Shown: positions 1 through 11,959 of the stretch, in pieces | How the letters are laid out: each line of letters opens with the position of its first letter | Numbering within the stretch: position 1 is the stretch's first letter | Origin: a virus | Virus genome (UHGV): UHGV-0320335 | Strand: one strand, 5' to 3' | Length of the DNA: 11,959 nt | Notes under the pieces: model-generated | What the model was told of the DNA's origin: nothing | The model's input: only the letters and a program-made list of their open reading frames with translations | Database searches by the model: none | Made by a program: the position numbers and the translations under genes

Positions 1-108
1 AAGATACCCCGCGCTCAGTGTGGACTGATGTTCAGACGCCCATGCAGGCGCACCGGATACGGACAGACAGATGGCTGCGGACAAAATGGCTGCACAAACT
101 TTACGCAT
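1..108 (-). CDS. lom: Outer membrane protein Lom (Ail/Lom family), N-terminal 36 codons only; the rest of the gene lies beyond the window start
   Basis: Minus-strand ATG at 108 preceded by GAGAGG Shine-Dalgarno; translation MRKVCAAILSAAICLSVSGAPAWASEHQSTLSAGYL is a signal peptide plus mature N-terminus closely resembling lambda Lom as I recall it; located immediately downstream of J as in lambda. Confidence 0.8.
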   Translation of the reverse strand, partial: MRKVCAAILSAAICLSVSGAPAWASEHQSTLSAGYL

Positions 109-132
109 AATTACCTCTCGCTTTTCTGCAAT

Positions 133-156
133 AAAAAAGGCGCCATTTCTGGCGCC
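133..156 (-). terminator. Rho-independent terminator downstream of J
   Basis: Self-complementary GGCGCC (139-144) and GGCGCC (151-156) form a 6-bp GC stem with a 6-nt loop; on the minus strand the hairpin is followed by a run of 6 T (plus 133-138). Lies between the J stop (176) and lom start (108). Confidence 0.6.
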
Positions 157-175
157 CGTATATGGGTTATAAAAT

Positions 176-3100
176 TCAGCTGATACTGATGCCTGCGGTG
201 GCTTTCTTCATCACCACAACCAGCAAATCGCTGATACTTGCTGTGGGATACCAGTTATTCACCAGCCATGCTGACACCGAAAACTCCAGTGTCATGTGAC
301 CGTGACCGGCAGGCATATCAATAACACCACTGTAAATCAGCGTATTATCCAGCGCGGTACGGTTATAAATTTCAGCACCGTTTTTCCGCACTATCAGACG
401 GCATGAGGAGTAAATATCAGTATGCTCTTTCTCATGTTTAGCGCCGCTGAATGCCACCGCCGGAATAACAATCTGCCGGTCAAACGGCTGATCGTCATAA
501 ACCCTGACGGTAATGGTCCCTGATGGCCACCGCTCCGGTGCACGGGAGTCCCGGGGGAAAGCTTTGCCCACTGTTTTAACGAGATCGCCTTCAATCTGGT
601 TGGCGGACAGTTTTCCCAGAACCCGACAGTTTTCGTTAATCGTGACGTTGTTGAGCGTCCCGGAGTTCGCATTCACGTTACCGCTGATATCGGCATTTTT
701 CGCCGTCAGCCGCCCGTCCGGTGTCAGGGAAAATGCCGGAGGATTACCGCCACTGGTAATGGTGGGAGCCGTCAGGTATTTCAGGAACACTTCGTTCATG
801 AATATCTGATCGCCCTGACCAACAAACATCGGCTTTGTGTTGCCATTCGCAGGATTAATCATCGCAATCCGGTCAGCAGCCAGAAGCACCTGACTCTGCA
901 TACCTGCTGGCGTATTCTCAATACCGGCTCCGATACCCGCAATATAAAGGCGTCCGTCCTTCATCTGCTGCAGTTTCACGGCCCACATGCTGTTCAGGTT
1001 ATTATTTGTATCAACCTGAACTTTCTGTATCTGCTGGATTGCCGCGCTCTGATTTTCCAGTTTTTTATTGACGGTCTGCGTGATTTCATTGCTGACATTC
1101 GTAATGGACGTCCTGATTTCAGCCAGATCAGGCGCAAGCTGACCGTTATCAATCTGCGTCCACAACTCCTGAGCCAGATGGGTTTTCCCTATCTCTCCTT
1201 TGAAAAAATCCAGATAGCCGGATGCATCATCACTCGGCTGGCCAACAGCCTCCACAAATGCCGATTTGCCAACAGTATTCACACTGCGGATATAAAAATA
1301 ATAATCATGGCCCGGTTTGATATTGATACTGGCAGCTATCCAGTACAGCGCCGAGCCAAGATAGCGGGCTGCGGTTTCAACCTGCCTGATATCCGCAATC
1401 CGCTTTTCCGAGAACCAGAACTCAAACTGTACCGTCGGGTCATAAACGGCAAGATGCGGCGTGGCGGTTATCTGAAAATAGCCCGGCGTCAGCTCAATCC
1501 GCGACGGTGCTGCCGGTGCGGCAATCCGGAAGGTGGTGGTGGCAGGTTCACCCTGCTGGCCATAGCTGTTTATCGCCCGCACCGTCAGGGTGTATTCCCC
1601 GAGCGGCAGGCCGCTGAAACGGTGCTCCGTGTCTGCGGTGATGGCGGTGGTCACCAGTCTGGCATCCGTTCCCTTACCACTGGTCAGGCGCAGACTGAAG
1701 CGCACACCCTTCACCACCCGCGGCGTGTCCCATTTCGCCTGCGCCAGATACTGGCCGTCAGCTGCGCTCACCTCCACCGTCAGGTGCTGCACTGCCGGTG
1801 GGATGACGCTGTTCAGGGAACCTGACTGCGGCTCAAAGCGGGCACCGTTATCCACGATGGCTTCTTTTTCCGGTACGTGCTGCACCGCCGTGATGGCAAA
1901 GGTGCCGTCCGTGTTTTCCCGGACGGAGACACAGCGGAACAGGCGACGGCGCAGTGACGGCAGGGAGAGTCCCCACACCCCGTATGTCTCCACACCATCA
2001 GGCAGGGTACTGACCTGTATCCGGTCCGGCGCGGGGTGTTCGGTGATGTCCACACTCACCGGCTTACCGCTGCCGTTAATCAGGTTCACCGTGGCGGCAC
2101 CGGTCTCCGGAAGTGTCACTTCACGGTCCAGCGTCAGGGTGCGGGTGGCAGCATCAATGGACAGGACACGTCCGCCGGTCAGGGTCCCGGCATAGTCGTT
2201 ATCACAGATTTCAATGATGTCACCGGGTGTGTGCCGCAGCCCCTGAGACCCGAGCGTGAAATCCACCGTCTGCGTTTCCAGCAGTTCGGTCTTTATCACC
2301 CACAGTCCGGCACGGTGGGCCTGACCGCGGCTGGTACAGCCGAACGCGTCCATCTTCAGCAGGTTGCGTCCGTAGCGCAGTATGGCTTCCGGGTCTTCCA
2401 CCAGTTCCGTGGAGGTCTGCCAGCCGTTCTGCGGGTCGGTGTAATTCACCTCCACCGCCGTGTGCCGGTCCTTCAGGGCACTGAAGCTGTAGCGGAATCC
2501 CACGCCGTTATCATCCACCACCACATCGCTGTTGGTGTACGGCCACACCACATCCGACGGGCGGTCCTGAACGAACGTCAGCGTCTGACCGTTCCATACC
2601 GGCATACAGCGCATCGCAGAGCAGAAATCACTGAGAACGTCCCACGCCTTACGCTGTTGTGCCAGGTACGCATTAAAGGTCATCCGCGGCTCTGTCCCCC
2701 CGAAACCATCCGGGACCGTCTGGTCGCAGTACTGCCCGATGGCATACAGCGCCCACTTGTCCACATCCGCCGCCCCCAGACGTTTTCCCATGCCGTAGCG
2801 CGGGTGAGTCAGCATGTCCCACAGGCACCAGGCCGGGTTGTTGCTGTATGCTGGTTTCAGACTGCCGTCCCAGATACCACTGTACGTGCGTTTTTCCGGG
2901 TCATAGTTTGACGGCACCTGGATGATGCGACCGCGGATATGGTAGTTCACCGTCATCTGCTGGCCGCCGAACTGCTCCGCATCCACCTGCAGCCCCACAA
3001 TGGCCGTGTTCGGGTAGCACTGTTTCACATCGATGATTTCGGTGTATGACGACCACAGCGTCTTATTCTGCAGCTGGTCCGTGGTGCTGTCCGCCGTCTC

Positions 3101-3649
3101 CCTGACCATCCGGATGTTAAAGGGCCGGGGAGGCAGATTATCCAGAATCACCGAGGCCAGGAACTGTGAGGTGGTCTTGCCGTTAATGGTGACGTCCTTT
3201 TCCGTCACCCAGCGGCCATTACGCTGTAACTGAATCAGAATCCGGACAGAGGAAGGATTACGGTCGCCCTTTGACGTGGTCTGCACCAGTGACTGCACCC
3301 CGAAGGTAACCCGCAGGCGGTCAATGTTCGCGGACGTAATGGTGCGCGTCACCGGTTTTGCCTTCGTCACTTCCACGCCCAGTCCGGTTTCAGCTCCGGA
3401 GGACTCAAAGCCTTCCGGTGGTGTCTGCTCCTGCTCCCCGGCGCGCCAGACCGCCGTCACACCGTGTATCACGGGATTACCGTCCGTGTCCGTCAGCGGG
3501 GTTTTGTTCACCAGAATACTCTGCAGGCCTTTCACCGGGCCTTCTATCGGTCCCTCACCAATCGCATCAATCACGCTCATCATCTGCGTGGATTTGAGAT
3601 TGTCTTTCGCCTCACGCGGTGTGTGCGCCTTGCCGCCACCTTTGCCCAT
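176..3649 (-). CDS. J: Host specificity protein J (central tail fibre / tail tip protein), 1157 aa
   Basis: ORF translation begins [39 protein letters not shown], recognisably lambda gpJ-like along its length; AAGAGGTGA Shine-Dalgarno upstream of the ATG at 3649; last gene of the tail cluster as in lambda. Confidence 0.95.
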
Positions 3650-3680
3650 TACATCACCTCTTACCGTGATAATTGTTCAC

Positions 3681-3714
3681 TCACAAAAACAACAGGCACC
3701 TCACCGGGTGCCTG
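3681..3714 (-). terminator. Terminator-like hairpin plus U-rich tract about 30 nt upstream of the J start codon
   Basis: Stem CAGGCACC (3693-3700) pairs with GGTGCCTG (3707-3714), 8 bp, 6-nt loop; on the minus strand it is followed by TTGTTTTTGTGA (plus 3681-3692). Confidence 0.4.
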
Positions 3715-3752
3715 CGTCATGACGGAATAAAATTTCTGAATATCTTCACATT

Positions 3753-3780
3753 TTCACACACTGACTGTGGCGCTTATAAT
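3753..3780 (+). promoter_or_regulatory. Candidate sigma70 promoter on the strand opposite the tail genes
   Basis: -35-like TTCACA (3753-3758), 16-nt spacer, perfect -10 TATAAT (3775-3780); AT-rich upstream region; TTCACA is tandemly duplicated (3745-3750 and 3753-3758). Confidence 0.3.
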
Positions 3781-3787
3781 TTCGCTG

Positions 3788-3884
3788 CGTTAGTGTTTTT
3801 TTGCCCGAGTAACAAAAACAACTCCTTCACATTGATCTTCATTTGTCTGTCCCCGCAGCTCCGCGATCACTGCGGGATTTTTTT
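3788..3884 (+). ncRNA. Candidate small RNA of about 100 nt in the I-J spacer, antisense to the tail operon; function unknown
   Basis: Bounded by the promoter-like element above and a plus-strand intrinsic terminator; no start codon with a ribosome-binding site inside. Prediction from sequence motifs only. Confidence 0.25.
3852..3884 (+). terminator. Rho-independent terminator on the plus strand
   Basis: Stem CCCGCAG (3852-3858) pairs with CTGCGGG (3870-3876), 7 bp, 11-nt loop, followed by A and a run of 7 T (3878-3884). The T-run is on the plus strand only, so it terminates plus-strand transcripts. Confidence 0.5.
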
Positions 3885-3889
3885 ATGTT

Positions 3890-4570
3890 TTATCCCTGTC
3901 GCCCGATAACCACGACCTTTCCGCCCCCGCCTTCATCACGGGTGCTGATGTCCTGGGATATACGGCGGGAGCCAACCAGCATTTCCCCGTAAGGCACCGG
4001 CATCGGGTTCCCCTGGGCAATCATGTTATCCAGCGAGGAAAAGTACGTGTTCTGTCTGCCGTTATCCGTTGCGCGGTAATCCGGTGTTTTTGCCTTCGGG
4101 GCCAGCATCTGGGCCACACCGCCCAGAATCATGCTGGCTCCAAGTGAAAACAGCATCGTGGTGGCAGAAAAACCACCGGCTGCCAGGGCTGAACCCCATA
4201 ACGCCATTGATGCCCCGGCAGTGAAGAAAGAGCCCACGATGGCTGCCGCCCCCAACACAATCTGCAGTCCACCCTTTCCGGCCCCGGCCAGTCGCGGCAC
4301 AATGTGGATGACCGTTCCCTCACCCAGCTGTTCGTGAAGGCGGGCGTACACCACCTCCGGTGCCGTGTCTTCACCGGCAATACGTATCTGGTACCAGCCT
4401 TCGTTCATCTGAAGGCGGAATCCCGGCATCTGCATCGACAGGGCACGGATGGCTTCCGCTGCCGTGTTCACATACAGGCTGAGGCGGCGGCCAAATCGTT
4501 GTAAATCCCCGTGAAGGCAGATGTGTGCCAGTGGCGGTGACGCCAGACAGAATGCGTTCGTCGTTGCCAT
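3890..4570 (-). CDS. I: Tail tip assembly protein I, 226 aa
   Basis: Translation MATTNAFCLASPPLAHICLHGDLQRFGRRL... with Gly/Ala-rich hydrophobic middle and C-terminal ...GGGGKVVVIGRQG, lambda gpI-like; position between K and J. Confidence 0.9.
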   Translation of the reverse strand: MATTNAFCLASPPLAHICLHGDLQRFGRRLSLYVNTAAEAIRALSMQMPGFRLQMNEGWYQIRIAGEDTAPEVVYARLHEQLGEGTVIHIVPRLAGAGKGGLQIVLGAAAIVGSFFTAGASMALWGSALAAGGFSATTMLFSLGASMILGGVAQMLAPKAKTPDYRATDNGRQNTYFSSLDNMIAQGNPMPVPYGEMLVGSRRISQDISTRDEGGGGKVVVIGRQG

Positions 4571-5211
4571 TTTTCGGAATACCTCTCCCGTTTACTCAGT
4601 TGTTCAGGAATATGGTGAAGCAGTTCACCGTTGCCGCAGTATATGGCGGCATGATTGGCCACCGATGCGCCAAAGCAGCACAGCAGGATATCGCCAGGCT
4701 GTGCGGAAGGCAGGGAAATCCTGTAAAAACCAGTCGCCTCCATATTGTCCAGGTACAGGTTCTGACCGTTGCGCCACCAGTCATCCTCACGCTCAAAATC
4801 CGGCATATCAATTCCCGCCAGATGGTAGGCATCCCGGAACAGCGTGTAACAGTCCGTCACCCCGTGCTCAAAGCGCCGTCCTGTCAGATGTGGCACACAG
4901 CGGAATTTATGAATTTCCCCCCGGCAGACCAGCCACCAGGACAGTGCACTTTTTATCTGCAGCCGCCGGTCGGCCTCGCTCAGCCAGGGCAGACCACCGG
5001 GATGACTGTGGACCAGTGCCACAATCTCCCCCTGCATCTCTGCCCGCAGCCAGTCTTCCGGTGCAATACGAAAATACGCCTCCGGCTCTGCAGAGATATT
5101 CACACAAGGGATATACCGCTCCCCCTCCTGCGTTCTCACCACGAAGCCGCACGACTCCGCAGGCACACACCGCCAGGCATGCGCCAGAATCGCTGATTCT
5201 GTCTGTGTCAT
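4468..5211 (-). CDS. K: Tail tip assembly protein K, with an N-terminal JAMM/MPN-like domain and a C-terminal NlpC/P60-like domain, 247 aa
   Basis: Translation MTQTESAILAHAWRCVPAESCGFVV...; contains HSHPGGLPWLSEAD (HxH-x7-S-x2-D JAMM motif) and downstream Cys (GVTDCYTLF) and His (NHAAIY, LLHH) consistent with an NlpC/P60 triad; start is 5 nt after the L stop; 3' end overlaps I by 103 nt in another frame. Confidence 0.9.
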   Translation of the reverse strand: MTQTESAILAHAWRCVPAESCGFVVRTQEGERYIPCVNISAEPEAYFRIAPEDWLRAEMQGEIVALVHSHPGGLPWLSEADRRLQIKSALSWWLVCRGEIHKFRCVPHLTGRRFEHGVTDCYTLFRDAYHLAGIDMPDFEREDDWWRNGQNLYLDNMEATGFYRISLPSAQPGDILLCCFGASVANHAAIYCGNGELLHHIPEQLSKRERYSEKWQRRTHSVWRHRHWHTSAFTGIYNDLAAASACM

Positions 5212-5216
5212 TGGAT

Positions 5217-5915
5217 TTACTGCGAAAGTTTGTTAATGGAAAGGAAACCGCCAAAATTGCCGACATTCCTGCGCAGTTCACACCCGCGCATGCACTTGCT
5301 GCATCTGTCCTTACGGATATCCGTGGTGGGGTTGTCGAACTCATCCGCCACCGCAGGACCGTTATACCCGCATTCATCTCCCCGGTAATCCCACATACAG
5401 GTGTTCGCCAGCATGATGCGACCGGGAAACAGCGCCCCGTCCGTCTCGGTCGGTGTGGCCAGCACAAACGAGGCCGTCATGGCTGTCAGCTGCGACATCT
5501 GCTCCACCACCCAGCGGTCACTCAGCTCCTGCTCCGGGTCCGCCTCCGGATTGCCCGCAACGAAATTCACCGCATCCAGAAAACGGGCATACACCCGGCG
5601 GCGGACCACCGTGGCCCCCACCAGACTCTGCAGGTCCTCCGCCATCCCGGTGACAAGGCCAAACAGATTGGACACCGTCAGCGACGGGCGGGCACTGCTG
5701 CCCCGGCCGTTCATCTCAAAGCCGCTGCCGTCAATCGGGTATGCCTCATACTTACGCCCCTGCCAGGTGACCGGCTCCCCTTTTTCATTCAGCTCATTAC
5801 AGAAAAAATACCGCTCACCGCCCTGTACCATCAGGTCGATTTCCCAGAGTACCACCCGCGGTGACTGCTCTGATTTAACCGACTCGTTCAGACTTTCTTC
5901 GTGAATATCCTGCAT
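5217..5915 (-). CDS. L: Minor tail (tail tip) protein L, 232 aa
   Basis: Translation MQDIHEESLNESVKSEQSPRVVLWEIDLMVQGGERYFFCNE..., lambda gpL-like; C-terminal four-Cys cluster (ECG...RCSKCMRGC); start codon overlaps the M stop (TGATG, sharing one base). Confidence 0.9.
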   Translation of the reverse strand: MQDIHEESLNESVKSEQSPRVVLWEIDLMVQGGERYFFCNELNEKGEPVTWQGRKYEAYPIDGSGFEMNGRGSSARPSLTVSNLFGLVTGMAEDLQSLVGATVVRRRVYARFLDAVNFVAGNPEADPEQELSDRWVVEQMSQLTAMTASFVLATPTETDGALFPGRIMLANTCMWDYRGDECGYNGPAVADEFDNPTTDIRKDRCSKCMRGCELRRNVGNFGGFLSINKLSQ

Positions 5916-6256
5916 CAGTTCACCACCTGCTCAATCGTACAACTGAAATCACTGTACCTGGCGTTATCTGTGACGCTCCACTCCCGGCATACCACCCTCA
6001 CCGTCCGGTTATGTTTCGGCGGTCGCCACAAAAAGGCACGGTAACCACCATGCCACGATAAAAACTCTTCCAGCCATCGCCGGGTCGCCTCATCCGTCAC
6101 CCGGAACACCGCCTGAAACGTCTTCAGTCGGGCATTAAGTCCCGTCGGGCGGCGCTGTTCATAACCGTCACCAAACCGTACCCTCGCCACCGACGGTTTC
6201 TCACTCACCTGCATCCCTTCACGCGGGACCAGATGCAGCGTTTTTATCTCAGCCAC
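5915..6256 (-). CDS. M: Minor tail protein M, 113 aa
   Basis: Translation MAEIKTLHLVPREGMQVSEKPSVARVRFGDGYEQRRPTGLN..., lambda gpM-like; start overlaps the H stop by 8 nt; synteny H-M-L. Confidence 0.9.
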   Translation of the reverse strand: MAEIKTLHLVPREGMQVSEKPSVARVRFGDGYEQRRPTGLNARLKTFQAVFRVTDEATRRWLEEFLSWHGGYRAFLWRPPKHNRTVRVVCREWSVTDNARYSDFSCTIEQVVN

Positions 6257-9200
6257 TCAGCATTCCTCCGTCACGTCGCATGGACAGCATCACCGCCTGC
6301 ACCCGCTGGTCAATCAGTTGCACAAGGCTGCCCGCAGCTTCCGGCCCTATCTGGCCATTAGTCCCGTCATTCTGAATGGCGATATGGTAGACCGGGGAAT
6401 ACACCAGACCTGCACTGCCGTTCATACTGCCCACCGCTCGCACACCCAGCGAGCCATCCGCCGCCCGGGTCAGGGGCATAATGGCTTCAGGACCGGCCTC
6501 CCCCATCAGTCCCGCCCCTTTTGCAAAGGCAAAGTACGTGGGCGTATCCACAATACTGTTGCTGTACGCACTCAGGTTTGCCGAGGTATACACCCCGCCT
6601 TTTGCATTGGCCACCGCACCGCCCAGCCAGCTACCAATACTGCCGATAAATCCTCCCGCTCCGGACATACTGTTTGCCGCCGTCTTGATCCCGTTGACAA
6701 TCGCGGCATTCATAAGAACTTTTGATATTTCCTGCAGCACTGATGAGGCCCAGCTGCGCCATTCCACTTTATTTCCGTTCAGCATCTCCGTGATGTTATT
6801 CACCATCCCTGAGATACCCTCCGTCGCCAGCTGTGCTGCCTGTGAGGCGTAATCGGACGCATTATCCACCCAGTTACTGAATCCCTCCTGCAGCCCTTTC
6901 TGCCAGTCCGCACGCTGCACATCCGATTCGGCATAAAAGGCTTCCTGCTCTTTCAGACGTTCACTCAGATACTGCGCGTTCTGTGCCAGAGCCTGTCTGT
7001 AAAAATCCTCACTGATATCCCCGGTCTGATACTGAGACTGAAGGTCCGCATCCTTCTGGCGGAAACTGTCGCGGATCTGCTGCAACTCCCGCATGCGTTC
7101 ACGGAGCCGCTCTCCCTGCCCGTACCCCAGCAGTTCCGCTTCATTTGATGCACGCGCAGCCACATTATCATTCTTCAGGGTCTCTTCCCGGGACCGCAAC
7201 TGCTCCCGGATTTTTTGCTGGTCAATCAGGGCCGCATTGCGCAGCAGTTCCTGCTTCTGCATCTCCGTCAGGGTTTTCAGTTCGCCCTGCGCAGTCTGGT
7301 ATTTCAGCTTCGCCAGCTCTGTATTCTGCCCCGCAAGTGCCAATTGCTCTTTCTGCTGCTTCAGCAGCCGGGAAAAACTGTCTTCCGCTTTTTCCGTCTC
7401 TGATTTTCCACCCCGGGATTTGGGTTTATTCGCCTCGTTATTGCGCCAGGCTTCCAGGGCATTACTGATATAACGTTGTCTCGCCTCCTGATACGGTTCA
7501 CCCACAAAACCGAGGTCATCCGCCGCATACCCCAGTCGGACACGCTCTTTTTCTTCCCCTTTCAGTCTGGACAGGGCCAGCTCACGCTCTGTTTTTGTCA
7601 GGGCACTCTGCTGTTTATCATCCAGAGTGGCCTGTGGCAGCCGTAACGGCACATTCACCAGTCCCTGCCGCTGCTGAAGCAGTTCATTACCCAGCCCCAG
7701 CAGACGGTTGAATTCCGTATGCTGACCGTTCATAACCAGCATGGACTGGTACACCTTATTCTGCTCTGCCGCCTGCTGACGAATTAACGCCACACGACGG
7801 TCTTCCAGCCCGGCAAGCACATCCTGAATGGACTGCGCTTTTTCCTGCATCTGTGCCAGACGGGACTGCTCAACGGCAAGCTGCTCTGTTGCCTGAGAAA
7901 GCCCTTCCGTCACGGTCTTCACCGATGTCAGATGGTTTATCATGAATCCGTCACCGGTTGTCCAGCCAGGGTTAGCCAGAACATACTGATATCCAGCGAT
8001 TTTTTCCTGCAGGGATTTCACCCGGCTGGCCTGTTCATCAATCAGCCGGTTCTGCTCTGCCAGCGCCGCCCGTGTTCGTCCTTCATTATCTGAGGCTTCA
8101 GGCAAAGACATTGACAGCGTTTTATGCGCGATTTCATCTATCGTCAGTGCATACTGGCGCGCTGACTCCCTGGCCTGCTCCTGATTCTGGTACAGCGTAT
8201 ACCATGCTGCTGCCCCCAGCATCACCAGTCCGGGTACGCCACCAACCAGTCCCAACGCACCAGTCATCAGACGTGAGCCCACCGCCGTTGTACTGTTCAG
8301 CGCATTCTGGGCTGCGGTTCTGGCAGCAATATTTCTGTTCAGGCGTTCCTGTGTGGCCGCCAGACGGGCTTCTGCAGCAATCTGCATCTCCGTCCCGCGG
8401 GCTGCCGCCACAGCCTGCTGTGCACAGTACACGGCTGCCCTTGCCCGCGCCGTGGCAATCTGCGTCCCCCTGAGCTGTGCTTCCGCCAGTGCCACTTCAT
8501 TACGTGCTGCCGTCACAAGTCCTGCCGTGGCAGACACCGCTCCGGAGGCCATATTGCCAAAGTACCGGGCAACCCCGACGGCAACCAGCGCCCCAGCGGC
8601 TGTTGCCACATTATCAATATTACCGGCAACACCGTTCAGCACGCCGGAGAGCGTTTTCGTCGCTCCGCTGGCTTCATTCGCGCCACCCACCCAGGCCATA
8701 AAGGCGTTTTCCACCTTTGTGATCCCGTCAGAGACCGTTTCCGGCATGGCGGCATATTCATCACGCAATACCCCCAGCTGGCTGATTAACGCAGGAACGA
8801 CTTTATCCGCCGTCAGTTTGCCGTCGTCCGCCATCGCCTTAAGGTCTTTACGGGCCACGCCCATACCCGCAGCCAGTGCACGTACGATCCGGTCTCCGCT
8901 TTCATTGACCGAATTAAATTCCTCACCGCGTAACACACCCTGTGCCAGCGCCTGGCTGAACTGGGTGATCACCGAGCCCGCCTCTGCCGTACTGGCACCG
9001 GAGATTTTCAGCCCCGTGGAAATGGCCTCCGTCACCTTCAGCACATCATCAGCACTGTAACCATATTCACGCATTGAGGCTGCCGAGCGGGCAAACAGGG
9101 CCGCATTATCTGAAAATGCCGTGCCCGTCCGCTGGCTGATATCCATCAGCACTTTCTGTGATGACGAAAATTCATCGGATGACTGCGACGCCTGTTTCAG

Positions 9201-9491
9201 TCGGGCATTCACGGAACTCCATTCATCGGCCAGAGAAATCAGGTGTCCGGTGGCAAAGGCACCTGCAAATGCCCCCGCCGTTCCGGCAGCTGAAGCGCGG
9301 ATTTCCGTCAACTGGCTGTTCAGCTCAGCCAGGGCGCGTCGCTGCTCCCGGGCGACTGCGGCAGCCTGACGCCCGCCATTCTGCAGGGTCCGGTAATATT
9401 CACTGCCCATGCGGGAAGCCCGCTGGATCTCCGACTGGAATGACTGCGAATTTGCCGAAATTTTGATAATCAGTTCACGTAACGTCACCAT
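6249..9491 (-). CDS. H: Tail tape measure protein, 1080 aa
   Basis: Long Ala/Gln/Glu/Arg/Leu-rich, coiled-coil-like protein with an internal hydrophobic Gly-rich segment (TGALGLVGGVPGLVMLGAAAWY) and C-terminal ...IAIQNDGTNGQIGPEAAG...MRRDGGMLSG resembling the lambda gpH C-terminus; AAGGTG Shine-Dalgarno before the ATG at 9491; position between G-T and M. Confidence 0.9.
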   Translation of the reverse strand: MVTLRELIIKISANSQSFQSEIQRASRMGSEYYRTLQNGGRQAAAVAREQRRALAELNSQLTEIRASAAGTAGAFAGAFATGHLISLADEWSSVNARLKQASQSSDEFSSSQKVLMDISQRTGTAFSDNAALFARSAASMREYGYSADDVLKVTEAISTGLKISGASTAEAGSVITQFSQALAQGVLRGEEFNSVNESGDRIVRALAAGMGVARKDLKAMADDGKLTADKVVPALISQLGVLRDEYAAMPETVSDGITKVENAFMAWVGGANEASGATKTLSGVLNGVAGNIDNVATAAGALVAVGVARYFGNMASGAVSATAGLVTAARNEVALAEAQLRGTQIATARARAAVYCAQQAVAAARGTEMQIAAEARLAATQERLNRNIAARTAAQNALNSTTAVGSRLMTGALGLVGGVPGLVMLGAAAWYTLYQNQEQARESARQYALTIDEIAHKTLSMSLPEASDNEGRTRAALAEQNRLIDEQASRVKSLQEKIAGYQYVLANPGWTTGDGFMINHLTSVKTVTEGLSQATEQLAVEQSRLAQMQEKAQSIQDVLAGLEDRRVALIRQQAAEQNKVYQSMLVMNGQHTEFNRLLGLGNELLQQRQGLVNVPLRLPQATLDDKQQSALTKTERELALSRLKGEEKERVRLGYAADDLGFVGEPYQEARQRYISNALEAWRNNEANKPKSRGGKSETEKAEDSFSRLLKQQKEQLALAGQNTELAKLKYQTAQGELKTLTEMQKQELLRNAALIDQQKIREQLRSREETLKNDNVAARASNEAELLGYGQGERLRERMRELQQIRDSFRQKDADLQSQYQTGDISEDFYRQALAQNAQYLSERLKEQEAFYAESDVQRADWQKGLQEGFSNWVDNASDYASQAAQLATEGISGMVNNITEMLNGNKVEWRSWASSVLQEISKVLMNAAIVNGIKTAANSMSGAGGFIGSIGSWLGGAVANAKGGVYTSANLSAYSNSIVDTPTYFAFAKGAGLMGEAGPEAIMPLTRAADGSLGVRAVGSMNGSAGLVYSPVYHIAIQNDGTNGQIGPEAAGSLVQLIDQRVQAVMLSMRRDGGMLSG

Positions 9492-9509
9492 TCACCTTTC
9501 TCCGGGCGT

Positions 9510-9530
9510 AAAAAAACCGCCTCAGCGGTT
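9510..9530 (-). terminator. Weak terminator-like hairpin plus U-tract between T and H
   Basis: AACCGC (9515-9520) pairs with GCGGTT (9525-9530), 4-nt loop; on the minus strand followed by a run of 5 T (plus 9510-9514). Short stem, so low confidence. Confidence 0.3.
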
Positions 9531-9538
9531 CTCATCAT

Positions 9539-9853
9539 TCATGACTGTGCTGCAAAGCTCAGCGCGTCTTCCAGCGCCGCAAACGGATCCACCTCCGGCT
9601 TATCCTCATCCTCGCCCCAGCAGAGCATGGCGTCCTTCAGTGCAACATTCATCCCCTGTGCCCCAAAAACCGCTTTCACGATCTGTGCATTACGGATATC
9701 CCCGCGCTCATCACCCAGCGGGGATACCCTGTCGAACTCCATCCACATCATCGCCTCGCTCACACTCAGGCTGTGCCGCAGTTCGGATAAGGTGCGCCCC
9801 AGACGGAGCGCAAGTCGCATCAGAAAGCGAATTTCCGGGCGGGCTACTTTTTT
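9539..9853 (-). CDS. T: T segment of the G-T tail assembly chaperone fusion, expressed by -1 programmed ribosomal frameshift from G
   Basis: ORF in the -1 frame relative to G, open from the slippery site through stop at 9539; contains MRLALRLGRTLSELRHSLSVSEAMMWMEF...; frame relationship verified base by base (G codons top coordinate 0 mod 3, T codons 1 mod 3). Confidence 0.75.
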   Translation of the reverse strand, partial: KKVARPEIRFLMRLALRLGRTLSELRHSLSVSEAMMWMEFDRVSPLGDERGDIRNAQIVKAVFGAQGMNVALKDAMLCWGEDEDKPEVDPFAALEDALSFAAQS

Positions 9854-10218
9854 CTGGCCGACTCTGCATCAGCGATCAGTTCCAGTGCCTGACGCAGCAA
9901 CCGGGCATGTACCGGACCATAGACGGCCAGCACCTGCTCACGGTCGTCCGGAGCGAACACCCGCTGCAGATCCGTATCACACAGGACATCGCAGAACAGC
10001 GTCACATCCGCTTCCAGGTTACGGCGGGTTTTCGCCACCACCGACAGGGTATCGTCATCCTCTCCATCACCATTGAGCACTTCCTGCCACAGATACCAGG
10101 CCTCTGCCGAAGGCTCCCGCAGCACCACGCTGACATTACCCCATTCCGGCACCTTCACCGTTTTATGACGAAACCCTGACAGTCTGGCCAGCGCCAGCGT
10201 TTTCAGATCCTTTTTCAT
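9844..10218 (-). CDS. G: Tail assembly chaperone G, about 124 aa
   Basis: Translation MKKDLKTLALARLSGFRHKTVKVPEWGNVSVVLREPSAEAWYLWQEVL...ESARKK; acidic protein directly downstream of V and upstream of the tape measure, ending at the frameshift site. Start 10218 is preferred over the track's 10266 because it lies 14 nt after the V stop (TAA 10235-10233) rather than overlapping V. Confidence 0.8.
   Translation of the reverse strand: MKKDLKTLALARLSGFRHKTVKVPEWGNVSVVLREPSAEAWYLWQEVLNGDGEDDDTLSVVAKTRRNLEADVTLFCDVLCDTDLQRVFAPDDREQVLAVYGPVHARLLRQALELIADAESARKK
9847..9853 (-). promoter_or_regulatory. -1 programmed ribosomal frameshift slippery heptamer A AAA AAG
   Basis: Minus strand reads AGA AAA AAG TAG in the G frame; heptamer A_AAA_AAG (plus-strand CTTTTTT at 9847-9853) lies 1 codon before the G stop, and the -1 frame continues GTA GCC CGC CCG GAA ATT CGC TTT CTG ATG... 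into T. Confidence 0.7.
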
Positions 10219-10232
10219 GATGCCCCATCCCC

Positions 10233-10949
10233 TTATCCGGCGGCTGCGCTCACTGTCACGGTGCATTCAACAGACGTCACACTCTGTGCTTTCTCTGCCG
10301 AATCGGTCACCACGCAGGTATATTTCCCCGCATCAGCGGACTGCGCACCTGGCTTACTGAAGGTGTCTGTCGTCTGCCCGTCAACCGGCTGACCATCCTT
10401 CTTCCAAGCGTATTTATACGGCGGCGTTCCCCCGTTGGCACTGACTGACATTGTCAGCAGCGCACCTGTATTCACGGTAAGTGTTTTATCCAGATTTTTC
10501 ACAAACGCCAGCGGTACCACAAAGGACACCGGTTTGCCTTTCATACGCAGTGAAAACGTTGCTGCCACCACGCCGTTGGTACCGGATGACCAGGTGTGCT
10601 GACGCACTTCCGCCAGGAACTTAAAGCCCTTACCGGACGGAAACAGCACCTTAAACGCATACAACGCGTCATTGTCATAGGCATCACGCAGGGCGTTCTG
10701 GGCCTGATTCAGATAAAAATTACCCGACATGGAAATCTCAGACGACGCCCCCAGACCGTTGATGTTCTCCTGCTCGGTGGAGCAGAGCGTGGTCACATCA
10801 ATATCCTGTTTCTGACCGGCGGTGAACTGGACTTCCTTGATGGTGCAATCCAGGCGCAGATATTCCGCCTTATCCATAGTTTCAGCAGTCGCCGGGGCAG
10901 ATGAAATCATCACCTGCGTCAGCTGTGAGCGTTCATACAAAGCAGACAT
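10233..10949 (-). CDS. V: Major tail (tube) protein with a C-terminal Ig-like domain, about 238 aa
   Basis: Start chosen at the internal ATG (10949-10947) preceded by AGGAGG Shine-Dalgarno (plus 10955-10960), giving MSALYERSQLTQVMISSAPATAETMDKAEYLRLDCTIKEVQF...; C-terminal ...GGTPPYKYAWKKDGQPVDG...AGKYTCVVTD... is a typical Ig-like fold signature; position upstream of G as in lambda. Confidence 0.85.
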   Translation of the reverse strand: MSALYERSQLTQVMISSAPATAETMDKAEYLRLDCTIKEVQFTAGQKQDIDVTTLCSTEQENINGLGASSEISMSGNFYLNQAQNALRDAYDNDALYAFKVLFPSGKGFKFLAEVRQHTWSSGTNGVVAATFSLRMKGKPVSFVVPLAFVKNLDKTLTVNTGALLTMSVSANGGTPPYKYAWKKDGQPVDGQTTDTFSKPGAQSADAGKYTCVVTDSAEKAQSVTSVECTVTVSAAAG

Positions 10950-10965
10950 TCTGCCTCCTGATAAT

Positions 10966-10986
10966 AAAAAACCCGCACGCGGCGGG
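10966..10986 (-). terminator. Terminator-like hairpin plus U6 immediately upstream of the V ribosome-binding site
   Basis: CCCGC (10972-10976) pairs with GCGGG (10982-10986), 5-nt loop; on the minus strand followed by TTTTTT (plus 10966-10971) and then the V Shine-Dalgarno. Short stem. Confidence 0.35.
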
Positions 10987-11013
10987 GTATGGTTTTGTAG
11001 AAAAAAGAAAAAG

Positions 11014-11358
11014 TCACACCGTGACCTGAAACTCCAGGGTTGCACGGTAACAGCGGTTTTCCGGAATATAGTCCTGCATTTCACTGACGGATCCCGGGGC
11101 CAGCAGCATTATGGCTTCACGGGCGTCCTGACGTATCTGACGCGCCTGCGTCACAGTCCCGGCATAAACGTCTATCTGCACCGACACTGAGGACTCCGCC
11201 TGCCCGCCCATCACGTCCGCTGACACCGATGAAATCAGGCTGAAAACCACCCACGGAAGCGCCACCGACGGCCTGCCATCCAGCAGGGGGACCACATACG
11301 GGTACACCTGCCCGCCGGCAAGATGCGCCAGATGAGGATACAAATCCGCCTCCGTCAT
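11014..11358 (-). CDS. Tail terminator / tail completion protein (U position), 114 aa; function assigned mainly by synteny
   Basis: ORF MTEADLYPHLAHLAGGQVYPYVVPLLDGRPSVALPWVVF... between the gp10-like gene and V; start ATG overlaps the upstream stop (ATGA), indicating translational coupling. Confidence 0.55.
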   Translation of the reverse strand: MTEADLYPHLAHLAGGQVYPYVVPLLDGRPSVALPWVVFSLISSVSADVMGGQAESSVSVQIDVYAGTVTQARQIRQDAREAIMLLAPGSVSEMQDYIPENRCYRATLEFQVTV

Positions 11359-11801
11359 CGTCTCAGTACCTCATCAATGGCCCGGTTCATCCGCGCAATC
11401 GCCACCTGAGCTGCCTGTTCACTGCGCACATCAAACGCCGGGCGCACAAACGGGTGCGGTGGCATATTCACAGTCCCCATTTCCACAAACCGCCAGTAGA
11501 AAGCATTGCGCGGGTTATCCGCCTTCATAGTGTTATCGCTGTTACCGGTGTCCGGATTAACACCACGGATATGGACACCGGATTCCATCCCGCCATCGCG
11601 GGAGCGCCGGGAAAGGATCACCACATTGCGGCGCAGTTTTCCCCTGCGTACCGGTGCCCGTGACACCACTTCTTCTTTCAGCACATTCGCACCCGCACGG
11701 GTTGCCTCACGCAGCACCCGGTTATTTTCCGCACCACTCAGAAGCTGCAAATCGCGGCTGATGTCCTCCAGCCCCGAAAAATCCAGCAGGGTTTCGATCA
11801 T
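11355..11801 (-). CDS. HK97 gp10-family head-tail joining / tail component protein (lambda Z position), 148 aa
   Basis: Translation MIETLLDFSGLEDISRDLQ...NAFYWRFVEMGTVNMPPHPFVRPAF... fits my recollection of the HK97 gp10 family; GGGAGGGG Shine-Dalgarno 4 nt upstream of the ATG at 11801. Confidence 0.7.
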   Translation of the reverse strand: MIETLLDFSGLEDISRDLQLLSGAENNRVLREATRAGANVLKEEVVSRAPVRRGKLRRNVVILSRRSRDGGMESGVHIRGVNPDTGNSDNTMKADNPRNAFYWRFVEMGTVNMPPHPFVRPAFDVRSEQAAQVAIARMNRAIDEVLRR

Positions 11802-11822
11802 TTTTCCCCTCCCAGCCGACCT

Positions 11823-11853
11823 GTCTCTTGATCAGATCTCCTGATCAAGAGAC
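11823..11853. repeat. Perfect 13-bp inverted repeat with 5-bp spacer (GTCTCTTGATCAG-ATCTC-CTGATCAAGAGAC) containing three GATC sites; 11821-11839 matches the Tn5/IS50 inside-end 19-mer
   Basis: Verified base by base; spans the stop codon (TGA, 11834-11832) of the upstream gene and sits 20-30 nt upstream of the gp10-like gene RBS. No T-tract on either side, so not a terminator. Confidence 0.8.
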
Positions 11854-11959
11854 TTCATCACCAGGTAACCCTCAACCATATCCTGAAGTCTGAACCAGCC
11901 ATCCCACATGACTACCCAACCGGGGCGACCGGTGCGTTTGCTGTCATGCCATCGCCCCA
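11832..11959 (-). CDS. C-terminal 41 codons of an upstream gene, probably a head-tail joining/connector-module protein; 5' end beyond the window
   Basis: Open minus-strand frame from the window edge translating ...GRWHDSKRTGRPGWVVMWDGWFRLQDMVEGYLVMKSLDQEI, stop TGA at 11834-11832; function inferred only from position upstream of the gp10-like gene. Confidence 0.5.
   Translation of the reverse strand, partial: GRWHDSKRTGRPGWVVMWDGWFRLQDMVEGYLVMKSLDQEI

What the first reader, a model, noticed from the sequence alone, without database searches (positions are those of the whole stretch)
3650..3889. AT-rich 240-bp I-J spacer carries a self-contained opposite-strand transcription unit (candidate ~100-nt antisense sRNA or moron remnant)
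A 240-bp spacer between I and J is long for a tightly packed tail operon and is visibly AT-rich compared with the flanking GC-rich genes. On the plus strand, antisense to the tail operon, there is a near-consensus promoter (TTCACA, 16-nt spacer, TATAAT at 3775-3780) followed about 70 nt later by a strong intrinsic terminator (7-bp GC stem 3852-3876, then 7 T). This defines a roughly 100-nt transcript with no ribosome-binding site or plausible start codon. Its 3' end abuts the 3' end of I, so it could act as an antisense or trans-acting regulatory RNA, or be the remnant of a moron insertion.
Basis: seen in the sequence. Interest (0 to 1): 0.55.

Follow-up and report, generated by a model that had tools for sequence, protein, structure and literature searches.

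The report
Known prophage small RNA PasB

Summary
The 240-bp I-J spacer (3650-3889) is AT-rich. On the plus strand it carries a near-consensus promoter (TTCACA-16-TATAAT, 3753-3780) and a strong intrinsic terminator (stem 3852-3876, then U7 to 3884).

The window is 99.95% identical to prophage PP6 of E. coli O127:H6 E2348/69. The predicted unit is the published sRNA PasB (E2348CN_0006, NC_011601.1 1466343->1466261), which maps to window 3802-3884 (+), 83 nt. PasB was validated by northern blot, depends strongly on Hfq, and sits among the top interactors in RIL-seq (Pearl Mizrahi et al. 2021). A 2026 preprint surveys its distribution.

What I add:
- The unit is a moron-like insertion compared with lambda's 60-bp spacer.
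- It is conserved at this position in about a third of complete E. coli genomes and in many Stx phages.
- EHEC Sakai EcOnc22/23/24 are very probably homologues.
- Five top RIL-seq partners all pair best with one conserved pyrimidine-rich seed (3823-3840). Three of them pair across their ribosome-binding sites.
- An invariant CRP-like box lies upstream of the promoter.

The verdict is already known and of low interest. PasB's physiological role, its regulator and its exact 5' end remain open.

The parts
3650..3889 (.). I-J intergenic spacer of the lambdoid prophage tail operon (the operon is on the minus strand). It is AT-rich.
   Evidence: ORF list; composition; RefSeq annotation of the near-identical E2348/69 locus; Pfam hits for I and J.
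3734..3753 (+). Upstream block TTCTGAAnnTCnTCACAnTT, invariant in all variants. It contains a CRP-like inverted repeat, TCTGA-N6-TCACA, at 3735-3750. It is a candidate activator site and/or UP element.
   Evidence: Invariant in 19 diverged spacers. It is the only match with at most 1 mismatch to TGTGA-N6-TCACA in the window, with 0.37 expected per window. The assignment to CRP is inference only.
3753..3780 (+). Sigma-70-type promoter: -35 TTCACA (3753-3758), 16-nt spacer, -10 TATAAT (3775-3780). The predicted start is near G3787.
   Evidence: Promoter scan, 11 of 12 matches. The -10 positions A2, T3, A5 and T6 are invariant across variants, while the -35 is poorly conserved.
3787..3801 (+). 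Possible 5' leader if transcription starts at about 3787. It holds the conserved GCGUUA and a U-run. It also contains a conserved TAnnnT (3791-3796) that could serve as an alternative -10 for a start near 3802-3803.
   Evidence: Alignments A1 and A2. The published 5' end is 3802, taken from RNA-seq coverage. This is unresolved.
3802..3884 (+). PasB sRNA as published (E2348CN_0006, 83 nt).
   Evidence: Table S6 of PMC8550237 gives NC_011601.1 minus strand 1466343->1466261. The spacer is 100% identical to E2348/69.
3811..3822 (+). A-rich (ARN)4 tract, AAC AAA AAC AAC. It is a candidate Hfq distal-face binding site.
   Evidence: Read from the sequence. The tract is A-rich in all variants. Inference only.
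3823..3840 (+). Seed region UCCUUCACAUUGAUCUUC. It is single-stranded and pyrimidine-rich, with two anti-Shine-Dalgarno-like motifs.
   Evidence: All 5 top RIL-seq partners tested pair best here, with a mean z of about -2.9 and no other region below -1.1. Perfect complements of 11 nt occur in napF and yijD. The region is unpaired in the MFE fold. The flanks CUCC and AUCUU are invariant.
3852..3884 (+). Rho-independent terminator and Hfq proximal-face module: a 7-bp stem (3852-3858 with 3870-3876), an 11-nt loop, then A and U7.
   Evidence: The stem is kept in 15 of 15 variants with one compensatory G-C to A-U change, and the loop varies in length and sequence. The 3' ends of RIL-seq chimeras fall at 3884/3885.
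3680..3715 (-). Terminator-like hairpin (3715-3692) plus a U-rich run (3691-3680) on the operon strand, directly upstream of the J ribosome-binding site. It marks the J-side edge of the PasB insertion.
   Evidence: Fold z = -3.9. 98.9% of cells are paired, with one compensatory pair in 10 variants. Lambda has an analogous hairpin.
3890..4570 (-). Tail assembly gene I (context). Its stop codon lies 5 nt beyond the PasB 3' end, convergent with it.
176..3649 (-). Tail tip / host specificity gene J (context).

Best explanation
The spacer carries pasB, the gene for an Hfq-dependent, trans-acting base-pairing small RNA of a lambdoid prophage. The prophage is identical or near-identical to PP6 of EPEC E2348/69.

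Shown by published experiments:
- An RNA of about 83 nt is made from the plus strand in the lysogen, ending at the U7 tract.
- It nearly disappears without Hfq.
- It is ligated on Hfq to dozens of mRNAs, always as the 3' partner (RNA2).

Inferred here:
- It is transcribed from the TATAAT promoter at 3775-3780. That promoter has a weak, unconserved -35 and probably depends on whatever binds the invariant upstream block (3734-3753), which looks like a CRP site.
- The primary transcript may start near 3787 and be trimmed to 3802, or it may start near 3802.
- Hfq binds the terminator U-tail and probably the (ARN)4 tract.
- The single-stranded seed at 3823-3840 pairs with targets. For napF, yijD and the phage gene after E2348C_2648 it covers the Shine-Dalgarno sequence and the start codon, which predicts translational repression.

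The whole promoter-sRNA-terminator module is an sRNA moron inserted between the I stop codon and a pre-existing hairpin upstream of J.
For: - Identity: the window is 100% identical to E2348/69 over 3600-3940 and 99.95% over 9940 bases. The PasB coordinates and the northern probe map to 3802-3884 (+).
- Expression and Hfq dependence: a northern blot confirmed the size and the Hfq-dependent stability, and PasB is higher in the non-activating condition. The delta-hfq/wt log2 fold change is -6.79 (activating) and -2.39 (non-activating), with baseMean 482 and 1082 against 4.8 (I) and 15 (J).
- RIL-seq: 37 interactions, rank 15. Partners include E2348C_2648, napF 5'UTR, map, yhhX, hflX, fabR, bfpB, espC, cesD2 and tolC, and PasB is always RNA2.
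- Seed: pairing z-scores of 5 partners converge on 3821-3844. Perfect 11-mers occur in two of them. The sites cover -11..+4 of napF, -11..+7 of the gene after E2348C_2648, and -18..-7 of yijD.
- Conservation of the promoter -10, the upstream block, the seed flanks and the terminator stem.
- Insertion relative to lambda.
Against: - No regulatory outcome on any target has been published. RIL-seq shows proximity on Hfq, not regulation.
- The original authors found no common target motif for PasB. My seed test used only 5 partners that I chose by chimera count.
- Two of those five sites (map, hflX) lie inside coding sequence, so occlusion of the ribosome-binding site cannot be the only mode.
- The reported 5' end (3802) is 15 nt downstream of the start predicted from TATAAT.
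- The CRP-like box has a mismatch at an important G. It is centred at -44.5 from a start at 3787, which is not a canonical class II position. It would fit class I (-60.5) only if the start is near 3803.
Confidence: 0.9

Rival explanations
1. PasB works mainly as a cis-antisense RNA. It is perfectly complementary to the I-J intercistronic part of the late tail mRNA. After induction it would pair with that mRNA (causing RNase III cleavage) or its convergent transcription would interfere with late transcription, and so tune J (tail tip) expression. On this view the trans contacts are secondary.
For: Geometry: the unit is convergent with I and lies wholly inside the operon's I-J spacer. The unit occupies the same position in every lambdoid prophage examined, even where its sequence has diverged to 72-80%.
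Against: A cis-antisense RNA needs no conserved sequence, yet the seed flanks, the A-rich tract and the upstream block are invariant while neighbouring positions drift. RIL-seq found dozens of trans partners and no I-J entry in Table S5. In the lysogen the late operon is almost silent. A constant position is also explained by recombination within the conserved flanking genes.
Confidence: 0.12
2. The module is mainly a transcriptional insulator. Two opposed terminators (3852-3884 on plus, 3715-3680 on minus) and a promoter block read-through into J, lom and stf in the lysogen. The short RNA would be a by-product that Hfq happens to bind.
For: Two conserved terminator-like hairpins of opposite polarity lie in one spacer. 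Lambda keeps the minus-strand hairpin without PasB.
Against: The RNA body between the promoter and the terminator has conserved blocks and a seed that matches its RIL-seq partners. The RNA is abundant, strongly Hfq-dependent, and ranks 15th by number of interactions. An insulator would not need a promoter.
Confidence: 0.04
3. The promoter and terminator are chance consensus matches in AT-rich junk, or the spacer encodes a small protein.
For: The consensus scans alone are only modestly above shuffles. A mechanical 78-aa ORF spans the spacer.
Against: Published northern and RNA-seq data show the RNA. The ORF has no Pfam hit and no ribosome-binding site, and it is broken by indels in homologues.
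Confidence: 0.01

Closest known systems
PasB (E2348CN_0006), a pathogenicity-associated sRNA of EPEC E2348/69 prophage PP6 (Pearl Mizrahi et al., Sci Adv 2021, PMC8550237; distribution in Zhu, Shabalina & Storz, bioRxiv 2026, 10.64898/2026.05.13.724894)
   Same: It is the same locus. The sequence is identical over 3600-3940. The strand, the 3' end, the terminator and the flanking genes (E2348C_1436 = I, E2348C_1437 = J) are the same, and the northern probe matches 3857-3879.
   Different: Nothing differs in sequence. Neither paper describes the promoter (the word is absent from the preprint). The seed was only proposed from conservation there, whereas here it is supported by pairing with RIL-seq partners.
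EcOnc22 / EcOnc23 / EcOnc24 of EHEC O157:H7 Sakai prophages Sp15, Sp14 and Sp11 (Tree et al., Mol Cell 2014, Table S2)
   Same: The Hfq-CRAC peaks are on the strand antisense to the tail operon, inside the I-J spacers of three lambdoid prophages. The northern band is about 85 nt and is destabilised in delta-hfq. The Sakai spacers contain a full PasB-like unit: the same upstream block, an AATAAT -10, the seed flanks, and the same terminator stem.
   Different: The Sakai units are only about 77-81% identical to the window spacer, with a different seed centre (CUCCAUAACGUUAAUCUUC), so they probably have different targets. The equivalence rests on a coordinate shift between NC_002695.1 and NC_002695.2. 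I measured that shift only at AgvB1 (+137 to +146). A shift of 122-152 is needed. The 2021 EPEC paper lists no EHEC homologue for PasB.
Prophage sRNAs at the PR' moron site: AgvB, AsxR, PasA/PasC, PasD/STnc100 (Tree et al. 2014; Rfam RF02702, RF02703, RF02076)
   Same: These are short Hfq-binding sRNAs carried by lambdoid prophages, with their own promoter and terminator, expressed in lysogens, and often convergent with phage genes.
   Different: They sit in a different genomic position (downstream of Q/PR', near the lysis genes) and have unrelated sequences. The window gives no Rfam hit. AgvB and AsxR act as anti-sRNA sponges, and nothing suggests that for PasB beyond one PasA-region chimera.
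Morons of lambdoid phages (Juhala et al. 2000; Hendrix), for example lom and bor
   Same: Extra DNA lies between two genes that are adjacent in lambda. It has its own promoter and terminator, a deviant base composition, and expression from the repressed prophage.
   Different: The cargo is a non-coding RNA rather than a protein gene, and it is oriented against the late operon.

Membership tests
PasB sRNA (E2348CN_0006) | Sequence identical or near-identical to NC_011601.1 1466343-1466261 (minus strand) | tested here: met
   Window 3600-3940 is 100% identical to NC_011601.1 1466205-1466545. The published coordinates map to window 3802-3884 (+), and the probe is the reverse complement of 3857-3879.
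PasB sRNA (E2348CN_0006) | Located between the tail genes E2348C_1436 (I) and E2348C_1437 (J) of a lambdoid prophage, convergent with I | tested here: met
PasB sRNA (E2348CN_0006) | An RNA of about 83 nt detected by northern blot and RNA-seq, with Hfq-dependent accumulation | not testable with these tools
   Taken from the literature only: northern blot and delta-hfq RNA-seq.
Hfq-dependent trans-acting base-pairing sRNA | 3' Rho-independent terminator hairpin followed by a U-tract of at least 4 | tested here: met
   A 7-bp GC-rich stem plus U7, conserved in 15 of 15 variants.
Hfq-dependent trans-acting base-pairing sRNA | A single-stranded seed complementary to several trans-encoded mRNAs | tested here: met
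   The seed at 3823-3840 is unpaired in the MFE fold. Five of 5 RIL-seq partners pair best there, and two carry perfect 11-mers. This is an in-silico test on experimentally defined partners.
Hfq-dependent trans-acting base-pairing sRNA | A demonstrated change in target translation or stability | not testable with these tools
   No published test was found. Only two papers mention PasB.
cis-antisense RNA of the tail operon | Full complementarity to a transcript from the opposite strand | tested here: met
   PasB lies wholly within the transcribed I-J spacer of the minus-strand late operon.
cis-antisense RNA of the tail operon | An effect on the sense transcript or on its products | not tested
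   No data exist. No I-J spacer partner appears in RIL-seq Table S5, but the late operon is silent in lysogens.
Phage moron | Extra DNA between genes that are adjacent in related phages, with its own promoter and terminator and a deviant composition | tested here: met
   The lambda spacer is 60 bp against 240 bp here. GC is 0.44-0.47 against 0.58-0.64.
Phage moron | Encodes a protein that benefits the lysogen | tested here: not met
   There is no credible ORF. The product is an RNA, so this is a moron only in the architectural sense.
Any Rfam 15 family | Covariance-model score at or above the gathering threshold | tested here: not met
   There were no hits at the gathering threshold in the whole window. 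Only sub-threshold chance hits appeared in 3550-4000.
CRP-activated promoter | TGTGA-N6-TCACA site at a canonical distance (-41.5 or -61.5 and so on) from the transcription start | tested here: inconclusive
   TCTGA-N6-TCACA lies at 3735-3750, with one mismatch, and is invariant in 19 variants. Its centre is -44.5 from a start at 3787 or about -60.5 from a start at 3803, and the start site is unknown. Higher expression in overnight static LB is compatible with CRP but not specific to it.

The most novel reading that the evidence does not exclude
The I-J spacer of lambdoid prophages may be a dedicated, pan-lineage insertion slot for a family of sRNA morons that includes PasB, EcOnc22-24 and tandem paralogues. 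All would be driven by one invariant promoter block that depends on a regulator, possibly cAMP-CRP. Each would share fixed anti-Shine-Dalgarno flanks around a variable seed centre, so that each phage variant reprograms a different set of host genes (here napF, yijD, map, bfpB and espC). The same RNA might also act in cis on the I-J junction of the late mRNA after induction.
Probability: 0.25. Interest if true: 0.45.

Novelty: already known. Interest (0 to 1): 0.2.

Why it matters
The finding is a correct rediscovery, from sequence alone, of a published sRNA gene. That is useful as validation of the scan but not new.

PasB itself remains functionally uncharacterised. It is one of the most connected accessory sRNAs in EPEC. 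It contacts mRNAs for virulence factors (map, bfpB, espC, cesD2) and for anaerobic respiration (napF). Relatives of its spacer occur in about a third of complete E. coli genomes, including Stx phages.

Four leads produced here make its function directly testable, but they are increments to known biology:
- a defined seed;
- RBS-covering sites in napF, yijD and a phage gene;
- a conserved CRP-like upstream box;
- the probable equivalence with EcOnc22-24.

Tried and rejected
- AgvB/AsxR hypothesis. My first guess from memory was that the spacer encodes one of the EHEC anti-sRNAs. I rejected it because those lie at the PR' moron site and the window has no Rfam hit.
- Rfam at permissive thresholds over 3550-4000 gave only sub-threshold chance hits, such as Enterococcus Ref84 and Trp leader.
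- Small-protein reading. The 78-aa ORF 3673..3909 has no Pfam hit and is not conserved in frame.
- The genome-contig scan with the 16-base degenerate promoter block was badly chosen. Nearly all of the 120 returned loci are chance matches in unrelated phyla. Only three carry a full PasB-like unit: E. albertii, locus L141 (whose organism I did not look up), and a 460-bp contig that is probably contamination. It says nothing reliable about taxonomic range.
- Whole-length RNAduplex of PasB against the targets gave meaningless end-to-end duplexes. I replaced it with longest-perfect-match and 14-nt sliding-window tests using genomic controls.
- Phrase searches for PasB rows in the RIL-seq table failed because tabs do not match as spaces. 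I found the rows by bisection.
- RNAalifold found no conserved structure other than the terminator. A weak hairpin pairing the U-run with the A-run appears only in the 98-nt single-sequence fold, with a non-significant z of -0.7.
- A search for the lambda G/T slippery heptamer GGGAAAG found it only on the wrong strand. I did not pursue it.

Full report
**Observation.** The tail operon lies on the minus strand. J is 176..3649, I is 3890..4570, and K, L, M and the tape-measure gene follow upstream. Pfam confirms lambda-type I and J. The 240-bp gap at 3650-3889 has GC 0.435-0.47 against 0.58-0.64 in the flanks. On the plus strand the consensus scan finds TTCACA-16 nt-TATAAT at 3753-3780, with 11 of 12 matches. 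It also finds a terminator whose full stem is CCCGCAG (3852-3858) paired with CUGCGGG (3870-3876), followed by A and U7 ending at 3884.

**Identity.** The spacer plus 50 nt on each side is 100% identical to E. coli O127:H6 E2348/69 and several other genomes. Across 9940 bases the window differs from E2348/69 prophage PP6 at 5 positions. RefSeq annotates nothing in the spacer, and Rfam 15 has no matching family.

A literature search found the RIL-seq study of EPEC (Pearl Mizrahi et al. 2021, PMC8550237). Its Table S6 lists PasB, locus tag E2348CN_0006, at NC_011601.1 minus strand 1466343 to 1466261. It is 83 nt long, lies in prophage PP6 between E2348C_1436 and E2348C_1437, and was probed with AATCCCGCAGTGATCGCGGAGCT. 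Converted to window coordinates this is 3802-3884 on the plus strand, and the probe is the reverse complement of 3857-3879. The finding is therefore PasB.

**Published experimental evidence.**
- Northern blots confirmed the size and the Hfq-dependent stability of PasB. PasB is higher in the non-activating condition, which is overnight static LB at 37 C.
- In RNA-seq the delta-hfq/wild-type log2 fold change is -6.79 (activating) and -2.39 (non-activating). BaseMean values are 482 and 1082, against 4.8 for I and 15 for J.
- PasB ranks 15th by number of RIL-seq interactions, with 37.
- In the non-activating sheet it is always the 3' partner of the chimeras. Its 3' ends fall at window 3884/3885 and its 5' extents reach 3817.
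- Partners include E2348C_2648 (71 chimeras, 3 libraries), napF 5'UTR (70, 3 libraries), map (67), yhhX (57), hflX (55), fabR (50), bfpB, espC, cesD2, caiF, ftsZ, tolC 5'UTR and raiA 5'UTR.
- A 2026 preprint (Zhu, Shabalina & Storz) surveys Pas sRNA distribution. It notes that PasB is embedded in an operon of phage structural genes, is the most broadly distributed Pas sRNA, and has an unknown function. It proposes, from conservation alone, a seed just upstream of the terminator. Only these two papers mention PasB.

**Anatomy and conservation.** The spacer matches 1825 of 5426 complete E. coli genomes, with up to 11 places per genome, and 147 phage records that include many Stx1- and Stx2-converting phages. 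Identities run from 100% down to about 72%. I aligned 19 I-J spacers and extracted 20 units. The alignment shows the following.
- The upstream block TTCTGAAnnTCnTCACAnTT (3734-3753) is invariant.
- The -10 is conserved as nATnAT.
- The -35 is poorly conserved.
- GCGUUA and a U-run follow at 3787-3802.
- An A-rich tract follows, here (ARN)4 at 3811-3822.
- The flanks CUCC and AUCUU are conserved around a variable centre.
- The terminator stem is kept in 15 of 15 variants, with one compensatory G-C to A-U change and a loop that varies widely in length (about 5 to 21 nt) and in sequence.
- No other conserved structure was found.
- One genome (L009) has two tandem units.

Lambda itself has only a 60-bp I-J spacer. 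It consists of a hairpin plus a U-run on the operon strand, just upstream of the J ribosome-binding site. The window has the equivalent hairpin at 3715-3692. Its fold z-score is -3.9, and 98.9% of cells are paired with one compensatory pair across 10 variants. The PasB module (about 3716-3889) is therefore an insertion between the I stop codon and this hairpin. It has a moron architecture with an RNA cargo.

**Mechanism.** I took the five strongest short RIL-seq partner segments from E2348/69 and asked where on PasB they pair.
- Longest perfect complements: napF has 11 nt against 3825-3835 (P about 0.015 against genomic controls). The fabR/yijD segment has 11 nt against 3823-3833 (P about 0.008).
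- A 14-nt sliding-window duplex scan, scored against genomic control segments, puts the best window of all five targets at starts 3821-3831. The mean z reaches -2.96 there, and no other part of the RNA falls below -1.1.
- The sites cover -11..+4 of the napF start, -11..+7 of the phage gene after E2348C_2648, and -18..-7 of yijD. The map and hflX sites lie inside coding sequence.

This supports a canonical Hfq sRNA. The U-tail, and probably the ARN tract, bind Hfq. The seed UCCUUCACAUUGAUCUUC occludes ribosome-binding sites or targets coding regions. These steps are inferred, because no regulatory outcome has been published.

**Open points.**
1. The 5' end is unresolved. TATAAT predicts a start near 3787 (a 98-nt RNA), while the paper reports 3802 from coverage and an approximate northern size. 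There may be processing in the U-run. Alternatively, a conserved TAnnnT at 3791-3796 could be a second -10.
2. The invariant upstream block contains TCTGA-N6-TCACA, one mismatch from the CRP core. It is the only such match in the window, with 0.37 expected by chance. Higher expression in glucose-free overnight LB fits CRP but is not specific to it. The spacing is canonical only if the start is near 3803.
3. A cis-antisense effect on the I-J junction of the late mRNA is geometrically possible and untested.

**Link to EHEC.** Tree et al. 2014 list EcOnc22, EcOnc23 and EcOnc24 with a northern band of about 85 nt that is destabilised in delta-hfq. Their peaks fall at a constant offset inside the I-J spacers of Sakai prophages Sp15, Sp14 and Sp11, on the strand antisense to the tail operon. 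These spacers contain complete PasB-like units.

The paper used NC_002695.1. Against NC_002695.2 I measured a shift of +137 to +146 at AgvB1 with Rfam. A shift of 122-152 puts the peaks on the PasB-like transcript. The total length difference, taken from my memory of the .1 length, is +128. I rate the equivalence at about 80%. The 2021 paper lists no EHEC homologue for PasB, and a 2021 review lists EcOnc22-24 with unknown targets.

**Verdict.** The feature is already known: it is PasB. Interest is low. The remaining value lies in the testable leads listed above.

Noticed in passing
window 3680-3715 (minus strand): A terminator-like hairpin (CAGGCACC...GGUGCCUG) plus UUGUUUUUG sits on the operon strand, directly upstream of the J ribosome-binding site. 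It is conserved with one compensatory pair, and lambda's 60-bp I-J spacer has an analogous element. Its role is unknown. It could be a Q-overridden terminator that insulates J in lysogens, or a hairpin that stabilises the mRNA 3' end.
   Followed up: partly
window 3734-3753: The block TTCTGAAnnTCnTCACAnTT is invariant in all 19 spacers. It is more conserved than the -35 hexamer and contains a CRP-like TCTGA-N6-TCACA. It may be the binding site of the regulator of pasB. Neither PasB paper describes a promoter.
   Followed up: partly
L021 484-627, L022 and L023 (E. coli O157:H7 Sakai Sp15, Sp14 and Sp11 I-J spacers): The Hfq-CRAC sRNA candidates EcOnc22/23/24 (about 85 nt, Hfq-dependent) map to the I-J spacers of three Sakai prophages that carry PasB-like units. 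They are probably PasB homologues that the PasB papers do not record as such.
   Followed up: partly
L009 349-676 (E. coli TB06053 I-J spacer): Two tandem promoter-sRNA-terminator units lie in one 424-bp spacer. The extra unit shares the upstream block and the start of the seed (AACTCCTTAAGG) but has a different body and terminator. This suggests the slot can hold several paralogous sRNAs.
   Followed up: no
L010, L013, L014 (positions about 225-400): In these genomes the J-proximal 74 nt of the spacer, including the minus-strand hairpin, is replaced by an unrelated module of about 176 bp. That module has a GC-rich hairpin flanked by A- and T-runs and looks like a bidirectional terminator. The PasB unit is kept at 98% identity.
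   Followed up: no
window 3811-3840: An (ARN)4 tract, AAC AAA AAC AAC, lies just 5' of the seed. The seed centre (CUUCACAUUG) is specific to the E2348/69-type variant, while the flanks are invariant. Different phage variants may therefore have different targets.
   Followed up: partly
L086 (460-bp contig labelled Parendozoicomonas haliclonae): This contig carries a PasB-like unit of the Sakai type that closely matches it, differing at about two bases over the region compared. It is most likely E. coli or phage contamination of that assembly.
   Followed up: no

What the first reader, a model, noticed from the sequence alone, without database searches (positions are those of the whole stretch)
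9844..9853. Conserved G-T -1 programmed ribosomal frameshift at an A AAA AAG slippery heptamer
The chaperone gene G ends ...AGA AAA AAG TAG and the T reading frame is open in the -1 frame from exactly this point, with no start codon needed. A_AAA_AAG is a well-characterised slippery heptamer, and the G / G-T arrangement is conserved among long-tailed phages. Although G here is not recognisably lambda G by sequence, the recoding architecture is intact, which supports a functional tail assembly pathway.
Basis: partly seen in the sequence, partly recalled or inferred. Interest (0 to 1): 0.4.

Follow-up and report, generated by a model that had tools for sequence, protein, structure and literature searches.

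The report
Known phage tail-chaperone G-T ribosomal frameshift
This is the well-known "slip back one base" signal that lets a lambda-like E. coli prophage make a small amount of a longer tail-assembly chaperone (G-T) alongside the short one (G); a published reporter assay measured about 7% frameshifting on this exact sequence, so it is real but ordinary.

Summary
On the minus strand, gene G (10218..9844, 124 aa) ends AGA AAA AAG TAG. The heptamer A_AAA_AAG lies at 9853..9847 and the stop at 9846..9844. The -1 frame is open from 9868 to 9539 and encodes a lambda-T-type domain (PF06223). G is the HK97 gp13 type of tail assembly chaperone (PF06222), not the lambda G type. It sits between the major tail gene and the tape measure gene.

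The interpretation, a programmed -1 ribosomal frameshift giving a 226-aa G-T fusion, is supported:
- Relatives with 27-68% identical G all keep a shifty motif ending in AAA/AAG (A_AAA_AAG, G_GGA_AAG, G_GAA_AAG, G_GCA_AAG plus stop) or, in two Pseudomonas loci, AAC (G_GGA_AAC), usually 12 codons before the conserved LALR motif of T.
- The stretch between the G stop and the first ATG of T evolves like coding sequence.
- That ATG has no ribosome-binding site and is CTG in some relatives and in lambda.
- The identical 75 nt (9799-9873) gave 7% ± 0.79 frameshifting in an E. coli reporter (Antonov et al. 2013, Suppl. Table S2).

I found no conserved RNA structure or Shine-Dalgarno-like stimulator. 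The finding is already known. The one practical point is that public records annotate T as a separate 93-aa gene.

The parts
9844..10218 (-). Gene G: tail assembly chaperone of the HK97 gp13 type, 124 aa plus TAG stop.
   Evidence: ORF and translation. Pfam PF06222 Phage_TAC_1 at E 1.7e-61 over residues 1-124. PDB 2OB9 'tail assembly chaperone' at E 4.4e-46. Its start has a good SD, -8.4 kcal/mol.
9847..9853 (-). Slippery heptamer A_AAA_AAG. The zero-frame codons AAA (9852-9850) and AAG (9849-9847) re-pair as AAA AAA after a -1 slip.
   Evidence: Sequence. It is the only in-frame X_XXA_AAG in ten tail genes. It is conserved in every locus of 88-100% G identity whose G end is on the contig, and equivalent shifty motifs sit at the same place in relatives of 27-68% identity. 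It lies inside the published reporter insert that gave 7% frameshifting.
9844..9846 (-). Zero-frame stop codon TAG immediately 3' of the heptamer. It ends G and may act as a 'shifty stop' pause.
   Evidence: Sequence. Many relatives also have a stop adjacent to the motif, but not all. A stimulatory role is inferred, not tested.
9844..9868 (-). The 25-nt overlap in which both the G frame and the -1 (T) frame are open.
   Evidence: ovl_nt 25. In the clade with 68% identical G, the overlap shrinks to 10 nt, which is the heptamer plus the stop.
9539..9847 (-). T segment: -1 frame, 102 codons plus TGA stop. It is read only after the slip, giving G-T = join(10218..9847, 9847..9539), 226 aa.
   Evidence: Translation. 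Pfam PF06223 Phage_tail_T at E 1.5e-18. phrog_14766 (224 positions) matches G at profile positions 2-122 and T at 125-224, so it is a family of fused G-T proteins.
9818..9820 (-). ATG that public records use as the start of a free-standing 93-aa 'tail assembly protein T'. It is most likely an internal Met of G-T.
   Evidence: Annotations. Anti-SD duplex of -3.5 kcal/mol against a background mean of -3.6 and -6.6 to -10.7 for most real starts. The column is CTG in Xenorhabdus L016 and L021 and CTG in lambda. Upstream codons evolve as coding sequence.
10233..10949 (-). Upstream neighbour: major tail protein (V equivalent) with a C-terminal Ig-like domain.
   Evidence: Pfam tail tube and Ig hits. 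Annotated as major tail subunit.
6249..9491 (-). Downstream neighbour: tail tape measure protein (H equivalent), 1080 aa.
   Evidence: Pfam PF06120 at 2.4e-90, PF20155 at 5.8e-58 and PF09718 at 5.5e-18.

Best explanation
This is the programmed -1 ribosomal frameshift of a lambdoid (HK97-type) tail assembly chaperone gene pair in an E. coli prophage.

Most ribosomes translate G (124 aa) and terminate at TAG 9846-9844. A minority slip back one base on A_AAA_AAG, with the single E. coli tRNA-Lys re-pairing from AAG to the overlapping AAA. Those ribosomes then read GTA GCC CGC... in the -1 frame and produce a 226-aa G-T fusion (...ESARKK-VARPEIRFLMRLALRLGRT...). The published reporter measured about 7% slippage.

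The role of the two products is inferred by analogy with phage lambda. G and the G part of G-T coat the tape measure protein. The T part recruits the major tail protein. The fixed low G-T:G ratio is needed to build a tail of the correct length, and neither protein ends up in the virion.

Shown: the sequence architecture, the protein families, the conservation, and reporter-level frameshifting on this exact sequence (from the literature). Inferred: the role in tail assembly, and the exact tRNA choreography (tandem A/P-site slip versus a P-site slip with the stop codon in the A site).
For: 1. **Architecture.** G ends AGA AAA AAG TAG, and the -1 frame is open from 9868 to 9539.

2. **Protein families and gene order.** G is PF06222 and T is PF06223. 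They lie between the major tail gene and the tape measure gene. phrog_14766 is a fused G-T family that covers both parts.

3. **Direct experiment on the identical sequence.** The Antonov et al. 2013 insert fs-ID 15618692 matches window 9799-9873 exactly. It gave 7% +/- 0.79 frameshifting. A relative carrying G_GGA_AAG_CCG_TAA gave 6% +/- 0.61.

4. **Homologues already annotated as frameshifted.** These are HK97 gp13/gp14 and Bcep176 gp69/gp69', the latter with A_AAA_AAG in the same register.

5. **Comparative evidence from 120 loci and 54 distinct junctions.** A shifty motif is always present near the end of G. The -1 frame Lys codon usually lies 12 codons before the LALR motif of T, while the tail of G beyond the motif varies from 0 to about 12 codons. 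In the clade with 68% identical G, the -1 frame opens only within the heptamer.

6. **The stretch between the G stop and the first ATG of T is under protein-level selection in the T frame.** Entropy by codon position is 0.65/0.88/1.29, against 0.75/0.63/1.22 in the body of T. It contains an invariant Pro (CCT/CCC/CCG) and a Phe that is F in 19 of 20 distinct intervals (TTT/TTC). No canonical start codon lies upstream of it in that frame.

7. **ATG 9820 has no SD**. Its column is CTG in some relatives and in lambda, where the Lys-to-'LA(L)R' spacing is the same.

8. **Motifs with short A runs work equally well.** G_GGA_AAG gives 6% in the same reporter. This points to ribosomal rather than transcriptional slippage.
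Against: - No evidence from an induced prophage or from virion assembly was found for this prophage. The 7% comes from a GST-MBP reporter that measures protein only, so on its own it cannot separate ribosomal from transcriptional slippage.
- No stimulatory element was found. The downstream fold has z = -0.03, alifold gives no consensus structure, and there is no consistent upstream SD-like sequence. Yet Sharma et al. 2014 report that heptamers without a stimulator reach at most about 10 times a roughly 0.05% background. What raises this site to 7% is therefore unexplained.
- Public records (RefSeq, GenBank) annotate T as an independent gene.
- I could not read the internal-initiation blot in Antonov et al. 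(Fig. S5).
Confidence: 0.93

Rival explanations
1. T is an independent 93-aa protein initiated at ATG 9820, as RefSeq and GenBank annotate it. On this view the heptamer at the end of G is incidental.
For: An in-frame ATG exists at 9820, and several annotation pipelines call it. Most relatives have Met at or next to this column.
Against: - The ATG has no SD: -3.5 kcal/mol against a background mean of -3.6, while most real starts in the window score -6.6 to -10.7.
- The column is CTG CTG in Xenorhabdus L016 and L021 and CTG in lambda.
- The 8 codons upstream of the ATG, which lie beyond the G stop, show third-position-biased variation with an invariant Pro and a Phe kept in 19 of 20 intervals.
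- The reporter shows that a fusion is made.
- HK97 gp14 is annotated as a fusion.
Confidence: 0.04
2. The frame change is made by RNA polymerase. Transcriptional slippage on the A6 run would delete an A in a fraction of mRNAs, rather than the ribosome slipping.
For: The site is a homopolymeric A run, and the reporter assay measures protein only. The clade with 68% identical G has an A8 run.
Against: - The run here is only 6 A. The same paper states that transcriptional realignment typically needs homopolymers of 8 nt or more.
- Relatives use G_GGA_AAG (6% in the same reporter), G_GCA_AAG and G_GGA_AAC. These have runs of only 3 A, which cannot support polymerase slippage.
- A_AAA_AAG is an established ribosomal shift site in E. 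coli dnaX.
Confidence: 0.03
3. The product is the same, but the slip involves one tRNA rather than two. Peptidyl-tRNA-Lys in the P site slips from AAG to AAA while the slowly decoded UAG stop occupies the A site. On this view A_AAG plus the stop is the real signal, and the first three A of the heptamer matter less.
For: - Pantoea and Erwinia relatives have G_GCA_AAG_TAA, and L009 has A_GAA_AAG_TAA. In these the upstream codon cannot re-pair well, so only A_AAG plus the stop is conserved.
- Many family members have a stop adjacent to the motif.
- Heptamers alone are weak in a neutral context, yet this cassette gives 7%.
Against: - G_GGA_AAG_CCG_TAA, where the stop is one codon away, gives a similar 6%.
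- HK97, Xenorhabdus and Burkholderia members have the stop 5-12 codons downstream.
- Lambda's site has no adjacent stop.
- The two routes give the same amino-acid sequence, so nothing examined here distinguishes them.
Confidence: 0.3

Closest known systems
HK97 gp13 / gp14 (tail assembly chaperone and its -1 frameshift extension); Pfam PF06222 + PF06223; PDB 2OB9
   Same: G is 63% identical to gp13 and falls in the same Pfam family. The gene order is the same: major tail gene, G, G-T, tape measure gene. The T segment shares the motif FLMxLALRxGRTLSEL, and the slip-Lys lies the same 12 codons before LALR.
   Different: HK97 uses the imperfect motif G_GAA_AAG followed by 5 more G codons before its stop. 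This window uses the canonical A_AAA_AAG followed directly by TAG. HK97 also has a moron gene (gp15) between T and the tape measure gene, which is absent here.
Phage lambda G / G-T frameshift (Levin, Hendrix & Casjens 1993; Xu, Hendrix & Duda 2004, 2013, 2014, as cited in PMC5009743)
   Same: The genomic position is the same, the shift is -1 near the end of G, and the efficiency is low. The T domain is the same Pfam family, PF06223. The spacing from the slip-Lys to the 'LA(L)R' motif is the same. Function is presumed to be the same.
   Different: G is not detectably similar to lambda G (BLASTP E 6.5; PF06894 versus PF06222). The heptamer is G_GGA_AAG in lambda and A_AAA_AAG here. Lambda has no stop next to the heptamer.
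GeneTack cluster 'Phage_TAC [862991913]' (Antonov et al. 2013, PMC3711429)
   Same: The tested insert fs-ID 15618692 is identical to window 9799-9873. This window is a member of that published cluster, which gave 7% frameshifting.
   Different: Nothing at the sequence level. The published test is a reporter assay, not a phage assembly assay.
E. coli dnaX frameshift cassette
   Same: The heptamer A_AAA_AAG is the same, and so is the tRNA-Lys-based slip.
   Different: dnaX has an upstream SD-like stimulator and a downstream hairpin and reaches about 50%. Here neither element was found and the efficiency is 7%. The dnaX shift shortens the protein, whereas this one lengthens it.

Membership tests
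Tail assembly chaperone G/G-T programmed -1 frameshift of long-tailed phages (Xu et al. 2004 class) | Two overlapping ORFs lying between the major tail protein gene and the tape measure gene. | tested here: met
   V equivalent at 10949..10233, G at 10218..9844, T frame at 9868..9539, H at 9491..6249.
Tail assembly chaperone G/G-T programmed -1 frameshift of long-tailed phages (Xu et al. 2004 class) | The downstream ORF is in the -1 frame relative to the upstream ORF and has no initiation signal of its own. | tested here: met
   The frame relation is shown. The first canonical start in the T frame is ATG 9820, with an SD duplex of -3.5 kcal/mol, equal to background. That column is not a start codon in L016, L021 or lambda.
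Tail assembly chaperone G/G-T programmed -1 frameshift of long-tailed phages (Xu et al. 2004 class) | An in-frame slippery sequence within the overlap. | tested here: met
   A_AAA_AAG at 9853..9847 lies inside the 25-nt overlap. It is the only X_XXA_AAG in 3,689 codons.
Tail assembly chaperone G/G-T programmed -1 frameshift of long-tailed phages (Xu et al. 2004 class) | The shift site and the two-frame arrangement are conserved among divergent homologues. | tested here: met
   54 distinct junctions from 120 loci, with G identity down to 27%, all keep a shifty motif. The spacing to T is nearly constant.
Tail assembly chaperone G/G-T programmed -1 frameshift of long-tailed phages (Xu et al. 2004 class) | The fusion protein is actually produced at a low, fixed frequency. 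| tested here: met
   This rests on the literature, not on my own experiment. The identical 75 nt gave 7% +/- 0.79 in an E. coli GST-MBP reporter. Production in an induced prophage has not been shown.
Tail assembly chaperone G/G-T programmed -1 frameshift of long-tailed phages (Xu et al. 2004 class) | G and G-T are both required, at a balanced ratio, for tail assembly and are absent from virions. | not testable with these tools
   This is known for lambda (review PMC5009743). For this prophage it is inferred from homology only.
Pfam PF06222 Phage_TAC_1 (HK97 gp13 type) + PF06223 Phage_tail_T | The score exceeds the Pfam gathering threshold. | tested here: met
   206 bits against a cut-off of 25, and 67.4 bits against a cut-off of 25.9.
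Lambda gpG family (Pfam PF06894 Phage_TAC_2) | Sequence similarity to lambda G. | tested here: not met
   BLASTP gives E 6.5. G has no PF06894 hit, while lambda G hits PF06894 at 9.2e-62.
dnaX-type stimulated A_AAA_AAG cassette | An upstream SD-like element about 10 nt 5' of the heptamer and a stable hairpin 5-9 nt 3' of it. | tested here: not met
   The upstream anti-SD duplex is -3.0 kcal/mol, which is background. The downstream fold has z = -0.03. alifold finds no consensus structure across 26 diverse junctions. The only local hairpin starts 34 nt 3' of the heptamer.

The most novel reading that the evidence does not exclude
The zero-frame UAG directly after the heptamer may be a functional 'shifty stop'. 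Slow termination would pause the ribosome with tRNA-Lys on A_AAG in the P site, and this pause would be what lifts an otherwise weak, unstimulated heptamer to about 7%. On this reading, release factor 1 activity sets the G:G-T ratio and so ties tail assembly to host physiology. It would also explain the relatives that keep only A_AAG plus a stop (G_GCA_AAG_TAA).
Probability: 0.25. Interest if true: 0.3.

Novelty: already known. Interest (0 to 1): 0.1.

Why it matters
The mechanism is a textbook case, so the scientific yield is low.

Two practical points remain:

- **Annotation.** This module occurs in 1,246 of 5,426 complete E. coli genomes, including Stx-converting phages. In all five of the records I opened, RefSeq and GenBank list T as a free-standing 93-aa protein instead of a 226-aa frameshift product. 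Proteomics databases and pangenome gene counts built on such records would therefore miss the real protein.
- **A natural series of shift sites.** The PF06222 family carries A_AAA_AAG, G_GGA_AAG, G_GAA_AAG, G_GCA_AAG plus stop, and G_GGA_AAC at one homologous position. This could be used to study how much context a bacterial -1 site needs.

Tried and rejected
- **NCBIfam scan of G and T:** no family was hit.
- **Downstream stimulatory RNA structure:** a fold of 121 nt gave z = -0.03. RNAalifold on 26 diverse junctions gave no consensus structure. A local hairpin at 9793-9812 is 34 nt from the heptamer and lies in the codons for the conserved LALRLGR motif, so I rejected it as a stimulator.
- **Upstream SD-like stimulator:** the anti-SD duplex is -3.0 kcal/mol here and is inconsistent across the family. 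Rejected.
- **Independent start for T:** rejected on SD strength, on relatives that lack a start codon at that column, and on coding-type conservation upstream.
- **Transcriptional slippage:** considered unlikely, because the run is only 6 A and relatives with 3 A shift equally well.
- **Promoter and terminator scan of 9400-10300:** nothing was called.
- **Literature access:** the full text of Xu et al. 2004 is not in the library, so I used it only through papers that cite it. Two paper searches failed on term syntax and one returned nothing.
- **Not run:** structure prediction and fold search, which were not needed for the verdict.

Full report
**What is in the sequence.** The genes of this window run on the minus strand and form a lambdoid tail module. 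In order they are:
- an HK97 gp10-like gene (11801..11355);
- a tail terminator gene (11358..11014);
- the major tail protein gene, whose product has an Ig-like C-terminus (10949..10233);
- G (10218..9844);
- the T frame (to 9539);
- the tape measure gene (9491..6249);
- the M/L/K/I/J equivalents.

On the minus strand G ends ...GCC AGA AAA AAG TAG. The heptamer A_AAA_AAG occupies 9853..9847 and the stop occupies 9846..9844. G translates to ...ADAESARKK*. The -1 frame reads *CRVGQKKVARPEIRFLMRLALRLGRT... through to a stop at 9541..9539. The only inaccuracy is that the -1 frame opens at 9868, which is 15 nt before the heptamer, rather than exactly at it. The overlap is 25 nt.

**Is it more than chance?** The bare motif is not rare enough to be significant on its own: 3 copies on both strands against 1.07 expected, with 18 of 200 shuffles reaching 3. 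Its placement is what counts. The ten tail genes contain 3,689 codons and only 10 in-frame X_XXY_YYZ heptamers of any kind. Just one of them is of the highly shifty X_XXA_AAG class, and it sits two codons before the G stop, inside a roughly 7-codon overlap.

**What the proteins are.**
- G matches Pfam PF06222 (Phage_TAC_1) end to end (E 1.7e-61) and the solved structure 2OB9, 'tail assembly chaperone' (E 4.4e-46). It is 63% identical to HK97 gp13.
- G is not detectably related to lambda G by BLASTP (E 6.5). Lambda G belongs to PF06894.
- The -1 extension carries PF06223 (Phage_tail_T, E 1.5e-18), the same family as lambda T (2.1e-14).
- PHROG 14766, a profile of 224 positions, matches G over positions 2-122 and T over positions 125-224. 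Fused G-T proteins of this type are therefore already a recognised family.

**Where the window comes from.** The region is 95-99.8% identical to Stx1a-, Stx2a- and Stx2c-converting phages, to other lambdoid E. coli phages (92 phage records), and to prophages in 1,246 of 5,426 complete E. coli genomes.

**Comparative evidence.** I collected 120 loci encoding relatives of G, from phage records, IMG/VR and one genome per GTDB species. I analysed their G/T junctions with a script.
- **A shifty motif is always present.** Every locus with an intact G and T has a shifty motif near the end of G:
  - A_AAA_AAG (this clade, the clade with 68% identical G, Xenorhabdus, Yersinia, Burkholderia Bcep176);
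  - G_GGA_AAG (the mEp390 group);
  - G_GAA_AAG (HK97, Leclercia);
  - G_GCA_AAG_TAA (Pantoea, Erwinia);
  - G_GGA_AAC (Pseudomonas).
- **The spacing to T is fixed.** In the T frame the slip-site Lys codon usually lies 12 codons before the conserved LALR motif. The tail of G beyond the motif varies from 0 to about 12 codons.
- **The overlap can be minimal.** In the E. coli clade with 68% identical G (GTT_AAA_AAA_AAG_TAG), a TAA in the -1 frame leaves only 10 nt of overlap. The frame change there can only occur within the heptamer.
- **The linker evolves as coding sequence.** In members whose G stop follows the motif directly or one codon later, the 8 codons between that stop and the first ATG of T show third-position-biased variation: entropy 0.65/0.88/1.29 by codon position, against 0.75/0.63/1.22 in the body of T. 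They include an invariant Pro encoded by CCT, CCC and CCG, and a Phe kept in 19 of 20 distinct intervals and encoded by TTT and TTC. This stretch is therefore translated in the T frame. In this window no canonical start codon precedes it in that frame.

**The independent-start rival.** RefSeq and GenBank annotate T as a separate 93-aa ORF starting at ATG 9820.
- That ATG pairs with the anti-SD sequence at -3.5 kcal/mol. The window-wide background mean is -3.6, and most genuine starts here score -6.6 to -10.7.
- The same column is CTG CTG in Xenorhabdus L016 and L021.
- It is CTG in lambda, whose T segment (GKVFDGELSFALKLAREMGR) has the same Lys-to-'LA(L)R' spacing.

The Met is best read as a hydrophobic residue inside G-T.

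**Published experiment on this very sequence.** Antonov et al. 2013 (NAR 41:6514, PMC3711429) describe a GeneTack cluster named 'phage tail assembly chaperone'. It holds 41 genes similar to an HK97 protein, and the authors report 6% and 7% frameshifting for two members. [quoted passage not shown] This 75-mer matches window 9799-9873 on the minus strand without a mismatch. The second insert (G_GGA_AAG_CCG_TAA) gave 6% +/- 0.61. HK97 gp14 and Bcep176 gp69' are also annotated as -1 frameshift products, and Bcep176 has A_AAA_AAG in the same register.

**Mechanism.** E. coli has a single tRNA-Lys that reads both AAA and AAG and pairs less well with AAG. This is why A_AAA_AAG is among the shiftiest bacterial heptamers and is the dnaX shift site (review PMC5009743). 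Unlike dnaX, this site has no detectable stimulators:
- The 121-nt fold is no more stable than shuffled sequence (z = -0.03).
- RNAalifold finds no consensus structure in 26 diverse junctions.
- The upstream anti-SD pairing is at background.

Sharma et al. 2014 report that heptamers without stimulators reach at most about ten times a roughly 0.05% background in a neutral context. The 7% measured for the native cassette therefore suggests some contribution from local context. The obvious candidate is the UAG directly after the heptamer. Supporting this, some relatives keep only A_AAG plus a stop (G_GCA_AAG_TAA). Against it, G_GGA_AAG_CCG_TAA performs similarly, and HK97 and lambda have no adjacent stop. 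I keep this as a mechanistic variant with about 0.25-0.3 probability. It yields the same protein.

Transcriptional slippage is unlikely. The run is only 6 A, the GeneTack paper puts the usual requirement at 8 or more, and relatives with 3 A shift equally well.

**Function.** The function is inferred by homology with lambda. G and the G part of G-T bind the tape measure protein. T binds the major tail protein and starts its polymerisation. The ratio matters, and neither protein is in the virion. None of this has been tested for this prophage.

**Verdict.** The feature is a member of a known, published and experimentally tested class, down to the identical nucleotide sequence. Novelty: already known. 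Interest is low (0.1). The one useful by-product is that public annotation of T as a stand-alone gene is probably wrong. In the records I inspected, T is listed this way, and the module is present in more than 1,200 complete E. coli genomes.

Noticed in passing
window 9539-9820 (minus strand); L001 3471-3752; L120 1071-1352: GenBank and RefSeq records annotate T as an independent 93-aa protein ('tail protein', 'tail assembly protein' or 'phage tail assembly protein T') starting at ATG 9820. They do not annotate the 226-aa G-T frameshift product. The module occurs in 1,246 of 5,426 complete E. coli genomes, so this looks like a widespread annotation error.
   Followed up: yes
L003 1263-1269 (HK97); L022, L023, L025, L026 (Erwinia, Kalamiella, Pantoea); L038, L039 (Pseudomonas): Within one protein family the shift motif varies at the homologous position. 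HK97 has the imperfect G_GAA_AAG. Pantoea and Erwinia have G_GCA_AAG_TAA, in which only A_AAG plus a stop is shifty. Pseudomonas has G_GGA_AAC. In the 26 diverse junctions with the common spacing, the shared core is A_AAG followed by U in all but one (C in L024).
   Followed up: partly
L094-L119 (IMG/VR E. coli prophages with 68% identical G), junction GTT_AAA_AAA_AAG_TAG: A TAA in the -1 frame lies immediately 5' of the heptamer, so the two frames overlap by only 10 nt. The A run here is 8 long, so transcriptional slippage could contribute in this clade.
   Followed up: partly
window 9510-9533, minus strand (between the T stop at 9539 and the H start at 9491): A hairpin (AACCGC-UGAG-GCGGUU) followed by a U run looks like an intrinsic terminator inside the late tail operon. 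The centroid fold shows it, but the consensus scan did not call it. HK97 and mEp390 have terminator-like hairpins at similar places.
   Followed up: partly
window 9793-9812, minus strand: An 8-bp hairpin (UGCGCUCC-GUCU-GGGGCGCA) lies 34 nt 3' of the heptamer, within the codons for the conserved LALRLGR motif. It recurs in HK97 and mEp390, but RNAalifold finds no consensus structure. It is probably a by-product of the coding sequence and is too far away to be a classical stimulator.
   Followed up: partly
proteins P0001, P0002, P0004: Rare in-frame G-T fusion ORFs appear in metagenome assemblies. The junction in P0004 (KKVALPG) equals the predicted slip product of the clade with 68% identical G. 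P0001 lacks the four residues VARP. These are probably homopolymer or assembly errors, or small deletions.
   Followed up: partly
L043 (IMG/VR 3300029191_000019); L013 (Leclercia adecarboxylata NCTC13032): In L043 the T frame diverges after LALRLGRTL and runs on for 326 aa, which suggests a deletion variant. In L013 the G gene is truncated and T is lost, which suggests a decayed prophage.
   Followed up: no
window 10233-10949, minus strand: The major tail protein carries a C-terminal immunoglobulin-like domain (Pfam Ig_3, Ig_2, I-set; residues about 194-272 of the longer ORF translation).
   Followed up: no
literature: PMC4066793 versus PMC3711429: Heptamers without stimulators give at most about 10 times a 0.05% background in the Sharma et al. 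2014 lacZ system. The native cassette here gave 7% in the Antonov et al. 2013 GST-MBP system. Whether the gap reflects context, the adjacent stop or the assay is unexplained.
   Followed up: partly

What the first reader, a model, noticed from the sequence alone, without database searches (positions are those of the whole stretch)
11821..11853. Exact 19-bp match to the Tn5/IS50 inside end embedded in a perfect 13-bp palindrome with three clustered GATC sites
Positions 11821-11839 read CTGTCTCTTGATCAGATCT, which matches the Tn5/IS50 inside-end 19-mer as I remember it. The flanking sequence does not continue as the IS50 transposase gene, and no second end or transposase is present in the window. 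The same bases are part of a perfect inverted repeat (13-bp arms, 5-bp spacer) that contains three Dam GATC sites within 17 bp and overlaps the stop codon of the upstream gene just ahead of the next gene's RBS. Possible explanations are a binding site for a dimeric DNA-binding protein, a Dam/SeqA-sensitive element, an RNA stem-loop affecting translational coupling or mRNA processing, or a footprint or engineering scar. A chance 19/19 match is very unlikely.
Basis: partly seen in the sequence, partly recalled or inferred. Interest (0 to 1): 0.55.

Follow-up and report, generated by a model that had tools for sequence, protein, structure and literature searches.

The report
End of insertion sequence ISEc13 in prophage
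The "Tn5 inside end" is the real terminal repeat of ISEc13, a known Tn5-like insertion sequence that has jumped into a prophage gene, and the window stops 139 bases into it, so this is an ordinary, already catalogued mobile element.

Summary
The exact 19-mer, the 13-bp palindrome and the three GATC sites are all present. The orphan-site reading is wrong. Homology to the E. coli E2348/69 / Stx-type lambdoid prophage stops exactly at 11820. From 11821 to the window end (139 bp) the sequence is 100% identical to the right end of ISEc13, an IS4-family, IS50-subgroup element found in about 3,000 complete E. coli genomes.

The "upstream gene" is the C-terminus of the ISEc13 transposase. That protein is 39% identical to Tn5 transposase, and its stop codon lies inside the terminal repeat in the same frame as in IS50. 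The reference E2348/69 prophage has the empty site, so this is a strain-specific new insertion 7 codons before the end of the head-closure gene.

The 19-mer is the transposase-binding end. Its last 14 bp are nearly invariant in relatives down to 44% protein identity.

The palindrome is the tip of that end repeated in inverted orientation inside the last transposase codons. In a large clade of relatives this inner copy is conserved at synonymous sites, so it is selected at the nucleotide level. I could not establish its function; an RNA or DNA hairpin and a second transposase contact both remain possible. Known element, low interest.

The parts
11821..11959 (-). Right-end (inside-end type) 139 bp of an ISEc13 copy, cut off by the window edge. 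The transposase reads on the - strand, the same direction as the phage tail genes.
   Evidence: 139/139 identical to the pMAR2 ISEc13 copy (L002 2504-2642). PGAP annotates these matches as 'IS4-like element ISEc13 family transposase'.
11821..11839 (+). 19-bp terminal inverted repeat (transposase-binding end), identical to the IS50/Tn5 inside end.
   Evidence: The terminal 14 bp TGATCAAGAGACAG occur in 39 of 50 unique relatives' tails, and the full 19-mer in 7 unique tails.
11832..11959 (-). 3' end of the ISEc13 transposase gene: 41 codons plus the TGA stop at 11834-11832. The stop lies inside the terminal repeat in the same frame as in IS50.
   Evidence: Translation …HDSKRTGRPGWVVMWDGWFRLQDMVEGYLVMKSLDQEI*. 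NF033590 hit E = 6.8e-11. The full-length copy matches Tn5 transposase 1MUH/4DM0 at E about 7e-84 and is 39% identical to IS50L Tnp.
11823..11835 (.). Outer palindrome arm, equal to positions 3-15 of the terminal repeat.
11841..11853 (.). Inner palindrome arm: an inverted copy of the IS tip embedded in codons K-S-L-D-Q of the transposase.
   Evidence: Codons TCT (34/38) and CTT (33/39) are fixed far beyond the other conserved degenerate codons of the gene, whose highest top-codon share is 68% across 121 columns.
11830..11846 (.). Three GATC (Dam) sites. Two are the same as in the IS50 inside end; the third is their mirror image in the inner arm.
   Evidence: Dam methylation of GATC in transposon ends inhibits transposase binding (PMC3347997 citing Yin et al. 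1988). Applying this to ISEc13 is an inference.
11812..11820 (.). Insertion target CCAGCCGAC. This is the predicted 8-9 bp target duplication, whose other copy would lie beyond the far end of the IS, outside the window.
   Evidence: The empty site in E2348/69 reads …CCCAGCCGAC|AGAGAATTTCC. An 8-bp duplication flanks the E2348/69 chromosomal copy L003, and relatives show 8-10 bp. The duplication itself was not observed here.
11798..11820 (-). Last 23 nt of the prophage head-closure gene (final 7 codons plus stop, overlapping the gp10 start), separated from the rest of the gene by the IS.
   Evidence: E2348/69 annotation: head closure protein at L085 15798-16148, which corresponds to window 11798 onward.
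11355..11801 (-). HK97-gp10 family head-tail gene immediately downstream of the IS. Its Shine-Dalgarno sequence GGGAGGGG is intact.
   Evidence: TIGR01725 E = 1.4e-22; annotations.

Best explanation
Positions 11821-11959 are the right end of a copy of ISEc13. ISEc13 is a 1550-bp IS4-family, IS50-subgroup insertion sequence. This copy has transposed into a lambdoid prophage of an E. coli E2348/69-like (O127:H6 EPEC) strain, 7 codons before the end of the head-closure gene and 19 bp upstream of the HK97-gp10 family gene.

The 19-mer is the terminal inverted repeat that the ISEc13 transposase binds and cleaves next to. It equals the IS50 inside end because this end sequence is strongly conserved across the IS50 subgroup. 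As in IS50, the transposase stop codon (ATC TGA) lies inside the repeat.

The two GATC sites shared with the IS50 inside end probably make binding Dam-sensitive, as in IS50. This is an inference.

The palindrome exists because positions 3-15 of the end are repeated in inverted orientation inside the last codons of the transposase gene. This inner copy is kept by selection on the nucleotide sequence in a large clade of relatives. It is therefore a functional part of the IS end, but which function it serves was not resolved here.

The window most likely ends inside the IS because it is a contig end at a multicopy repeat. This too is an inference.
For: 1. Homology to BP-4795 / Stx-type prophages ends at query base 221, which is window 11820. 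The three-way alignment shows window = phage up to 11820 and window = ISEc13 from 11821.
2. E2348/69 matches window 1-11820 with 8 SNPs and carries the empty site with an intact head-closure gene.
3. Window 11780-11959 hits 3357 records in 2989 of 5426 complete E. coli genomes, annotated 'IS4-like element ISEc13 family transposase'. The pMAR2 copy is 100% identical.
4. The full copy L002 2504-4053 is 1550 bp. Its other end is CTGTCTCTTATACACAAAT, 17/19 to the Tn5 outside end (outside-end and mosaic-end sequences from PMC3347997).
5. The transposase matches Tn5 transposase structures at E about 7e-84. Pfam finds Tnp_DNA_bind and DDE_Tnp_1 above their cutoffs, and Dimer_Tnp_Tn5 just below its cutoff (24.1 vs 26.7 bits). 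NCBIfam finds NF033590. Identity to IS50L Tnp is 39%.
6. The window's own 41-aa fragment hits NF033590.
7. Across 80 relatives the terminal 14 bp are nearly invariant.
8. The inner arm GTCTCTTGA is conserved at a fixed 35-38 nt from the end. Codon choice there is fixed (TCT 89%, CTT 85%, against at most 68% elsewhere). In the ISPlu9-like group, which lacks the hairpin, the Ser codon is kept but drifts to TCG/TCA and the Leu becomes Val (GTT/GTG).
Against: - The second IS end and the target duplication lie outside the window. This exact junction was not found in complete E. coli genomes, viral contigs or metagenome contigs, so the complete insertion is inferred from one junction.
- Dam sensitivity and transposase binding are inferred from IS50, not tested.
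- No covariation can support a hairpin because the outer arm is fixed by its role as the end. Hairpin energies show no asymmetry between sense and antisense strands (p = 0.34).
Confidence: 0.95

Rival explanations
1. Function of the palindrome, version A. It forms a stem-loop in the transposase mRNA at the very last nucleotides of the element. This would give the transcript a defined, exonuclease-resistant 3' structure, or would modulate termination or re-initiation at the stop codon, whatever DNA flanks the insertion. It is compatible with the main explanation.
For: - The stem is stable: -21.6 kcal/mol in ISEc13 and -9 to -23 kcal/mol in 29 unique relatives.
- The inner arm is under selection at synonymous sites.
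- The stop codon sits inside the structure.
- Inner position 13 is C or T in 23 of 27 unique tails, which allows G-C or G-U pairing in the sense RNA (counted).
- L025 converts an A·A mismatch into G·U through changes on both sides.
- The same clade carries a clear inward-facing terminator at the other end, so RNA-level insulation is part of the design of these elements.
Against: - Sense and antisense folding energies do not differ significantly.
- It is not a terminator on either strand because there is no T-run.
- There is no Rfam match.
- Pairing beyond the 9-11 bp core is not consistently kept.
Confidence: 0.3
2. Function of the palindrome, version B. It acts at the DNA level. The inner inverted copy of the tip would be a second partial contact site for the transposase or for a dimeric host protein, or a cruciform or hairpin on single-stranded DNA, that tunes synapsis at this end. 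The three GATC sites would couple this to Dam methylation and replication.
For: - What is conserved is identity to the end sequence (positions 3-11, often 13-14) at a fixed distance of 35-38 bp, while the loop sequence and the encoded C-terminal residues vary.
- In IS50, the inside end is a known site of Dam control (PMC3347997). From my own knowledge, it is also a site of Fis control.
- The absence of strand asymmetry fits a duplex-DNA role.
Against: - The inner copy lacks positions 15-19 of the 19-bp end, so it is not a complete transposase site.
- Most relatives have only one or two GATC sites, so a three-site Dam/SeqA cluster is not the conserved feature.
- No binding data exist.
Confidence: 0.25
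3. An orphan IS50/Tn5 inside end: a transposon footprint, a mini-Tn5 or EZ-Tn5 engineering scar, or a remnant of Tn5 itself.
For: Only the 19/19 identity to the IS50 inside end.
Against: - The adjacent 120 bp are ISEc13, not IS50. At the DNA level only the terminal 26 nt align between the two elements, and the proteins are 39% identical.
- No mosaic-end or outside-end sequence is present in the window.
- The same 35-nt end is present in wild ISEc13-clade elements of Scandinavium and Pantoea, and with one substitution in Klebsiella.
Confidence: 0.01
4. A conserved regulatory palindrome of this phage family at the head-closure/gp10 junction, with only a chance resemblance to IS50.
For: None found.
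Against: - All 98 phage records lose homology at 11820.
- BP-4795, E2348/69 and 9 of 10 sampled contigs encoding the identical gp10 protein have the head-closure gene directly overlapping gp10, with no palindrome.
Confidence: 0.005
5. An assembly chimera: the contig end was wrongly joined to a repeat, and no IS is inserted here.
For: - The window ends 139 bp inside a multicopy IS, and the far junction is unseen.
- The junction is absent from all searched collections.
Against: - The break falls exactly at the first base of the IS terminus.
- The empty site shares no sequence with the IS that could mislead an assembler.
- E2348/69-type strains carry about 30 ISEc13 copies, which suggests the element is or recently was active.
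Confidence: 0.03

Closest known systems
ISEc13 (IS4 family, IS50 subgroup), as annotated by NCBI PGAP in E. coli E2348/69 and thousands of other genomes
   Same: The window is 139/139 nt identical over everything visible. It has the same terminal repeat, the same palindrome and the same transposase C-terminus.
   Different: Only the insertion site differs. This prophage position is empty in the E2348/69 reference and in all other records searched.
IS50 / Tn5 inside end (IE)
   Same: - Identical 19-bp end.
- The transposase stop codon ATC-TGA lies inside it in the same frame.
- Two GATC sites at positions 10-13 and 15-18.
- The opposite end of ISEc13 is outside-end-like (17/19) and keeps TTATACACA, which I recognise as the DnaA-box sequence (from my own knowledge).

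   Different: - The transposases are only 39% identical, and there is no DNA similarity beyond the last 26 nt and one 75-nt core stretch.
- Behind the end, IS50 has a direct repeat (GATCAAGA-TCT-GATCAAGA), not the inverted copy. IS50 therefore has no 13-bp hairpin (sequence).
Inward-facing protection of IS10/IS50 transposase genes against outside transcription (fold-back inhibition, secondary structure of read-through transcripts; from my own knowledge of the Tn10/Tn5 literature)
   Same: Relatives of ISEc13 carry a hairpin plus T-run immediately inside the outside-end-like end. This shows that structured RNA elements overlapping the ends are part of this group's design.
   Different: That element is at the other end of the IS. 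The palindrome in the finding has no T-run and lies at the 3' end of the gene.

Membership tests
ISEc13 (specific insertion sequence) | Near-identical nucleotide sequence to catalogued ISEc13 copies, starting at the element's terminus | tested here: met
   Window 11821-11959 is 100% identical to pMAR2 and other copies annotated 'IS4-like element ISEc13 family transposase'.
IS4 family, IS50 subgroup (De Palmenaer et al. 2008, PMC2266710) | Terminal consensus CW------Y---CA-A--W- with 5'-CT ends | tested here: met
   CTGTCTCTTGATCAGATCT has C1, T2, T9, C13, A14, A16 and T19 (compared with Table 1 read).
IS4 family, IS50 subgroup | DDE transposase with the Y-(2)-R-(3)-E-(6)-K motif | tested here: met
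   Tested on the full-length ISEc13 copy. D93, D193 and E323, and Y316, R319, E323 and K330, are invariant in alignment A2 and align with Tn5 LAIEDTT / VCDREAD / YTHRWRIEEFHKAWK. The window itself shows only the last 41 residues.
IS4 family, IS50 subgroup | Element size 1350-1550 bp | tested here: met
   Reference copies L002 and L003 are 1550 bp between the ends. This could not be tested for the window's copy because the window ends 139 bp into the element.
IS4 family, IS50 subgroup | 8-9 bp direct target duplication flanking this insertion | not testable with these tools
   The far junction lies outside the window, and the junction was not found elsewhere. The chromosomal E2348/69 copy has an 8-bp duplication and relatives have 8-10 bp.
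IS50 proper / transposon Tn5 | IS50 transposase gene and outside end CTGACTCTTATACACAAGT | tested here: not met
   39% protein identity to IS50L Tnp. The other ISEc13 end is CTGTCTCTTATACACAAAT (17/19). No outside end is present in the window.
Engineered Tn5 mosaic-end scar | Mosaic end CTGTCTCTTATACACATCT, usually as an inverted pair around a linker | tested here: not met
   No match with up to 3 mismatches in the window. The flank is natural IS sequence.
Intrinsic (Rho-independent) terminator | GC-rich hairpin followed by a T-run | tested here: not met
   No terminator-like site on either strand in 11300-11959. The hairpin is followed by AG plus flank on one strand and by TTCATCACC on the other.
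Conserved intergenic element of the lambdoid / HK97-like head-tail module | Presence at the head-closure/gp10 junction in related phages | tested here: not met
   Absent from BP-4795, from the E2348/69 prophage and from 9 of 10 sampled contigs encoding the identical gp10. All 98 phage hits end at 11820.

The most novel reading that the evidence does not exclude
The inverted copy of the transposon tip inside the last codons of the transposase gene is a selected structural module of the ISEc13/Vibrio-type clade of IS50-like elements. It lies at a fixed 35-38 nt from the end and its synonymous sites are frozen. It would act as a hairpin or a second contact site that regulates transposase expression or end usage. 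In the same clade it is paired with an inward terminator at the other end and a preference for inserting into terminator-like palindromes. I found no description of this architecture in the papers searched, but ISfinder and the older subscription literature could not be searched.
Probability: 0.3. Interest if true: 0.4.

Novelty: already known. Interest (0 to 1): 0.15.

Why it matters
For the genome scan, this removes an apparent oddity. It is a catalogued insertion sequence sitting at a contig or window edge. The 19/19 match to the Tn5 inside end simply reflects how strongly IS50-subgroup ends are conserved.

Biologically it records a recent, strain-specific ISEc13 hop that clips the head-closure gene of the prophage adjacent to nleA in an E2348/69-like EPEC strain. 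This may affect whether that prophage can still form particles.

The only point of wider interest is the nucleotide-level conservation of the subterminal inverted tip copy. It offers a cheap, testable handle on how Tn5-like elements regulate one of their ends.

Tried and rejected
- **Search for this exact insertion elsewhere, to obtain the second end and the target duplication.** No complete E. coli genome carries the junction; the best coverage of 11780-11959 was 89%, from chance extension into unrelated flanks. Both predicted junctions were absent from viral contigs and metagenome contigs. Ten contigs encoding the identical gp10 protein showed no IS at this site; nine had the uninterrupted junction.
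- **Covariation test of the hairpin.** This is not informative because the outer arm is almost invariant. Position 15 shows G:C in ISEc13 and C:G in eight relatives, but many others are mismatched.
- **Sense versus antisense folding energies, to separate an RNA role from a DNA role.** No significant difference.
- **Terminator and promoter scans of the end.** Nothing on either strand. My reading of the sequence for an outward -35 (TTGATC) found no usable -10.
- **Rfam.** No family matched in the window.
- **A 92%-identical ISEc13-like hit (L096).** It is a decayed fragment with mutated ends and was uninformative.
- **Nested insertions into the palindrome among the fetched loci.** None found.
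- **Literature searches for ISEc13 and for IS4-family hairpin or terminator targeting.** These gave only catalogue mentions.

Full report
**1. The observation**

- The window reads CTGTCTCTTGATCAGATCT at 11821-11839. It is the only match with up to 3 mismatches, and none occurred in 200 shuffles.
- I checked the reference rather than trusting memory. A 199-nt stretch that I recalled from upstream of the Tn5 neo gene matched 244 natural plasmids at about 100%, next to aph(3')-IIa.
- In one of them (L004) the IS50L transposase frame, with its ochre codon, ends …AQGIKI* in AGATCTGATCAAGAGACAG, directly abutting the aph leader. This is the same 19-mer.
- Outside-end and mosaic-end sequences were taken from the oligonucleotide table of PMC3347997.
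- The 13-bp perfect arms (11823-11835 and 11841-11853), the 5-nt spacer and the three GATC sites (11830, 11835, 11843) are as described.
- The hairpin folds at about -21.6 kcal/mol. The z-scores are -4.35 and -5.75 for the two strands of the 81-nt context.

**2. What it is**

A distant BLASTN of 11600-11959 against 50,697 phage records gave 98 hits. They include Stx-converting phages, BP-4795 and YYZ-2008. All listed top hits covered only query bases 1-221, and no record covered 80% of the query, so homology stops at window 11820, one base before the 19-mer.

A megablast of 11780-11959 against 5,426 complete E. coli genomes hit 3,357 records. The matches start at 11821 and are annotated 'IS4-like element ISEc13 family transposase'. 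The E2348/69 plasmid pMAR2 copy is 100% identical. The three-way alignment shows the switch directly: window = phage up to …CCCAGCCGAC, and window = ISEc13 from CTGTCTCTT onward, 139/139.

The complete ISEc13 copy (L002 2504-4053) has these properties:
- It is 1550 bp long.
- Its other terminus is CTGTCTCTTATACACAAAT, 17/19 to the Tn5 outside end.
- It encodes a 457-aa protein on the strand that reads toward the 19-mer.
- That protein matches Tn5 transposase structures (4DM0, 1MUH, 1MUS) at E about 7e-84 over its whole length.
- Pfam finds Tnp_DNA_bind and DDE_Tnp_1 above their cutoffs, and Dimer_Tnp_Tn5 just below its cutoff (24.1 vs 26.7 bits). NCBIfam finds NF033590.
- It is 39% identical to IS50L transposase.

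The 41 codons visible in the window (…LVMKSLDQEI*) hit the C-terminal end of NF033590 at E = 6.8e-11. Its stop codon ATC-TGA lies inside the terminal repeat in the same frame as IS50's …AAG ATC TGA.

**3. Where it sits**

- Window 1-11820 is the tail region of a lambdoid/HK97-like prophage, all on the - strand: J, tail assembly proteins, tape measure, assembly chaperones, major tail protein, tail terminator and gp10.
- It matches the E. coli O127:H6 E2348/69 prophage adjacent to nleA with 8 SNPs in 11,820 bp.
- In E2348/69 the site is empty: …CCCAGCCGAC|AGAGAATTTCC. The head-closure gene (116 aa, …EILCRLGGEK*) overlaps the gp10 start.
- The IS has therefore entered 7 codons before the end of the head-closure gene and 19 bp upstream of the gp10 ATG, leaving the gp10 Shine-Dalgarno sequence intact.
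- Nine of ten sampled contigs encoding the identical gp10 protein have the uninterrupted arrangement.
- This junction was found in no complete E. coli genome, viral contig or metagenome contig.
- It is thus a strain-specific insertion. E2348/69 carries about 30 ISEc13 copies.
- That the window stops 139 bp inside a multicopy IS suggests a contig end. This is an inference.

**4. Why the 19-mer equals the IS50 inside end**

I collected 80 loci encoding relatives of the ISEc13 transposase, at 99% down to 42% identity, from one genome per species.
- The last 14 bp, TGATCAAGAGACAG, occur in 39 of 50 unique tails.
- The full IS50 19-mer occurs in 7 unique tails, from Escherichia, Scandinavium, Pantoea, Klebsiella, Xenorhabdus and uncultured Gammaproteobacteria.
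- Between ISEc13 and IS50, only these terminal 26 nt and one 75-nt core stretch align at the DNA level.

The identity therefore reflects strong constraint on the transposase-binding end within the IS50 subgroup. It does not indicate a Tn5 remnant. The end fits the subgroup consensus CW------Y---CA-A--W-, and the size and duplication lengths also fit (PMC2266710).

**5. The palindrome**

It is not specific to this insertion. The same 35 nt (AAGTCTCTTGATCAGGAGATCTGATCAAGAGACAG) are present in ISEc13 and in relatives with 73-77% identical transposases, although the codons just upstream differ.

In the wider clade (about 49-57% identity; Vibrio, Shewanella, Alishewanella, Pseudoalteromonas, some Xenorhabdus):
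- An inverted copy of the tip, (CT)GTCTCTTGA, is kept at a fixed 35-38 nt from the end.
- The loop and the encoded C-terminal residues vary, and some copies even have earlier stop codons.
- In a codon alignment of 56 distinct transposases, the Ser and Leu codons inside the arm are TCT in 34/38 and CTT in 33/39. The most biased of 121 other conserved, at least 3-fold degenerate columns reaches only 68%.

In the ISPlu9-like group, which lacks the hairpin, the Ser is kept but its codon drifts to TCG or TCA, and the Leu becomes Val (GTT/GTG). More distant relatives and IS50 itself lack the inverted copy. IS50 has a direct repeat of GATCAAGA instead.

The inner arm is therefore under nucleotide-level selection.

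I could not determine what it does:
- It is not terminator-like on either strand.
- It has no Rfam match.
- Covariation is uninformative because the outer arm is fixed.
- Sense and antisense folding energies do not differ (p = 0.34).
- Weak hints for pairing in the sense RNA are the excess of C or T at inner position 13 (23/27) and one double change creating a G·U pair in L025.

My ranking is an mRNA 3' stem-loop (about 0.3), a DNA-level second contact or regulatory site (about 0.25), and otherwise unknown.

**6. GATC sites**

Two of the three are the IS50 inside-end sites. The third is their mirror image in the inner arm. Dam methylation of GATC sites in transposon ends inhibits transposase binding (PMC3347997 citing Yin et al. 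1988). Extending this to ISEc13 is reasonable but untested. Most relatives have only one or two GATC sites at this end, so the triple cluster is not the conserved feature.

**7. Verdict**

The 'orphan site at a phage gene junction' reading is wrong. The feature is the right terminus of a known insertion sequence, newly inserted in a prophage. Novelty: already known. Interest is low (0.15). The only residual point is the selected but unexplained subterminal inverted tip copy.

Noticed in passing
L016 1095-1150; also L007, L018, L023, L027, L033, L040, L045, L048 (left ends); ISEc13 L002 4016-4041: In relatives of ISEc13 the outside-end-like left end (CTGTCTCTTATACACAAAT) runs straight into a GC-rich hairpin, then T7-8, then TTGAAC. 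This is an inward-facing intrinsic terminator in front of the transposase gene. The stems differ between relatives but stay complementary. ISEc13 itself keeps a hairpin (CACAAATCCCC/GGGGATTTGTG), but the T-run lies about 60 bp further in.
   Followed up: partly
Flanks of L011-L084 (e.g. L016, L028, L035, L041, L045, L048): Reconstructed empty target sites of the relatives are mostly terminator-like palindromes (e.g. aaaaggccGCTCGATAGcggctttttt), with the 8-10 bp duplication centred on the loop. The palindrome score is 6.4/12 against 3.0±1.5 for shuffles. The window's target and the E2348/69 chromosomal ISEc13 copy are not clearly palindromic.
   Followed up: partly
L059/L060, L025, L026, L002 flanks: Several copies lack matching target duplications. 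In L059 and L060, from the same genome, one copy's left flank matches the other copy's right flank. This indicates recombination between IS copies.
   Followed up: no
window 3294, 4328, 8426, 8995, 9487, 10223, 10407, 10956: These eight single-base differences, plus the IS insertion, are the only differences from the E2348/69 reference prophage over 11,820 bp. The source is therefore a very close relative of that EPEC strain.
   Followed up: partly
L002 2968-3385, + strand (antisense to the ISEc13 transposase): Five terminator-like sites lie on the strand antisense to the transposase gene, against 1.3 expected from shuffles (e.g. GGCGGGCTGCCCGCCCGCC TTTTTGCATC). They might stop transcription that enters from the right end.
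   Followed up: no
window 10233-11084 (- strand): The major tail protein reading frame has an Ig-like (Hoc-like / I-set) C-terminal domain. The mechanical ORF (283 aa, GTG start) is longer than the 237-238 aa product annotated in related genomes.
   Followed up: no
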